Of a stretch of 64,000 bases of DNA, positions 1 through 64,000 are shown piece by piece; the stretch's first letter is position 1, and each line of letters starts with the position of its first letter. Source of the DNA: an uncultured bacterium (lineage in GTDB: Bacteria > Babelota > Babeliae > Babelales > Babelaceae); NCBI GenBank assembly GCA_963713855.1, contig OY970209.1, forward strand, positions 160,001 through 224,000. Reading direction: 5' to 3'. A model generated the notes under the pieces. The model searched no databases and had not been told where the DNA came from. It saw only the letters and a program-made list of their open reading frames with translations. The translations under genes and the position numbers were made by a program.

Positions 1-184
1 AGGGCAATTGAAATTTTAAAGCTCGCGCAGAGGCTAAATCTTTGTCGCTGACCAAATTATTGGCGGTTAAGTAAGCCTCAAGCGTCAGCCCAGCAGCCTG
101 ACTTTCTTTACGGTACTCATCATACCGCTCTTTCGTAAGCGCTCCCTGCTCACGCAAGATCTCCCCTAGAGTTTTTTCTACCAT
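1..184 (-). CDS. N-terminal part of a GspE/PilB-family secretion ATPase (MshEN/T2SSE_N-like N-terminus); runs off the window edge
   Basis: Manual translation from ATG at 184: MVEKTLGEILREQGALTKERYDEYRKESQAAGLTLEAYLTANNLVSDKDLASARALKFQLP. It has the LGEILxxxG pattern twice (second copy degenerate) followed by LP, typical of GspE/PilB N-termini. A GGGGAGA RBS lies just upstream. The ATPase domain is not visible in the window. Confidence 0.7.
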   Translation of the reverse strand, partial: MVEKTLGEILREQGALTKERYDEYRKESQAAGLTLEAYLTANNLVSDKDLASARALKFQLP

Positions 185-331
185 ACATTCTCCCCAAAAT
201 CTTTCACAAAGTAGAATATCATAGCACATGCTATTTGCTAGAGCACGCCAATAATCGTAAACCTGTGTTCAAAAAAATTATATTCTCTTATAAATATATT
301 ACAAAAGTCATTACATTTATAGTCCTTGTTC

Positions 332-660
332 TGTCCCCAAATAAAAAATCAGGGAAGTAAGCGCCTACGCGGCGTGCGGCAGGACATTGTCCTGCACCTG
401 TTGCTTGTTTTGCATGTTACACATGCTTATTGTCTATGAGATAGACCGGAAAATCCGGTCTATCTCATTAGGCACATTTACTAAGAAAGGGAATTCCCTT
501 TCTTAGTAAATTAAACAACCATAAAAAGTTTAAGAAGGGTGTGGGGCAAGGGTCATAAAGCCTGAGTCCAGGCTTATGAGCCCTTTCATAAGAGTCAATA
601 CTATGACTCTTATGATGCCGCGTAGGCGCCTCTTTCTCTTTGACTTACTATTTAGGGACA
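332..660. repeat. Nested inverted-repeat (multi-hairpin) non-coding element; candidate structured RNA or MITE-like/cruciform DNA element
   Basis: Imperfect terminal arms at 332-374 and 616-660, with a perfect 13-bp core GCGCCTACGCGGC (361-373) / GCCGCGTAGGCGC (617-629). Internal hairpins at 379-395, 412-426, 436-468, 476-511, 511-533, 548-585 and 586-615. No ORF is listed here. Confidence 0.9.
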
Positions 661-782
661 CTCTTTAGAAACAAAAAACGAGCCAAATAACGGCCTACTT
701 GCTTGATTATCCAATGTATACTAACCTAAAAGAAGAAAGCTACTAATAATCAGCATTTAATCTTTTTAACCAGAAATCACCT

Positions 783-1640
783 ATGAACATTTTTCCCTTT
801 TTTCTAGCATCCGCTCTTTTGTGCCTTTTGGGGTGTGGGGCGTCTTCTAACCGTAAGCACGTTCGACAAGTTGATGCTGCCTATCGTGCGCTTCCCTCAA
901 AAGCTATTAGGCAGACAACCCAGGATGAAGCTCTGAGTGCCAAAAAATATCATAAAGAGCACGGGGACTTGGATTTGGCTACAAAGTATCTTGAGCACGC
1001 TTTAGCAAAAACAACTGACCATCAGCAACGAAAGGATTTTATCTTGGAGCTTGCTGACATGTACATGGAGCTCGGAGTTAAGGATAAAGCCAGTAGGCTC
1101 TACTCTCAATATAAGACCCTCTACCCGGGTAGCCCGCTTATCAAATATGTACTCTATCAAGAAGTTGCCGCAAATTACGGTGATACCCTTTCAAGCGCTA
1201 AAGACCAGACAAAAACAAAAGAAGTTATAAAGCTTGCAAAAACGTTCCTTGAAGAATTTCCGGACGATGCTGAATATGCGGCTAAAGTGAATACCATTCT
1301 TGGCGAGGCTTCATTAAAAATTCTAAGAAATGAGTTTATAACGGTTACATTCTATTTACATAAATACACCTATGCTCCAGATGCGAGTTTACTTAAAGCT
1401 GCAAAACAGCGCTTGGCCCATCTTATAAAAGAGTATCTTCACCTTATTCCGGACAACAATGAGCTTTTAAAGCTTGATGACTCTCTAAAAGCTCAAGATG
1501 ATGCACCGACATACGCCGGTCTTAAAACGATAGCCGATACCATTGAAGCGTATCTTGGTCAGCATCCAGAAGTTGAAGATACTTTTCTAGCGCGCTTTTT
1601 TACCAGTAGGCGTCATGAGCAATCGGCAAATCGGGCATGA
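783..1640 (+). CDS. bamD: Outer membrane protein assembly lipoprotein BamD-like (TPR)
   Basis: Lipobox LLGC, TPR-like helices, and YPGSP and KDQTKT...FLEEFPD..YA motifs typical of BamD/YfiO. Confidence 0.7.
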   Translation: MNIFPFFLASALLCLLGCGASSNRKHVRQVDAAYRALPSKAIRQTTQDEALSAKKYHKEHGDLDLATKYLEHALAKTTDHQQRKDFILELADMYMELGVKDKASRLYSQYKTLYPGSPLIKYVLYQEVAANYGDTLSSAKDQTKTKEVIKLAKTFLEEFPDDAEYAAKVNTILGEASLKILRNEFITVTFYLHKYTYAPDASLLKAAKQRLAHLIKEYLHLIPDNNELLKLDDSLKAQDDAPTYAGLKTIADTIEAYLGQHPEVEDTFLARFFTSRRHEQSANRA

Positions 1641-1992
1641 AGGAGAGCGCTTTGTGGGCAGCTATCTTGAGGCGCTGGGCTTTACAATAAAAGCTTATAA
1701 CTATCAACAGCGTTGCGGGGAGATTGACGTTATAGCACTTAAAAAAGACCTGCTTTTATTTGTGGAAGTAAAAGTAAGAAAAGAGCTTTACGGCACGATA
1801 GCAGACCTTATAGGACCTTCTAAGCAGCACAAAATTATTAAAACTGCAGTTTCTTATGTCGTCAGAGAGCATCCTTCGAAAGATCTTGTCTACCGGTTTG
1901 ATGTGGCCGTTTTAAAGCCAGAAGGCGCCTCTTATCGTCTCACGTATATACCAAATGCCTTTACCCCGACGGATAACCATAGGTTTATATGA
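1615..1992 (+). CDS. yraN: YraN family (UPF0102) putative endonuclease
   Basis: G..GE...YL, GEIDVIA, FVEVKVR and YRFDV motifs. Confidence 0.9.
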   Translation: MSNRQIGHEGERFVGSYLEALGFTIKAYNYQQRCGEIDVIALKKDLLLFVEVKVRKELYGTIADLIGPSKQHKIIKTAVSYVVREHPSKDLVYRFDVAVLKPEGASYRLTYIPNAFTPTDNHRFI

Positions 1993-2633
1993 AATTTGGC
2001 CTTGAATTTGCACAACGTGTTACGACAAGTATTATACTCATGTATGTACTTGTTGCGAGCTATCTTGTTGCTCCGTGGTGGATGGTGTCAGTGCTTTTAG
2101 GAACGGCACTCATGTACATCCTGGTCAAAGAGTGGCCCCATTTTCGAATTCTTTGGCTTACACCACTGTATCCGGTTCTACCTTTCTTGTGCTTGATTGC
2201 CCTTAACGAGGGCACAACAAACATGCTTCTTCCCTTTTTGTTTGTAAATGTAGCAAGTTATGACGCAGGTGCTTACTGTGTCGGTAAATTACTCGGAAGC
2301 CGCAAGCTCGTACCAAGCATTAGCCCAGGAAAAACATGGGAGGGTGCCTTAGGCGGTTTTACGATTTCTTCACTCATAACGTACGCATTCTTACTTTCTC
2401 ACCAGTACAGCCCCAGTTTTTTAAACGTGTGCTTGTCTTCGCTTATAATAAACATTGCAAGCACAAGTGGCGATATATTTGAATCATACCTAAAACGCCA
2501 GGCTGGACTTAAAGATGCCGGCTCCTTGCTTCCTGGGCATGGGGGGCTTCTTGACAGGTTTGATGGCATTTTGGGAGCCGCGCTTATTGTTTATCCTCTA
2601 CGCTCTTTTTTCATAAAGCTTGTAGGATTGTAG
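1989..2633 (+). CDS. cdsA: Phosphatidate cytidylyltransferase
   Basis: Membrane protein with SPGKTWEG and GDIFESYLKRQAGLKDAGSLLPGHGGLLDRFD signatures. Confidence 0.95.
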   Translation: MKFGLEFAQRVTTSIILMYVLVASYLVAPWWMVSVLLGTALMYILVKEWPHFRILWLTPLYPVLPFLCLIALNEGTTNMLLPFLFVNVASYDAGAYCVGKLLGSRKLVPSISPGKTWEGALGGFTISSLITYAFLLSHQYSPSFLNVCLSSLIINIASTSGDIFESYLKRQAGLKDAGSLLPGHGGLLDRFDGILGAALIVYPLRSFFIKLVGL

Positions 2634-2637
2634 CAAA

Positions 2638-3324
2638 ATGAATGAATTCATTTTTATTCTCTATGTGTTTACGTTGATTCTTTTTAACTCATGGGCGCTT
2701 ATCCTTGGAAAGTCTGCTTTAATAAGCCTTATTGCGCTTGAGTGGGTGCTTGCTAATCTTTTTGTAACAAAACAGATAACACTTATTGGATTGAATGCAA
2801 CAGCATCAGACGCGCTAGCTGTTGGCGCTACACTCGGTCTTAACCTCATACAGGAAGAGTACGGAAAGCCTGCTACGAGAAAAGCCATCATCATTAGCTT
2901 TACCTGCCTTCTTTTTTACACGATTACCTCACTTCTTCATTTAAGTTATATAAAAAGCCCGAGCGATCTATCGCAGGAACACTTTTTATTCATTCTTTCC
3001 CCAATGCCACGGCTTATTTTTGCAAGCCTTATAACTAGCTTAGTTGTGCAATATAGCGAATACCGCATCTACGGCTTTTTTTCTTCACTATTAAAAAAGC
3101 GCTTTTTTGTCCTGAGAAATTATGCATCGGTCAGCGTTACACAAGCCATCGATACGGTCTTATTTACTTTTTTAGGGCTTTATGGGGTACTGGAACACAT
3201 TGGTGATATACTTTTTATAAGCTATACGATAAAGCTCGTCACTCTTTTTCTTACAGCTCCATTTTTAGCACTTGCAAGAAAGCTAGCTCATTCGTTTTTA
3301 AAACTTACAAAACCCAATAATTAA
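2638..3324 (+). CDS. yhhQ: Queuosine precursor transporter (YhhQ/VUT family)
   Basis: Multi-TM protein with ANLFVTKQI, EEYGK and RNYASVSVTQAIDTVLF motifs; lies immediately upstream of tgt. Confidence 0.85.
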   Translation: MNEFIFILYVFTLILFNSWALILGKSALISLIALEWVLANLFVTKQITLIGLNATASDALAVGATLGLNLIQEEYGKPATRKAIIISFTCLLFYTITSLLHLSYIKSPSDLSQEHFLFILSPMPRLIFASLITSLVVQYSEYRIYGFFSSLLKKRFFVLRNYASVSVTQAIDTVLFTFLGLYGVLEHIGDILFISYTIKLVTLFLTAPFLALARKLAHSFLKLTKPNN

Positions 3325-3330
3325 AGGCTT

Positions 3331-4455
3331 ATGTTTAAATTCGAAATTATTCACACTTCTTCCCGATCGAGAGCACGCGTTGGTCGTATACACACTTCGC
3401 ATGGCATCATAGACACGCCCACATTTGTACCCGTGGGAACAAACGCAACCGTAAAAGCGCTTGATAGTGAGCTTTTAAAACAAACAAAGACCCAACTCCT
3501 TTTTTGCAACACATACCACCTTCTCGTGCATCCCGGCCCAGAAACTATACGTTCCGCAGGCGGACTTCACACTTTTATGAATTACGACGCACCGATTATC
3601 ACCGATTCCGGCGGTTTTCAAATTTTTAGCCTAGCCTACGGTACCGTACATGACGAGCTTAAAAGTAAGGGAACAAAAAAGAACGAGGGCGCTGTCATAA
3701 GAATAACTGAAGAAGGTGTCACTTTTAGGTCATATAGAGATGGTAGTATAATTCATATAACACCAGAATCGTCGATCCAAGCACAGAAGGATTACGCTGC
3801 TGATATTATCATCCCGCTCGACGAGCTTCCACCTTATCACATTAACCCGAAAAAGCTACGAGAATCACTTGATCGTACACACCGCTGGGAAAAACGATCA
3901 TTAGAGGAGCACTTGAAAAATTCGGCCGGTCAAGGCCTTTATGCAGTAATTCATGGAGGACTCGACAAAGATTTACGCCAACATAGTTGTAGCGTACTCG
4001 GTGCATGCCCTTTTGATGGATTTGCCATTGGCGGAAGCCTTGGTAAAAACCGCCAAGAAATGATCGAAATGCTTACACCGCTAATGCCATTCATACCGCT
4101 CGAAAAACCTACCCACTTACTTGGCATTGGCGATCTTGCATCTTTAGAAAGCTCCATTCCGCTAGGTATCGACTCATTTGATAGCTCACATCCGACTCGC
4201 TGTGCCCGCCACGGGTTGCTTTTTACGAGTAAGGGAGATGTAAAAATTCTACAGTCTACCTACAAAAATGATTTTTCTTCACTCGACCCGGCATGCTCTT
4301 GCACAACCTGCCGCCATTACACAAAAGCGTACCTCCATCATCTCTTTAAAGCACGAGAAATAACAGCTTATATTTTGGCCACATTGCACAATGTTACCTT
4401 CATGGCAGACCTTATGGCATCTTACAGGAAAAAAATTCTCGAGGACCAATTATGA
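3331..4455 (+). CDS. tgt: tRNA-guanine transglycosylase, Chlamydia-type
   Basis: TPTFVPVGT, CNTYHL, TDSGGFQ, HLLGIG and GIDSFDS motifs; Zn site CSCTTC...HN. Confidence 0.97.
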   Translation: MFKFEIIHTSSRSRARVGRIHTSHGIIDTPTFVPVGTNATVKALDSELLKQTKTQLLFCNTYHLLVHPGPETIRSAGGLHTFMNYDAPIITDSGGFQIFSLAYGTVHDELKSKGTKKNEGAVIRITEEGVTFRSYRDGSIIHITPESSIQAQKDYAADIIIPLDELPPYHINPKKLRESLDRTHRWEKRSLEEHLKNSAGQGLYAVIHGGLDKDLRQHSCSVLGACPFDGFAIGGSLGKNRQEMIEMLTPLMPFIPLEKPTHLLGIGDLASLESSIPLGIDSFDSSHPTRCARHGLLFTSKGDVKILQSTYKNDFSSLDPACSCTTCRHYTKAYLHHLFKAREITAYILATLHNVTFMADLMASYRKKILEDQL

Positions 4456-5216
4456 AACAACTGACATCAGTACAAAATAGCCTGGTAAAAAAAGTGTCTT
4501 CATTAAAAGATAAAAAAGGCCGCACAGAACATCAAGCATTTATAGCCGAAGGCTGGCGTTGCGTCGAGTCATTTTTAAGCAATGGTTGGATACCGGAAAA
4601 CATCTTTGTTACACGTGATGTACATTCACAGCTTTCTTTTTTACATGCGCCTGATATGCCTATAGTACTTGTAGGACAAGAAATTATTAATAGAATAAGC
4701 TCAACTAAAACACCAAGCGGCGTTGTAGCAGTTTTTTCGATACCACAGAGAAAAAAAGCTTTTAAACTAAAGCCGGGAATCGTATTAGCCGATATTTGCG
4801 ACTCCGGCAACATGGGTACACTCATTCGTACAGCTGCTGGATTTGGTCATCCAGCTGTCGTCATCGTTGAGGGATGTGACCCCTGGAGCCCAAAGGTAGT
4901 TCAAGCATCCGCAGGTGCACTCGCTTTTATAAGCATTATTCAGTTATCGTGGCAGGAGCTGTTACATGAAAAGGGAGACCTTAAACTTTGCGCATTAGTA
5001 GCTCCGACAAATACGAAAACGATCAAACCGGATCTTTGTAATGCGCTTTTAGTTGTTGGAAACGAGGCACACGGTATTTCCGATGAATGGCTTTCTACAT
5101 GCGATACTACTTTTAGTCTGCCAATGCCAGGTAAAACAGAAAGCTTCAATGCGGCTGTAGCTGGGAGTATCGCCCTTTATATACAATACGAAGCATGCTC
5201 AAGAACAACACGCTAA
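4452..5216 (+). CDS. TrmH/SpoU family RNA methyltransferase
   Basis: DSGNMGTLIRTA, VGNEAHG and ESFNAAVA SPOUT motifs. Confidence 0.93.
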   Translation: MKQLTSVQNSLVKKVSSLKDKKGRTEHQAFIAEGWRCVESFLSNGWIPENIFVTRDVHSQLSFLHAPDMPIVLVGQEIINRISSTKTPSGVVAVFSIPQRKKAFKLKPGIVLADICDSGNMGTLIRTAAGFGHPAVVIVEGCDPWSPKVVQASAGALAFISIIQLSWQELLHEKGDLKLCALVAPTNTKTIKPDLCNALLVVGNEAHGISDEWLSTCDTTFSLPMPGKTESFNAAVAGSIALYIQYEACSRTTR

Positions 5217-5226
5217 AGGCCCCACG

Positions 5227-6648
5227 ATGCTATCAGGTAAATGTTCATACTTCACCCTTTTTATAAGCTGTGTCTTACTAAGTTGCACGGCTTTTGGTAT
5301 GGAGGAAAAAAAGAAAAAAAGGCGCAAACCAAAACCGGCCGCTACACGCGTATGCAGTGAAACAAATTCGGGGTCTGATGATGGTGAGCAAGAAGCGAGT
5401 CAATCACTATGCAGACTGCTATCGGAAAGCGTGCTCAATCCTCAAGAATCAGTAACTGTTTTTATTGATTGTCTTAATATAAGACTTCTTATTCATTGCT
5501 TATTTGCTTTAAAAGATACTGAAAGAGCGAAAGCCATGATTCGTGCATTTGAAAATAAAAATCAATGCAAAGTCGCTGAGATAGCGTCGAGCATAGCGTT
5601 TTCGCAAGACTTTTTTGAGCATGCGCACAACCTACTTGAAGCCATACAAGCAGAAAATCGTCCGAAAATAGACCAGATGATTTTCGATGGTCAGGGAGAG
5701 CCCTTTCTATTATCGGCAATCGGCAATGAAGCGGTGTACGATGAAAAACTCCTAGCAGCAGAATGGCTTTTCGAGCAAGGTGTCACTTTTCTTCCCCATA
5801 GGCTGCATGCTTTAAGCACTGCTAGCATACTATGGTTTTATCAGCACCAAATAAAGATGCCCGCTCATCAAGATCAGTTGCTACGTTTACCTATGATTAT
5901 TACTGCCGCGATGCAAAGCAGCTACCAAAGCATGGAAACAGCTATAAGGCAGACGCAGCCTCTTGAAATTGAAATCGTTGGAGCACTACTTATCACTATA
6001 GCTCTTGGAGACCATAACCTTACTGAGCAACTTTTAAAAGCGTACGCAAACCTTGTGAGTCAAGCCTACCAAGAACTACTTATAATAAGAGCTGCTGCAT
6101 TTGGCCATATCGATATTCTCCACTTGGTAATAGAAACTTTCGGTGCTTCCGATTACGCTTTGCAGGAAAGCTTGCAATTTGCTGCGAGTCGGGGTCAACT
6201 GCACATGCTACGTTTTTTACTAAAAAACTACAAAAAAGAAGTTGAAAAAGTCATTGACTGCGCTTTTATAAGATCGGTATTGACTGGTCACAGCGCCGTT
6301 GCCCAATACTTATCGAAAAAAGTAGATAAGGAAACTGAACGCCATCTTGATATAAAACAAGCATTCAAGCAAGCACTCTATTTTGCAGCAACACATCGAA
6401 GATGGGGCTTTTTTTGCTGGGTACTCGATGCTGCACTGACTTATGGCATAAAATTAAGTAAGCTCCGCAAACATTTTACGTTTTTACTCAGTGAAAGTGA
6501 CGTCAGCCAATGGGTCAAAAAACATATCACCGTCGCGCTTATCTTTCTTAGAGATGAGTTTATTGAAGAAACAAGGCTTTATGGTACCCTATTCCTCTTG
6601 CCAAAAGATGTCCGCGAGATAGTCCTACAAAAACTGACTGCTTTCTGA
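5227..6648 (+). CDS. Exported ankyrin-repeat protein with basic NLS-like stretch and C-terminal F-box-like motif
   Basis: Signal peptide, then MEEKKKKRRKPK. Degenerate ankyrin repeats (AAAFGHIDILHLVI, AASRGQLHMLRFLL, SVLTGHSAVAQYL). C-terminal LFLLPKDVREIVLQKL. Confidence 0.7.
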   Translation: MLSGKCSYFTLFISCVLLSCTAFGMEEKKKKRRKPKPAATRVCSETNSGSDDGEQEASQSLCRLLSESVLNPQESVTVFIDCLNIRLLIHCLFALKDTERAKAMIRAFENKNQCKVAEIASSIAFSQDFFEHAHNLLEAIQAENRPKIDQMIFDGQGEPFLLSAIGNEAVYDEKLLAAEWLFEQGVTFLPHRLHALSTASILWFYQHQIKMPAHQDQLLRLPMIITAAMQSSYQSMETAIRQTQPLEIEIVGALLITIALGDHNLTEQLLKAYANLVSQAYQELLIIRAAAFGHIDILHLVIETFGASDYALQESLQFAASRGQLHMLRFLLKNYKKEVEKVIDCAFIRSVLTGHSAVAQYLSKKVDKETERHLDIKQAFKQALYFAATHRRWGFFCWVLDAALTYGIKLSKLRKHFTFLLSESDVSQWVKKHITVALIFLRDEFIEETRLYGTLFLLPKDVREIVLQKLTAF

Positions 6649-6721
6649 AAAGCTTTTTTAGTTTTTTAAGAAACTAAATAATATATCTGCGCTCACGCCC
6701 ATGGTCACCAAATGTTAGAAA

Positions 6722-7366
6722 TTAGTACGAATTATACGGATATAAGGCGGCATTACCATTTTGCTGATTATTTCCAAGCACAGCGTTTCTCACTCTTTCC
6801 TGCTCTGAAAGTATGAAAAGCCACACATTAGCATGGCCCGCATAAGGTCGACTTGTCCTTTCTAGTGACTCTAAATAGCTCTTGAGCTTTGCATGCAATG
6901 GCAGTTCTGTCGCGGCATAAAGTCTACCGGTGGCATCAGTGATTCGAGGATTAGCTTTATTTTCGATCAATAAGTTTAATATTTCAATTCGCAAATCGCA
7001 ATCTTGATCAGATGAGGGATCCGAAGCACCTACTACCAGGCGAGCTGCTTCGTCCATTAAGTAGCCGAGGGTTACGTTCTTAAGCAGCCATCTTAAGATA
7101 GAGAGATGACCTTTTTCAGCCGCAAGCAAAAAACATTCTTTGCTAATCCGCTCGTTTTCATCTTTATCGAGTTGAGTAGATAAAATGATCTTTCTTACTG
7201 TCCTCACATCATCGTTTTTTTCAAGGTGTTTTCTCATAGCGGTGTCTAAGGCGGAATTCTCGGACTCTCCATTTACGGGTCCGTGCTTTTTTTCTTCCAT
7301 TCCAGATACATTCAAAAATAGATTCGAGATTAGTAAAAAATAAAAAAATAAGTGCTTTATTTCCAT
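6722..7366 (-). CDS. Exported ankyrin-repeat protein
   Basis: Signal peptide followed by GMEEKK; ankyrin-like segments LAAEKGHLSILRWLL and LLIENKANPRITDATGR. Confidence 0.7.
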   Translation of the reverse strand: MEIKHLFFYFLLISNLFLNVSGMEEKKHGPVNGESENSALDTAMRKHLEKNDDVRTVRKIILSTQLDKDENERISKECFLLAAEKGHLSILRWLLKNVTLGYLMDEAARLVVGASDPSSDQDCDLRIEILNLLIENKANPRITDATGRLYAATELPLHAKLKSYLESLERTSRPYAGHANVWLFILSEQERVRNAVLGNNQQNGNAALYPYNSY

Positions 7367-7691
7367 TATAGACCTTTCATCATTTTGATACCTAATAGTA
7401 TTACATTTTTAATAAAACTCAAGTTGCAGTTGCTCACTGCTTTGTACTTTTTTTAACTTTTCATAGTTGTTAGTCCCAGTGATACAAGTTAGAGATAAGC
7501 TAACTAAGCTCTTAGCCACGGCGGGTCATTGGAACTATTGAAACTCCGTTAAGCCAAACAACTTGAGCAATTGGAGCTTCTTTTTAGTTGATGGTGCTTT
7601 TGCTTGCGTACTATTTTGACTTCTTGATCGCCTTAAGAAAATCTGATAAAATATACATAACTAACTAATGATTTACGCGAGGATTTACAAC

Positions 7692-8054
7692 ATGTCAAAA
7701 TCGACGTTTTTGTGCACAGTCTTCTTATTCTTAGTTTCAGCGAACTTTTATACTACTTTATTAGCAAAAAAAGGGTGCGAAATATATCAAAATTATGATA
7801 ACGCAGAGGTCCGTTATAAAGACCTTCAACGTTTTCTAGCGCGTATGATAGCTAGTTCTTTAGAAGCTCATAGGAAGGTTAATCTTAAACATAAAAGATC
7901 GGGAAAAGAAATCTGCTCCGAACTGTCTTGGCTACATTGTAGTAAAGAAATAAAACGTATGGCGCCAGCTTATGAGCCTGATGATTTGATAACTATAACA
8001 AGCTATCAAGTAAAAGATACCTGCAACGAAAGCACTATTTCAGACGAGCTTTAA
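7692..8054 (+). CDS. Small exported hypothetical protein ending in SDEL
   Basis: ORF 7668-8054. ATG 7692 is preferred because it follows a GAGGA RBS and starts a signal peptide (MSKSTFLCTVFLFLVSANFYTTLLA). Confidence 0.65.
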   Translation: MSKSTFLCTVFLFLVSANFYTTLLAKKGCEIYQNYDNAEVRYKDLQRFLARMIASSLEAHRKVNLKHKRSGKEICSELSWLHCSKEIKRMAPAYEPDDLITITSYQVKDTCNESTISDEL

Positions 8055-8123
8055 ACGCAAGCCAATCATCATTTGGTTTTATAAATAACTGCGATCATAA
8101 GCGTACTACGACAATTCTCAAAC

Positions 8124-9188
8124 CTAGCGTATTTTAAGCGTCATAAGTGACACAAGACAAAGAATTAATGAAACGAGCGCAAAACGAACGGTAATTTGTG
8201 CCTCAGGCCACCCGAGAAGCTCGAAGTGATGATGGAGTGGCGCCATTCTAAAGATGCGCTTTTTGCGTAACTTGTATGACCAGACCTGCAATATCACTGA
8301 AAGCGTTTCTAAGACAAAAAGGCCCCCCGAAATAGCTAAAAGCAGTTCTTGCTTTGCCATGAGCGCCATAAGCGCTAAGCCGCTACCTAAGGCTAAAGAT
8401 CCGACGTCCCCCATAAAAATCTGAGCAGGGTACGCGTTATACCACAAAAACCCAAGCGAGGCACCAATAAGCGTAGCTCCTATTACAGCAACCTCGGCAT
8501 TGCCCATAAAAGGTATATGAAGGTAGTTTGAAAAAATCGCATGTCCGGACACATATAAAAGACCGGTAAATGTGGCAAAATTAGAAACAAGCGACCCAAT
8601 AGCAAGACCGTCAAGGCCATCTGTTAGATTGACCGCGTTACTAGCACCTACCAAGAGAAACATAGCCCAAGGAACAAATAAAAGGCCCAGCTCCGGCATA
8701 CAGTGCTTAAAAAAAGGAAGGCATAAGGCTGTTGACGGGCTGCACCAGTAGATCCAAGCCATCGTAATGATAAGAGCAACAGCTATCTGAGCCAACAACT
8801 TTTTTCTCTCAGAAATGCCTCTATGCCCTTTAATTTTGGACCAGTCGTCCCAAAGACCTATCGCTCCAAACCCGCAAAGGCACGCTAGAAAAACCCAAAC
8901 GGCAGGCTTTAACCAGTTGCACCACAACAGACTCGAAAGAAGAACAACACCCAAAATAAAAAGGCCGCCCATGGTGGGCATACCATCTTTTGCCTTATGC
9001 GTTTTAGGGGCATGTTCACGAGCCTTAGAGCGGAACCACAAACGCGATTGCCTTATAAACCAATTTCCCCAGATAAAAGAAAAGAGAAGCGAAGTTAATA
9101 GAGCTGCCATCGTTCGAAAACTTACGTAATGAACAACGTTAAAAACGCTCAATGAAGGTTTTAAAACGAGTGCTAGATGGTATAACAT
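8124..9188 (-). CDS. mraY: Phospho-N-acetylmuramoyl-pentapeptide transferase
   Basis: PTMGGL, GLWDD, NAVNLTDGLDGLA, IFMGDVGSL and MAPLHHHFE motifs. Confidence 0.98.
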   Translation of the reverse strand: MLYHLALVLKPSLSVFNVVHYVSFRTMAALLTSLLFSFIWGNWFIRQSRLWFRSKAREHAPKTHKAKDGMPTMGGLFILGVVLLSSLLWCNWLKPAVWVFLACLCGFGAIGLWDDWSKIKGHRGISERKKLLAQIAVALIITMAWIYWCSPSTALCLPFFKHCMPELGLLFVPWAMFLLVGASNAVNLTDGLDGLAIGSLVSNFATFTGLLYVSGHAIFSNYLHIPFMGNAEVAVIGATLIGASLGFLWYNAYPAQIFMGDVGSLALGSGLALMALMAKQELLLAISGGLFVLETLSVILQVWSYKLRKKRIFRMAPLHHHFELLGWPEAQITVRFALVSLILCLVSLMTLKIR

Positions 9189-9330
9189 GTTTTTAGCCAG
9201 TTAAGGTTGTACCTTGTAAGTATATCAGACATTACCCGACGACTGTAAGCTTGCGAATTTTGATTTTCCCCCAAAATGAGATATAGTTATTAGAAATTCA
9301 TTTAGTGAAAAAATGTAAAATAGGCAGAAC

Positions 9331-10017
9331 ATGAAAAACATTACTAGACTATTTTTTATTACGATCATGTTACTATCGGGCGTTCATGTAATTCAAGGTA
9401 TGGAAAAAGGAGAAAACGAAGTTAAAAAGCAAGAAGCTCGTTGTCTTTTGTGCTTTCAGAAAATAGACTCCTCGCCTGATTGCTTAATTCTTTTAGCCTT
9501 CCATAGGGATTGCTTAAACGCCTTCTTAGCCTCGCTCAATGATGAAGTTGATGCAGATAAAGTGGTACGAATTTTTGAAGAACAGTGCAATCAAATTGAG
9601 AACAATCAAAGAGAAAATCCGAACGAAGAAGTAACAAGAAGACATCTTACAAGATCAGAGCTCAAAGATTTAGTTGACACCTATCTAAGAGACACGCGAC
9701 AAGTAAGAGACGATAATAATAGCGCGATTGCTAATGCTCATTCATTAGCGACGGTACCAAGCCCATCTGGAAATGCTATAAGCACAGTTATGGTATTTAA
9801 CACCACATTAAACATTTCTGACACGGGAATGGTAAGATCTAACTCTCAGACACTTAACGGCAGTATGTATTGTGCCATGGCAAACACCAGTTTAAATAAT
9901 ATAACAATATATAGCGTAAACAACTCCACCTTCAATCTTATTTCAACCATCCCTGTTTCAAGCGTCTTACCAAGAGTACAGGAAAAAACCGGTGATGAAG
10001 AGATCTTACCTTTTTAG
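9331..10017 (+). CDS. Exported hypothetical protein with degenerate RING-like motif and Asn/Ser/Thr-rich C-terminal region
   Basis: Signal peptide followed by GMEK; CLLC-x9-C-x6-HRDC pattern. Confidence 0.6.
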   Translation: MKNITRLFFITIMLLSGVHVIQGMEKGENEVKKQEARCLLCFQKIDSSPDCLILLAFHRDCLNAFLASLNDEVDADKVVRIFEEQCNQIENNQRENPNEEVTRRHLTRSELKDLVDTYLRDTRQVRDDNNSAIANAHSLATVPSPSGNAISTVMVFNTTLNISDTGMVRSNSQTLNGSMYCAMANTSLNNITIYSVNNSTFNLISTIPVSSVLPRVQEKTGDEEILPF

Positions 10018-10202
10018 CGATGAGCATCAGAATTGAACTTAATGATTTGCTAATAATCTGTGTTCAGGTTTTCCTCTTAAAACTAGATTGGGTATTCTTA
10101 AAGAAGATAGATGACTTTCAGCTGGTATAGTAAAAGCTGTTGCTTGAACTTTAAAAATTCTGCTAAGGTACTGGCAAGATACTATACCTACTTTCTGAAG
10201 GA

Positions 10203-11114
10203 GTGCTCATGTATACGCGCAAGATAGCCCTTCTCATAGCACTTATTATCTGCCATTCACTCTATTGCAAGAAGGCAGTGGATCAAAGCTGGAGCGGCGA
10301 TTACTACAATGAGCACTCAGACCCTCAATATAAAGTAGCCATGTCTATGCTTAAAGATAATAAGCTCCGGGATTACCAAAACATATTAGATATTGGCTGT
10401 GGTAGCGGAAAAATAACAGAAAAGATCGCTTCAATGTCACCAAATGCTACTATCGAAGCGATTGATGCTTCAGAAAATATGGTTAATGCGGCACGCAGGA
10501 AATACACAAAACTTGATAAGGTACGTTTTAGTGTTGAGGACGCTCAAAAGTTACCTTATAAAGAAAAATTTGATTTAGTGATCTCGTGCTCATGCATACA
10601 CTGGATTAAGGACAAAAAAGCACTTTTCGATGGAATTGCAAAGGCTCTAAAACCAGAGGGCATGGTTCTTATTGTTGGTTGTGCAAAAAGCGATAAAAAC
10701 CCTATATCCAAAGCAATACTAGAGCTTAAAGATATACTGCCCTGGAGCTTATTCCTTGCAGATGTTGACCCTGATACACAATTTTTCCCCATAGAAAAAG
10801 AATCAGCAGAAAAAGCTCTTACAAAAGCAGGCTTGGAGCCCCTGGAAGTTAATGAAATTTTCTTCCCGCTCACCTTCAAGAACAAGGATGACATGGCTAA
10901 CTGGATATTCGGGTGGCTCGGTGGGGTGAGTGCTCTTTCAAAGTTGACGGATGAGAATAGAAAACTGTTTGCTCAAACGGTGGCAGAACATTACTCTATG
11001 AAGGCGCCAAGAGGTAAGAGAGGTTCAATTATCTATAACTGGCCACTAGCCATTATAAAAGCAAAAAAACAACCAGCTACCAGCCATGCTCAGAATAGCA
11101 CACCCCCTTCTTGA
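10203..11114 (+). CDS. Class I SAM-dependent methyltransferase (trans-aconitate methyltransferase-like) with signal peptide
   Basis: ILDIGCGSG, IDASENMV, FDLVISCSCIHWI and LKPEG motifs; hydrophobic N-terminus. Confidence 0.85.
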   Translation: MLMYTRKIALLIALIICHSLYCKKAVDQSWSGDYYNEHSDPQYKVAMSMLKDNKLRDYQNILDIGCGSGKITEKIASMSPNATIEAIDASENMVNAARRKYTKLDKVRFSVEDAQKLPYKEKFDLVISCSCIHWIKDKKALFDGIAKALKPEGMVLIVGCAKSDKNPISKAILELKDILPWSLFLADVDPDTQFFPIEKESAEKALTKAGLEPLEVNEIFFPLTFKNKDDMANWIFGWLGGVSALSKLTDENRKLFAQTVAEHYSMKAPRGKRGSIIYNWPLAIIKAKKQPATSHAQNSTPPS

Positions 11115-11523
11115 CAGACTCTATCATCTGCTTATTTGCAGGTATAATGTCTTCAGGTAAGTCATCTAGCCCGAACCACTCGATGACACTGTGTTTATGG
11201 GGCTCTTTATTATAAGGAACGCCTTGCCACCTTTGCACTTTAAACACAAATGCAACAAGCTCCTCGTGAGTTCCTTTTCTATGCAAAGCATGCGCGAATA
11301 CAAGATCTTCTTCTTCAATTAATATCCCTACTTCCTCAAAAGCCTCCCTTGTTGCAGCTTTACGAAAAGTCTCCCCTTTTTCTACTTTACCACCTATGAG
11401 CGAATACTGATTGTTTGCAAAAAGAGCATTCGTTCTTTTAAGAAGGAGCACCTTGTTATCACAAAGCGCAAGCACCAGGACAAACGGTACAACGGTATGC
11501 ATGACTTGAACCTTTAAAAACAC
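11077..11523 (-). CDS. NUDIX hydrolase
   Basis: Nudix box GGKVEKGETFRKAATREAFEEVGI; NKEPHKHS motif. Confidence 0.92.
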   Translation of the reverse strand: MFLKVQVMHTVVPFVLVLALCDNKVLLLKRTNALFANNQYSLIGGKVEKGETFRKAATREAFEEVGILIEEEDLVFAHALHRKGTHEELVAFVFKVQRWQGVPYNKEPHKHSVIEWFGLDDLPEDIIPANKQMIESVKKGVCYSEHGW

Positions 11524-11701
11524 TCTCTTTTATAGTCTAGCTTTTTTTATGGAAATACCCCACTTTTTCGCCCTGTTATTTTTTTGATTTACTCGATGAA
11601 AAAAGTATTCTGCTTGACATAAAATTTAAATAAACTACAATTACACATGTGATATATAAGCAAATATTATTTCACTTAAGATCTAGAAAAGGAAATTTGA
11701 C

Positions 11702-12307
11702 ATGTTAAAGTCATTCACTGTTAAAGCAGTTGCTTATAGCATTGCTCTGGCGTTAGCTCTTCCTATGATGAGCTCAACAGCTTTTGCAAGGCCTCGTAAA
11801 GCTACTAAAACAGCAACAACTAAGACAACAAGAAAGCCGGCGGCAAAAAAAGCAGCTCCTTCGAGAAAGCCAGCTGCAAAACGTCCAGCAACTGCGGCAA
11901 AAAACCAAACACGCGGTAAAAAGCCTGCAGCAAAACCAGCAAAACCGGCAAAGCCAGCCCCAAAAGCAGCTCCTGGTAATCCAGAATCAGAAGCACAAGA
12001 GCTTGTTGCCCGATTTCTCGATGACAAAGACAACAGCATCAGCTGGTTGTGCACCGTAGATAAGCTGACAACAATTCTTAAAGGGCAAAGAAAATACAAC
12101 GCTGCTCTTGCAAGCTTAAAAGCAACACGTAACGTACAAAATCCTATTGCTATAGGAAAAAAGCTTGAAGCTCAATTCAAATCACCTGCTGGTATTGATC
12201 TTCTAAATGAAAAATCATCAACTCTCATCTATAGCTACTCTAAGATACAGCTTCTCAACCTCATGAAAAAGCGTATTAAGCTTAACGGCAAAGTACCTTG
12301 TTCTTAA
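11702..12307 (+). CDS. Exported protein with histone H1-like Lys/Ala/Pro-rich region and a helical C-terminal domain (paralogue 1 of 3)
   Basis: Signal peptide ending TAFA; KPAAKK-type repeats; C-terminal domain resembles the next two ORFs. Confidence 0.75.
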   Translation: MLKSFTVKAVAYSIALALALPMMSSTAFARPRKATKTATTKTTRKPAAKKAAPSRKPAAKRPATAAKNQTRGKKPAAKPAKPAKPAPKAAPGNPESEAQELVARFLDDKDNSISWLCTVDKLTTILKGQRKYNAALASLKATRNVQNPIAIGKKLEAQFKSPAGIDLLNEKSSTLIYSYSKIQLLNLMKKRIKLNGKVPCS

Positions 12308-12317
12308 ATTCTTTCGT

Positions 12318-12346
12318 AGCACGCCCTCTTTAAAATTGGGCGTGCT
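12318..12346 (+). terminator. Intergenic stem-loop (terminator or mRNA-stabilising hairpin)
   Basis: AGCACGCCC / GGGCGTGCT 9-bp inverted repeat right after the stop of 11702-12307. Confidence 0.5.
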
Positions 12347-12371
12347 CGTCTTTAATGTAGAAAGGAACATA

Positions 12372-12794
12372 ATGGTTCGTTATACACGTATAAGTGCATT
12401 ATTGCTGATCAGCGCCCTGTTATGCAACGGAATACAGGCTTTGGCAACGGTAAAATGCAAGCCTCATACTGAAAACAAAATGAAAACCCTTTTTAATAAA
12501 CTCGTTACCGTCGGAAACACATACGGCTGGAAAGAGTTCAGCCATCAAGCAAGCGAGGCCTTTGCTCAAGATGCAATCTGTAAAGACATGGCCGAAGTCT
12601 TTAAAAGTTTAGAAAACTCTCAAAACCCGATATGGGTGGGAGTAAAATTAAACGCTTATTTAAATAGGCTACCTAAAGAAATTGATGCGACGATCAAAGC
12701 ATTAGGCGTACTGAAGCTTAAAAGTATCATAGAAGAAAAAATGGCAATTAAAAAACCAGCTTCAACGCACCATCATCGCCACGACGAGCTTTAA
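12372..12794 (+). CDS. Exported helical protein ending in HDEL (paralogue 2 of 3)
   Basis: ORF 12336-12794. ATG 12372 follows an AAGGA RBS and starts a signal peptide. WKEF...QNPIWVGVKL motif shared with its neighbours. Confidence 0.75.
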   Translation: MVRYTRISALLLISALLCNGIQALATVKCKPHTENKMKTLFNKLVTVGNTYGWKEFSHQASEAFAQDAICKDMAEVFKSLENSQNPIWVGVKLNAYLNRLPKEIDATIKALGVLKLKSIIEEKMAIKKPASTHHHRHDEL

Positions 12795-12807
12795 AGATCT
12801 TACTTCC

Positions 12808-12831
12808 AGGAGCAGGTTCTAGCCTGCTCCT
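12808..12831 (+). terminator. Intergenic stem-loop
   Basis: AGGAGCAGG / CCTGCTCCT 9-bp perfect inverted repeat with a 6-nt loop; no U-tract on the + strand. Confidence 0.5.
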
Positions 12832-12850
12832 ACAAAAAGATAAAACAGTT

Positions 12851-13285
12851 ATGATAGCAAAAAAATCTCTCCTTTTGAGCTTAGCTTTGATTTCTAACTG
12901 TTTATATGCATTTCCAGAAAAATCCCCTGTTTTACCAAAACCAGTTGTAGCTGAAGTGAAAGCCGCACCTAGCCCCATTGAAAAGATAGATGATGAGGCA
13001 TGCTTTCTTATCAATAAACTTATCAATCTTGAAGACAAAAGCCTTAACTGGAAGGATTTTTGTAACCAGATGGCCACGATTTACGATAAGGACGTAAAGT
13101 TTAAAAGTCTTTCAGAAACCTTCAGATCACTTTCATTATCGACAAATACTTATTACATTGGTTACCAGCTTTCCTGGTATAAAAGCATATTACCACCAAA
13201 AACGTATACTTTACTCTATAAATACTCCTCTAGCGAGCTCAGTCATTTTATAGCTGAACGGATCAAGCTTAACCCAAGGCCTTAA
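12851..13285 (+). CDS. Exported helical protein (paralogue 3 of 3)
   Basis: Signal peptide ending CLYA; WKDF...NTYYIGYQL...RIKLN pattern. Confidence 0.75.
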   Translation: MIAKKSLLLSLALISNCLYAFPEKSPVLPKPVVAEVKAAPSPIEKIDDEACFLINKLINLEDKSLNWKDFCNQMATIYDKDVKFKSLSETFRSLSLSTNTYYIGYQLSWYKSILPPKTYTLLYKYSSSELSHFIAERIKLNPRP

Positions 13286-13377
13286 CCGATTAGCGCGATA
13301 CGTATTCTTACGATATACTATGTAGTATGATAATACTGTCTTTAAGGATGAACCCATCTACGCTCTTGATATAACCT

Positions 13378-15231
13378 ATGAGTAAGAACTTTTGCGCCTC
13401 CTTTGATGTTATCGTTGTTGGTGGTGGTCACGCCGGTATTGAAGCTGCTTATGCTGCAGCTCGTATGGGCTCTAGCACACTTATGATTACCCTTAATATT
13501 GACCGTATTGGGCATATGCCCTGTAACCCGGCTATAGGCGGTATTGGTAAAGGGCACATGGTATTTGAGATTAGTGCCTTAGGTGGGCTTATGCCAAAGC
13601 TTGCAACAAAGTCATACCTTCAAGCGCGCATGCTCAACACCCGAAAAGGCCCAGCTGTCCAAGGTTTACGTCTCCAGATAGATAAGTTTGCTTACAACAA
13701 GTTAAGCAAAGAATACCTTGCCCACGTTCCAAATTTAACAATAGTCATGGGCATGGTTGAAGAGGTACTTCTTGCAGCCGATGGATCAATAGAAGGTATA
13801 CGCACACGTGAAGGAGCAGCGTACAAGGGCAAAACAGTTGTTTTGACGACAGGAACTTTCTTGAATGGCCTTATTCACGTTGGTCAAACGAATTACACCG
13901 CAGGACGCCAGGGCGAAGAAGCTTCTACCTCGCTTTCCCACTTTCTAAAGGGCTTGACGCTTGATCTTGGCCGATTAAAAACGGGAACACCTGCACGCTT
14001 ATTGCGATCAAGTCTCGATTTTTCAAAAATGGAATGCCAGGGGTCAGATGATCTTGAGTATCTTTTTGAATTTAAACCACATAAGGTCAAGCACGTCTTA
14101 CCGTGCTATATTACGTACACAAATCAAAACACGCATGATATCATTAGCCAAAATGCAGCCCATTCTCCCATTTATAGCGGCAAAATCAAGGGAATAGCCC
14201 CGCGCTATTGTCCATCAATTGAAGATAAAATTTCACGATTTGCCCACAAGTCGAGCCATCACGTTTTTGTAGAGCCTGAAGGGCTTAATAGCGAAGAGAT
14301 GTATCCTAACGGTCTATCGACATCGCTTCCTCTTGCTGTCCAAAATGAATTTTTACGCACTATAGAAGGTTTTCAAAACGTTATTATCACAAGGCCAGGT
14401 TACGCGATCGAGTACGACTTTGTGTTGCCGTCACAACTAAAACACACACTTGAGCTTAAAAAGCTCGCGGGGCTTTTTCTTGCCGGCCAAATAAACGGTA
14501 CGACCGGTTACGAAGAAGCTGCCGGTCAAGGTATTATGGCGGGCATCAACGCACACCTGACCGCTCACAACAAAAAACCGTTCATTTTAGAAAGGCACGA
14601 TGGCTACATAGGTATTATGATCGATGACCTTGTCACCATGGGTGTCGATGAGCCTTATAGAATGTTCACCTCAAGAGCCGAATGCCGACTGACAATACGA
14701 CAAGATAATACTTTTAAGCGCCTATCTAAGCGAGCTTACGAGCTTGGGTTAATTGATTCTGAACTCTATGACGACATTGCCCAGGAAAATGAAGCTATCG
14801 ACAAGCGAGTGGATGTTGTGCAAAAAAAATACGGCATAGAAATTACACGTATGCTCTCACAAGGAGACGTAGAAGCTGTTATGAAGCTCATTGAAGGCGC
14901 GGAAGAAAGTCCGTTGTCAAAAAGGGCCCTTCAGAGTGTTTATGCAGAACTACTCTATGCTCCATACTTAAAACGGGAAGCGCGTGAAATTGAAAAGAGC
15001 CAGGCCTATCAAGAGCTTCCAGTACCGGCAGATATGAACTTTAAAAACGTGCCCGGACTATCTATAGAATTACAACAAAAACTAGCAAAATATCGCCCTT
15101 TAACGATTGCCGCTGCTGCCCGCATTCCAGGAATGACACCTGCTGCAATAGCACTTCTTATTTTTAGAATACGCGAGTGTGCAAAAGATAGTGACCTTCA
15201 ATGCCCTAACGATCCCCAAGACAATGATTAA
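13378..15231 (+). CDS. mnmG: tRNA uridine-5-carboxymethylaminomethyl(34) synthesis enzyme MnmG (GidA)
   Basis: VVGGGHAGIEAA, CNPAIGG, RLKTGTP, PRYCPSIEDK, AGQINGTTGYEEAA and EPYRMFTSRAE motifs. Confidence 0.99.
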   Translation: MSKNFCASFDVIVVGGGHAGIEAAYAAARMGSSTLMITLNIDRIGHMPCNPAIGGIGKGHMVFEISALGGLMPKLATKSYLQARMLNTRKGPAVQGLRLQIDKFAYNKLSKEYLAHVPNLTIVMGMVEEVLLAADGSIEGIRTREGAAYKGKTVVLTTGTFLNGLIHVGQTNYTAGRQGEEASTSLSHFLKGLTLDLGRLKTGTPARLLRSSLDFSKMECQGSDDLEYLFEFKPHKVKHVLPCYITYTNQNTHDIISQNAAHSPIYSGKIKGIAPRYCPSIEDKISRFAHKSSHHVFVEPEGLNSEEMYPNGLSTSLPLAVQNEFLRTIEGFQNVIITRPGYAIEYDFVLPSQLKHTLELKKLAGLFLAGQINGTTGYEEAAGQGIMAGINAHLTAHNKKPFILERHDGYIGIMIDDLVTMGVDEPYRMFTSRAECRLTIRQDNTFKRLSKRAYELGLIDSELYDDIAQENEAIDKRVDVVQKKYGIEITRMLSQGDVEAVMKLIEGAEESPLSKRALQSVYAELLYAPYLKREAREIEKSQAYQELPVPADMNFKNVPGLSIELQQKLAKYRPLTIAAAARIPGMTPAAIALLIFRIRECAKDSDLQCPNDPQDND

Positions 15232-16009
15232 GATTTATCCACTTACACTGCCCCTTTTTGGTTCGATTGCCATCCAAGGCTACGGGCTCATGGTGGCTCT
15301 TGGTGTGGGACTTGCTTACTGGGCAATCGAACGTGATTTTAAACGCTTTAAGGTCATGGCACCGGCTACGTTCAGTACTCTTTTTGCGTGGGCCATTGGC
15401 TTTGCCATCCTCGGTGGTCGCTTTCTGTACGTTCTTGAAAAAGCTCACACCTTCACGAGCTGGAGGGACATTTTTTTTGTCTGGCAGGGCGGACTTTCCG
15501 TTCTTGGCGCGGTCATTCTTATAATAGCCTACGCCTTTTTTATTCTGCGGCACTTGAAAATCCCCTATTTTCCGTGTCTTGATATTGTCGCTATTTATGC
15601 ACCGTTAATGCATGCTTTTGGTCGCCTTGGCTGCTTGTGGGCGGGATGCTGTTACGGAGGTACTACAAATATGCCCTGGGCGATCATGTATGGAGGTAAC
15701 CCTTCGGAAGCTCCGGTGCACATACCTCTGCACCCTACACAGGCATACAGCGCTCTTATTTTTTTTGTTCTCTTTGGTATTCTAGTATGGCTTTCAAAAA
15801 AACGTCAGGTGACGACCTTGCGTGAAGGACTTCTTAGTTGCATCTACCTTTTTGGGATGTCAAGTGAGCGGTTTTTAGTTGATTTTCTGCGTGATGATCG
15901 CAGTTTATGGTTTCAAATGCTCTCACTTCACCAGCTTTTTGCGCTTTTGGTGGGTGGACTTTCGGTGGGGGTATTGGTAATGAGTAGAAAGCGTACGATA
16001 ACTACCTAA
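15224..16009 (+). CDS. lgt: Prolipoprotein diacylglyceryl transferase
   Basis: YGLM, GGRFLYV, WQGGLS, GRLGC..GCCYG, HPTQAY and RFLVDFLR motifs. ATG 15224 overlapping the mnmG stop is preferred over GTG 15179. Confidence 0.95.
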   Translation: MIKIYPLTLPLFGSIAIQGYGLMVALGVGLAYWAIERDFKRFKVMAPATFSTLFAWAIGFAILGGRFLYVLEKAHTFTSWRDIFFVWQGGLSVLGAVILIIAYAFFILRHLKIPYFPCLDIVAIYAPLMHAFGRLGCLWAGCCYGGTTNMPWAIMYGGNPSEAPVHIPLHPTQAYSALIFFVLFGILVWLSKKRQVTTLREGLLSCIYLFGMSSERFLVDFLRDDRSLWFQMLSLHQLFALLVGGLSVGVLVMSRKRTITT

Positions 16010-16011
16010 AG

Positions 16012-17745
16012 GTGGGCATGAACATTTTCGCTTTTATAAAGTCACGAGTCTCTATTACTGACGTTGTTCAAGAGTACGTGACGCTCAAAAAAATGGGCTT
16101 GTACCTAAAAGGGCAGTGTCCTTTTCATCATGAGCGCACCGGCTCTTTTACGGTCAGTCCCCACAGGGACATATTTTATTGCTTTGGCTGCCATAAGGGC
16201 GGGGATGTCATTTCTTTTATAAGCGAAGCGGAGCACTGTACACCGTTTGAAGCAGTACAGCACTTAGCTGAGCGGTACCATATTGCTTTACCAGAAGATT
16301 CGTATAACCAAGAAAAGCACGAACTCAAAACACATAAGTTAAAACGCTACAATGAACTGTGTCATCATTTTGCCCAATGGTGCCATAATCAGTTGTCGGC
16401 AGAAAACAATAATGGCGCGCTCGATTATTGCTTAAAAAGAGGCATATCGGTCGAAAGCATCAAGCACTTTACTCTAGGCTACTTTACCGAAAACGCGCTA
16501 GCAGACTTGCTTGAATACCTTAGAAGTAAAGGTTTTATCGCTCAAGACCTTATAGATGCGCACATCCTGCATAAAGGAAAGCAAGGGTTATATTCGCCCT
16601 TTAACCAGAGAATTATTTTTCCTATACGGGACTACTTGGGGAGAGTATGTGGCTTTGGTGGCAGGATATTTAAAAGTGACGATGTTCGACCCAAGTATTA
16701 CAATTCTCAGGATCATCCCTTTTTTACCAAAGGGCATGTCCTCTTTGGCCTTGATCGCGCAAAAAAAGCTATACAAAATGAGCAAAGCGCTTTTTTGGTT
16801 GAAGGGTACCTTGATTGTATAGCAATGGCCCAAGCTGGATACACCTCAACAGTTGCCACCTTGGGGACAGCAACCACCATAGACCACTTAAAACTTTTAG
16901 GACGGTATGCCCAAAGACTGTACATAGTATTTGATGGAGATAACGCCGGTCAACAAGCTATTACTAAACTTACTCACCTTTCTTGGGCTTCAGGTATGGA
17001 ATTATCAGTCATAACTCTACCCGAAAAAGAAGATCCTGCTTCACTTTTACAAAAAGAAAAAAGCATGAGCGGCCCTATAGAAAATGCACAAGATATATTC
17101 ATATTCTTTATGCAACGCTTAGGTTCAGGATACCAAACAAAGCCTATGCAAGAGCGTTTAGCCATTCTGGAAGAGCTTTTAGAGGCTATCCACTGCGTTC
17201 AAGATCCGCTTAAACGTTCATTCTTATTGCAAAAAGCGTCAGCTACCTTCAGTATACCACTCGAGGTACTCGAGCGCCCCGTTTTACCTCAAGCTGAAAA
17301 GCCTTTACCAGATCAAAAAGTATTAATACTTCCTTTAGAAAGGCAACTTTTTATGACCATATTCCGAAAAGGCCTTTCTATTAAGAAAGAGGATGAAGAA
17401 CTCATTCATAAAAACTGCAGAGAAGATGTCTCTTTACTTATTGGAAAATTACTGTTATATATTAAAGATAAAAACCCTTATCAAGAAAATGATTTTTTAG
17501 CTATGCTCTCTAATGAAGAAAGGGAGTGTGCGATTAGCCTTATTATGCATGGCGAGGAAGACCCTGAGGCGGAGATGGACGAGCTTTTAAAACCCTTATG
17601 GAAAAAAGAATGGAGAACTCAGGCGACAACCATCAAACTTCAGCTGCATCAGGCGGAGCAAACGGGCAGCCATATGGCGGTACAAGAAATTATGAAAGCA
17701 TTTACCAATTTAAAAGCGAAGATGAGAGAAAAGGGGATCTTATGA
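16012..17745 (+). CDS. dnaG: DNA primase
   Basis: [11 protein letters not shown]...YCFGC zinc finger; KYYNS; TOPRIM motifs VEGYLD and FDGDNAG. Confidence 0.98.
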
Positions 17746-19640
17746 CAACAAGCAAGAAAAGCAAGAAGGTTGAGCCGCGCGCAAAGGCAAAACAAGCTGC
17801 TCCTGGAAAAGAGGAAGAGCCCCAACTTGCTGATGAACTTATCGAAGGTCTTCTTGAGAAGGGCAAAAAATCGGGCATATTGACCTATGAGGAGGTCATT
17901 GCCTTTGGTGAGCGTCATCACATTCCTGAAGCTGGGCTTAATGATGTCTTTAAAATAATCGACCGAGAAAATATTGAACTTGTAATGCAAGCTGAGCTTG
18001 ATAACGATGCTGAAGCAGTCCCCTTTGAAGCTGAAGAAGTTGAACAGCGAGCACCGCTACGTACCCATATAGTTGAGAATCTCGAGTTTGTTGAAGAAGA
18101 AGCTGAAGAGCCTGAGAGTGAGGATGAAGAACGGGAGACTGTTCGCGAAACTGGCGATTTTGGCTACATTGCAGACAGTGTAAAGGGGTATTTGAGGGAT
18201 ATCGGTAAGATACCACTTCTTAACAAAAAGACGGAAACTGTTATAGCTGAGCAAATAGCAACATGTAAGCGCAAGTCAATTGAGGCGATCTCAAAATTTC
18301 CTTTTCTCCATAAAGAGCTTTTACAAATTGGTGAAAAGGTGTCTAAAGATACCATGCCGCTCAAAGATGTCATTCAATTTTCTGAGTATGATGAAGAAAA
18401 TCTCCCCAAATATGAGGAAGAAAAAAAGGCATTTCTTGATACGATTGAGAACGTTAAGATGCTCATACAAAATGAGCAAAGTATTTATGAAAGCTATAGG
18501 GGAAAGCTTGATACACCTTCAAAAAAGCAAGAGATGCTTAGTAAAGTCCGCAAAAACCGTGAACTTATTAGCACAACTATTCAGAGTATTAAGCTTTCGA
18601 ATAAGATTGTGCGCAAATTTTCAAAACGGATAGAGCGCATCATCTTTAAGATTGAGGAACGTAACACTTTCATCAAAGCTCACGAAAATGCACAGCTTTC
18701 AACGAAAAACACCAAAGAAGAAGCTGAAGAGCTTGAACGTCAAATACGGGGCGCTCAAAAAGGAATCAGGAAGCTTGAGCAGGAAGCTGGCCTTCTACTT
18801 GATAAGATTCGATTTTACCATGAACAGCTTATTGAATGTCAAATTAAAGATAAAAGGGCAAAAGACGATCTTGCTCGCGCTAACCTGCGTTTGGTCGTAA
18901 ACATTGCAAAAAAGTATGTAAACAGGGGACTCCACTTCCTTGATCTTATTCAGGAAGGAAACATAGGCCTTTTAAAAGCCGTAGAAAAGTTTGAGTTTGA
19001 ACGAGGATACAAGTTTTCAACCTACGCGACCTGGTGGATAAGACAGGCTATTACACGAGCTATCGCGGACCAGTCACGCACCATTCGTGTACCTGTTCAC
19101 ATGGTCGAAACGCTCAATAAAATTAACAAAATTAAGCGCACCTTTATTCAGGAACATGGAAGAGAGCCGACTTACGCAGAGCTTGCAAAAGAGCTTAATA
19201 TCGATGAGAAAAAAATAAAAAATATCATCAAAATATCTAAAGAGCCAATCTCTCTTGAAACACCTGTTGGTGATAGCGAAGACGCATTTATTAAAGACTT
19301 TATAGAAAATGAAAATGAGCTATCGCCAGCTGAAGCAGTGGTAAGCAATGACTTAAAGGAGCGCGTACGAAAAGTCCTTAAAACACTTACCCCACGGGAA
19401 GAGAAGGTGCTTAAAATGCGCTTTGGTATAGACGTCGCTTCAGAGCATACTCTTGAAGAGGTTGGTAAAGACTTTGGCGTTACAAGAGAGCGGGTTCGCC
19501 AAATTGAAGTAAAAGCGCTCAGAAAATTGCGCCATCCTTCGCGCTCTAAGGAACTTCTGCCCTTTCTTGAAAAAGAACTTGAGCTTCTTGAGGGAGCTGA
19601 AGAGCAGATAGACGATATAGAGGAAGAGGATGAGGAATAA
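17742..19640 (+). CDS. rpoD: RNA polymerase primary sigma factor RpoD
   Basis: [38 protein letters not shown] and [17 protein letters not shown] motifs. ATG 17742 overlaps the dnaG stop (ATGA) and follows an AAGGGG RBS. Confidence 0.99.
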
Positions 19641-19661
19641 AATTGATTGCTTTTTAGTTTT

Positions 19662-19697
19662 TATAGAGAAAAAAGTCAAAATACCTTTTTCTCTATA
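19662..19697 (+). terminator. Stem-loop downstream of rpoD
   Basis: TATAGAGAAAAA / TTTTTCTCTATA inverted repeat followed by T-rich sequence. Confidence 0.5.
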
Positions 19698-19784
19698 GAT
19701 AACTTTTTGCTTTTTTAAAACAGTTGATTACATTAAGAAAACGGTTTTGAGGAATTTTTATAACAAGGAAACTAGAAAAGATTT

Positions 19785-21098
19785 ATGAGTAGTTACACTA
19801 GTCCCAATTTAATGACAGACGTCATAGTTTTTGCCGCTTCACTTTCTTTTTGCGGATTAACTGCATTCTTAGAAACAACGGTGACTACGCTCCGTCTTTT
19901 TCAACTCAAAGAGCTCGCCCAAACAACGGGTAGATATCGCGCTCTGCTTGATTCCTTAGAAAAAAATCACAGCCGTGTTTTAACAACAATTTTAATTGCA
20001 AAAAACTTAGCGGATGTCACAGCAGCCACATTTGGCGCGGGACTTATGAGCCAACTTTTAGCGCCACTTCCTGAACACGTAGCGCTCTGGCTTGGTATCG
20101 CAATCGTTACGATACTTATCCTCATATTTGGAGAAATTATACCTAAGATCATTGCAAAAGCTTACGGAGAGCGCTTTTTTTCTTCAACGCTTGGTATTAC
20201 CAACGTTATTTACTATGTTCTTTACCCGCTTGTTAATTTTCTTGTTCCTTTAGCTGATTGGATAGTCAATAAGCTTCTTGGAAGCAAAAAGCATGAAACG
20301 AGCGAGTATGTAACATCTGAAAAAGAAGTCCGTTTTTTAATCGATTACATAACCAAAAAAGGGCTTATGGAAGGTGAAAAAACGGTTATGATCAAGAGCA
20401 TTTTTGAGCTTGGAACAACACCAGTTCGTGAGATCATGGTACCGGCAACTTCCATAGTATCGATTGATGTCAATACAAATATGCAGGAGGCTCTTGATAT
20501 TTTTAGCAGGTATCAATTTTCACGACTACCAACTTATGTTGATACAGTGGACAATGTGATAGGCATGCTTCACCTTAAAGACCTATGCTCGCTTATTGCA
20601 AAAGGAGAAGACAAGCCCATACGCGAAATTATACGTCCGATCCTCTTCATTCCTGAAACGAGTAAGGTAAATCAGCTTCTTAAAGAATTTAAGCATCAAC
20701 ACATGCATATAGCGATGGTAATCAATGAATATGGCAGCATCATAGGACTTGTTTCGTTGGAGGACGTGCTTGAAGAAATTGTCGGAGAAATTAGGGATGA
20801 ATATGAGCTGGTACCTCAAAAAGTACTCAACCTAAAGCCCGATAGCTGGCTTGTTGATGCTAGCGTTGAGCTTGATGATCTGACTCCACTCCTTGATATA
20901 TCTTTTGAAACTGAAAACTCTCAAACCCTTGCTGGATTTTTAAATGAGCAGTTTCAGCACATTCCAAGAAAAGGTGAACGCCTTGTCTATAAAGACTACT
21001 GCTTTCAAATACAACAAGCGGGTGTCAAAAGAGTTCTACAGGTTCTCATTTTTAAAGAACCACTCGTTGTTGAAGATACGAGCATCGCAGCACAATAA
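19785..21098 (+). CDS. Hemolysin/CNNM-family CBS-domain membrane protein (TlyC/CorC-like)
   Basis: N-terminal TM helices with GEIIPK, a CBS pair (FSRLP, NEYG..GLVSLEDVLEEIVGEIRDE) and a CorC C-terminal domain. Confidence 0.92.
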   Translation: MSSYTSPNLMTDVIVFAASLSFCGLTAFLETTVTTLRLFQLKELAQTTGRYRALLDSLEKNHSRVLTTILIAKNLADVTAATFGAGLMSQLLAPLPEHVALWLGIAIVTILILIFGEIIPKIIAKAYGERFFSSTLGITNVIYYVLYPLVNFLVPLADWIVNKLLGSKKHETSEYVTSEKEVRFLIDYITKKGLMEGEKTVMIKSIFELGTTPVREIMVPATSIVSIDVNTNMQEALDIFSRYQFSRLPTYVDTVDNVIGMLHLKDLCSLIAKGEDKPIREIIRPILFIPETSKVNQLLKEFKHQHMHIAMVINEYGSIIGLVSLEDVLEEIVGEIRDEYELVPQKVLNLKPDSWLVDASVELDDLTPLLDISFETENSQTLAGFLNEQFQHIPRKGERLVYKDYCFQIQQAGVKRVLQVLIFKEPLVVEDTSIAAQ

Positions 21099-21171
21099 CG
21101 ATCAAATAGAGGGTAGTCAGCTTTCTATTTAGATGCTAAAGTAATAGCAGATTCTACTTTCAGTACTTTAT

Positions 21172-22590
21172 ATGAATTTGCAAAGTCTCTGTATGGCCCT
21201 TTTTACCTCTATGCACGTTAATAGCCCGATTGAACATGTACCAAAGGTGACCGTTATTGGTGCAGGGCTAGCCGGCCTTACCGCTGCTTATTACTTACAT
21301 AAAGCAGGCATCGAGGTCGAGGTATATGAAGCAAGAAAAAGAGTAGGCGGACGCATACATAGCGTCTACCTTGATGGCAATACTGTCGAGCTCGGGGGAC
21401 AAAATATCACTGACGGCGGCAAGAATCGGCATTTTATTAACCTCATGGATGAGCTTGGACTCGAAAGCGTATCCTCTTTGCAAGCTTTAAATGGCCACTG
21501 TATCAATAACAAAACATGTATCTCCATAAAAGAGCTGATTCAAAAACGCGGATGGAAAGCGGAAAGCCTTAAAAAACGATTGTTTAATACTGCTCAAAAA
21601 GCTCATACCATGCAGGACGTCATCGATGATATGTTCGATGCGGATGATCCCTTGTATACAGTTTCACGTGTAAGATTGGCAGCATACGAGGGAGGGCTAC
21701 CCGAGAATCTTTCGACAGTTTATACAGATACGCTCTATCACGTATTACTGGGAAGCATCAGCGCGGTACACAATGATACTAACTATATAGAGCATTCAAA
21801 CATTAAAGGCGGCAATAGTCTTTTACCTGCAAGGCTTTCGCGTGCACTAGGAACGCGAGTTCATCTTGGTATGCCTCTTAAAGTCGTACAGAAAGATGCA
21901 AATGGGACATACAAGCTCACTTTTGAAAATGGTTTTGAGACCTCTGCCCACATACTGGTTCTTGCTATCCCTTGTTCAGTTTACGAGAGCATCGACTTTC
22001 AAGAAACAGTGTTTCCTAAAGAAAAACTTGCTTCCATTAAACAGATACGCTACGGGCAGAACGCAAAAATTATTGTTCCTTTAACTGACGCGGCTAAAGA
22101 AAGAAGATACTTTCTTACCGATTACATGATCAGCTTTTTAAATAAAGATAACAACATTTTAACTCTTTACTATGTTGGAAACTCATCGCACTTTTCAGCA
22201 ACCAGTGTCAAAGCTCTTTATCAAAAGAGTATCGAGGACCTAAAAGTCGCTTTTCCTGTAAAAATGTTTCCTACACTTACTCCTGTTTTAGCTACGGATG
22301 AAGCTTTTGGATGTTATAAAGGACCTGTTGGATATAGCTGGCCGAATGATACCTATGCTCGTGGCTCATATGCGTATATTTCGCCAGGACAGGAATCTTT
22401 ATTAAAAGCAGTGCATGAAGAAGAGGGGTATCCGGTAAAAACCCTTTTTGGATCAATCGATCAAACACTCTACTTTGCTGGAGAGCATACATCAAACTTA
22501 TTCGACGTACCCGGAACTATGGAAGCAGCCTGCCAGTCGGGTAAAAGTGTTGCCGACATTATAGGTAAAAGACTTTCAATCAAAATCTAA
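21172..22590 (+). CDS. Flavin-containing amine oxidoreductase
   Basis: VIGAGLAGL..A, EARKRVGGR, ELGGQ, GSYAY and FAGEHT...GTMEAA.SG motifs. Confidence 0.9.
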   Translation: MNLQSLCMALFTSMHVNSPIEHVPKVTVIGAGLAGLTAAYYLHKAGIEVEVYEARKRVGGRIHSVYLDGNTVELGGQNITDGGKNRHFINLMDELGLESVSSLQALNGHCINNKTCISIKELIQKRGWKAESLKKRLFNTAQKAHTMQDVIDDMFDADDPLYTVSRVRLAAYEGGLPENLSTVYTDTLYHVLLGSISAVHNDTNYIEHSNIKGGNSLLPARLSRALGTRVHLGMPLKVVQKDANGTYKLTFENGFETSAHILVLAIPCSVYESIDFQETVFPKEKLASIKQIRYGQNAKIIVPLTDAAKERRYFLTDYMISFLNKDNNILTLYYVGNSSHFSATSVKALYQKSIEDLKVAFPVKMFPTLTPVLATDEAFGCYKGPVGYSWPNDTYARGSYAYISPGQESLLKAVHEEEGYPVKTLFGSIDQTLYFAGEHTSNLFDVPGTMEAACQSGKSVADIIGKRLSIKI

Positions 22591-22628
22591 ATTTTCTGAA
22601 CAAGTTAAGCTCATACCATGTATGGATC

Positions 22629-23330
22629 TTAATTGCTTTCTTGATGATCAAGATGGTTACCCGTTTTTGGCTTCGGGCAATCAGTGGTGCAGCAAGAATA
22701 CCCGATAGCAGTAATTCCAGCGGTCATACGCGCCTTACTTTTACAGCACACTCCATTATGCATTGACGGATATTCTTCTGGGCAGCACTGTTTTGAACTG
22801 CTATTATAGGCGGCAGGGCAACAGGTTTTTGTTATTGGATTATAGCTTTCAGGAGCACAGCAAAAACCCTTTCCACTTTCATTACTAGGGTTGTAGTAAT
22901 TTTGGCAAACTGGCGTTGTTTCCCCCATAAGGCCTTTGACCATGAACTTATTCGGACAACATTGTCGAGTATCAGGGTTATACTTTTCGATGGCACAGCA
23001 TACGTGGCTTACTGGTGAATATATCTGAGAATATCCAGGACAACAGACTCCAGGGTTTTGTTGCTCTTTTAACCATTGTTCCGGGGTGAACCTTAGGTCG
23101 GGCACTCCGGATCGATTCTTCACACGTGTTTTTACCGTTTCGAAATCTTCAGGTCTAGCGTAATAGCCGTTGGGACATCTTGGGATTATTACCAAGCCGC
23201 CACGAAGCACGTCTAGGGTAGGGTCGGTGGGTATATCTGCGCACGTATTTACCCATGCCTGTTGCACACCACTTATACAGCTAAAAACAGATAAAAATAC
23301 AAAGAAACTTAATGTCCATATCCGGTTCAT
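22629..23330 (-). CDS. Exported cysteine-rich protein with CC/YNP (galaxin-like) repeats
   Basis: Signal peptide; eight CC dipeptides; repeated YNPxxxxCC units. Confidence 0.75.
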   Translation of the reverse strand: MNRIWTLSFFVFLSVFSCISGVQQAWVNTCADIPTDPTLDVLRGGLVIIPRCPNGYYARPEDFETVKTRVKNRSGVPDLRFTPEQWLKEQQNPGVCCPGYSQIYSPVSHVCCAIEKYNPDTRQCCPNKFMVKGLMGETTPVCQNYYNPSNESGKGFCCAPESYNPITKTCCPAAYNSSSKQCCPEEYPSMHNGVCCKSKARMTAGITAIGYSCCTTDCPKPKTGNHLDHQESN

Positions 23331-23505
23331 TGTTTCTCCTTCAGAGTGTTCATTAAGAAATTTAATTTTAATTATATAACTTTAGATTAATTTTTTGCAA
23401 TATTTTCATTTATGCAATTACAATATGTTTTGAAATTGAAAAATTTACATCGACGAAATCTATTTCTTGGGGCAATCTATTAGATATTTAATGAGCGAGG
23501 GCCGC

Positions 23506-23745
23506 ATGTACAGAATTTTGATAGTAATAAGTGCTTTTTTGATAAGCTTCTGCGGACATGGAAAACGGGCAGAATTCACTGAGCTAATCAAGTACCTGCA
23601 GCATTCAAAAATTATCTACAGGAAGGATTGGAGCGAAGAAGAATTGCAAAAAGTCCATGATCATGCTCTTTCATATATTCAAGGTCTCGCACCAGAAGCC
23701 GCATGCGCTTTAGAGAGCGATGAGTTTACTATCCATCAGATGTGA
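23506..23745 (+). CDS. Small exported hypothetical protein (possibly truncated)
   Basis: ORF 23467-23745. ATG 23506 follows GAGG and starts a signal-like sequence MYRILIVISAFLISFCGHG. Confidence 0.5.
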   Translation: MYRILIVISAFLISFCGHGKRAEFTELIKYLQHSKIIYRKDWSEEELQKVHDHALSYIQGLAPEAACALESDEFTIHQM

Positions 23746-23750
23746 GAGAT

Positions 23751-24182
23751 TTAAAAACCATGCAAGCGAGTTATAAATGCATGTGCAACATCAAGCAGTT
23801 TAACGCCGTTTTCGTACGTCAATAACTGTCTAGCAGCTTCATAGGGTAGCCATTTAAAGTCGGCATGCTCTTCGGATAATACTACTTCTTTGGTGTGAGC
23901 TTGAGCGGCAAAGAAGGTTACTTGCTTACTGACAAGTTCGCCCTCGCGTCCCTTAAAACGATAGAAAAGTCTTTGCTCAAAACCGGGATCAAGTTGCACC
24001 GAAATACCTGTTTCCTCATGAATCTCACGGCAGGCAGCCTGCTCATTGGTCTCAGCGGCTTCTAATTTCCCTTTAGGAAAATCCCAGCGGCCGTTACCGT
24101 AATATAAAATAAGATATTCAATTGTCAGCTCAGCTTCATTTTTATAGTAGACGACTGCGCCTGCCGAAAATTCTTTTCTCAT
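23751..24182 (-). CDS. NUDIX hydrolase, Ap4A hydrolase-like
   Basis: SAGAVV, WDFPKGKLE...AACREIHEETGI and LSEEH..FKW motifs. Confidence 0.9.
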   Translation of the reverse strand: MRKEFSAGAVVYYKNEAELTIEYLILYYGNGRWDFPKGKLEAAETNEQAACREIHEETGISVQLDPGFEQRLFYRFKGREGELVSKQVTFFAAQAHTKEVVLSEEHADFKWLPYEAARQLLTYENGVKLLDVAHAFITRLHGF

Positions 24183-24322
24183 ATCTTACCCTTGCTTATG
24201 CACGTACTTTTGGTAGGTGCTATGAGCTTTACTCTACGAAAATATTAAAAGCATATCTTCATAACATACACCTTCAAGCTTACTATAGCAACTTTAGGCT
24301 ACAGAAACTGCTCGAGAAGTGC

Positions 24323-25006
24323 TCAAAGAGAAGACTCCTTCCTCAATTTTGCATTTTCCAAAACAAAATTAATATTCATAGCTCCAGCTACATAGGGGTC
24401 ATGGCATGTCACTATTAACCCTCGCCCTTTCTGCTTGCTTGAACGAAGCAAAAGATTAACTATAGTTTCTTTATTAACCGCATCAAGGTGCGCTGTCGGC
24501 TCATCGGCTAGTAAAAATTGCGGATTAGTGAATAGCGCACGAGCTATAGCAACTCTTTGTTGTTCGCCACCAGATAGCACAGCGACTGAAGAAGTTGCTC
24601 TATCCTCGAGCCCGACCTCCTTGAGTAAAGCATAGCCTTGCTCTTTTGCACTATGCGATGACTGGCCGGCAATTAAGCCTTTAATAATCACGTTTTCTAA
24701 AACTGTTAATTCTTTTAAAAGGTGCGGCTTTTGAAAAACTATACCAATGGTTTCATGAAAAAACGAACGGGGAAAACGACCAGCAAGCAAGGCAGTCTTA
24801 AGACCGCCTATCGTAATGCTGCCCTTTGTCGGCTCTTCAAGACCTGCTAAAACCGAAAGAAAGGTAGATTTACCGCTTCCAGAAATACCTTTAAGGGCAT
24901 ACGTTTGACCCTGCTCAAAGATAACGGATATATCGCTCAGGATGGTAAAGATCCCCCCAGGAGAGGTAACCATTTTTGTAACATTTTCACAGAGTAATTG
25001 AGTCAT
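24323..25006 (-). CDS. ABC transporter ATP-binding protein, LolD-like
   Basis: GISGSGKST, LSGGEQQRVAIARAL and LADEPT motifs. Confidence 0.9.
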   Translation of the reverse strand: MTQLLCENVTKMVTSPGGIFTILSDISVIFEQGQTYALKGISGSGKSTFLSVLAGLEEPTKGSITIGGLKTALLAGRFPRSFFHETIGIVFQKPHLLKELTVLENVIIKGLIAGQSSHSAKEQGYALLKEVGLEDRATSSVAVLSGGEQQRVAIARALFTNPQFLLADEPTAHLDAVNKETIVNLLLRSSKQKGRGLIVTCHDPYVAGAMNINFVLENAKLRKESSL

Positions 25007-25670
25007 TCAAAGGTGCTCTTGAAGGTTGTGAAGGTAAAGCAATAAAAGCACGTATCTGATCTAAAATACGAGTTCGCTCATTGATATCTGTTTCAAACTC
25101 AGCATCAGTAGAAAGTGTGAGCACAGGAACAGTTTTGAGTACTGGTAAAATGTCATGGCGGGCAAGTAAAAAGTCGTCATGGCGCCTATGTATTTGTTCT
25201 AAATAAGACTTAGGAACGCTAGATTCGGCCGCTCTGCTTCTTTTTTTAACGCGCTCAAAAGCTCGCTCGGGGCTCACTCTTAGATAAATAAATCCTTGGG
25301 GGGCCTTGGTGAGTCGAGGTATGAGGAAGTTAAACCAGTTCGAACACATATTCCATTCAAGTGGGGACATAAACCCATTTTCATAACTGTTACGTGCAAA
25401 ACAATAGTAGCCAGAGTAGACTGAACGCTCGGAAATTACGCAACTTTTGTAGCCTTCTTGGTCTCGAATACGAGATAACATGGTAAATGTCTCCATGGTA
25501 TACGCCCACCGCGGCGGATTCTGATAAAAATGCCCAAGCAAGGAATTTCCCTCTATAGGACGTTGCCAATCCTGAGGTTCTTGCGCTACCATAAGATGCG
25601 CTATTTCTTGGCCGATAAGCTTTATAAGAGTGGATTTACCTGCACCCATATTTCCTTCAAGCAAGTACAT
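24987..25670 (-). CDS. Deoxynucleoside kinase
   Basis: EGNMGAGKST, ERSVYS..F and R.R.AE..V...YL motifs. Confidence 0.93.
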   Translation of the reverse strand: MYLLEGNMGAGKSTLIKLIGQEIAHLMVAQEPQDWQRPIEGNSLLGHFYQNPPRWAYTMETFTMLSRIRDQEGYKSCVISERSVYSGYYCFARNSYENGFMSPLEWNMCSNWFNFLIPRLTKAPQGFIYLRVSPERAFERVKKRSRAAESSVPKSYLEQIHRRHDDFLLARHDILPVLKTVPVLTLSTDAEFETDINERTRILDQIRAFIALPSQPSRAPLNDSITL

Positions 25671-25827
25671 ATCTTAGCTTTCTTTTAAATAAGGAAAACA
25701 ACCATGACTCAATTATAAGTATAAAACAATATTGACTTTTTAATAGCAAGGCTCAAAGTATCTATTGCCAAAAATGCTGAACTATGGTTCTATTTTAGGA
25801 AAGAAAGACGTGAAAAAAGGAGCAAGC

Positions 25828-26541
25828 ATGACACATAAGTATCTTTCAGTCGTACCGTACCTTATATTCTCTTTAACCCTGTCGCTCTCTATACGAGCTA
25901 ATGAAGGTGAAGTTACCGTTACGATACCTGCAAATGGCAGCAAGGCGCCTTCATTTAAAGCCCATTCAACCGAGGGCATGATTACGTTTCCACAAGATTA
26001 CGCTGGAAAATGGGTCATTTTTTTTAGCCATCCAGGCGATTTTACCCCTGTATGCGAGAGGGAAGTGATGAAAGTCGCAGCCGCTGTGTCAAAACTTAAG
26101 CGTTTTAATATAGACTTTCTCGGCTTATCGACCGACTCAACCTACGTACATCACCTGTGGAAAGAAAGCCTTGAAAAAAAGATGGGCGGCAAATATAGAA
26201 AAATCGAGTTTCCTATCATTGCGGACACCAATCGTACTATTTCAAAAAAATATGGCATGATTCACTCACCAATAAGCACCGACGAAACCGTTAGAGCCGT
26301 ATTCATTATAGACCCAGAAGGAATTGTTCGAACTTCATTGTTCTACCCAGTAACCAATGGACGTAGCTTTGTTGAAATTAGAAGAATTGTGCAAGCTCTT
26401 CAAGAAACGGATAGGAAAAAAGTTATTACTCCTCCAGAATGGCAACCAGGCGAATACGCGATAAAACCGCCTATTCCTGAAGCTATTGAAGCCAAGAAAG
26501 AAAACGCGAGCAAGGCATTCATTGTAGCAGCTGGAAAATGA
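25828..26541 (+). CDS. Peroxiredoxin (1-Cys/Prx6-like) with N-terminal signal peptide
   Basis: FSHPGDFTPVC, VRAVFIIDP and YP.TNGR...EI.R...ALQ motifs. ATG 25828 follows an AGGAG RBS. Confidence 0.9.
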   Translation: MTHKYLSVVPYLIFSLTLSLSIRANEGEVTVTIPANGSKAPSFKAHSTEGMITFPQDYAGKWVIFFSHPGDFTPVCEREVMKVAAAVSKLKRFNIDFLGLSTDSTYVHHLWKESLEKKMGGKYRKIEFPIIADTNRTISKKYGMIHSPISTDETVRAVFIIDPEGIVRTSLFYPVTNGRSFVEIRRIVQALQETDRKKVITPPEWQPGEYAIKPPIPEAIEAKKENASKAFIVAAGK

Positions 26542-27041
26542 TTTCCTATATTCCATTGCTCATATTACTAGCTAGCGGGTTTTTATTTGGCGTAGGGCTC
26601 TTTGTCATCAAAAAATCTGATTCTCATAAGTCCGTAAAAAGACGCTGGATCATTATTTTAGTAACCTGTTTTGCTATTGCTGGTATTCTTAGCGTGCTGA
26701 ATTTAAAACAAAAAGAACGGATTGTAATTCAGCTACTGGTCACTAGTTTATTTCTTGGTGCAACGCTTTGGAACAGCTTTATTACATGGAACTCCCTGCG
26801 CAGACACCATGAACGCCTTTTAAAGCTTTCTGCCGGCATAATAAGTATCGGGCTTATTGTCATTTGCTGCTTTTTTTTAAAAGATATACAGGAAGTCGTA
26901 CCTTTATTAAAGTATTCATGGCAAGGACAAACTTGGAATTCTCTGGGGCTCAGAGTTGGTGCCCCTTTACTACCAGCAGCTATCTTAGGCTTAGCTCTTG
27001 AGAAAATAAAGCAAAAAGCCTTAAAACGCAGAAAACAATGA
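26538..27041 (+). CDS. Hypothetical membrane protein
   Basis: About five hydrophobic segments; start overlaps the peroxiredoxin stop. Confidence 0.7.
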   Translation: MISYIPLLILLASGFLFGVGLFVIKKSDSHKSVKRRWIIILVTCFAIAGILSVLNLKQKERIVIQLLVTSLFLGATLWNSFITWNSLRRHHERLLKLSAGIISIGLIVICCFFLKDIQEVVPLLKYSWQGQTWNSLGLRVGAPLLPAAILGLALEKIKQKALKRRKQ

Positions 27042-27067
27042 AAAGCGGGGGTATTTTCCCCCGCTTT
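27041..27067. terminator. Bidirectional intrinsic terminator between convergent genes
   Basis: AAAGCGGGGG / CCCCCGCTTT 10-bp inverted repeat between convergent stops. Confidence 0.8.
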
Positions 27068-27850
27068 CTATACAAAATCAAGTCTTCTTTTAATGCGCTT
27101 TATTGCGTTGTACCCAAATCCCAAAATACAAATCAGAACTGCCAATGCCGTTACCCAAAAAGGTAAATAGCCTGATGGGCCAAGCACAGTCGCTCGCGTT
27201 CCTTCCATGACATAGGTCATGGGATTTATAAGCCCGACATAACCGAGCGCAGGAAAAACGCTATAAAGAGCTTTCCATGAAAATTGAAAACCTCCTAAAA
27301 ACCACATGGGAAATATAAAGCGCATCCAGACGTTGCCCATTTTCTCTATTGATTCCGCCCTACTTGCTATCCACAAGGTAAATACGCCGTAAAAAACGCT
27401 AACGAGAACCATGAAAAATAGAAAATGGGGCCATGAAACTGCTGTAAGGTCAAACTGATTCCAGAGTACAAGCTTACCCATTGGTATGACGCAAAGGCTC
27501 AGTGTTAGAGCGTTGAGGGCGTAATAGGTTATCGTTTTAATCAACACCAGCCACGAAGGCAAGGGAAGTGTCAAGTGATAAGAAATTATCCGATCACCAG
27601 AAAAATCTTGCACTAAACTCATCGCACTTGGATAGACTTCAAATAAACCAGCGCTTGCTATAAGTCCTGCAAGCTGGAAGGGCCCGAAATTAGTTAGTCC
27701 GAAGGCTGGCATAATATACCCCATAACAACAAGCGTAATGCCCACCCAGATAAAAAGGTTAACCAATTTATCTTTAAGTGATTCGTAAAAAATAATGAGA
27801 TCGGCAGCAAGAAGTTGCTTAAAAATGTAAGCATGCAACGAAAATGACAT
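27068..27850 (-). CDS. ABC-2 type exporter permease
   Basis: About six TM helices; FPMWFLGG and INPMTYVMEGTR motifs. Confidence 0.88.
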   Translation of the reverse strand: MSFSLHAYIFKQLLAADLIIFYESLKDKLVNLFIWVGITLVVMGYIMPAFGLTNFGPFQLAGLIASAGLFEVYPSAMSLVQDFSGDRIISYHLTLPLPSWLVLIKTITYYALNALTLSLCVIPMGKLVLWNQFDLTAVSWPHFLFFMVLVSVFYGVFTLWIASRAESIEKMGNVWMRFIFPMWFLGGFQFSWKALYSVFPALGYVGLINPMTYVMEGTRATVLGPSGYLPFWVTALAVLICILGFGYNAIKRIKRRLDFV

Positions 27851-27862
27851 AAAAATTCCTTT

Positions 27863-28621
27863 TTAACAAACAACCTGGTTTTCATTCATCAATGCAACAA
27901 AAACGTCCTCGAGATTGGCTTTATTAAAATCTGACAAAAGCTTATCGGGTCTTTCAACAAGCCTTACCTTACCAGCATCCAAAATGCATACTCTGTCCGA
28001 AAGCTCTTCAGCTTCGTCAAGGTAGTGCGTCGTAAGGATCACCGTAATTCCATCATTTTTAAGCTCCCTAATAAGCTGCCACAGTTGACGTCGAATATGT
28101 GGGTCGAGGCCCACTGTAGGCTCATCAAGCAAGACAATTTTAGGACCATGCATAAGGCTTCGAGCAATCATAAATCGTTGCTTATATCCTCCAGAAAGAA
28201 CAAAGGCCTTTTGATGCAGGTAACTGGTCAGCTCAAATTGCTTTGCAAGTACTGAAAGCCTTTCATTAATTTTACTCTCGCTCATTCCGTAAAAGCGACC
28301 GGCAAAGCGCAAGTTGTTATCGAGAGTAAGACTCGGATGTAAGTTTGGACGTTGCGGACAAAAGCCCAACCGTAAGCGATAAGAATCAAGATCTTCATAG
28401 ATAGAAACACCATTCATCAAAATATCGCCACTAGTCGGGGGGTGCAAGGTAGCAATAATTGATGAAAGCGTCGTTTTACCAGCGCCGTTAACTCCAAGTA
28501 AACCAAAAATTTCGCCACTTTTTATGTCGAGTGAAACACCTTTTAAAGCCTCTGTTTCAAGCTTTTTCTTGTTATAATAGTTTTTTTTAATATTTTTAAT
28601 CGTTAATAAGATGTCGGACAT
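27863..28621 (-). CDS. ABC exporter ATP-binding protein (DrrA/NodI-like)
   Basis: GVNGAGKTT, LSGGYKQR, LDEPTVGLDP and TTHYLDEAEELSDRV motifs. Confidence 0.95.
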   Translation of the reverse strand: MSDILLTIKNIKKNYYNKKKLETEALKGVSLDIKSGEIFGLLGVNGAGKTTLSSIIATLHPPTSGDILMNGVSIYEDLDSYRLRLGFCPQRPNLHPSLTLDNNLRFAGRFYGMSESKINERLSVLAKQFELTSYLHQKAFVLSGGYKQRFMIARSLMHGPKIVLLDEPTVGLDPHIRRQLWQLIRELKNDGITVILTTHYLDEAEELSDRVCILDAGKVRLVERPDKLLSDFNKANLEDVFVALMNENQVVC

Positions 28622-28890
28622 ACAATTCCTTTAAGCTTTTAGCTTGTTTCTCGCGCGCACAATATGCCGCTGCAAAATGCAAGCAAAAAAGCGAAGAAAA
28701 TAAACACTAAATATGATATTGGGAATTCGTACAAAGATCGCACTCGATCTTCAAACAAAAAAGATCGTTTTCAGCGCGTTGCGAGGATACGCAAAATTGG
28801 AGAGACTTTCATGCCAAAAACTCCTGACTATAAAATAAAGATGCTATTAAGTATACGTATAAAAACGGCTTAAAGTCAAGAGGGGCACCG

Positions 28891-30021
28891 TTAATCAACT
28901 AAAAGTCTCGGAATAGTTCGATCTATCCCTGCTAAAAGCTCATTAACCCTTTTTTGAGCCATTAAAGCTACTGCATAGACATCAATACCAGGCGTAGTAC
29001 CGATCAGTGTAACGATATCATCGGGCTTTACGTTTGGAAATCGTGTTACATCAGCTACCAAAAAAGACTTAGCAAGACTTCCAACAAGTGGTGCTTTATT
29101 TCCACCTACCTCAACGGAAGCCTTTCCTATAAGCGAGTAGGGATATCCCGAGGCCGAGCTTACAGGAATAAGTGCCAGAAGCTGATCTTTTTTACTTATA
29201 AGGTCTGTAACACGAGATTTCCAAGAAAGAACTTGTCTTAAAGAAAGTGATTTCAGCGCTATCCCATGAGCATCTGAGCTTTTTAGTAATCCATAGGCAT
29301 AGCTTCCTATTCGTATAAGGGAGCCTTTTATTTCACGTTGCAAACGTAGATGAGCAGTAATACCTGCTGATGCTAATGCATGCACGTGCGGCACAAGAAT
29401 GCCATTATCTTGAAGCTCTTTTAAGCACCGCTCAAAAACACCAAGCTCTTCTTGCATGTCTTCAGGATTCTTGCCGACGTTGTCAGATAGATGCGTGCAT
29501 ATACCCGCATATTCTATAGAAGGCATACTGTAAAGCATTTTAGAAAAAGCAATAACACGATCTGGTGCTATACCCCTTCGTGAAAGTCCCACATCAACTT
29601 TGACGTGTACGCGAGCAACCGTTGAAAATTGGCGCGCGTGAAAAGCAAACTCGCCGACATTAGCAGTATCATCAATAACGACGTCAATCGAGTGACGTAC
29701 TGCATCTTGAGCCTTTCCGTCACAGGTATAAGACATTGCAAGGATGCGTTTTGTAACGCCATAGGATCGTAATAAAAGAGCCTCTTCGATACCAGCAGTA
29801 CAAAGCCAGGAAACGTGAGGATACTCAGCAACAAGCTTGCTTATTACCTCTATACCGTGCCCATACGCATTAGCTTTAACAACAACACCAAGCTGCGAAT
29901 CGGGACATAAGGACGTGATTGCGGCAATATTGTGCGATAATGCCGATTGACTGATTTCTATCCACTGTAACAAACGTTTGCTCAAAAAGCGGAGAAGGGA
30001 AGTTTGACTTCCCTTCTCCAT
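28891..30021 (-). CDS. alr: Alanine racemase homologue with degenerate C-terminal domain
   Basis: PLP-lysine motif VVKANAYGHG and HVKVDVGLSRRG are present; the C-terminal GYG, GYADG and GRVCMD motifs are missing or altered. Confidence 0.8.
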   Translation of the reverse strand: MEKGSQTSLLRFLSKRLLQWIEISQSALSHNIAAITSLCPDSQLGVVVKANAYGHGIEVISKLVAEYPHVSWLCTAGIEEALLLRSYGVTKRILAMSYTCDGKAQDAVRHSIDVVIDDTANVGEFAFHARQFSTVARVHVKVDVGLSRRGIAPDRVIAFSKMLYSMPSIEYAGICTHLSDNVGKNPEDMQEELGVFERCLKELQDNGILVPHVHALASAGITAHLRLQREIKGSLIRIGSYAYGLLKSSDAHGIALKSLSLRQVLSWKSRVTDLISKKDQLLALIPVSSASGYPYSLIGKASVEVGGNKAPLVGSLAKSFLVADVTRFPNVKPDDIVTLIGTTPGIDVYAVALMAQKRVNELLAGIDRTIPRLLVD

Positions 30022-30026
30022 GTATT

Positions 30027-30692
30027 TTATTTAATGTCGATAGCTTTAGATTGATACGATTCTGCTTTAATACGAAGTGTGCCGTTTGCGTACTCCGCAA
30101 CTAAATGCGCAGGATCTATGACGCGAGGAAGCGAGCGACTATACATATTAGCAGCTTTATAGGTTGAGCTACTTAATATTTCCCCCTTTGGATTCTTCTT
30201 TTCTTCAGTGACATCCATCTGAGCCATAACGTCGATGCTATTTCTATAGACCTTTATACCCATCAATGTATCATCTGAAGTGAATGTAAAAAGGGCAAAT
30301 TGACCACCCGCGCCTACCTGTCCTTTAATGTCCTCTTTTTTAGCCGACAGACCTTTTATTTCTATCACCAAACCCTGACCATCTTTCTCAGGAAGAAACT
30401 CTACTTTTGGCAACTTTACAACGTTCCTGTCGAACATACGCTGGGTACCAACTCTTTCTGACCAAAATGGAGACACAAACCAGCTAGAAGCCATTCGCTC
30501 AAAATTCTGAGCAAGGTCTTCGGCCTCAGCCGCAAAACCTCGAGTTACTTCTGGGCTTTCTGGCTTATTTTCTTGGGCCACCATTTGAGCTTTTTCTTCG
30601 GTGCGCTTTTTGGCTTCTTTTGCTTTAATCGCACCAAAGCATAAAACTATAACCAAAGTGGCAGGAATAACGCTTTTGACTGCTCTGTTCAT
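30027..30692 (-). CDS. Exported Hsp20/alpha-crystallin-like protein
   Basis: Signal peptide; IEIKGLSAKKEDI and YSRSLPRVIDPAHLVAEYANGTLRI motifs; terminal IDI (IxI) motif. Confidence 0.7.
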   Translation of the reverse strand: MNRAVKSVIPATLVIVLCFGAIKAKEAKKRTEEKAQMVAQENKPESPEVTRGFAAEAEDLAQNFERMASSWFVSPFWSERVGTQRMFDRNVVKLPKVEFLPEKDGQGLVIEIKGLSAKKEDIKGQVGAGGQFALFTFTSDDTLMGIKVYRNSIDVMAQMDVTEEKKNPKGEILSSSTYKAANMYSRSLPRVIDPAHLVAEYANGTLRIKAESYQSKAIDIK

Positions 30693-30862
30693 AAAAACCT
30701 CCTCATGTAGTCAAGAATAAAAACTATGCAGGTCCCGCTTAACCCCCGTTTTCTCTCTAGTTTAGAAAAAATAACGCATTTTTCAATAAACTATTGCATT
30801 TTTAACATTTCAGTTGTTAAATTATTACCACTGTAATCTGAATGTTATTCGTAAGGGAAATA

Positions 30863-31462
30863 ATGAAGCAGACATATATTTTCTTTATCGTAGTTATAGC
30901 AAGTACATATATACCTGACTCATGGGCAAGAAGGCAACATTCATCGTATAGGGCAGGTGGGCGGACTTCTACTTTTAGGTCTCGATCACCACATTCTACC
31001 CGCTCATACTATGGACGTGGAACGACTAGACTGTCTGCTAACCGGTTTAACACCGGTTCTAGAAGAGGATCTTCAACCCAAACTATGAGAAATTTTGCCG
31101 GAAACAGAATGCCTTCTAAAACAAGAGCCGGTTATTATTCTAGACCTGACTATGCACATAACGCACGTCGGCATAATCGCACTCACACACATCATCACAA
31201 TCATAAAAACCGACATCCATTCTCGAGGCGTAATTTTGGCTTTAACGGCGGGGGTTTTGGCGGCGGTGGCTTTGGTGGAGGCTGTGGCTGGGGCGATTGC
31301 GGATTTGGCTTAGGATGGGGACCATTCTGGGGCTGGGGCCCAGGATACGGCGGATACGCAGATCAAGCACCATCTCCAACCTATATAATAAACGACCAGC
31401 GCACATGCGATAATTGTTCTCCTTCAGACTACTACGATGAAGAAGAGGAACTTTATACATAA
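30863..31462 (+). CDS. Exported low-complexity Arg/Ser-, His- and Gly/Trp-rich protein
   Basis: ORF 30842-31462, signal peptide from ATG 30863. Has an RS-rich block, a His cluster, GGFGGG/WGP repeats and an acidic tail. Confidence 0.7.
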   Translation: MKQTYIFFIVVIASTYIPDSWARRQHSSYRAGGRTSTFRSRSPHSTRSYYGRGTTRLSANRFNTGSRRGSSTQTMRNFAGNRMPSKTRAGYYSRPDYAHNARRHNRTHTHHHNHKNRHPFSRRNFGFNGGGFGGGGFGGGCGWGDCGFGLGWGPFWGWGPGYGGYADQAPSPTYIINDQRTCDNCSPSDYYDEEEELYT

Positions 31463-31538
31463 GCATTCCAAATAAGCTAGGCGAAAAAGACCGTTGAGTA
31501 TTTATTGGAGCAAATAACTCATTTAAGAGGTATCGGCG

Positions 31539-31576
31539 ACAAATGCATTTGCTCATATGCGCATTTGTGATATAGT
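31539..31576 (+). promoter_or_regulatory. Sigma70-like promoter overlapped by palindromic operators (likely antitoxin autorepression site)
   Basis: -35 TTGCTC (31549-31554) and -10 TATAGT (31571-31576). Palindrome CAAATGCATTTG at 31540-31551 and inverted pair ACAAATGC (31539-31546) / GCATTTGT (31561-31568). Confidence 0.55.
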
Positions 31577-31603
31577 AGGAAATAATCACTTTTTTGGAAA
31601 AAT

Positions 31604-31870
31604 ATGAAAAATGAAGAAACAGTAAGGCTAACTCTGGAAATCCCCAAAAAATATCATAGAAAGCTTAAGAGCTTTGCAGCCATGCATGGCAAAACCATAA
31701 AAGAGGTTGTTCTTGATTCTACTGGCTATGTCATGGCTCAAGAAGAACAGATTGAGGAATGCAAACGTTGCCATGAGCCTAATGAAGATACTATTAAAGT
31801 CATTGAGGAAATGTTGCAGGGCAAAAATATAGCAAGGGCAAAAGACATTAAGGATCTTTTCAAAAATTAA
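31604..31870 (+). CDS. Ribbon-helix-helix antitoxin-like protein (RelB/DinJ-like C-terminus)
   Basis: RHH pattern VRLTLEIP...HRKLKSFAA..G.TIKEVV; PNEDTIKVIEE...DIKDLF tail typical of DinJ-like antitoxins. Confidence 0.75.
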   Translation: MKNEETVRLTLEIPKKYHRKLKSFAAMHGKTIKEVVLDSTGYVMAQEEQIEECKRCHEPNEDTIKVIEEMLQGKNIARAKDIKDLFKN

Positions 31871-31878
31871 GAGCTTAA

Positions 31879-31926
31879 ATGTTGGACGGTATCTATACCA
31901 AAAAATTTTCGGATCTTTTTAGATAG
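31879..31926 (+). pseudogene. Stump of a YafQ/RelE-like toxin gene
   Basis: A 15-aa ORF MLDGIYTKKFSDLFR* starts 8 nt after the antitoxin stop and resembles the MLxxxYTKxFxxD start of YafQ toxins. Confidence 0.5.
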
Positions 31927-31954
31927 ACTTTGCTCTCTTTAGCACAACGCAATA

Positions 31955-34027
31955 CTAAAAATCCAAGTTCTTAAAAAATGCTTCTTTTTCTGGATTTCTG
32001 CCTAAAAAAGTATGTAGAAGTTTTTCAGGAGGTTTACTGCCCCCGGGCGCTAATATTGTCTCAACGTAACGCTTTCCAACTTCAGGATTTAACAAACCTT
32101 CTTTTTTAATGTAGTTAAAAAGGTCAAGCGCAAATACCTGTGACCAGAGGTAGCTATAATAGCGGGACCCGTAATCGGTTAAATGACTAAATGAGGTTTC
32201 AAAGTGGTCTTCAGGAACCCAAGCTATGTACGGACGTAAAGAAGTGTTCAATGCTCTTAAAATTGCACGTGTGTCCTTACGCTCGCCCTGTTTAAAGTAA
32301 TCGAGACAAAGTTGTGCAAAGTTTACCTGGCGCGTGATATCATCCCCAGAGTTAATATTTTTTAGGGCAATCATCGTGTTAGCAAGCGCATCAGGAAGCT
32401 TCTTTCCAGTAATATAATGACAACTTACAAGCTTAATGATTTCCTTATCCCACATCCATTGCTCAAACATCTGGGACGGGAGCTCCACAAAATCAAATTT
32501 AACATTTGTACCAGAAAAAGCGGCCATATAGGTAGCGCCCAAAAGCGCATGTAACGCGTGGCCAAATTCATGGAAAAAGGTCACCACGTCACGATGCCGC
32601 AAAAGAGCTGGCTTTCCTGGTGTAGGGCAGGGAAAATTAGCTATAACTAAACCCACGCCGGGATGTGCATCCCTATCAGAATAACGCAAAGAAGGTACAA
32701 GCGTTATGTGACAAAAATGCGTAAATTTATAATCTCGCGGAAATAGGTCAAGAAGAAGATACCCAACAAGAACGCCATCTATTTTTTGGACTTCAATAAC
32801 ACGCACATCGCCGTGCCAGTGCACAGACAGTGAAAGTGGCTTAAACCTGAGTGCAAGAAAGCGCTCATAAATATCAAAAAGCGCTTTAATTGTAGAATCA
32901 AGTGGAAAATACTCGGCGACAACCTCCGGATCTAAATCGTAATGCTTTTTTTGGTAATAGTTTTTAACGTATCCCCAGTCCCAAGGATTAAACTCTCCAG
33001 CCTCGGTAAGCGAAACACCAGAAGGAAGCTCCCGCTTATAACGCTCAGCTTGCTCAATTGCTTTGGGCTTAGAACGCTTTTCAATATCATGCAAAAAATG
33101 GCTCACCGTTTGCACCGTATGCGCCATTTCATCGGATATCTCATAAGACGCCCAGCTATCGTAACCGAGAATACGAGCTAATTGATCTCGCAGGGCTATA
33201 ATTTCATGAAGCACCGGCTCATTTTGAGGGTAAGCTCTACTCATATAAGCCTGCCACATCTTCTGACGGGTCGAACTTAAAGCTGCATTCTCCATGATTT
33301 TTGGATATGTAGGCGGATCAACAGGAACACGATAAAGTCCCTCAGGAGTTTTTGTAAGCCTTTTGATAAAATCGTCATCGAGACCAGCAAGAGCGTCGCG
33401 GGGTAAGGTAAGCTCTTTAATGTCGCTACTAATCGCTGCTTCAAATTTTTGCTCAAGGCGACCAAGCTCCTTCTTAAGGCTTTTTATTTCTTTCTGCTGG
33501 GTTTCAGGTAAGTTCAAGCCACTGCGTTTAAAAGCTTCAAGCGTCTCTTTTAAATAATATTTTTCTTCAGGATTTAATGATTCCCTTGTAGCGTTCTCAG
33601 CACTATACACAAGGAACGCTTTATATAGGGAGATATTTTGAGTCAATTCATCAATGCGAAATGCGAGAAGCTTTGTAAATCCTTCCTCGCAAGAAGAACG
33701 AATTTTTTCTTCAGGGCTGACTCTCTGGAGTGTCAGAAGAACACTCATTTGTTGGTCAAGTAAAGAGAGAGCTCGATCGTAGGTGTAGCATATAGTAGTA
33801 AAATTTCTTTCTTCAGGGTGCGTATTTATAAGCGTGGCAACCTGTTGACGAACTTTTTCAATAACACTATCTACAGATTCTCGCACACCTTCGGGATTTT
33901 GTGGAAAAAGTTTTAAAACATCTTCTGCGGTCTCAATAATAGGATCCATAAACTCCGGTCCTAGTTTAAAAAAACAAGCCTGTAGGAAGCATAACAGTAA
34001 AAGTAGACTTAACACTATATATGACAT
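31955..34027 (-). CDS. M3A family metallopeptidase (thimet oligopeptidase-like), possible lipoprotein
   Basis: TFFHEFGHALH, DFVELPSQMFE and YYSYLWS motifs; N-terminal hydrophobic stretch with LQAC. Confidence 0.93.
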   Translation of the reverse strand: MSYIVLSLLLLLCFLQACFFKLGPEFMDPIIETAEDVLKLFPQNPEGVRESVDSVIEKVRQQVATLINTHPEERNFTTICYTYDRALSLLDQQMSVLLTLQRVSPEEKIRSSCEEGFTKLLAFRIDELTQNISLYKAFLVYSAENATRESLNPEEKYYLKETLEAFKRSGLNLPETQQKEIKSLKKELGRLEQKFEAAISSDIKELTLPRDALAGLDDDFIKRLTKTPEGLYRVPVDPPTYPKIMENAALSSTRQKMWQAYMSRAYPQNEPVLHEIIALRDQLARILGYDSWASYEISDEMAHTVQTVSHFLHDIEKRSKPKAIEQAERYKRELPSGVSLTEAGEFNPWDWGYVKNYYQKKHYDLDPEVVAEYFPLDSTIKALFDIYERFLALRFKPLSLSVHWHGDVRVIEVQKIDGVLVGYLLLDLFPRDYKFTHFCHITLVPSLRYSDRDAHPGVGLVIANFPCPTPGKPALLRHRDVVTFFHEFGHALHALLGATYMAAFSGTNVKFDFVELPSQMFEQWMWDKEIIKLVSCHYITGKKLPDALANTMIALKNINSGDDITRQVNFAQLCLDYFKQGERKDTRAILRALNTSLRPYIAWVPEDHFETSFSHLTDYGSRYYSYLWSQVFALDLFNYIKKEGLLNPEVGKRYVETILAPGGSKPPEKLLHTFLGRNPEKEAFFKNLDF

Positions 34028-34082
34028 GGCTACTCATCACACATCCTTTTCTAGGGTTTTTCTTAAGTGACAATTTAGTGTA

Positions 34083-36041
34083 TCAAAGAAGTCGTTTAAG
34101 TTCAAACCACTCTTCCCGCAACTTAATTGCGTGCTCAAAATCAAATTTTTCAGCGGCTTGGTCCATTTGCTTTTCAAGTTGCGCTATACGAGCTACAAGC
34201 GTGCTATAATCTAGTTCTTCTTTACGGCCTTTTGCTCGTTTGCCTTTAGAAGCTGCAGCAATTGCTTTTTGGAGAGGAGAAATGCTTTTAGTTACTTCTC
34301 GCTTTACCGAAAGTGGCTCAAAGTTGTGCTTTTCATTATATTCTTGCTGCAATTCACGTCGACGACTTGTCTCTTCTATCGCTGCCTGCATCGAACGCGT
34401 TATGCGATCAGCATAGAGGATGACCCTGGAATTAACATTTCGAGCTGCTCGGCCCACAATTTGTATTAATGACCGTTTATCACGTAAAAAGCTTTCCATA
34501 TCAGCATCGAGAATAGCAACAAGCGCTACTTCGGGTAAATCGAGACCCTCCCGGAGAAGGTTGACACCAACCAAACATTCAAAAACGCCAAGGCGCAGCT
34601 TGTGTAAAAGTTCTGTACGCTGGGGTGTTTTGATATCGTGGTGCATATAGCAAACTTTTATATGATTTTCTTCAAGATAACGTGCAAGCTCTTCCGCCAA
34701 TTTTTTTGTCAGCACCATGACCAATGATCGTCCACCTTGAGCGCTCACACTTTTTATAGACTCTATAAGATTTGTCATTTGGCCTTCACGCGGGTGCACC
34801 TCAATTAAAGGATCGACTATACCTGTAGGCCTAATAACCTGTTCAACAACTTTTTGACTATGCGAAAGCTCATATTCACCAGGTGTTGCAGAAACAAAAA
34901 TAACGTCTTCAAAATAGCGCTCAATCTCCTCAAACTTAAGTGGCCTATTATCACGCGCTGAAGGCAACCTAAAACCAAAATCTACCAATGATTGCTTTCT
35001 TGCTTGGTCTCCACCGTACATTCCCCGCAGCTGCGGGATGGTAATGTGGGACTCGTCAATAACAAGAAGAAAGTCGTCAAAAAAATTAAGAAGGCAATAA
35101 GGTGGCTCACCCGGCTTTCTGCCATCAAAATGGACAGAATAATTTTCGATTCCAGGACAGATTCCCGTCTCATGAAGAAGTTCTATGTCATGAGCTACAC
35201 GCATTCTTAACCGTTCTTGGTAAAGCGGATTTGAAAGCTGTGGTAGCCAGCCTTCAAGCTCAGTTTCAATACTTTTGAATGCACTTGCTCGCTTATCATC
35301 CGTTGTGACAAAATGACGAGCTGGGAAAATAAGCACGTTATCAAGCTCAGAAAGCACTTTATTATCAAAACGGCTTACCCACTCAAGGCGTGATATGTTG
35401 GAGCCATCAAGCTCAATACGCAATTTTTCCCTCTGATACGGAAGCAAAACCTCAATAGCTGACCCATAGACCTGAAAGGTACCCGGCTCTTTTTGAGTTT
35501 CATTTCGCATATACTGAATATAAATGAGCTGCCGAATAAGGTCTGACCTCGTAATAGAATCACCTAACTTCAACGGAAGGGCTAATTTCTTATAATCCGA
35601 AGGGTTTCCCAACGAGTAGATGCAAGAAACTGACGCCACGACGATTGTATCAGGTCTATTAATAATAGAAGCTGTGGCCTCTATGCGAAGACGCTCTATC
35701 TCGCTATTAATCTTGGTCTCTTTAGGAATATACATATCCTGAGCCGGTAAATAAGACTCGGGCTGGTAATAATCGTAATAACTCACAAAATAGCAGACCT
35801 TGTTTTCAGGAAAGAAGAGCGAAAACTCTTCATACAATTGCGCTGCAAGCGTTTTATTAGGAGAAAGCACGAGAACCGGCTTATCTTGCTTTGCTATAAC
35901 ATTTGCGATCGTATATGTTTTTCCTGATCCGGTCACACCCATAAGCGTTGACTTTCCAGGCCTTATTGCTGAAAGTTCCTCTATCGCCCGTCCCTGATCA
36001 CCGGCTGGGGCAAAAGGAGCTCGTAGTTTAAAAAGTGCCAT
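34083..36041 (-). CDS. uvrB: Excinuclease ABC subunit B
   Basis: GVTGSGKT, NKTLAAQLY, YFVSYYDYYQPE, DESH and NLLREGLDLPEV motifs; C-terminal UVR domain. Confidence 0.99.
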   Translation of the reverse strand: MALFKLRAPFAPAGDQGRAIEELSAIRPGKSTLMGVTGSGKTYTIANVIAKQDKPVLVLSPNKTLAAQLYEEFSLFFPENKVCYFVSYYDYYQPESYLPAQDMYIPKETKINSEIERLRIEATASIINRPDTIVVASVSCIYSLGNPSDYKKLALPLKLGDSITRSDLIRQLIYIQYMRNETQKEPGTFQVYGSAIEVLLPYQREKLRIELDGSNISRLEWVSRFDNKVLSELDNVLIFPARHFVTTDDKRASAFKSIETELEGWLPQLSNPLYQERLRMRVAHDIELLHETGICPGIENYSVHFDGRKPGEPPYCLLNFFDDFLLVIDESHITIPQLRGMYGGDQARKQSLVDFGFRLPSARDNRPLKFEEIERYFEDVIFVSATPGEYELSHSQKVVEQVIRPTGIVDPLIEVHPREGQMTNLIESIKSVSAQGGRSLVMVLTKKLAEELARYLEENHIKVCYMHHDIKTPQRTELLHKLRLGVFECLVGVNLLREGLDLPEVALVAILDADMESFLRDKRSLIQIVGRAARNVNSRVILYADRITRSMQAAIEETSRRRELQQEYNEKHNFEPLSVKREVTKSISPLQKAIAAASKGKRAKGRKEELDYSTLVARIAQLEKQMDQAAEKFDFEHAIKLREEWFELKRLL

Positions 36042-36120
36042 AGTTTATGTTTCCTTTATTTTTACCAATTATAGCATCAAAAACCGCTTCTGGCTATCTA
36101 AATGAACATATACCCATAGC

Positions 36121-36157
36121 AAAAAAAGAGGTATCTACCAGTGCGGGCAGATACCTC
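36121..36157 (-). terminator. Intrinsic terminator for the minus-strand TPR gene
   Basis: GAGGTATCT / AGATACCTC inverted repeat with an A7 run on the left, which is a U-tract on the minus strand. Confidence 0.7.
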
Positions 36158-36181
36158 AAAGTTGATTACTAAAAATAGATT

Positions 36182-36952
36182 TTAAAGCTCTGTTCGCTCT
36201 TTCGGGCCTTCAAGGTCAAAGGGCGCTTTAAGTTTTCGCTTACAATCTATAAGCATTTTGCTTGCCTTTCTATGTAAGGCTTGATAGTCGTCGCTTAGAG
36301 CCGCAAACTCAATGCCTGCAGTGCCGGGCTCAACATCGTTAACCTTATTCATGGCATCAAGCAGATTAGAATACATGGTTTTTAGCACGGATCGGGCCAT
36401 AAAGCGCTCAGCCTTTGCACTATCGTTTTTCAAGCAATAGATAATTGCCAAATTATAGAATGTCTTAAAATCAAATAATCCATCCAATCTAGCCGCCTTT
36501 ATAAACGTTGCTTCAGATTCATCCAAAGCGCCTTTATTATACTGGAGAACGCCAAGATTAAGATGTGCTTGCTCAAGATCTTCATCTAGTATTGTAGCTT
36601 CTTTGTAAAAGGCTTCGGCCTCATCCAAAAGTCCCCGTTGATGATAGAGTAAACCCAGATTAAACCATGCGATAGCTGATTTTTCTGCCGCTTTTCGGTA
36701 CATAAGCTCTGCTTCATCTATTTTATCATTTTCAAGTAAAAGATTTGCATAAGCTATTGTAGCATCAACATTGGAAAGTCCAACTTCTTCAAGAAGATAA
36801 TCCTCATGAATACTCTCCCAATCACTATCATCCGGCGGTAAAAAAGCCCAATGCGTTGCTAGTTTTGTGTCCTTAGGACACTGAACTTCTGTTACAGAGA
36901 ACAATAATGAGTGTGCTAGTAGTAAACTCATACCTGCTAATACGAGTATCAT
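36182..36952 (-). CDS. Exported TPR-repeat protein ending in RTEL
   Basis: Signal-like N-terminus; TPRs AWFNLGLLY...EAEAFYKEA, AHLNLGVLQ and TFYNLAIIY. Confidence 0.8.
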   Translation of the reverse strand: MILVLAGMSLLLAHSLLFSVTEVQCPKDTKLATHWAFLPPDDSDWESIHEDYLLEEVGLSNVDATIAYANLLLENDKIDEAELMYRKAAEKSAIAWFNLGLLYHQRGLLDEAEAFYKEATILDEDLEQAHLNLGVLQYNKGALDESEATFIKAARLDGLFDFKTFYNLAIIYCLKNDSAKAERFMARSVLKTMYSNLLDAMNKVNDVEPGTAGIEFAALSDDYQALHRKASKMLIDCKRKLKAPFDLEGPKERTEL

Positions 36953-36961
36953 AAGACCTCC

Positions 36962-38122
36962 TCACCTAGTTAGAGAGTTTTTCCGACATCTAGCATACAA
37001 AGATTCCATAGCTTGAGCAACACACTCGGGATGATACTTTTTAGAAGTTCTAAAAGCAGCAATAGAAAGCTCCCTTAAGCGTTCTGGGTTTTTTGAGAGA
37101 AACAGTAAGCGTTCAACCATTTCACTTTCCGAATTAACTAAAAAACCATTCACTCCATCGATTACCACATCACTCACGCCACTACCCGCAAATGCTATGA
37201 CAGGGGTGCCCTGTGAAAATGCTTCGGCTAAAACAATCCCCTGAGTTTCTGATCGTGAAGCAAAAATAAAGATATCAGCATCTTTGTAGCCTTCTAAAAG
37301 TTCAGATTTAGCTGGTTTTTCGATAAATATAGTTGCATCTGGTGACAGACTCAGTTTTTCGTATGCATACTCGCGTAAAGACTCGAGCAATGGCCCGTAA
37401 CCAATCAATGTCAATTGAGAAGAAGGGCACACTTTTTGGAATACGCAAAATGCCGAGAGGAGCGCTTCGATATTTTTTTCAGGAACAAAGCGAGATACAG
37501 TCAACAAACGTAGAGAACGACCAACAAAAGGACTTTTGAGGGGACATGTTTTTTGAAGAAAAAGAGGGGCAATACTGCTTGAAACGACGCTTATTGACGT
37601 ATTTAATGACGTATCAGTAATGTAGGTTTTGACCGACGCGGTAGGTGCTATAACATGGTCTACTTTCTGGCAAAAACGGCTTACAACCTTTTTGATGAGG
37701 GGCTTTAACAAAAATGAAGGAAATGGTATATAATGGGCATACTCAGCATAGAGAGTATGATGTGTAAAGATGACGGGAACACGAAAGACGCGAGCAACGT
37801 TAAGTGCTACAGGACCTAGCCCGAAAGGATGATGAACGTGCACAACTGAAGGCCTCCAACGTTCAAAAATAGCTTTCATTTGAGCTTTTGTTCGTATGGG
37901 TATAGGGATTATGTTCTTTTTGTACGAAAAGCGACCCAGACAGGTTATTCTCTCAACATATGCCTCTTCCAGTGACTCTTTTTCAAAAGCGAATGTTACA
38001 ACTACAACTGTGTGGCCTCTACTACGCAGTTCCGACGCTAAAGACTGTATGGAGCTAACAACTCCTCCACTATAGGGTGTATAGTTATTTGTCACCATTA
38101 AAATGGTGTACGAGCTTGACAT
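36962..38122 (-). CDS. Glycosyltransferase family 4 (glycolipid glucosyltransferase-like)
   Basis: Y.P..GGV..S, HVHHPF, FTHHT.Y.EY.HY and SRSETQGIVLAEA motifs. Confidence 0.92.
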   Translation of the reverse strand: MSSSYTILMVTNNYTPYSGGVVSSIQSLASELRSRGHTVVVVTFAFEKESLEEAYVERITCLGRFSYKKNIIPIPIRTKAQMKAIFERWRPSVVHVHHPFGLGPVALNVARVFRVPVIFTHHTLYAEYAHYIPFPSFLLKPLIKKVVSRFCQKVDHVIAPTASVKTYITDTSLNTSISVVSSSIAPLFLQKTCPLKSPFVGRSLRLLTVSRFVPEKNIEALLSAFCVFQKVCPSSQLTLIGYGPLLESLREYAYEKLSLSPDATIFIEKPAKSELLEGYKDADIFIFASRSETQGIVLAEAFSQGTPVIAFAGSGVSDVVIDGVNGFLVNSESEMVERLLFLSKNPERLRELSIAAFRTSKKYHPECVAQAMESLYARCRKNSLTR

Positions 38123-38164
38123 CTAGTTTGAAGCCTTAAGAAAATAGATAAGAGCTATTCGCGC

Positions 38165-38575
38165 TCACTCTAGCTCATCGAGTAAATCTTGGCAAACTTT
38201 GGCACAGTGATTGGCATTTTTTGTTAATGCCATACATGAATCGATACAAGCACGGTCCGGCGCTCTGCATACTTGTGCTGTCACCTGCGCTATTTGCACC
38301 GTTTTTTTGCACGCATGCGCGACAGCTTTTACTAAATCTTCGTAGTCGGATTCGGCGGAATTCTCGTACTTTTGTAAAGCCTCCAGCGTATCGTTGCAAT
38401 CGTCCACAAGTGATTCCCATATCTGAATACACCTTACGCGCTCTTCATCACATTCTATCTCGTCTGTCCCTTGGCATTCAGCGACCAAACTTTGACCGGC
38501 ATCTACACTTTCTTCACAGGAATCAATACATGCATCAAGGCTTTCGATGAGATCTAATGTTAAGCTCTTTTTCAT
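38165..38575 (-). CDS. Cys-rich four-helix bundle protein (copper storage protein Csp/DUF326-like)
   Basis: Helical acidic protein with 12 Cys, including CxxxC units (ACIDSC twice, HCAKVC). Confidence 0.6.
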   Translation of the reverse strand: MKKSLTLDLIESLDACIDSCEESVDAGQSLVAECQGTDEIECDEERVRCIQIWESLVDDCNDTLEALQKYENSAESDYEDLVKAVAHACKKTVQIAQVTAQVCRAPDRACIDSCMALTKNANHCAKVCQDLLDELE

Positions 38576-38768
38576 ATACGCTCCTTATAACAGTCGATAT
38601 AAACATATATTATCTTAAAACAATATTTTACCTCAAGCCAAGAATCTCATGAGGTCTTCCGTATTTTTTCTTTCAAAAGAGCAACAAATGAGTACATTTT
38701 TTAAAATAGTTTACACTAGCCATAAATACATCATAGACTCAACGAAAAAGGATAAAGGGAGAAAAAAA

Positions 38769-39881
38769 ATGTATAGAACGGTAGGCTTTCTTATGTTATT
38801 AAACACTATGTTTTTGTCACCTATTTCAACAACTGAGCACCCCAACTCCACGAGCATCGATATACATGATTCAATAGATAATTTTAAAGCGACCCCCATT
38901 ACCATTGTTCGAAGAGCTGCCTTTGACATCGGCTCTTTGACGACAAAAATGATTGTTGCTGACGTTGATACAAAAACAAAGAAAATTGTGCGAGTTCTTC
39001 TTAAGGACGTACGCCGTGTCGGTTACAAGAATGATCTTGAACGTCCATCAAGTGATGGCAACTTTACAAAAGATCTTATAGAAGAAGGTGTTCAAGGGCT
39101 ACGAGAGCTAAAAGCTCAAGCAGAAGGTCTTTCACCAGCACCTCAAGAATATGTAGCTGTAGCCACTGCAGCGCTACGAGCAGGGCTTAATAGTCAAGCA
39201 GTCGTTTCTACTATTAAACAGAAGCTTAATATACCCGTCTACATTATTAACCAAGATGAAGAAGCTCGCCTAGGCTTTAACGGAGCTATTATTGCTGTTG
39301 GATCAGATCCGCTCAAAACACTTGTATGGGATATGGGTGGCGGAAGCATGCAGATGATAGCTCACAAAGATGGCACATTGCTTACCTACGGTAACGAGCT
39401 AGGGTTTATAGCATTTGCTCGTAAAGTAATGTCTGAGATCCAGGGTAAAGAACTTGATGCAAAGGCTACCCCAAATCCTTTAAGCCTTGATGATGCAACT
39501 GAAGCTATCGAATTAGCAAGCAAGCTAGCGCTAAAGCTGCCTTCTTTTGTGCTGGAAAAAGCAAAAGATCCTTCAACAAGAGTGATCGGAATCGGAGCGC
39601 TCTATTACGCAACACATGGCCCAGAACTTCGAGTTCAAACAAATCTCATTGATGGTTTGCCTCAACGTGGCATTTTAACACGTCTTATGTACAGAATAAG
39701 AAAAACTGATGAAGAATTGATACCGCTTACTCATAAAGCGATACCCACGCTTGTAAGCGCAACCTCATTGGCCCTCATTCTTGGATTTATGAAAGGGCTT
39801 TCACTTGAAGAATTAACAACTGTCGAAGTCAATATGACCGATGCTCTTTTAGTAGATGAACAGTATTTTAAACTTAAATAG
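38769..39881 (+). CDS. Ppx/GppA-family (ASKHA) phosphatase with signal peptide
   Basis: AAFDIGS, VATAALR, DEEARLGF and WDMGGGSMQ motifs. ATG 38769 follows an AGGGAG RBS and starts a signal peptide (ORF track start is 38649). Confidence 0.85.
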   Translation: MYRTVGFLMLLNTMFLSPISTTEHPNSTSIDIHDSIDNFKATPITIVRRAAFDIGSLTTKMIVADVDTKTKKIVRVLLKDVRRVGYKNDLERPSSDGNFTKDLIEEGVQGLRELKAQAEGLSPAPQEYVAVATAALRAGLNSQAVVSTIKQKLNIPVYIINQDEEARLGFNGAIIAVGSDPLKTLVWDMGGGSMQMIAHKDGTLLTYGNELGFIAFARKVMSEIQGKELDAKATPNPLSLDDATEAIELASKLALKLPSFVLEKAKDPSTRVIGIGALYYATHGPELRVQTNLIDGLPQRGILTRLMYRIRKTDEELIPLTHKAIPTLVSATSLALILGFMKGLSLEELTTVEVNMTDALLVDEQYFKLK

Positions 39882-39889
39882 GCCTAGTT

Positions 39890-40774
39890 ATGAAAAAGAA
39901 CCTCGCTTCTTGGATGACAAATCCTGACAAAGTCCTTTTTCCCAAAAGCGGAATCACCAAATCTGATCTTGCTGATCATTACGAGAACGTAGCTCCTTTG
40001 ATGATTCCGCTTATAAAAAATCACCCTATAGCCATGCAGCGCTTTCCAAATGGGATCGACCAAGAAGGATTTTACCAAAAAGATATGCCAAGCTATTTTC
40101 CTTCCTGGATTGATCGTGTGGAGATTAAAAACAAAGACGGATCGCATACGACCTACGTTATGTGCCAAAATGCCAAAACACTTGTTTATTTAGCTTATCA
40201 AGCATGCATCACCATGCATGAGCTTTTAAGTAGATCAGACAAGTTACAGTATCCCGATCGGATGATTTTTGACTTAGATCCGGGACCAGGTGTCACCTTT
40301 TCCCTCATTAAAAAAACAGCTCTCCTCATAAATGCGCTTTTATCTAACAATGGGATGACTGCTTTTACCATGACAACCGGTTCTCGAGGTATGCACGTCG
40401 TAGTACCTTTACGCCGCATGTATACTTTCAAATACACCCATGCATATGCTCAACACATTGGACAAATACTTGTAGCTGCACACCCTGATCTTTTCACCGT
40501 TTCGGTAAGTAAAAAGGAGCGTAAAGGCAAAATTTTTATAGATTTTATACGCAACACCTTTGGGCATATGGCAGTAGCTCCTTATGCAGTACGACCTATC
40601 GAAAATGCGCCCGTTGCAACACCACTTGCCTGGTCGGAAATAAAAGATCCACGTCTTGAATCACAATCGTATACGATCAAAAATATAGGCGCACGCATAA
40701 AAAAAGTTGGTGACGTATGGCCTGACTTTTTAAAAATAAAAAACAGACTGCCCTCAACCATTAAAAGTTTTTAG
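39890..40774 (+). CDS. Stand-alone LigD-type primase-polymerase domain protein
   Basis: TNPDKVLFP..GITK, QRFPNGI...FYQK, PDRMIFDLDP, TTGSRGMHV and APYAVRP...APVATPL.W motifs. Confidence 0.93.
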   Translation: MKKNLASWMTNPDKVLFPKSGITKSDLADHYENVAPLMIPLIKNHPIAMQRFPNGIDQEGFYQKDMPSYFPSWIDRVEIKNKDGSHTTYVMCQNAKTLVYLAYQACITMHELLSRSDKLQYPDRMIFDLDPGPGVTFSLIKKTALLINALLSNNGMTAFTMTTGSRGMHVVVPLRRMYTFKYTHAYAQHIGQILVAAHPDLFTVSVSKKERKGKIFIDFIRNTFGHMAVAPYAVRPIENAPVATPLAWSEIKDPRLESQSYTIKNIGARIKKVGDVWPDFLKIKNRLPSTIKSF

Positions 40775-40925
40775 CAAGCTAGAGATACGAACAAGCAAAA
40801 AACATTGCACTTTCTTTAAAAGTCTTGCCTAGCGATTACAATTTAAATGGCTTATTTGAAATTTTGTTTACCTATTTTTATTTTTTGATAGACTAAGTAA
40901 ATAATATATAACCAGGACACTTTCT

Positions 40926-42488
40926 ATGTTTTATTCTTTTTCTCGGCGCCTTGCCTATGCGACGCTTATTACGGTTTTTATAGTAAGTACTGGTGAAGTA
41001 TTCGGAACTATAGCGCCTACTTCACCTAAAAAAATCGTTGTTGTCTGGTCTAAGGGGGGTAAAGCACACGAGTCGATGCTAAAAGCGCTTGATGATTTAG
41101 GAGATGGATATACGCTTATTCCTCTTAATCCTTTTGACAGCTTATGGACTGCAGATGACGCCGGTCGAGAGGCAACAGATGAGGTTATCAACGATCTTGC
41201 TTCCATATTAAATTTACCTCCTCTTAACGGAAAAGCGGTCTATAACCTCTTCAGACACCGTGATCTTGCATCATCTCTCACGCTTGGTTTTGAGATGGCT
41301 AAATGGCTTGGAAAATCACCCAAAAACACTTTAAAGCTCCTTTTTAGTTACAAAGACCTCGTTCAAGAAAACCTATCCGGTTTATCTGATACGATCAACG
41401 AAATTGCAAGTAAAGGCGGAGAAGATTTTTACAATTTCCTCCTTCGTAACGATCAGATAGAACTTGCTAATAGTTTATTTAAAAAGACTGCTCAAGACAT
41501 TGTCGATAATGAGGAGATGGTCGAAGAACGATTCAAAGACTATTTTGAATCAGAAAAGCCCGATTTGGTAATTTCGGTCATGCCTCTTTTTAATAGCGTT
41601 ATTTATAAAGCAACTGAAGCTTTAGAGATACCTTTTTTACTGATAGCTCCAGATTTTGATATTAGTGAGCACTATTTTCCTGGAGCTAAGCCCGCAAACA
41701 GTAAGCATTTTAAATATACGTTGCCCCTCAAAGATGCGAGTCTCGAACGGAAAATAGAAAAAGCAGGAATACCAAAAGAACTTTGTGCTTTACATGGTTT
41801 TCCCCTCCGTTCACATTTTCTTGAGCCAAAAGATAAAACCGAACTCAAAGAGCAGTTTAATATTCCATTCAATAAGCCTGTTATTATGCTTCTTGCAGGT
41901 GGATCTGGTGCTTATAAAATGCAGACGCATCTCGAGCATCTAATGCATACCAAGTACCCCATTCATATTATTGCGTGCTCAAGTACTAACGATGAACTTG
42001 CTCAAGCGATAGAAGAGTATGCAGAGGACTTACCTGATCATATTACACTAACACATGTTCCATACATGGAAAAAATATCTGATATGATGGCGGTTTCAGA
42101 CGTTCTTATTACAAAGTCCGGACCATCTTCGCTTTGTGAAGCATTTCAACTCCAAATACCCGTCATCGTTGATGCAACTTCTACCATTCTAGATTGGGAA
42201 AAAAGCCATGTTAATCTTGTCGAAAAACGTCGGTTAGGCAAGGTCATAAGAAATATGAATGAGCTTGATAGCGCATTAGATACAATATTTCACGACAAAA
42301 AATATATAGACCAAGTCAAAGCATCGCTGACACATTTTGACAATAGTGACTTCATCGTCCGGCTAAAGGAACTTATAGCACAAACTATTACTCAATCTGA
42401 AAGCAAAAAAAGCCTGGGTACTACCATCGTAGTGAGCACTCTTGTTCTTGCAAGCGCCGTTTTAGCAGTACTAAAGCAACGCATATGA
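40926..42488 (+). CDS. MGDG synthase/UgtP-like GT-B glycosyltransferase with signal peptide and C-terminal hydrophobic anchor
   Basis: S.GGKAH, KPDLVISVMP, GFPLRSHF, LAGGSG and MAVSDVLITKSGPSSLCEA motifs. Confidence 0.85.
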   Translation: MFYSFSRRLAYATLITVFIVSTGEVFGTIAPTSPKKIVVVWSKGGKAHESMLKALDDLGDGYTLIPLNPFDSLWTADDAGREATDEVINDLASILNLPPLNGKAVYNLFRHRDLASSLTLGFEMAKWLGKSPKNTLKLLFSYKDLVQENLSGLSDTINEIASKGGEDFYNFLLRNDQIELANSLFKKTAQDIVDNEEMVEERFKDYFESEKPDLVISVMPLFNSVIYKATEALEIPFLLIAPDFDISEHYFPGAKPANSKHFKYTLPLKDASLERKIEKAGIPKELCALHGFPLRSHFLEPKDKTELKEQFNIPFNKPVIMLLAGGSGAYKMQTHLEHLMHTKYPIHIIACSSTNDELAQAIEEYAEDLPDHITLTHVPYMEKISDMMAVSDVLITKSGPSSLCEAFQLQIPVIVDATSTILDWEKSHVNLVEKRRLGKVIRNMNELDSALDTIFHDKKYIDQVKASLTHFDNSDFIVRLKELIAQTITQSESKKSLGTTIVVSTLVLASAVLAVLKQRI

Positions 42489-43402
42489 AGAAGAGTATCA
42501 TAACCATTCTAACCATTTTTTTATGTGCGTTTAACGTGCAGCTTTCCAGTGCTATAGGAAGTCGCTCAACGCTAAAGCTGTCTTTAGCTACCCTAAGCTC
42601 TGCTAAGGGCATGCTCCAGGAGGTTATGCCATCACTCCTAGAATTAGGCAGACACCCTGACATTGCGCGTGTACACTTTAGTACAACAAAATACATTTTT
42701 GAGCATACTCGCTTTGGCGAATATATCTTCAAGCTTAAGAAAAACCCGCTACCACGAGAAATTGAACGTAAAAAAGCACTTTTAGAAAAAGCGCGTGGAG
42801 TCATCCATGATAATGACTTGAAAAGTCTTATTATCCCCCGATCTCATGGTTCTTATTGGCTTGACCATGAAAAAAAAGAATGGGCCGTTTTCATTGAAGA
42901 AAAGATACCCCTTGCCCACAATCAAGAAATACAGCAATACGTCAACAACGAAAAAATGGTGGAAGAGCTTACCGTCTTTATCTGTAAAACTGCTTTTAGC
43001 GATATACATTACGGCAACATCCCTTTAACACTATCTGAAAAACATTTAGCTCTTTGTGATCTTGAATTAGAGGTTGACGATAATGACAGCATCGCCTTTT
43101 ATACTCAAATCTTCGTGGGAATCGCCAATCTGCTTTTATGCATGCCCGATGAGCTACACACAATCATCATAAACACAGTCCAGAAAACGCTTAAACTCTG
43201 GCCTAAAACAGTGCTTAATGAGCTTATTAAAGCGTTAAAAAGCCCAAGTTTTCCTCAGCTATCACTCGCATCCATGAGGCAAAAGCTGGACAGGGCTATT
43301 CGCAAAGAAAGGCCAAAATATCACCTTAAACTTCTCGGTTTAAAAGGGGTTGGACTCGCGCACCAACTTCTTAACACAAAGCTTATACGGAAAGTTTTTT
43401 AG
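42485..43402 (+). CDS. Exported protein-kinase-like fold protein
   Basis: Signal peptide; YIFK (catalytic Lys-like), FIEEKI, FSDIHYGNI (catalytic loop) and LCDLE (DFG-like). Confidence 0.6.
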   Translation: MKKSIITILTIFLCAFNVQLSSAIGSRSTLKLSLATLSSAKGMLQEVMPSLLELGRHPDIARVHFSTTKYIFEHTRFGEYIFKLKKNPLPREIERKKALLEKARGVIHDNDLKSLIIPRSHGSYWLDHEKKEWAVFIEEKIPLAHNQEIQQYVNNEKMVEELTVFICKTAFSDIHYGNIPLTLSEKHLALCDLELEVDDNDSIAFYTQIFVGIANLLLCMPDELHTIIINTVQKTLKLWPKTVLNELIKALKSPSFPQLSLASMRQKLDRAIRKERPKYHLKLLGLKGVGLAHQLLNTKLIRKVF

Positions 43403-43408
43403 AACACT

Positions 43409-45865
43409 TTATGCGTTTTTGTCCTTGACGACAAAATTGACAAGGCGATCTGGAACACTAATCACGCGAACAAGCTCTTTATCTTGAAGCCAGGAAGCGA
43501 CTGATGCACGCGCTTGCTTTTCAATATCTTCCGGTTCAGTTGAAGGGGCCACAAGCAAAGTACCGCGTAGTTTTCCATTAACCTGAACAGCGATTGTCAA
43601 CTCATCCGGTGCTGCTAGAGCCTCATTATATGAAGGCCATGTCACGTCCCAAAGCTGCTTTGACAAAAGTTTTTCGAGAAGCTCACTTGCAATATGTGGA
43701 GCCAAAGGAGAAAGAACAGCAAGTACCTGGGATGCAGAATTCTTACTGAGTCGCATCGATTGAGCATTCGCTTCATTAAGCCATTCCATAAACGCTGACA
43801 CCACTGTATTAGGCTTAAAAAGATCTAAACGCTCTTGAACATGCTTAAGCAGCCTGTGTACGTGCTTTGTTACTCTTTCATCTTCCTTTTGCCCTTCAGC
43901 CAAAATGGTAGTAGGATCTGACATGTAAGTCCAAAAACGATTTAAAAACCTCTTACAGCCTTCAATACCAGCATCTTGCCATTCAGCATCAAGCTCCGGA
44001 GGTCCCATAAAAAGAATATAGAGACGTAAAGCATCAGAGCCGTAGAGCGTCACCATCTCATCGGGATTTACGACATTGCCTTTCGATTTAGACATTTTTT
44101 CTACAAGTCCCGTTTTTTCAGAATATTTGCAAATCATACCCTGGTTAAATAAGCGCGTAAAAGGCTCGTCAAAAGGAAGATGCCCAAGATCATAAAGAAC
44201 TTTAACATAAAACCGTGCATACAAAAGATGTAAAACTGCATGCTCGATACCCCCTACATATAAATCGACTGGCAGCCAATAGCGCATGCTATCGGGCGTA
44301 AAAGCTGTATTATCGTTATGCGCATCCGGATAACGTAAAAAATACCAACATGAGCCGGCCCATTGTGGCATCGTATTTGTTTCTCTACGTGCGGGACCCT
44401 TGCACTGTGGACAGGTCGTTTGAACCCAATCAAGCACGTGCGCCAATGGCGATTCGCCAGTACCTGTAGGGTAATACTGCTCTACGTCAGGTAACTTTAC
44501 CGGCAAGTCGATCTCCGGAACAGGGACAATGCCACACTTTTGACAATGCACAAGTGGAATGGGTTCTCCCCAATAGCGCTGACGCGAAAAGACCCAATCA
44601 CGAAGACGATAATAGGTGGAAGGTCGCGCGTAGCCCTTTTGAACGCAATAGCGGATGATATCCTGTCGCACATCACCTGCCCTTTTTCCAGCAAATATAG
44701 CAGGCTCTGAGAGAATGCCGTTCTTCATATCGGTATAAACTACCTCTAAGCGCTTTACTTGATCTTTAAGAATCGGGTCCTCTGGAAAAAGAACAGTTTT
44801 AAGTGGGATATTATATTTTTTAGCAAATTCAAAATCACGTTCATCGTGGGCGGAGCACTTTACAATACCAGTTCCATAATGCGCTAAGGCAAAACTCGCT
44901 ACCCAAATAGGAAGCTCGCTCTTACTTACCGGATCAAGGATGTACCTACCAGTAAAAATGCCCTCTATCTCGGGTTCAACAGCAGCACCAGAACCGCGCT
45001 CTGAAAGTATTCTTGCACAAAATGCTTCTACATCATCTTTCTGTGCGACGCCCTCAATAAGCTTAGGTAACAGCGGATGATCAGGCGCAATAACAACAAA
45101 GGTATCTGCCTCAAAAGTTTCAAAATGAGCAGAAAACGTCTCAATCGTTAAAGACATATCTTTAACCGGCGCTGAAAAAACTAGACCTTCGCTCTTTCCG
45201 ATCCAATTTCGTTGCATAAGCTTAACTTTTTCAGGCCATGCTAATCTGTCTAAACCTTCTAAAAGCTTATCAGCATAGCGCGTTATGCGAAGCATCCACT
45301 GTTTTAATTTGCGCTGGCTTACAATCGTACCACATCGCTCGCAACCACCACGCACAACCTCTTCATTAGCAAGGCCTACGAGACATGATGGACACCAGTT
45401 AATGAGTGTTTCAGCTTGATAGGCAAGACCCGCCTTATACATTTCTAAAAATATCCACTGGGTCCATTTATAGTAAGAAGGATCAGTGGTATTAACCTCT
45501 TTAGACCAATCGTAAAGAGCACCGGTATCTCGTAGTTGCCGTTTAAAGGTAGCTATATTAGCTGCTGTGCTTACTGCTGGATGAATACCCTTTTTAATAG
45601 CATCATTTTCAGCAGGTAAACCAAAAGCATCCCACCCCATGGGATGAAGTACGTTATAGCCTTCCATCCATTTGATGCGTGCATAGATATCAGAAAGGAC
45701 ATATCCACGCCAGTGGCCTACATGTAAGCCACTACCAGAAGGGTAGGGAAACATATCAAGGCAATAATATTTTGCCCCTGATCCAAGCGGACGAGCGTAC
45801 CCTATATCTTTCAAAGCCCAGATAGATTGCCATTTCTTTTCTATCTCGCGCGCATTATATTCCAT
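43409..45865 (-). CDS. leuS: Leucine--tRNA ligase
   Basis: MFPYPSG.GLHVGH, GWDAFGLPAEN, SRQRYWG and KMSKSKGN motifs; start at ATG 45865 (MEYN). Confidence 0.99.
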   Translation of the reverse strand: MEYNAREIEKKWQSIWALKDIGYARPLGSGAKYYCLDMFPYPSGSGLHVGHWRGYVLSDIYARIKWMEGYNVLHPMGWDAFGLPAENDAIKKGIHPAVSTAANIATFKRQLRDTGALYDWSKEVNTTDPSYYKWTQWIFLEMYKAGLAYQAETLINWCPSCLVGLANEEVVRGGCERCGTIVSQRKLKQWMLRITRYADKLLEGLDRLAWPEKVKLMQRNWIGKSEGLVFSAPVKDMSLTIETFSAHFETFEADTFVVIAPDHPLLPKLIEGVAQKDDVEAFCARILSERGSGAAVEPEIEGIFTGRYILDPVSKSELPIWVASFALAHYGTGIVKCSAHDERDFEFAKKYNIPLKTVLFPEDPILKDQVKRLEVVYTDMKNGILSEPAIFAGKRAGDVRQDIIRYCVQKGYARPSTYYRLRDWVFSRQRYWGEPIPLVHCQKCGIVPVPEIDLPVKLPDVEQYYPTGTGESPLAHVLDWVQTTCPQCKGPARRETNTMPQWAGSCWYFLRYPDAHNDNTAFTPDSMRYWLPVDLYVGGIEHAVLHLLYARFYVKVLYDLGHLPFDEPFTRLFNQGMICKYSEKTGLVEKMSKSKGNVVNPDEMVTLYGSDALRLYILFMGPPELDAEWQDAGIEGCKRFLNRFWTYMSDPTTILAEGQKEDERVTKHVHRLLKHVQERLDLFKPNTVVSAFMEWLNEANAQSMRLSKNSASQVLAVLSPLAPHIASELLEKLLSKQLWDVTWPSYNEALAAPDELTIAVQVNGKLRGTLLVAPSTEPEDIEKQARASVASWLQDKELVRVISVPDRLVNFVVKDKNA

Positions 45866-45879
45866 TAGAAGGGTCCCTT

Positions 45880-47046
45880 TTAGAAGAAGCTCTTTAATAA
45901 GGCATATCCTATAACACCTGCCAAAGTAAGTCCAACAGGTAATTTGATTGAAGTAAAGCCCCATAGTTTATACATAGCATTGCATGCGGCTATAACAATC
46001 AACACCGGATAAAGCATCTGAATAAGAGGCATTGAAAACTTCATAATAGCTGAAAGACCCAACGAGGCCGGAATTAAACACGCCGCAAGAACCCCTAGAA
46101 GAGCCCAGGTGTATCCGACGCTTTGAGAAAGAATTTGAATATGAATGTATTCCGTAACAACTGCAGTTAACGCAACTGTTGTCGTAAAGCAGGCCAAGAA
46201 AACAGTAAAGCCAATAAGCGCAGCTCCATACGTTCCCAAAATGTTAAAGGAAACAGCGCTAAAAAGCTGCCCCTCATTTAAATGCTCGAGTCCTTGCCCA
46301 TGAAAAGCTCCCAAGAAATTCATGCCAGCATAGACAAGCCCAAGTAATGCGGCCGCGGCGATCCCAGCCATAAGGGCAATGCGTATGCGACCAGATGCAT
46401 TCTGTGAATCACCTTCATGCATCTTGAGCATGCCAACAACAATAGATCCGAAAAAGATGGTGCCTAATAAGTCAAGCGTACCAAACCCATACTGTGCGCC
46501 GGTTTTGAAAAGCTCTGAAGCAGATGTGGTAACAGCTTGAGGACTTAGTCCCGAAAAAAGGCCCGCAAGAACAATGATACATAAACTGAGCACTTTTAAA
46601 GGGCTTAAAAAAGTACCAATAACTGTAAGAAGCTTAGTCGGTCTATACGTAGCCAAGAAAACCAAACTCAAAAATGCAAACGCAAATACACTGACATGCA
46701 TAGACGGCAAAAACGGCGTAAGCATTTCATAAGACAAACCAACAATACGTGGCATGACGATGATTGGACCTAAAACAAGCATGCAAAGGAATGTGGCAAT
46801 TGCCCCAGGTATTCGCCCTAAACGCCCAAAAAATGCTTTATAATTCCCATCAAACGCGATAATGGAAAGTAGACCAAGCAGTGGTAGTAGAACGCCGGTA
46901 AGAATAAATCCAATAAGGCCCCACGTACTTTTAGAGCCTGCCAAAAGACCGACTTTCAAGGGCAGCATAAGATTGCCGGCCCCAAATAACATAGCAAATA
47001 TTGCAAGACTTACCTGTACTACTTGTACCCATGATTTAGAACGCAT
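45880..47046 (-). CDS. brnQ: Branched-chain amino acid:cation symporter
   Basis: FAMLFGAGNLMLP, GF.LTGV.LP, GTLDLLG, LACFTT and LYPV motifs. Confidence 0.93.
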   Translation of the reverse strand: MRSKSWVQVVQVSLAIFAMLFGAGNLMLPLKVGLLAGSKSTWGLIGFILTGVLLPLLGLLSIIAFDGNYKAFFGRLGRIPGAIATFLCMLVLGPIIVMPRIVGLSYEMLTPFLPSMHVSVFAFAFLSLVFLATYRPTKLLTVIGTFLSPLKVLSLCIIVLAGLFSGLSPQAVTTSASELFKTGAQYGFGTLDLLGTIFFGSIVVGMLKMHEGDSQNASGRIRIALMAGIAAAALLGLVYAGMNFLGAFHGQGLEHLNEGQLFSAVSFNILGTYGAALIGFTVFLACFTTTVALTAVVTEYIHIQILSQSVGYTWALLGVLAACLIPASLGLSAIMKFSMPLIQMLYPVLIVIAACNAMYKLWGFTSIKLPVGLTLAGVIGYALLKSFF

Positions 47047-47300
47047 AAAAAATCCATTGTTAAAGCGTTACACAAAGAAAAACTTCATCTACTCCAAAAA
47101 CCTGCACGTTTACTTCTGAAAGGGCGTCAAGAAATATAAAAGAGAACAGTTTCGCGTTAAAGATACCATTTTAAGGAAAAAATTGCAACCATGCAAGAAA
47201 ACTACAAGGTGGAACCGAAAATAAAAACCTATTGTCATGCACCCAATATAAAGCTACAATAAAGGCAATAATATACATCCTAAAACCTGATAGTGTGCCT

Positions 47301-47924
47301 ATGAACAATACTACCACTCAGCCTGCTCAACCATCTTCCCTTCATTATGCAGAAGAATATGTTATGGTCATCAAGCGCTGTGACCTTTTTTTGAATGAGG
47401 AGGGTTTTCAGGGGATACTTTCGACAAATGTGGAACCCTATCTAGATCGCATCCACACCTTACATTGCTTCTTTCCCCGCTCTAGAATGGAGACTGATCC
47501 TACCTATAAGCAAATTATTCCTTACATGGTCTTTAAGTATTCTGACCGCTACTTTCTTATGCAAAGAACTCCCGCATCTGGAGAGCAACGCCTTAAAGAT
47601 AAATTCACTCTCGGTATCGGTGGCCACGTACGCATGGAAGATCTTACCGACAATAGCTTATGGAGTTGGGCTTCAAGAGAATTTGAAGAAGAAATCGAAT
47701 ACAAAGGAAATTTAAAGATTTCAACACTAGGCATCCTTAATGATGACTCCAACAGCGTTGGTCAGGTGCACGTGGGACTTGTGCTTCTTTTGGTAGGCGA
47801 TTCCCCTGATATAAAGGTCAAATCTGAAATGAAGTCGGGCGTTCTTGCAACACTAGAGGAATGCAAAGCGCGCTATGAGGCATTAGAATCCTGGAGCCAG
47901 ATAGTTTTAAATGCTCTACGATAG
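47301..47924 (+). CDS. NUDIX-related phosphoesterase (YmaB-like)
   Basis: METDPTYKQIIPY, GEQRL..K.TLGIGGH, REFEEE and NDD.NSVG.VHVG motifs. ORF track start is 47232; ATG 47301 is preferred. Confidence 0.8.
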   Translation: MNNTTTQPAQPSSLHYAEEYVMVIKRCDLFLNEEGFQGILSTNVEPYLDRIHTLHCFFPRSRMETDPTYKQIIPYMVFKYSDRYFLMQRTPASGEQRLKDKFTLGIGGHVRMEDLTDNSLWSWASREFEEEIEYKGNLKISTLGILNDDSNSVGQVHVGLVLLLVGDSPDIKVKSEMKSGVLATLEECKARYEALESWSQIVLNALR

Positions 47925-47988
47925 ATTTTGTAAAGCCACTCATCGAGAAGACTGTGCTAATTCAACATCGAATATTAAACTAACACAC

Positions 47989-49200
47989 CTAGCTTTTCTT
48001 GTAGAGCTTTGCAACAAGTTGACCTGCAAATTGCCAGCTTATGATGTTCCCACGAGTTCTTACTTGATTTGCTTGACCACCGTAGACGACATAGCTATCA
48101 GATGGTTTTGTACCAGATAATTCATTCCACTGGGCGAGGCCTTTAAAAAAATCTAATGAGATAGTTTGAGAAGATTTAATTTCGATAGGATAAAGTTTCG
48201 CTTCAATCTCTAGAATACAATCAACCTCTATCCTCCCATTACTATCGCGCCAAAAATAAATCGGTGGTCGCTTACCGAGGTTATAAAACTGCTTTGCAAA
48301 GTCAGTAATTATAAGGTTTTCAAAAAGAGCTCCTCTAAAGGGACTTTGAGCTAGAATTTTTGAAGACGTTATGCCAAGTAAGCTGCAGGCAACACCGGTA
48401 TCATAAAAATAGAGTTTTGGAGTTTTTGTAAGACGCTTATTAAAATTATTAAAATGCGGCTGTAACACAAATACTACATAGCTTGCCTCTAAAATAGAAA
48501 GCCATCTATGAACAGTTGGCAGGCTTATCCCACACTGCGTGGCTAGATCGGACAAATTTAGTAGCTGCCCGATTCGTCCCGCGCACAAAGACAAAAACTT
48601 TTGAAAAGTTCTCAAATCACCAACGTTAACTAATTGACGAACATCTTTTTCCACGTAACTGTGAATGTATGAAGAAAAAAAATCTTGAAGAGCAAGTTCC
48701 TGATCATAAAGTCGTGGATAGCCTCCTTTTATAACCGCGTCATTGATAAACTCAGGCCTTATCTTGTTTTCTTTAAGCTCATGAAGCGAAAGCGGTAACA
48801 AGGTAAAAATAGCAGTTCTACCGGCCAGTGACTGGGTTATTGCTTGATTCATCAAAAAGTTGTGTGAACCGGTCAAAATGAAATATCCAGCTCGCTTTTT
48901 TGTATCAACTTCAAGCTGTATGTAAGATACAATGCTCGGTACATACTGAAATTCGTCAAGGATAACTCCGTGCTTGTTTTCGTTGTCACTTAAAAATCCT
49001 CGAGGATCGCTCGCAGCAAATTCCCTTATTGCTGGATCCTCAAAGGAAATATAGCTATGTTTTTTAAATACACTCCTGACGAGGGTTGTTTTTCCTGATT
49101 GCCTCGGCCCAAGAACAACAACAACGGGAAATTTTGCACCCCTAACTAAAGAGGCTTTCAAATCTCTTTTAAACATAATAAACCTGTGCTGATTTAACAT
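47989..49200 (-). CDS. AAA+ ATPase with DUF4143 domain (AAA_14)
   Basis: GPRQSGKTT, LDEFQ, LTGS, SLAGR, GGYP, KTPKLYFYDTG, GALFEN and EVD...PIEIK motifs. Confidence 0.93.
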   Translation of the reverse strand: MLNQHRFIMFKRDLKASLVRGAKFPVVVVLGPRQSGKTTLVRSVFKKHSYISFEDPAIREFAASDPRGFLSDNENKHGVILDEFQYVPSIVSYIQLEVDTKKRAGYFILTGSHNFLMNQAITQSLAGRTAIFTLLPLSLHELKENKIRPEFINDAVIKGGYPRLYDQELALQDFFSSYIHSYVEKDVRQLVNVGDLRTFQKFLSLCAGRIGQLLNLSDLATQCGISLPTVHRWLSILEASYVVFVLQPHFNNFNKRLTKTPKLYFYDTGVACSLLGITSSKILAQSPFRGALFENLIITDFAKQFYNLGKRPPIYFWRDSNGRIEVDCILEIEAKLYPIEIKSSQTISLDFFKGLAQWNELSGTKPSDSYVVYGGQANQVRTRGNIISWQFAGQLVAKLYKKS

Positions 49201-49469
49201 TGAATATTAAACTAGCACAAATCTAATCTGAAGAATAGCTTTTTTAAAGCTGCTATCGTTTTATTGAAGATCAACGCTATTAAAAAATCAATAAGATATA
49301 GAAAGCTACTCTTGCTGATTTTCTCGATCTAATACCCTTTTTCAAACACTACTCATAACATTTTTATTAATCGCTTGCTTTATCTAATACCGGTTGTTAA
49401 AGTAAAAAAATATTTCAAGAAACTTCAGCACCCACCTATCTTCCAACAAAATATTGAAGAGAGAAGCAA

Positions 49470-51542
49470 ATGAACAAACTATTTCTTTCGGTGTCCTTTT
49501 TTTATGTTTTAGCTGTTCACTCGTTTGAGACAATAGCATTGACGGTAAGCACAACAGCTGACTCAGGCTTAGGTTCACTGCGTCAAGCAATCCTAGACGC
49601 TAACACTACACCGAACTCTACCATCACTTTTAGTATCGCAAGTGGTCATCAGGTTATTAGTCCTCTTTCGGCGCTTCCGGCAATTTCGGGAGCTGGTACC
49701 GTTATTGATGCAACGAGCCAACCAGGTTTTGTTAACACACCGCTCATAGAAATAAACGGTTCACAAGCAGGCGCAAACGTCATTGGTTTAACAACTCTAG
49801 CTGATAATTGCACTATTAAAAGTGTGATCATTAATAATTTCGCAGGATCGGGCATTCTCATATCAGGAAGTCAAAATGCTATCTTCGGATGCTTTATTGG
49901 TACTGATGCAACTGGAACTTTAGCCCAGCCAAACGAAGGAGACGGCATTGACGTCTTTAACGTTGCGGCAAGCTCTCTTACGGGAACAATTATCGGGTCT
50001 CAGACAAATGGACAAGGAAACCTCGTTTCTGGTAACGCAGGAATCGGTATTAACGTCTTTTCATCTGCACCGACAAGCATCGATAGCACGACAATAGCTG
50101 GCAATGTTGTTGGAACAGATATATCAGGAAACAGCGCTCTTTCTAATGGCGGGGACGGAATTTTTGTCGGCGGATTTTCAGACATTTCAAACACCGTAAT
50201 ACGCGGTAACCTTGTCTCTGGCAATACTACAAGCGGCATCAACCTCAACATAGGAGCAGGCACCCTCGATCAGACGATCATTCAAGGCAATTTGGTTGGC
50301 ACCAATTTAGGAGGGACTGCCGCCATCGGCAATGGTCAAGATAGCGTTCAATTACTGGCAATTCAGACCGGTGTTATTCAAAATACCTTCATTGGTGGCT
50401 CAGGTGCCGGTCAAGGAAACGTTATATCCGGAACACTTAACTCATTTTCAGGAATAGGGGCTGTCACTCAAGACCCGGGATCTGTTATCGTTAATACGAC
50501 TATACAGCAAAACTTGATCGGAACGAATGCTGCTGGCAATGCTCCGTTGCCTAACACCTTCAGAGGTATATTTTTAATAAACACCGCTGGAAGTTTTAGT
50601 GATACAGTTATTGGAGGTGCAGGTATAGCGGGCAACGTTATTTCGGGCAATCATAACGATGGTATCGCCTTAGTAAACGGCGTTACTAAAACTGTTATTC
50701 GAGGAAACCATATAGGAACTGATATAACCAATAAACTCATTTTACCTAACGGAGTCTTTGGCATCGTTATACCTCAAGGAAACGGTATAACAGGCGCCAC
50801 AGACAACACTATTGGTGGAACAATAAACGCACAAGCAAATACCATTAGTTTTAACAAAGCTGCAGGCATCTTCATAACGGGGCCTCTTAACGTTCGCAAT
50901 ACCATTATAAGAGACTCTATTTTTGATAACGGGCAAAGTGGTATTCTCCTTTCCAATGGAGGAAACGCACAGTTACAAGCACCTACTATTAAAAAAGTAG
51001 CTCAGTCCCCTACGGCTTTAACAGTAACCTTTACCACACCATCCTCACCTGCTGGCTCTTTCAGGGTTGAATTTTTTAATACCCTCGTCAATCGTCCAAA
51101 CATAACAGAAGGACAAACATTCTTAAAAGCTCTTGCTTCCGTACCATCAGGAACAACAAGGACTATAACAATACCAGGAAACTTTACGGGTTCAATAAGC
51201 GCCACCGCAACCCAACTTAATAGTCAAGGTGCACCAGGCAACACGTCGGAATTTAGTAGAGGTTTTTCCATCAAAAAGCAAAAGTTGACCGTCGGCCTTA
51301 AACAAAAATCAGAGCCTAAGCCAAGGGAGGCGGAAGTCGTAACAAGTATCGAAGGAGGCGTCGGCTCTTCATTCAGCCTTAAATGGTCTGATGGAAAAAA
51401 ACAGCCCCATGTTGGTAAAACATCAACACGCTTGGTCAAAAAAGGTACAAACAAACTTTCAGTAGTTGCTACCGACCTTACTACCAAAGCTCGGGCTGAG
51501 GACAGTATTAAGCTTAAATTTAAGCACCGCAAAAAGTGCTAA
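49470..51542 (+). CDS. Exported right-handed parallel beta-helix repeat protein (adhesin/surface protein-like)
   Basis: Signal peptide; TADSGLGSLRQAI; about five GN.IGT...G..A..N...GI and GNxISGN repeats; TSEFS motif; basic C-terminal tail. Confidence 0.85.
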   Translation: MNKLFLSVSFFYVLAVHSFETIALTVSTTADSGLGSLRQAILDANTTPNSTITFSIASGHQVISPLSALPAISGAGTVIDATSQPGFVNTPLIEINGSQAGANVIGLTTLADNCTIKSVIINNFAGSGILISGSQNAIFGCFIGTDATGTLAQPNEGDGIDVFNVAASSLTGTIIGSQTNGQGNLVSGNAGIGINVFSSAPTSIDSTTIAGNVVGTDISGNSALSNGGDGIFVGGFSDISNTVIRGNLVSGNTTSGINLNIGAGTLDQTIIQGNLVGTNLGGTAAIGNGQDSVQLLAIQTGVIQNTFIGGSGAGQGNVISGTLNSFSGIGAVTQDPGSVIVNTTIQQNLIGTNAAGNAPLPNTFRGIFLINTAGSFSDTVIGGAGIAGNVISGNHNDGIALVNGVTKTVIRGNHIGTDITNKLILPNGVFGIVIPQGNGITGATDNTIGGTINAQANTISFNKAAGIFITGPLNVRNTIIRDSIFDNGQSGILLSNGGNAQLQAPTIKKVAQSPTALTVTFTTPSSPAGSFRVEFFNTLVNRPNITEGQTFLKALASVPSGTTRTITIPGNFTGSISATATQLNSQGAPGNTSEFSRGFSIKKQKLTVGLKQKSEPKPREAEVVTSIEGGVGSSFSLKWSDGKKQPHVGKTSTRLVKKGTNKLSVVATDLTTKARAEDSIKLKFKHRKKC

Positions 51543-51698
51543 AAAATGTTTTCTTCTCAGCGCGCAAACGTTGAGAAATAAGTCGCTATTTGTTTTACAC
51601 TGCTTTAAGGTGATGCGCTCGAATTCGTACTGCGATGAGCATGCGCGTTTTTAAAATTATCCATCTAGTGCAGGCCAGGTAACTACAATCGTTCCCGT

Positions 51699-53474
51699 TC
51701 AGAGTTCCACCACAAGAAGCGCATATTTTTTCTTATTGAGACTAGAGAGCCAATCAACAACATTTTGATGATTATATTGTTTTGCAATATCAAGAGCTGT
51801 TTCGTTATTGCTAGTTTTGGCGTTAACGTCGGCACCATGGGCTACAAGCCATTGAACAACTTCCAGGCTGCCTCCTGTAGCAGCCAAGTGTATCGGCTGC
51901 CTGCCCTTTTCATCTTGAGCAATGACGCTGGCTCCTTGAGCAACAAGCCATCGAACTACTTCTAGCTTGCCTCCAAAAGCTGCATGGTGTATAGGCTGCC
52001 AGCTACTTCCAGCTTGGCCCTTGACGTTAAAGCCAACGCCATGGGCGACGAGCCATTGAACTAATTCTAGATGACCCGCTGCTGCTGCTACGTGTATAGG
52101 CTGATGGCCTAGATACATTTTAGCGCTGATATCGGCTCCATGATTAACAAGCAATTTAACTACTTCTAAATAGCCTCCCATTGCCGCCCAGTGTATAGGC
52201 TGGCTATCATCACGCCAACGAGCGTTGACGTCGGCTCCACGACTCAAAAGCCATTGAACGAGTACTAGATAGCCTCCGCGAGCTGCCGCATGTATTGGAT
52301 GCCAGCCATGTTCATTTTGAGCATTGACATCAACACCGTGGTCAACAAACCATTCAACTAGCTCTAGATGGTTCCCCGCTGCTGCCTCGTGTATAGCCAG
52401 CCAGCCATCTCTACCCCCAGCGTTAACATCGGCTCCATGGGAAACGAGCCATTCAATTACCGTTAAGTTACCTCTTGAAGCCGCAGTATGAATAGGCCGT
52501 TCGCCATACTTTTGTGATGCGTTAACGTCAGCACCTCGCTCAACAAGCCATTGAATTACTTTTACATGGCCGCAACGAGCTGCCTCGTGTATAGGCTGTT
52601 CGCCATATTTATCTTGAGCATCGACGCTGACTCCATGATTCACAAGCCATCGTAGGTGAGCTAAATTTCCTGAGCGCGCTGCATCAAAAATGGTTATACC
52701 TGGGGGCGGTTTTTCCCCTTCTTCCCTTTTAGTCTCGTCTTCTTCTTGTCTAGTAACTCTCGTTTTTTTTTCTTCCTGAATCCATGGAGTCAATGCAGGC
52801 ATGTCCAAGTGAAGAATGAGGGAATCTAGATGGGACGAGACATCATCTTGCTTCCTTCTTTCTTTTGAAACAGCTGGGTTTCTACTATTACGGGCATTAA
52901 CATTAGCACCATCTTGGGCAGTCTTGGTAAGTTTTTCTGAAGGCGCCATCGTAGGCCTACACCACAAACGCTCAGCTATCCCCATTCCTCTACTTGGCAT
53001 TTGTATAGCCGGTCTATTCAATCCTCTAGGTTCAGTATTATTTCTTAAAGAAATTGACTGTAACAATTCTGCTGTGGCATCTACATGGCATTCCTCCAAG
53101 AAAAACGCCTGCACTTTTTCCTTGCGCTCTTCTAGAGCCAACATAAATGCTGTTCTGCCATCACCTGTTCTAGCGTTTAGGTCAGCTCCATGTTCTAGCA
53201 GTATTTCTACAATTACTGGGTCATTGGTCATTACTCCATGATGTATCGCTTGCCATCCCTGGTCATCGGTCACTGATAGATCTATTTCCGATTGACTGAG
53301 AAGCCTCATAAGTTTTACTATCTCTCCACTTTGTATATAGCCAATAAGGTCTCTTATCTGTGCTTTTTCTTGATGCTCCATACAGTTGGTTGAGATAACA
53401 AAGCAACTGAAAAAGGCGATTAATACTTTATATCTCTTTCCCACGCTTTTTCTCCCTTTAGTTCTTTCGCTCAA
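51699..53474 (-). CDS. Exported ankyrin-repeat protein with two ankyrin blocks separated by a charged linker
   Basis: About ten near-canonical 33-aa repeats (G.QPIH.AA..G.L.VV.WLV.HGADVNA) plus 2-3 N-terminal repeats; hydrophobic leader then CME. Confidence 0.95.
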   Translation of the reverse strand: MSERTKGRKSVGKRYKVLIAFFSCFVISTNCMEHQEKAQIRDLIGYIQSGEIVKLMRLLSQSEIDLSVTDDQGWQAIHHGVMTNDPVIVEILLEHGADLNARTGDGRTAFMLALEERKEKVQAFFLEECHVDATAELLQSISLRNNTEPRGLNRPAIQMPSRGMGIAERLWCRPTMAPSEKLTKTAQDGANVNARNSRNPAVSKERRKQDDVSSHLDSLILHLDMPALTPWIQEEKKTRVTRQEEDETKREEGEKPPPGITIFDAARSGNLAHLRWLVNHGVSVDAQDKYGEQPIHEAARCGHVKVIQWLVERGADVNASQKYGERPIHTAASRGNLTVIEWLVSHGADVNAGGRDGWLAIHEAAAGNHLELVEWFVDHGVDVNAQNEHGWHPIHAAARGGYLVLVQWLLSRGADVNARWRDDSQPIHWAAMGGYLEVVKLLVNHGADISAKMYLGHQPIHVAAAAGHLELVQWLVAHGVGFNVKGQAGSSWQPIHHAAFGGKLEVVRWLVAQGASVIAQDEKGRQPIHLAATGGSLEVVQWLVAHGADVNAKTSNNETALDIAKQYNHQNVVDWLSSLNKKKYALLVVEL

Positions 53475-53813
53475 CGTACCAATAATTTCTCATTTCTCAA
53501 AATGTATGTTACTTATCAACGGTCGTTACGAACAGCGCTATCACCAAACCCCAGCGCTAACCAATTCAGTACTTTCAATTTGAGAAAGACTCGGTTTTCC
53601 GGACTGATTTTCTTTTGATAACTAAGATATTCTGCAAACTTATGTAGTGGCTCATGTTTACCAATATAAGCTATTCTTGTATTTTTTATGAACCCGCTCT
53701 AAGATGGCGGTGTCTTGCATCTTGAGTTTATACGGCGATTAGTATGTGTCAAAATTATCTGCATTATTAGATAGCTTAGGTAGAGATGCAGCGAATAATA
53801 GAAGGAGCTTTTC

Positions 53814-55802
53814 ATGGTGAAATACGGCCATCACATAGGCTTTATTATGTTAGCCAGTTTGACAATGCACCTATCAGGTAAACGGGTGTTGCCTCAGTTT
53901 ACGGGAACATGGTACGACCAAGCAGCGTTAGCAAAGTACGATGCCTGTGGTATTGCTTATTGGAATTATGTCCATCAAGCTAATGATAAAAATGTCATAC
54001 TTGCTGCGCTCTTTCAAGCACTACCTATGTCTGCGCAATGCATTTGGAATACTCCCTATGAAGTTAATGCTGGGGTAAAAATGCCTACAACATTTCCTGG
54101 CAATTTCCCTGATTATAGCCAAATTATAAAGGACCCAGCTCAGCCAAGGGTTCAAACCTCACGCTCGGATTGTATAAATGTTAAGACAAAGGCGATCGAT
54201 AAGTATGCTTTTCTTGAGGTACAGCCGTCATATAGCTGTCCCAAGGATTCGGTGCATACCGGCGGTTTTTGTGCGGCAAACAGCATTTGTACCGCCGACG
54301 TGGTCGGTAGGGATTTGAACTATAAAGGTCTAGGTTGGTTAGGTCACATAGCTCTCGGCTTTCCATCAGGAAACGGAGATGAACAGAACGCTCAGGTACT
54401 TGAAGTTCTTAACCAACATCGCGTCATCAATTTTAATTCTCTCGGCTCGTTTAAAACAATAAGTCCTTATTGGGGAGCTGTTTATGGCCTTGACGATTCT
54501 GGCTTTGTTGATCCTGTCAAAGCTAATAGTGTTATTAAAGCCGGCGTCGATCAAATGCAATTTGAGCCTGAGTATACCATGACAGCGCAGTGGCAAGCAG
54601 GGCACTATAGTCCACAACTTTTCTATGATCGAGTTCAGAATAAGTTTATTACTGAATCAGCCATAGTGCGAGGAATTTTCCGCTGTGATACTTTTGTCAA
54701 CTATTGCTATAAAGTTGGGTTTGGAGTTCAATTACCTAAACCTGATAGATTCCTCGACGTATTACCTCGATCAACATTTAATAGTTTCTCGTTTAAGCAC
54801 GAGACCGCAAGCATGCTTACTGAAGGACGCATAGTAGCAGCTGAAGATTCTATAACCGCAGAATCTCGTGCTTCTAATCACACAGCTCGCTTCATATGGC
54901 AGTCTGCTCAGCAAGCTGATACTTACACTTTCTTAAATGCTATGGACGTTCTCAGTACTTTGGCTTCACACGAGCTCATTCCGGATCTGATCCAAACTTT
55001 CAAAACTGAAAGAAACGCCGAAAAACGAAAGAAGTTGGTAACTGCCATCGTAAAATCTGCGCATGCCCTCAGCCAAGAAGGCACTATACACAATACCCAA
55101 AAGATAGAGGCTATTGTTGATGCTCAAGATTTTGTTTTGAAAGTGCTAGAAACTGAGTCAGATTTTTCAGTACTAGGTCATACCATATATCACACTTTAA
55201 GTATTTTGCCTAAGGATTGGGTACACTACGAGCTGATCTCTCACGCAATGAGTAGATTACAAGAACATCCGGTGATGGAGCATCGCTTGAGTAACGAAAA
55301 GAAATTTTTGATCTTACTCTCAATAGCTTTAGCCAACGATACTATGCAAACACGATTATTGCCAACGCTTCTGTTATCGGCCAAAAGCGATGACGAAAAA
55401 ATAGCTTTTGACACGCAGCTTCTATTTATCCTCAGGCATCTTTTACCATCGACTATAGCGCCGCACGCTCAGGCTATGCTTGGCGACTATCTCAATGGAA
55501 CAAATACCATGAACACTGTCGATCGTACTTTTGCTCTTGCTACTATTTACGGCGAGACCGGCGAGCTTCGTGAAAAAGAGTTAGCCCGTCTTATTGTTCA
55601 CACATCGGATTCACAAGAGCAAGCTGAGCTTATCAATCACCTCGACTTAGGAGTTTTTTCTCATATCTCTAAGACTGATCAAAAGCTTCTTTATAAAAAT
55701 TGCCATGACGGCTTTGTGCAAGCGTATAATACCGACAAAGAATATCTTTTCGGAACCGCAATGATGAAGTTGCATAAGGCAGGAGAGCTTTATCATTCTT
55801 AG
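53814..55802 (+). CDS. Large exported protein with a permuted papain-like (YiiX/YaeF-type NlpC/P60) domain and helical C-terminus
   Basis: Signal peptide; ADVVGRD...GHIAL...VLEV...FRCDTFVNYCY, with His before Cys. Confidence 0.55.
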   Translation: MVKYGHHIGFIMLASLTMHLSGKRVLPQFTGTWYDQAALAKYDACGIAYWNYVHQANDKNVILAALFQALPMSAQCIWNTPYEVNAGVKMPTTFPGNFPDYSQIIKDPAQPRVQTSRSDCINVKTKAIDKYAFLEVQPSYSCPKDSVHTGGFCAANSICTADVVGRDLNYKGLGWLGHIALGFPSGNGDEQNAQVLEVLNQHRVINFNSLGSFKTISPYWGAVYGLDDSGFVDPVKANSVIKAGVDQMQFEPEYTMTAQWQAGHYSPQLFYDRVQNKFITESAIVRGIFRCDTFVNYCYKVGFGVQLPKPDRFLDVLPRSTFNSFSFKHETASMLTEGRIVAAEDSITAESRASNHTARFIWQSAQQADTYTFLNAMDVLSTLASHELIPDLIQTFKTERNAEKRKKLVTAIVKSAHALSQEGTIHNTQKIEAIVDAQDFVLKVLETESDFSVLGHTIYHTLSILPKDWVHYELISHAMSRLQEHPVMEHRLSNEKKFLILLSIALANDTMQTRLLPTLLLSAKSDDEKIAFDTQLLFILRHLLPSTIAPHAQAMLGDYLNGTNTMNTVDRTFALATIYGETGELREKELARLIVHTSDSQEQAELINHLDLGVFSHISKTDQKLLYKNCHDGFVQAYNTDKEYLFGTAMMKLHKAGELYHS

Positions 55803-55859
55803 AAGCCTGAGGACCACCGAAGAAGATGGGGCGATCATCGCTGACACTTGGTCGCCCCT

Positions 55860-56340
55860 AAAATCCCAACGTTTCTTGAAGGTAGAGCCAAATACTATAA
55901 GAATTTCAGTAAACGGTTGATTAAATCACCAAAGTTATTCTTTTATGATACTGGTCTAGCCTCCGATTTACTTGATATTGAAAAGCAACTTAATTCCCAC
56001 TACTTAAGGGGTGGACTTTTTGAGTCTTTCGTTATCTCTGAGCTTTATAAAAGCTTCTATAATGCTGACAAGGTTCCTCACTTTTATTTTTGGCAAGAGC
56101 ACGAGGTTGACTATATTATTGAAAGAGGGCAAGACTTATTCCCTTTGGAAATAAAAGCTGGATTAACAATTACCCCTGATTATTTTAAAGGGCTTAACTA
56201 TTGGAATAATCTCAGAGATGAATCCCAATAAAGGATTTGTAGTGTATGGAGGAACTCAAGATTTATTTAGGTCGCTAGGTAATATAATGAGCTGGCGTAA
56301 TATTTCAAATATTTTGGCAAGAACAAAAGACGAATCCTGA
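55860..56340 (+). pseudogene. 5'-truncated, frameshifted DUF4143 AAA ATPase fragment
   Basis: NFSKRLIKSPKLFFYDTG...GGLFES...EVD...PLEIK matches the C-terminal third of 47989-49200. The tail NPNKGFVVYGG...GNIMSW continues in another frame to TGA at 56340. Confidence 0.85.
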
Positions 56341-56388
56341 ATACGTTTTTACCTGAAAGGTCCTTGGCTAAAGTTCTCGATGGAAAAA

Positions 56389-57144
56389 TTAAACCGAAGT
56401 GGCATTAATAAGAAATAAAGGATGCCAACGTGTATACAGCTCGTCTATCTCAGCCTTGTCTCCTGGCAACACTGAGAAAAAAAGCCGCTCTGTATGAATT
56501 GGAGGCTCCGAATGGATAGCTGAAGCATGCTCATCGCCAACTATAAAAAAAGCACCAAAACCTCGGTTCGGAGATTCAGCCTTAGTGCCATCTAAAAGCT
56601 TGTTGAGTGCAATTTGATTTCGCTCGTTTACAATGAATGTTTCTCTTAATTCCTCAGGTAATCTATAAAAGAGAGTTTGTGGACCTTTTAAAGCCGCGAC
56701 AAATTTGACGGGAAATCCAGAATAAAGAGGATAGTAGTATCCATCTACATGCCAACGGGGTTGATCAAAAGCAGGGCTAGGTACGAAAGAGCGGACACAT
56801 ACCCATGCCGTTTCTTTACCACACGCTTTTGCAACTTTTAGAGCTGTCTCGAGTATTATTTCGGTAACCGTTTGTATGGCGCGCTCATCATCATTACCTA
56901 TGGCACGTAAAAACGCTGGCAACTCATGCTTAAGGACATTTAAATCACCAAACCGGTCATAGCTTTTTTGAGCATCAACTTTTAATGTGCGATCGATAAA
57001 AGAAAGCACATGAGCAGGTATTTCAAGATCAACATATACAAAGCCGTTGCTTGCATTCAGGTTTTGAGGCCCAGAAATCAGTTGGATATTCTGAGCACCA
57101 AGAAAAAAAGAAAATGAGCAGATAAAGACCAATTTATTAAACAT
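56389..57144 (-). CDS. Exported DSBH/2OG-Fe(II)-like protein (DUF1826-like)
   Basis: PRWHVDG, LKGPQT and IHSEPP...RLFFS motifs; signal-like start at ATG 57144 after GGAG. Confidence 0.55.
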   Translation of the reverse strand: MFNKLVFICSFSFFLGAQNIQLISGPQNLNASNGFVYVDLEIPAHVLSFIDRTLKVDAQKSYDRFGDLNVLKHELPAFLRAIGNDDERAIQTVTEIILETALKVAKACGKETAWVCVRSFVPSPAFDQPRWHVDGYYYPLYSGFPVKFVAALKGPQTLFYRLPEELRETFIVNERNQIALNKLLDGTKAESPNRGFGAFFIVGDEHASAIHSEPPIHTERLFFSVLPGDKAEIDELYTRWHPLFLINATSV

Positions 57145-57175
57145 AGCTCCCTCAATGTATTCTAAAGCAAGTTCT

Positions 57176-58363
57176 TTACGCTGATTCACCATCGTCAAAT
57201 ATATCAAAAGTATCAAAGATGCTTTCGTGTTTCCATGTCGGGCTCCAGTTGTGTCTAATAAAGCTTTGAATGGAGACGATAGAGTTATAAAAATTGTCAG
57301 AGTAACTCAAAGACTCACTTAAATACTCATGTGCGGTCTTTATGCGAACTTTGATAGAATTTTTCCCACAAAGAATATAAGCGCGAAGACCGCTATAAAA
57401 CGGATGATTATTGATCTGTTGCAAAAGAATAGGCGCAAGAACGACCACGGGCAACTCAAGCATCTCATGTAACGCGTTTTCCTGAAGCGCGAATAAATTG
57501 TAATGATTAACCGCTTGACCATTCTTATTAACCCATATGCCAACATCTGCACGCTGAAGCTTTGGATTTTCGTGCTTAAACGTTCTCAAATCGATAATTT
57601 CCGACATGTCTGCATAACTTTGACCTTGTGTCGTAACCGAGTCAAGCGTCTGAATCGAGTCACCTTCAGGTGAACGAAAGAGGATGATCGATTTAAACAT
57701 GGGCGACAGAATCGAATCAATCATTTCGACTTGTATGGGGGTACCATATAAACAGAGCTGATCTATCAAAAGATGGCGTTTATAATGCTCTTCAGCCCTC
57801 ATAATGCCAAGCGCCACGTTACCTCCATGACTATAAGCATTGATTCTTAAAAGAGGCTTAACGCCATATTTTTTTTCATATTCGTCTACCCAGTCTGCTA
57901 GAGCCAGATAGAGCTTAAAACTCTCTTCCATGCGATTAAAGGAGTCAAGCATGCCTGACCAGCCAAAAAGAGCATAATAATCTTTCTCCGAAGCAAAACC
58001 TGAAACACGTGCAAGTTCATCATAACCTGCCAGCATGTAGTAGGCCCCAAAACGAGAACGTTCTCGTGAAAGGTTTCCCTTACGAGCAGCTTCAATAAGC
58101 GAAGTAGGAACTTCTCGAAAACCAGGACTCAACATCATATTTTGCTGATAGGTATCAGGGTCATTTCTATCACGTAAGAGGAGCGTTTCATAGTTTCCGC
58201 CCTTTTTTGCGCGCCCATCCCCCCAAAACCATTTCGTATCCACAAACGCTAAACCTGGTTTTACAGTGCCGTGTATAAAAACGGTCAGCGTTGGTGTAGC
58301 CTCAATAAAGCCTGAAGATATGAGAATATACAGAATGAAAAATGGTATTTTTTTTAAAAACAT
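57176..58363 (-). CDS. Exported alpha/beta-hydrolase-fold protein (lipase/esterase-like)
   Basis: Signal peptide; VFIHGT, FGWSG, nucleophile elbow AYSHGGNV, YGTP, GDSIQ.LD and VNH. Confidence 0.75.
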   Translation of the reverse strand: MFLKKIPFFILYILISSGFIEATPTLTVFIHGTVKPGLAFVDTKWFWGDGRAKKGGNYETLLLRDRNDPDTYQQNMMLSPGFREVPTSLIEAARKGNLSRERSRFGAYYMLAGYDELARVSGFASEKDYYALFGWSGMLDSFNRMEESFKLYLALADWVDEYEKKYGVKPLLRINAYSHGGNVALGIMRAEEHYKRHLLIDQLCLYGTPIQVEMIDSILSPMFKSIILFRSPEGDSIQTLDSVTTQGQSYADMSEIIDLRTFKHENPKLQRADVGIWVNKNGQAVNHYNLFALQENALHEMLELPVVVLAPILLQQINNHPFYSGLRAYILCGKNSIKVRIKTAHEYLSESLSYSDNFYNSIVSIQSFIRHNWSPTWKHESIFDTFDIFDDGESA

Positions 58364-58430
58364 GTCTTATCCTCCTTAACATTATTGAGTATAAAGACTT
58401 GCGCAAGGATGTCGAGCCTAAATAGGAGGA

Positions 58431-59351
58431 TTATAACTCCTTTTGGCCTTTACAATAGGCAGAAAATACCTCATCAATGACGCGTGGGCGAGGATTTTCC
58501 TTACAAAGCTCGTCTATGAGCCCAAGCGTCTCTTGATCCAGTCGTTTATCAGCTTCTGTTAACTGGCGATATATGGCCCTAACAGTATTGTTTATCGCTG
58601 ATAAATCTCTATCAAAGGCAATTTGGTACATATAACGACGCACACGAGGATATAAAAAATAGCAGGCAACAGCACTATGTACCATACCAGCCACTATTAA
58701 AACCGCTGGTGCTATCTCGTGTCTAGAAATATTCACATGCCCAAAAGTACCCACGACAGCAACTAATTCTGCTGCACCAGCGAGAAATACTAATAAGTGG
58801 CATAATATATAGGGCAGGATCCATGCTGGACCCTCGGCCTCGTATCTCCTGCTTAATTGGATAAGGTGATATAACAGGGTATGTTGAGGTAACACAGCAT
58901 CCCACTCTTCTTCTTGAGCCGCATTTGCTGGTGGAAGTAATCGATAGCGATATTCGCGTATCAAGTAATGTGATGGATCTAGTCCAGATTCTCGCATTTC
59001 TTTCATTATTTTCTGAGCCAAACTCAAACCTTGTAAAATCGTAATTTGTGCGGCTGGATTGGCAAAAAATTTCCTGAGCGCGCTAATATCAGCCTCCCTA
59101 TGCAAATTAAAAATCTGCTCTAACTCAATTCGACGTAGGTGGGCCAGCTGGGTTTCAGAAAGTCCTGTTGCCCATTGTTGGCTCAGTGCTCCTATAGGAA
59201 CTGATTGATCGGTAACTCGTGGCAGCGAAGTTGAAGGTGGTTCCCATTGTCTTCTTGAACCTGATTCATCCTCTTCCATCCCATAACTTATAAAAGAAGA
59301 TTGCAAGCTAAAAAAAATAAAGGCAAAGGCTACTATCTTAGACACATTCAT
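58431..59351 (-). CDS. Exported two-TM hypothetical protein (tandem paralogue A)
   Basis: Signal peptide followed by GMEE; two internal hydrophobic helices; homologous to 59406-60188. Confidence 0.75.
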   Translation of the reverse strand: MNVSKIVAFAFIFFSLQSSFISYGMEEDESGSRRQWEPPSTSLPRVTDQSVPIGALSQQWATGLSETQLAHLRRIELEQIFNLHREADISALRKFFANPAAQITILQGLSLAQKIMKEMRESGLDPSHYLIREYRYRLLPPANAAQEEEWDAVLPQHTLLYHLIQLSRRYEAEGPAWILPYILCHLLVFLAGAAELVAVVGTFGHVNISRHEIAPAVLIVAGMVHSAVACYFLYPRVRRYMYQIAFDRDLSAINNTVRAIYRQLTEADKRLDQETLGLIDELCKENPRPRVIDEVFSAYCKGQKEL

Positions 59352-59405
59352 ACAATACTCCTTAAAAACACATTTTTTTTCTTAAAATATATCAATGCGT
59401 TGTCG

Positions 59406-60188
59406 TCATAGATTGCATTTTTCGTCTTTACAAAACACCCCAAAAACCTCAGTTAATAAACGCGAGTTGCGGTTTTGAGCATAAAGACTTTTAATAAGCC
59501 TGATTGTCTCTTCGTCTATCTCTATATTTGAAGCTTCCATGTAACTATACAACCTTTCTATCACACCATTTATCGAGGCTAACTCTTTTTTAAAAATTGA
59601 TATTGAAAAAAGGGAAACCAAATAGGGGTATAGGTAATACCCCAACACTATCGCGCTAAAGAGTGCGCCTATTGTAAGCGGTTTGTTATTCGTTAATAAC
59701 CGTGTAATGATAGGCAGCAATGCTGAGATAACAAATGTTGCAAGGAATAAAGGAATACTACCGGGCCCTCTTTGCTCATATCGCGCACTTAACCGAACGA
59801 GATGAAATAAAATCGTATGTCCATATACTTGTTTCCATTCCTGTAGTAGGTATCGTGATGGATCTAGCTTATATTCCCTGAGTTCGCGTATTAGATGTTC
59901 TATCGCATTTAGATTTTTTTCGATATTTTTAGAGCCCCAGTGAGTAAAAAATCGTCGTACCTGCTCAATAACCCGCGCATTCCTTCGATTAAAAGAAGCT
60001 TCTGCTTCTTCTCTATCTCCATAGTCTCGAATACCTTCATTACCCTGTGTATGTCGTTGACGTAATTCTTCAAGAGAAGTTGAAGGAGGAGTCCAGACCT
60101 GCCTTGGCACCTGATCACCTCCATCATTCATTCCACAGGCTGAACTATAAAAAAGAAATACTGCGCTTAAGCATAGAAACCTGTTCAT
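59406..60188 (-). CDS. Exported two-TM hypothetical protein (tandem paralogue B)
   Basis: Signal peptide followed by GMND; shares W.PPSTSL, LDPS.YL..E, HT.L.HL..LS.RYE..GP, Y.LYP and EVF...CK with paralogue A. Confidence 0.75.
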   Translation of the reverse strand: MNRFLCLSAVFLFYSSACGMNDGGDQVPRQVWTPPSTSLEELRQRHTQGNEGIRDYGDREEAEASFNRRNARVIEQVRRFFTHWGSKNIEKNLNAIEHLIRELREYKLDPSRYLLQEWKQVYGHTILFHLVRLSARYEQRGPGSIPLFLATFVISALLPIITRLLTNNKPLTIGALFSAIVLGYYLYPYLVSLFSISIFKKELASINGVIERLYSYMEASNIEIDEETIRLIKSLYAQNRNSRLLTEVFGVFCKDEKCNL

Positions 60189-60201
60189 ATACGGTGCCTT
60201 T

Positions 60202-61410
60202 TTAGATAATTATAGTAGAAGTATCGTCACGCAGCCTTTCACGATCTTGGCTAGGTTGTGTTTCTTCCAAAGCTTTTTTTGTGGCCTTCAAGGGAAGACC
60301 TTTTATAACACACTCTTTAGTTATCTGTGTAACTGCAGGCACTTTTTGGTCATATCCGCACTCCAAGCCTGAATCATAAGAAATTGTATACCCTTCGCGC
60401 ATAAGCATATTTACGATGTTGCTTGTGTGAGCATAGCCTGCTAAAACGTAATAAAAAGCCCCATCACTCTTCAAAAGCCCCTTTATAAATGCAAGATCTA
60501 TTATTAAAAGAGTATCTCGAAACTCTCGATTAAGTTTTTTTATAAGGCCATCAAGAAGTGTAATGGTAGCAACATCAAAATCACGATAAATGCTCAAAAC
60601 AAAAGTCATATATGTCGTTGTAAAATCCGCTTTTGGGTCAAAACCAAGATAACGTTGCAGATCAATCCATGCCGCTTTGTAGTCTTCCATCGAAGAGATG
60701 AAAGCATCAGTAATGCGCACATTTTCTTTATTTTCAAAAAGAGTCAAACAGCCTCGAGCTGTCTCGATCCATCCATCAATAGCTGCAAGCACCGTACTAA
60801 ACACCTTCTCAACCGTTAAACCATGACGCACGCCCGTACGTTTACAAGCCGCCAAATCTCTTTCGCTTAAAAAAAGATAGTTACTCATATTTTGAAGGTC
60901 AAAAAGGGTCGCAAGATTAACGATAATAGCACGATCGTCTGGAAAAAGAGCACGATTATCACCTTGAAGGCTTTCAGCAAGTACCTCTAAGGTATTAGTA
61001 TCGTCATTAGCAAGAAATTGTTTCTTAATTATTAAAGCAGCGTTTTTGCATTCGTTTTTATCACTTTTGTTAAGCAAGCAACTGCAATACTTATCAGCAG
61101 CCGTCAGTTCTGCAGTTTTATCATAATAAGGATAGTGCGCTTCGATAAAAGCGCATGCGCTATCTTGTAAGCAGTTTTTATCAAAACTCTTAAGAAGTAA
61201 TTCTGTTTCTTTTAAAGCTTTTTGCGCCAAGGGCTCTTGCTTATTCGCATCAGGAATCTCATGACGAAATGCGTGTTTTACACCAATGAAAACTATCTTT
61301 TCAGGACCTTTCAACGCGGAGTCCTTTTTTAATGCTACCAAGTTTGTAATATCCGCGTTTAACAAAGAAAAAGGGATCAGGAAGATAAGCGCAACGATAA
61401 ATCTGCCCAT
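60202..61410 (-). CDS. Exported hypothetical protein, possibly EreA/ChaN/TraB-like fold
   Basis: Signal peptide ending LLNA; IVFIGVKH, FIEA and VLAGYAHTSNI motifs. Confidence 0.5.
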   Translation of the reverse strand: MGRFIVALIFLIPFSLLNADITNLVALKKDSALKGPEKIVFIGVKHAFRHEIPDANKQEPLAQKALKETELLLKSFDKNCLQDSACAFIEAHYPYYDKTAELTAADKYCSCLLNKSDKNECKNAALIIKKQFLANDDTNTLEVLAESLQGDNRALFPDDRAIIVNLATLFDLQNMSNYLFLSERDLAACKRTGVRHGLTVEKVFSTVLAAIDGWIETARGCLTLFENKENVRITDAFISSMEDYKAAWIDLQRYLGFDPKADFTTTYMTFVLSIYRDFDVATITLLDGLIKKLNREFRDTLLIIDLAFIKGLLKSDGAFYYVLAGYAHTSNIVNMLMREGYTISYDSGLECGYDQKVPAVTQITKECVIKGLPLKATKKALEETQPSQDRERLRDDTSTIII

Positions 61411-61639
61411 AAGAACACTCCTAGTCTCGTTCTATTTTTAGTGTACCAAATAGGCTTAAAATAGATAGCTAATACGGGACTTTTGTCAAACAAAGTGGGC
61501 CTGTAATTGACTTATTAGATGGTATACTTCTCCCTTTGGTAGCCTATTTGTCAAAAGAGTCAAAACTTGCTACAGTAGGAAAGAATACTAGGGAAAAGCA
61601 CCTATCGCTGTTCCGGTATTTCGAACCTAGGAGTCATAC

Positions 61640-63433
61640 ATGGCAAAAGAACTACTTAAACCTCAGCAATTTGCTAAAGCTGAGCATATATGGGATGCAG
61701 AAACCTATCGAATGAGCCCAGAAGAAGAACAAGGACTGGCTCAGCTATACGAAGGTATGTCTAGCTCCTATAAGCGTGGCAGTATTATTACTGGCACAAT
61801 CCTTTCAGTCTGCCCTGACGGGGCTCTTGTTGATATCAACTTCAAGTCTGAAGGCTTAGTACCGCTTCATGAGTTCACTGAACCAGAGCTCAAAAAGTTT
61901 GTACCTGGCGCGAAGATTGACGTGATACTTGACGAATTTGAGAACGCAGATGGAAACATCTCTGTATCATACCAAAAGGCTAAAGCCCTCAGAGCATGGG
62001 AAGCCCTTATGAAGCTTTATGCGGAAAACAAGCCAGTAGAAGGCGTTGTACTCCATAAAGTTAAAGGCGGCTTAAGTGTAGATATCGGTGTACCCGCATT
62101 CTTACCAGGGTCCCAGATCGATGTACAGCGCGTTAATGACTTTGACCATTATGTCGGTCAAACGATTACCGCTTATATTCTGAAAGTAAATCCACGTCGA
62201 GGTAACGTCATTATTTCACGCAGGAAATACCTTAACGAGCAACGATCAGAAATACGTAAAAAGATTTTGGATTCTCTCGAGGTAAATCAAGTTATTCAGG
62301 GTATGGTCAAAAACATTACCAATTACGGAGCATTTGTTGACATTGGTGGTGTCGATGGTCTTTTACATATTACCGATATGACCTGGGGACGCATTTCTCA
62401 CCCTACTGAATTACTCCGTATAGGCGATACCGTAACGGTTAAGGTGCTTTCTTTTGACAAGGTAAACGAAAAGATTTCTCTTGGCCTTAAGCAATTAGAA
62501 TCGAATCCTTGGGATACAGTAAGCGCAGATCTTCAAGTGGGCTCAAAAATCAAAGGCACTATATCAAGCATCACTGACTACGGCCTTTTTGTTGAAGTAG
62601 CAAAAGGAGTAGAAGGCCTTGTGCATATTTCTGAAGTGTCTTGGAGCGATCGCATTAGCGACCTTAATAGACATTTTAAAGTTGGACAAGAAATCGAGGC
62701 TGTCATCGTGTCTCTTGATAAAGACAATCGCCGCATGTCACTCAGCATCAAACAACTTGGAAAAAATCCTTGGGATACTGTTTCTGAAGAGTACCAAGTT
62801 GGTCAAAAACTGAGCGGAAAAATAACAAATATTACCGATTTTGGTATTTTCGTACAGGTAATACCTGGTGTTGATGGCTTAGTGCATATCTCTGACATAT
62901 CATGGACAGAGCATATTAAAAATCCGGCAGATCTTTATACCAAGGGCCAAGACGTTGACGTCATCATTACAGACATTAATAAAGCCAAGAAGAAGATTTC
63001 TTTAAGCATCAAACAGCTTGAAGAAAATCCGTGGGAAAAACTTCAAGAAACATATCCTATTGGCTCGCAAGTAGAGGGTGAAGTTACTCGCATAAGCGAA
63101 GCTGGTGCATTTGTAAGGCTTCCCACTGGAATAGAAGGGTTTATACACACTTCTGAGCTTCCTGGTGATCGGACAACGAAACTTGATGATGTCCTAAAAG
63201 TAGGTCAGAAAACCTCATTTAGAATTATCAAAGTTAACCAAGAGGAACATAAGGTAGGGCTTAGCTTACGCCCTGAAGGCGAAGAACGACGTGAGACACG
63301 CTCAACTGCCAAAGAAGCAAGATCTTCTAAAAAAGATGAATCACAAGCTCCTACGGTTAAGCCTAAATCACAGTTACAGCTTGAACTTGAAAAGCACGCT
63401 GCACGTCTTCAAGAACAAAAGCCTTCAGAGTAA
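61640..63433 (+). CDS. rpsA: 30S ribosomal protein S1
   Basis: Six S1 domains (e.g. NITNYGAFVDIGGVDGLLHITDM); AGGAG RBS. Confidence 0.99.
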   Translation: MAKELLKPQQFAKAEHIWDAETYRMSPEEEQGLAQLYEGMSSSYKRGSIITGTILSVCPDGALVDINFKSEGLVPLHEFTEPELKKFVPGAKIDVILDEFENADGNISVSYQKAKALRAWEALMKLYAENKPVEGVVLHKVKGGLSVDIGVPAFLPGSQIDVQRVNDFDHYVGQTITAYILKVNPRRGNVIISRRKYLNEQRSEIRKKILDSLEVNQVIQGMVKNITNYGAFVDIGGVDGLLHITDMTWGRISHPTELLRIGDTVTVKVLSFDKVNEKISLGLKQLESNPWDTVSADLQVGSKIKGTISSITDYGLFVEVAKGVEGLVHISEVSWSDRISDLNRHFKVGQEIEAVIVSLDKDNRRMSLSIKQLGKNPWDTVSEEYQVGQKLSGKITNITDFGIFVQVIPGVDGLVHISDISWTEHIKNPADLYTKGQDVDVIITDINKAKKKISLSIKQLEENPWEKLQETYPIGSQVEGEVTRISEAGAFVRLPTGIEGFIHTSELPGDRTTKLDDVLKVGQKTSFRIIKVNQEEHKVGLSLRPEGEERRETRSTAKEARSSKKDESQAPTVKPKSQLQLELEKHAARLQEQKPSE

Positions 63434-63445
63434 GAAAGGAACCCA

Positions 63446-63862
63446 ATGGCAGAACTCACCTGCGCTCTTATAAAGCCAGATGCTATCAAAAGCCTCGATG
63501 CGGGCACTATCATTTCGCTCATTGAACTCAATAAGTTTGCTATTGTTCGTATGCAAAAGATGCATCTTACAAGTACACAAGCAGAAGCTTTTTATGCAGT
63601 TCATAAAAGTAGGCCTTTTTTTGGTGAGCTTGTTGAATACGTCATCTCAGGTCCAATCATTGCTATGGCGCTTGAAAAAAACAACGCTATACAAGAGTGG
63701 CGCCAATTGATGGGAGCTACAGACCCGCTGCACGCAGCTCCAGGCACCATACGCAAAATGTTTGGTACCAGTATAGGAAGCAACTCTGTGCACGGATCAG
63801 ACGCTCCGGAAACAGCCCAAGTTGAGCTCAAATTCTTCTTTCCTGATCTTTTTAGAAAGTAA
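63446..63862 (+). CDS. ndk: Nucleoside diphosphate kinase
   Basis: IKPDA, FYAVH..RPFF, GATDP..A.PGTIR and NSVHGSD motifs. Confidence 0.99.
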   Translation: MAELTCALIKPDAIKSLDAGTIISLIELNKFAIVRMQKMHLTSTQAEAFYAVHKSRPFFGELVEYVISGPIIAMALEKNNAIQEWRQLMGATDPLHAAPGTIRKMFGTSIGSNSVHGSDAPETAQVELKFFFPDLFRK

Positions 63863-63870
63863 TTCTCATA

Positions 63871-63902
63871 AAAAGATGCCCGAGGTGTACTCGGGCATCT
63901 TA
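63871..63902. terminator. Bidirectional intrinsic terminator after ndk
   Basis: AAGATGCCCGAG / CTCGGGCATCTT 12-bp inverted repeat with a 5-nt loop. Confidence 0.85.
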
Positions 63903-63921
63903 ATGTTGTTCAAAGATTTAC

Positions 63922-64000
63922 TTAAAGCGCGGCTATTACACTGCTGGTATAAAACGGGAACCAGCCATTAGGCGCAGACAGTATGACATCGCTCTCGGAT
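63922..64000 (-). CDS. C-terminal end of an unidentified convergent gene
   Basis: Open frame ...SESDVILSAPNGWFPFYTSSVIAAL* ending just before the terminator; too short to identify. Confidence 0.3.
   Translation of the reverse strand, partial: SESDVILSAPNGWFPFYTSSVIAAL

Follow-up and report, generated by a model that had tools for sequence, protein, structure and literature searches.

The hairpin-rich element found in the window, the stretch of 64,000 nucleotides of DNA that was analysed, is very probably an orphan copy of an IS5-type MITE with a hairpin cassette as its cargo. The preliminary description had left the choice between a large multi-branch non-coding RNA and a non-autonomous mobile element, and its MITE-like alternative is the one supported by 21 copies in the genome, by arms that match the ends of an insertion sequence (IS), by TA or CTAG at the ends of the copies and by empty sites in a sister species. 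A candidate for a 'large novel ncRNA' is thereby replaced by a documented MITE family. In the terms of the MITE definition given in section 2.1 of Minnick 2024 (PMC10969869), the element qualifies by its size, its terminal repeats, the number of its copies, its lack of coding capacity and its relation to an IS. As selfish DNA it is of an ordinary type, though its cargo of hairpins is unusually elaborate, and the family offers a clear case of a MITE left orphaned, with its parent-type IS surviving in a sister species alone. The two genomes compared here are the genome of the window (G000; 1.52 Mb, a single contig) and that of a sister species of the same genus (G001).

Anatomy and folding of the element

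The element occupies 339 bp (window 327-665), and its parts are listed in Table 1; the ends were placed by aligning it to the remaining copies and to the termini of the IS. The preliminary description had reported nested inverted repeats in this region, and both the 13-mer pair and the stems were found where it had placed them. It had also described the arms as imperfect reverse complements with TGT...ACA ends. The complementarity was confirmed (80% between 332-351 and 641-660, 83% between 351-373 and 617-639), but the TGT...ACA ends lie five bases inside the true termini at 327 and 665, which are degenerate in the window copy. The first two bases of its left arm read TG where GG is expected, and the dinucleotide to the left of the element (325-326) is a degenerate CT, leaving TA on one side only. 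Five of the seven hairpins originally proposed hold. As for the other two, the pairing at 412-426 is specific to this copy, the same stretch in other copies forming different pairs with energies of -0.6 to -4.5 kcal/mol, and the TTAAAC/GTTTAA hairpin (511-533) is marginal, giving -0.5 kcal/mol or nothing at all in other copies.

Table 1. Features of the hairpin element, in window coordinates
Feature	Position	Strand	Remarks
Whole element	327..665	.	one member of a 21-copy family, very probably MITEs; blastn against own genome
Left outer arm, type B	327..360	+	probably from the IRL of an IS5-family IS
GC-rich 13-mer GCGCCTACGCGGC	361..373	+	left boundary of the hairpin cassette
Hairpin H1, perfect stem GCAGGACA-t-TGTCCTGC	379..395	.	
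Hairpin H2, GCATGT/ACATGC	412..426	.	window copy only; not a feature of the family
Hairpin H3, perfect 15-bp stem	436..468	.	best-conserved module
Hairpin H4, perfect 18-bp palindrome in this copy	476..511	.	14-16 bp in other copies
Hairpin H6, bulged, ~16 bp	548..585	.	shorter H6b variant in eight copies
Hairpin H7, perfect 12-bp stem	586..615	.	optional; at this position in 9 of 20 aligned copies
Inverted 13-mer GCCGCGTAGGCGC	617..629	-	right boundary of the cassette
Right outer arm, type A	630..665	-	probably from the IRR of an IS5-family IS
TA beside the right terminus	666..667	.	reads C-TA from outside; expected target dinucleotide

Comparison with shuffled sequences, a check that had been proposed together with the original observation, showed that folding is extreme on both RNA strands and as DNA (z about -14 to -17). 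For RNA of the region 326-674, the plus strand reached -165.6 kcal/mol (z -14.4) and the minus strand -170.3 kcal/mol (z -16.7), while the plus strand of 327-665 folded as DNA reached -92.5 kcal/mol (z -14.3); in each case, none of 100 shuffles was as good. An interpretation of the hairpins as intrinsic terminators was considered and rejected: a consensus scan of 150-850 gave two terminator-like sites where shuffles gave 0.8 +/- 0.8, and just one of the two falls within the element, at the copy-specific H2.

ORFs overlapping the element are of 30-43 aa only. The genes named as its neighbours proved to be right. To the right lies a YfiO/BamD-like lipoprotein gene (PF13525, 36.6 bits), and to the left the 5' end of a type II/IV secretion ATPase gene, whose identity is taken from the orthologue in the sister species (T2SSE ATPase, PF00437, 481 bits). 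The window copy thus splits the divergent promoter region between the secretion ATPase and bamD-like genes.

The copy family and the source of its arms

A blastn search of the window region against its own genome, made in answer to the copy-number question that had been raised, returned 21 dispersed loci in 1.52 Mb, the best HSPs being 77-91% identical. The window holds a single copy, so the earlier statement that nothing comparable occurs elsewhere in it is true, yet the rest of the genome holds 20 more. These are ~300-400 bp long, and the arms of the family measure ~34-36 bp. When up to two mismatches were allowed, 19 forward/reverse pairs of the 13-mer were found in the genome at distances of 202-302 bp, and no pair encloses more than 302 bp. 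No segment of kilobase size lies between any 13-mer pair, and there is therefore no autonomous copy in this genome. In each of the 19 complete copies, the 13-mer pair is flanked by a type-A arm on one side and a type-B arm on the other. Between the arms the family is modular, as seen in the alignment: H1, H3 and H4 are present in nearly all copies, H6 exists in two forms, and four copies other than that of the window have a 66-nt two-hairpin insert in the loop of H1. Plasmids and phages gave no match to the element (blastn, distant mode). An exact A-arm pattern had no matches in metagenome contigs, and an exact pattern of the H3 hairpin had none in genome contigs, both being sets from which records of the genome itself may be omitted.

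The copies occupy intergenic DNA, to a total of ~7 kb in what is a reduced genome. Ten of the 21 lie between convergent genes, an arrangement that accounts for 18.8% of all spacers (binomial P 0.003), and the remainder lie between divergent (5/21) or tandem (6/21) genes. The sites include 3' ends of convergent genes as well as promoter regions, for example upstream of groES at another locus, and the family is relevant to annotation and to studies of gene expression in this lineage. Several flanking ORFs terminate a few codons within an arm.

A likely relative of the source of the arms is present in the sister species. The IS at G001:C2:1252025-1252833 is 809 bp long, with 16-nt terminal repeats that are 81% complementary and TA on both flanks. 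Its two ORFs, of 68 and 157 aa, match DUF4096 (74.8 bits) and DDE_Tnp_1 (54.1 bits), and it scores 149 bits against the NCBIfam model NF033580, 'IS5 family transposase' (cut-off 110). According to Table 2 of PMC3281130, IS427-group ISs of Paracoccus are 832-865 bp long, have two overlapping ORFs and make 2-bp direct repeats, except for one with 4 bp; judged from the one copy available, the 809-bp IS fits this IS427 group of the IS5 family. The consensus of the B arms agrees with its IRL at 23 of 24 positions (0/2000 shuffles as good), and that of the A arms with its IRR at 22 of 30 positions without gaps (1/2000 shuffles as good). By blastn-short, the best match of a B arm in the sister genome (C2:1252021-1252045, 23/25, E 0.002) falls exactly at the left end of this IS. 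A 23-nt IRL pattern, searched with up to three mismatches in 41 genomes of the bacterial family, occurs in these two species only, with five B arms in G000 and one match without mismatches in G001; the reversed control gave one match. The window copy matches the pattern at 325-347 with three mismatches. The outer arms thus appear to descend from the IRL and IRR of an IS427-group-like IS of the IS5 family. The matching IS itself may be a mere relative of the true parent, because it is present in a single copy and in another species. TA, within CTAG, also borders a paralogous, 52%-identical IS of the sister genome. An IS630-like IS of the same genome (four copies, 1.14 kb, TA flanks) was considered as the parent and dismissed, its termini being unlike the arms.

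No source of transposase was found in the genome that harbours the family. Profile searches of G000 gave zero matches each for DDE_Tnp_1, DDE_3, rve, Y1_Tnp and RVT_1, and tblastn with the proteins of both ORFs of the 809-bp IS found nothing in it at E values up to 1. Since the genome is without an IS5-type transposase, the family is an orphan, and probably a fossil, MITE. It has the look of a fossil of an old burst because the transposase gene is absent and the copies differ by roughly 10-20%. The tree of the copies is star-like, with terminal branches of median length 0.058, and its shape and branch lengths suggest an old burst that was followed by loss of the transposase source. The sister genome is rich in ISs, with 19 DDE_Tnp_1 matches, the four IS630-like copies and Y1 transposases.

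The sites of the copies bear on insertion in two ways. The 19 complete copies have 38 ends, of which 26 abut TA (19 CTAG, 4 TTAG) and 12 do not. The TA at the former is as expected for duplication of TA within YTAR and is indistinguishable from a target preference, since a 2-bp palindromic sequence is too short and too common for duplication to be proven from it. A search for empty sites had also been recommended. Gene order is heavily rearranged between the species, and both flanking orthologues lie within 2 kb of each other in the sister genome at only 4 of the 21 sites; all four of these are without the element and its motif. The comparison is one of whole intergenic intervals, because the intergenic DNA of the two species is too diverged for exact insertion junctions to be aligned; their coding DNA is ~74% identical. 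At the site of the window copy, the flanking genes are 151 bp apart in the sister species and 553 bp apart here, and to the right of the element ~90 bp on the bamD side can still be aligned.

The hairpin cassette and the competing explanations

The interior of the element has relatives of its own. The sister genome contains ~40 copies of a related cassette family without IS5-type arms. What they have in common with the present family is the motif pair (CGCCTRYGCGGC) together with the first hairpins next to it; the inner hairpins differ, and their ends are made of 17-nt motif units in tandem, fringed by GAAT-rich sequence. Inverted motif pairs at a spacing of 150-330 bp were counted in the bacterial family: there are 10 exact pairs in G000, 10 in G001 and none in the other 39 genomes, and the control gave none. 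The family as a whole is likewise absent from those 39 genomes. Within G000, a search for solo cassette modules outside the copies found none. On these comparisons the element appears to be a composite, in which a genus-specific hairpin cassette is set inside IS-derived termini, and its interior is a foreign hairpin stack and not the remnant of a deleted IS. As all complete copies in G000 have both arms, the composite would have formed once and then multiplied. One cassette of the sister genome is found immediately downstream of a gene whose orthologue also flanks a copy in G000. A shared insertion, considered for the gene to the right of G000 copy 480720 and G001:C2:668681-669010, was judged to be chance, about one such coincidence being expected; shared ancestry with later homogenisation would be a possible alternative.

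Relative to the arms and the neighbouring genes, the cassette can point either way. The arm beside H1 could be assigned in 17 of the 20 aligned copies, and it is of type A in 10 and of type B in 7, among them the window copy. Opposite orientations occur within a supported pair of sister copies (94/96) and within each subfamily, and cassette inversion between the 13-mers was therefore recurrent. Single hairpins vary in the same manner, the loop of H3 being AAAAT or, in two copies, its reverse complement ATTTT.

The stems were followed through the alignment of 20 copies with a structure of 77 pairs. Across this alignment 94.5% of cells are paired, against 33-47% in slid controls. Changes on both sides were found at 11 pairs; shuffles gave 3.4 +/- 1.2, and none of 500 reached this number. 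H3 is paired in 97.5% of cells over the 20 copies, with a diversity of 0.035 in its stem and 0.45 in its loop. H4 is paired in 97.6% of cells, and among the copies both partners have changed at 8 of its 15 pairs. The window copy has both a compensated substitution and a compensated one-pair insertion in H4, and about four of the double changes stem from this single compensated indel. Overall, diversity is 0.10 at stem sites and 0.19 at unpaired sites. One-sided mismatches are symmetric (9 G-T and 7 A-C), a symmetry that speaks against selection acting on the RNA of a single strand. Pairing could be kept either by selection for the fold or by templated repair within the palindromes. Together with the repeated inversions of the cassette, the compensated stems form a small natural data set on the evolution of long palindromes in bacterial chromosomes.

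A mechanism that would account for the family runs as follows. A DDE transposase from an IS427-group-like IS would bind both arms as double-stranded DNA; insertion at YTAR sites, with duplication of TA, would follow, as is presumed from knowledge of this group of ISs. Between the arms lies the passenger, a cassette in which the inverted GC-rich 13-mer encloses five or six near-perfect hairpins. Once inserted, the cassette behaves as palindromic DNA: it has inverted repeatedly between the 13-mers, single hairpins are found flipped as well, and the stems stay paired through two-sided changes, which may be due to one or other of the two processes named above. A MITE that carries a second kind of repeat as its cargo suggests a route by which palindromic repeats without an enzyme of their own could spread.

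The explanation that comes closest to this one, and which we regard as unlikely, holds that the cassette itself is the functional and mobile unit, a genus-specific REP/BIME-like mosaic bounded by inverted 12-13-mers, moved and inverted by some unknown structure- or site-specific enzyme and merely caught between IS ends in G000. It draws on the ~40 armless cassettes of the sister genome, which share the motif pair and first hairpin, on that pair being the sole part conserved in both species and its restriction to the genus, on the tandem 17-nt units, on the several switches of orientation along the copy tree and on the maintenance of stems through compensatory change. If it were true, the inversions, hairpin flips and compensated stems would reflect an unrecognised enzyme, or a repair route acting on extruded hairpins or cruciforms, in place of passive decay. 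Against it, the spread in G000 is explained by the arms, because all 19 complete copies carry both, and the lack of solo modules there points the same way. Nor does the genome offer an obvious enzyme: it has no Y1 transposase, and its recombinases are one Xer-like tyrosine recombinase and one large serine recombinase, which was considered as an invertase and set aside since its gene is fragmented. Plain recombination between inverted repeats of 13-17 bp would be enough for the inversions. Some of the biology of the family is nonetheless left unexplained by transposition of the IS5 type, because the sister genome spreads a homologous cassette without IS5-type arms. An IS3-type (rve) relic that abuts a truncated cassette in that genome was also considered as a parent and proved to be a secondary insertion.

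A family of large structured ncRNAs in many copies, with a defined strand and with hairpins under selection for an RNA fold, is by comparison very improbable. The extreme folding scores and the compensatory changes would both suit it, and as RNA the plus strand of the cassette folds better than the minus strand in 15 of 20 copies, owing to G-U-rich long-range pairing, but the long-range helix proposed on this basis has a single variant, and there a pair is lost. The stems are perfect Watson-Crick palindromes with symmetric mismatches, the cassette stands in either orientation to arms and genes, and the family is missing from the other 39 genomes of the bacterial family that were searched. Covariance models of Rfam 15, run over window 1-1200, gave only sub-threshold look-alikes of single hairpins, the best at 25.6 bits against gathering thresholds of 64-211, and ARAGORN found no tRNA or tmRNA in the whole window. 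The absence of tRNA and tmRNA signatures noted in the preliminary description was thus borne out, while the large multi-branch ncRNA that it had offered as one of its alternatives is not supported, given the missing Rfam match, the lack of strand bias among mismatches and the two orientations of the cassette.

Movement by single-strand chemistry, either as REPIN/REP sequences mobilised by a RAYT or as an IS200/IS605-type element transposed as folded ssDNA by a Y1 (HUH) transposase, we consider most improbable. The anatomy is rich in hairpins, and the reverse 13-mer contains GTAG, as the heads of REP sequences do; TnpB relics are present at three loci in G000, and G001 has Y1 transposase genes and seven TnpB matches. 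However, the Y1_Tnp profile (PF01797), positive in 6 of 14 reference genomes used as a control, finds nothing in G000, so the REPIN variant of the original proposal falls, as does the retron variant with zero matches to reverse transcriptase (PF00078). The 13-mer motif does not lie beside the Xer-like, serine recombinase or TnpB loci of G000, nor does it adjoin the Y1 and TnpB loci of G001, where a single cassette ~0.7 kb from a TnpB gene was examined as a link to TnpB/IS605 and found to be within chance. Moreover, long terminal inverted repeats like those of a DDE-type IS bound the element, and IS200/IS605 elements and REPINs are not known to have such ends. The chance that the whole structure is a fold-back artefact of assembly or amplification is practically nil. 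Nothing more than the palindromic nature of the sequence speaks for such an artefact, and it is effectively refuted by 21 diverged copies at different loci with different flanks and by a related family in the independently assembled sister genome. An orphan IS5-type MITE with a hairpin cassette as cargo is thus the reading that we prefer.

Comparison with known systems

A literature search that combined Dependentiae with MITEs, insertion sequences or repeats found nothing under those word combinations; the comparison below is with systems of other bacteria. Large structured bacterial ncRNAs represented in Rfam include OLE, GOLLD, ROOL and HEARO/omega RNA. The element resembles them in a size of ~300 nt and in its many helices, and differs in having no covariance-model match, 21 dispersed copies, no strand bias among its mismatches and the termini of a transposon. 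REP/BIME, REPIN-RAYT and the pneumococcal BOX repeats are modular hairpin mosaics with optional modules and extragenic sites at the 3' ends of genes. The present family is like REP/BIME and BOX in its modular mosaic of hairpins, its preference for gene 3' ends and its inverted, short GC-rich motif. In contrast to REP/BIME/REPIN, however, it is found in a genome without RAYT or Y1, its units are not REP palindromes of 20-40 nt, and its termini are those of a DDE-type IS.

Among MITEs, the Correia elements of Neisseria (CREE/NEMIS) are likewise orphans with a TA target. They resemble the present family in terminal repeats that close a long hairpin, in length variants and in insertion next to genes. 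According to a review, they can invert, and RNase III cuts their transcripts at the terminal repeats. They differ in an unrelated sequence, in a length of about 100-200 bp and in having no internal series of perfect hairpins. BrickBuilt of Porphyromonas gingivalis (PMC4596501) is a MITE with an internal repeat as passenger between small inverted-repeat ends and has about 19 copies, all of them intergenic. Its passenger is a tandem minisatellite of 23 nt, whereas that of the present family consists of palindromic hairpins.

A close likeness is also to the MITEs derived from IS5-family ISs of the IS427 group (parent types IS1248, ISPaes1 and others of Paracoccus; PMC3281130, Table 2). They too are non-coding and shorter than 500 bp, and they share with the present family the termini of a two-ORF IS5-family IS of ~0.8 kb, TA at the ends, many intergenic copies and a stable stem-loop fold. 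In contrast to them, the family described here has long arms and an interior of foreign hairpins, and the parent-type IS is absent from its own genome.

Variation and distribution of the element within its genome

Four of the 21 copies of the miniature element in the Babelaceae genome (G000) carry a 66-nt insert consisting of two hairpins within the loop of H1. These four copies were found to fall in different subfamilies of the copy tree, and the insert represents either an old polymorphism or an exchange between copies. Copies were also seen to be clustered, outside the window, in a 175-kb interval of G000 (405-580 kb) which holds nine of the 21 where 2.4 would be expected (Poisson P = 0.0009, for an interval picked post hoc, after the data had been seen). 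Local hopping may lie behind this clustering, or the region may be a permissive one.

Loci of the element, related cassettes and relics of other mobile DNA (G000, this genome; G001, the same-genus sister species)
Feature	Position	Locus
Copies with the H1-loop insert	G000 22311, 430969, 974581, 1197400	L019, L026, L034, L035
Copy upstream of groES	G000:C1:561465-561834	L030
Relics of other mobile elements	G000:C1:1385770-1386970	L063
	G000:C1:1495440-1496740	L061
Cassette ends	G001, contigs C2 and C1	L065-L145
Truncated cassette with IS3-type (rve) relic	G001:C2:439060-439900	L056

Flanking sequences in the window and at groES

Immediately to the right of the element in the window, 30 nt (669-698) share 73% identity with 339-368, the inner portion of the left arm (repeat family D1), a likeness that could be due to chance in A-rich DNA or could mark the remnant of an older arm. 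A hairpin with a trailing T run, resembling a terminator, occupies positions 681-695 of the minus strand; it lies between the element and the promoter region of the bamD-like gene and is oriented away from bamD. Upstream of groES, the promoter-proximal stretch adjacent to the gene is conserved between both genomes, and G001 lacks the element at this site.

Mobile DNA in the two genomes

Comparison of the whole genomes revealed a sharply different content of mobile DNA. While no match to DDE_Tnp_1, DDE_3, rve, Y1_Tnp or RVT_1 was obtained across the whole of G000, that of G001 gave 19 matches to DDE_Tnp_1, seven to Y1_Tnp and one to RVT_1, together with several serine recombinases and four copies of a 1.14-kb IS630-like element. 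The relic loci of G000 include a TnpB gene broken into ORFs of 97 and 269 aa and a large serine recombinase in pieces (three ORFs), both of which are remnants of other mobile elements. At the ends of the G001 cassettes the GC-rich motif is repeated in tandem as 17-nt units, with a variable number of short GAATT/GAATC-like repeats on one side. At L056 the relic of an rve transposase, which is frameshifted and lacks its 5' part, comes immediately after a truncated cassette.
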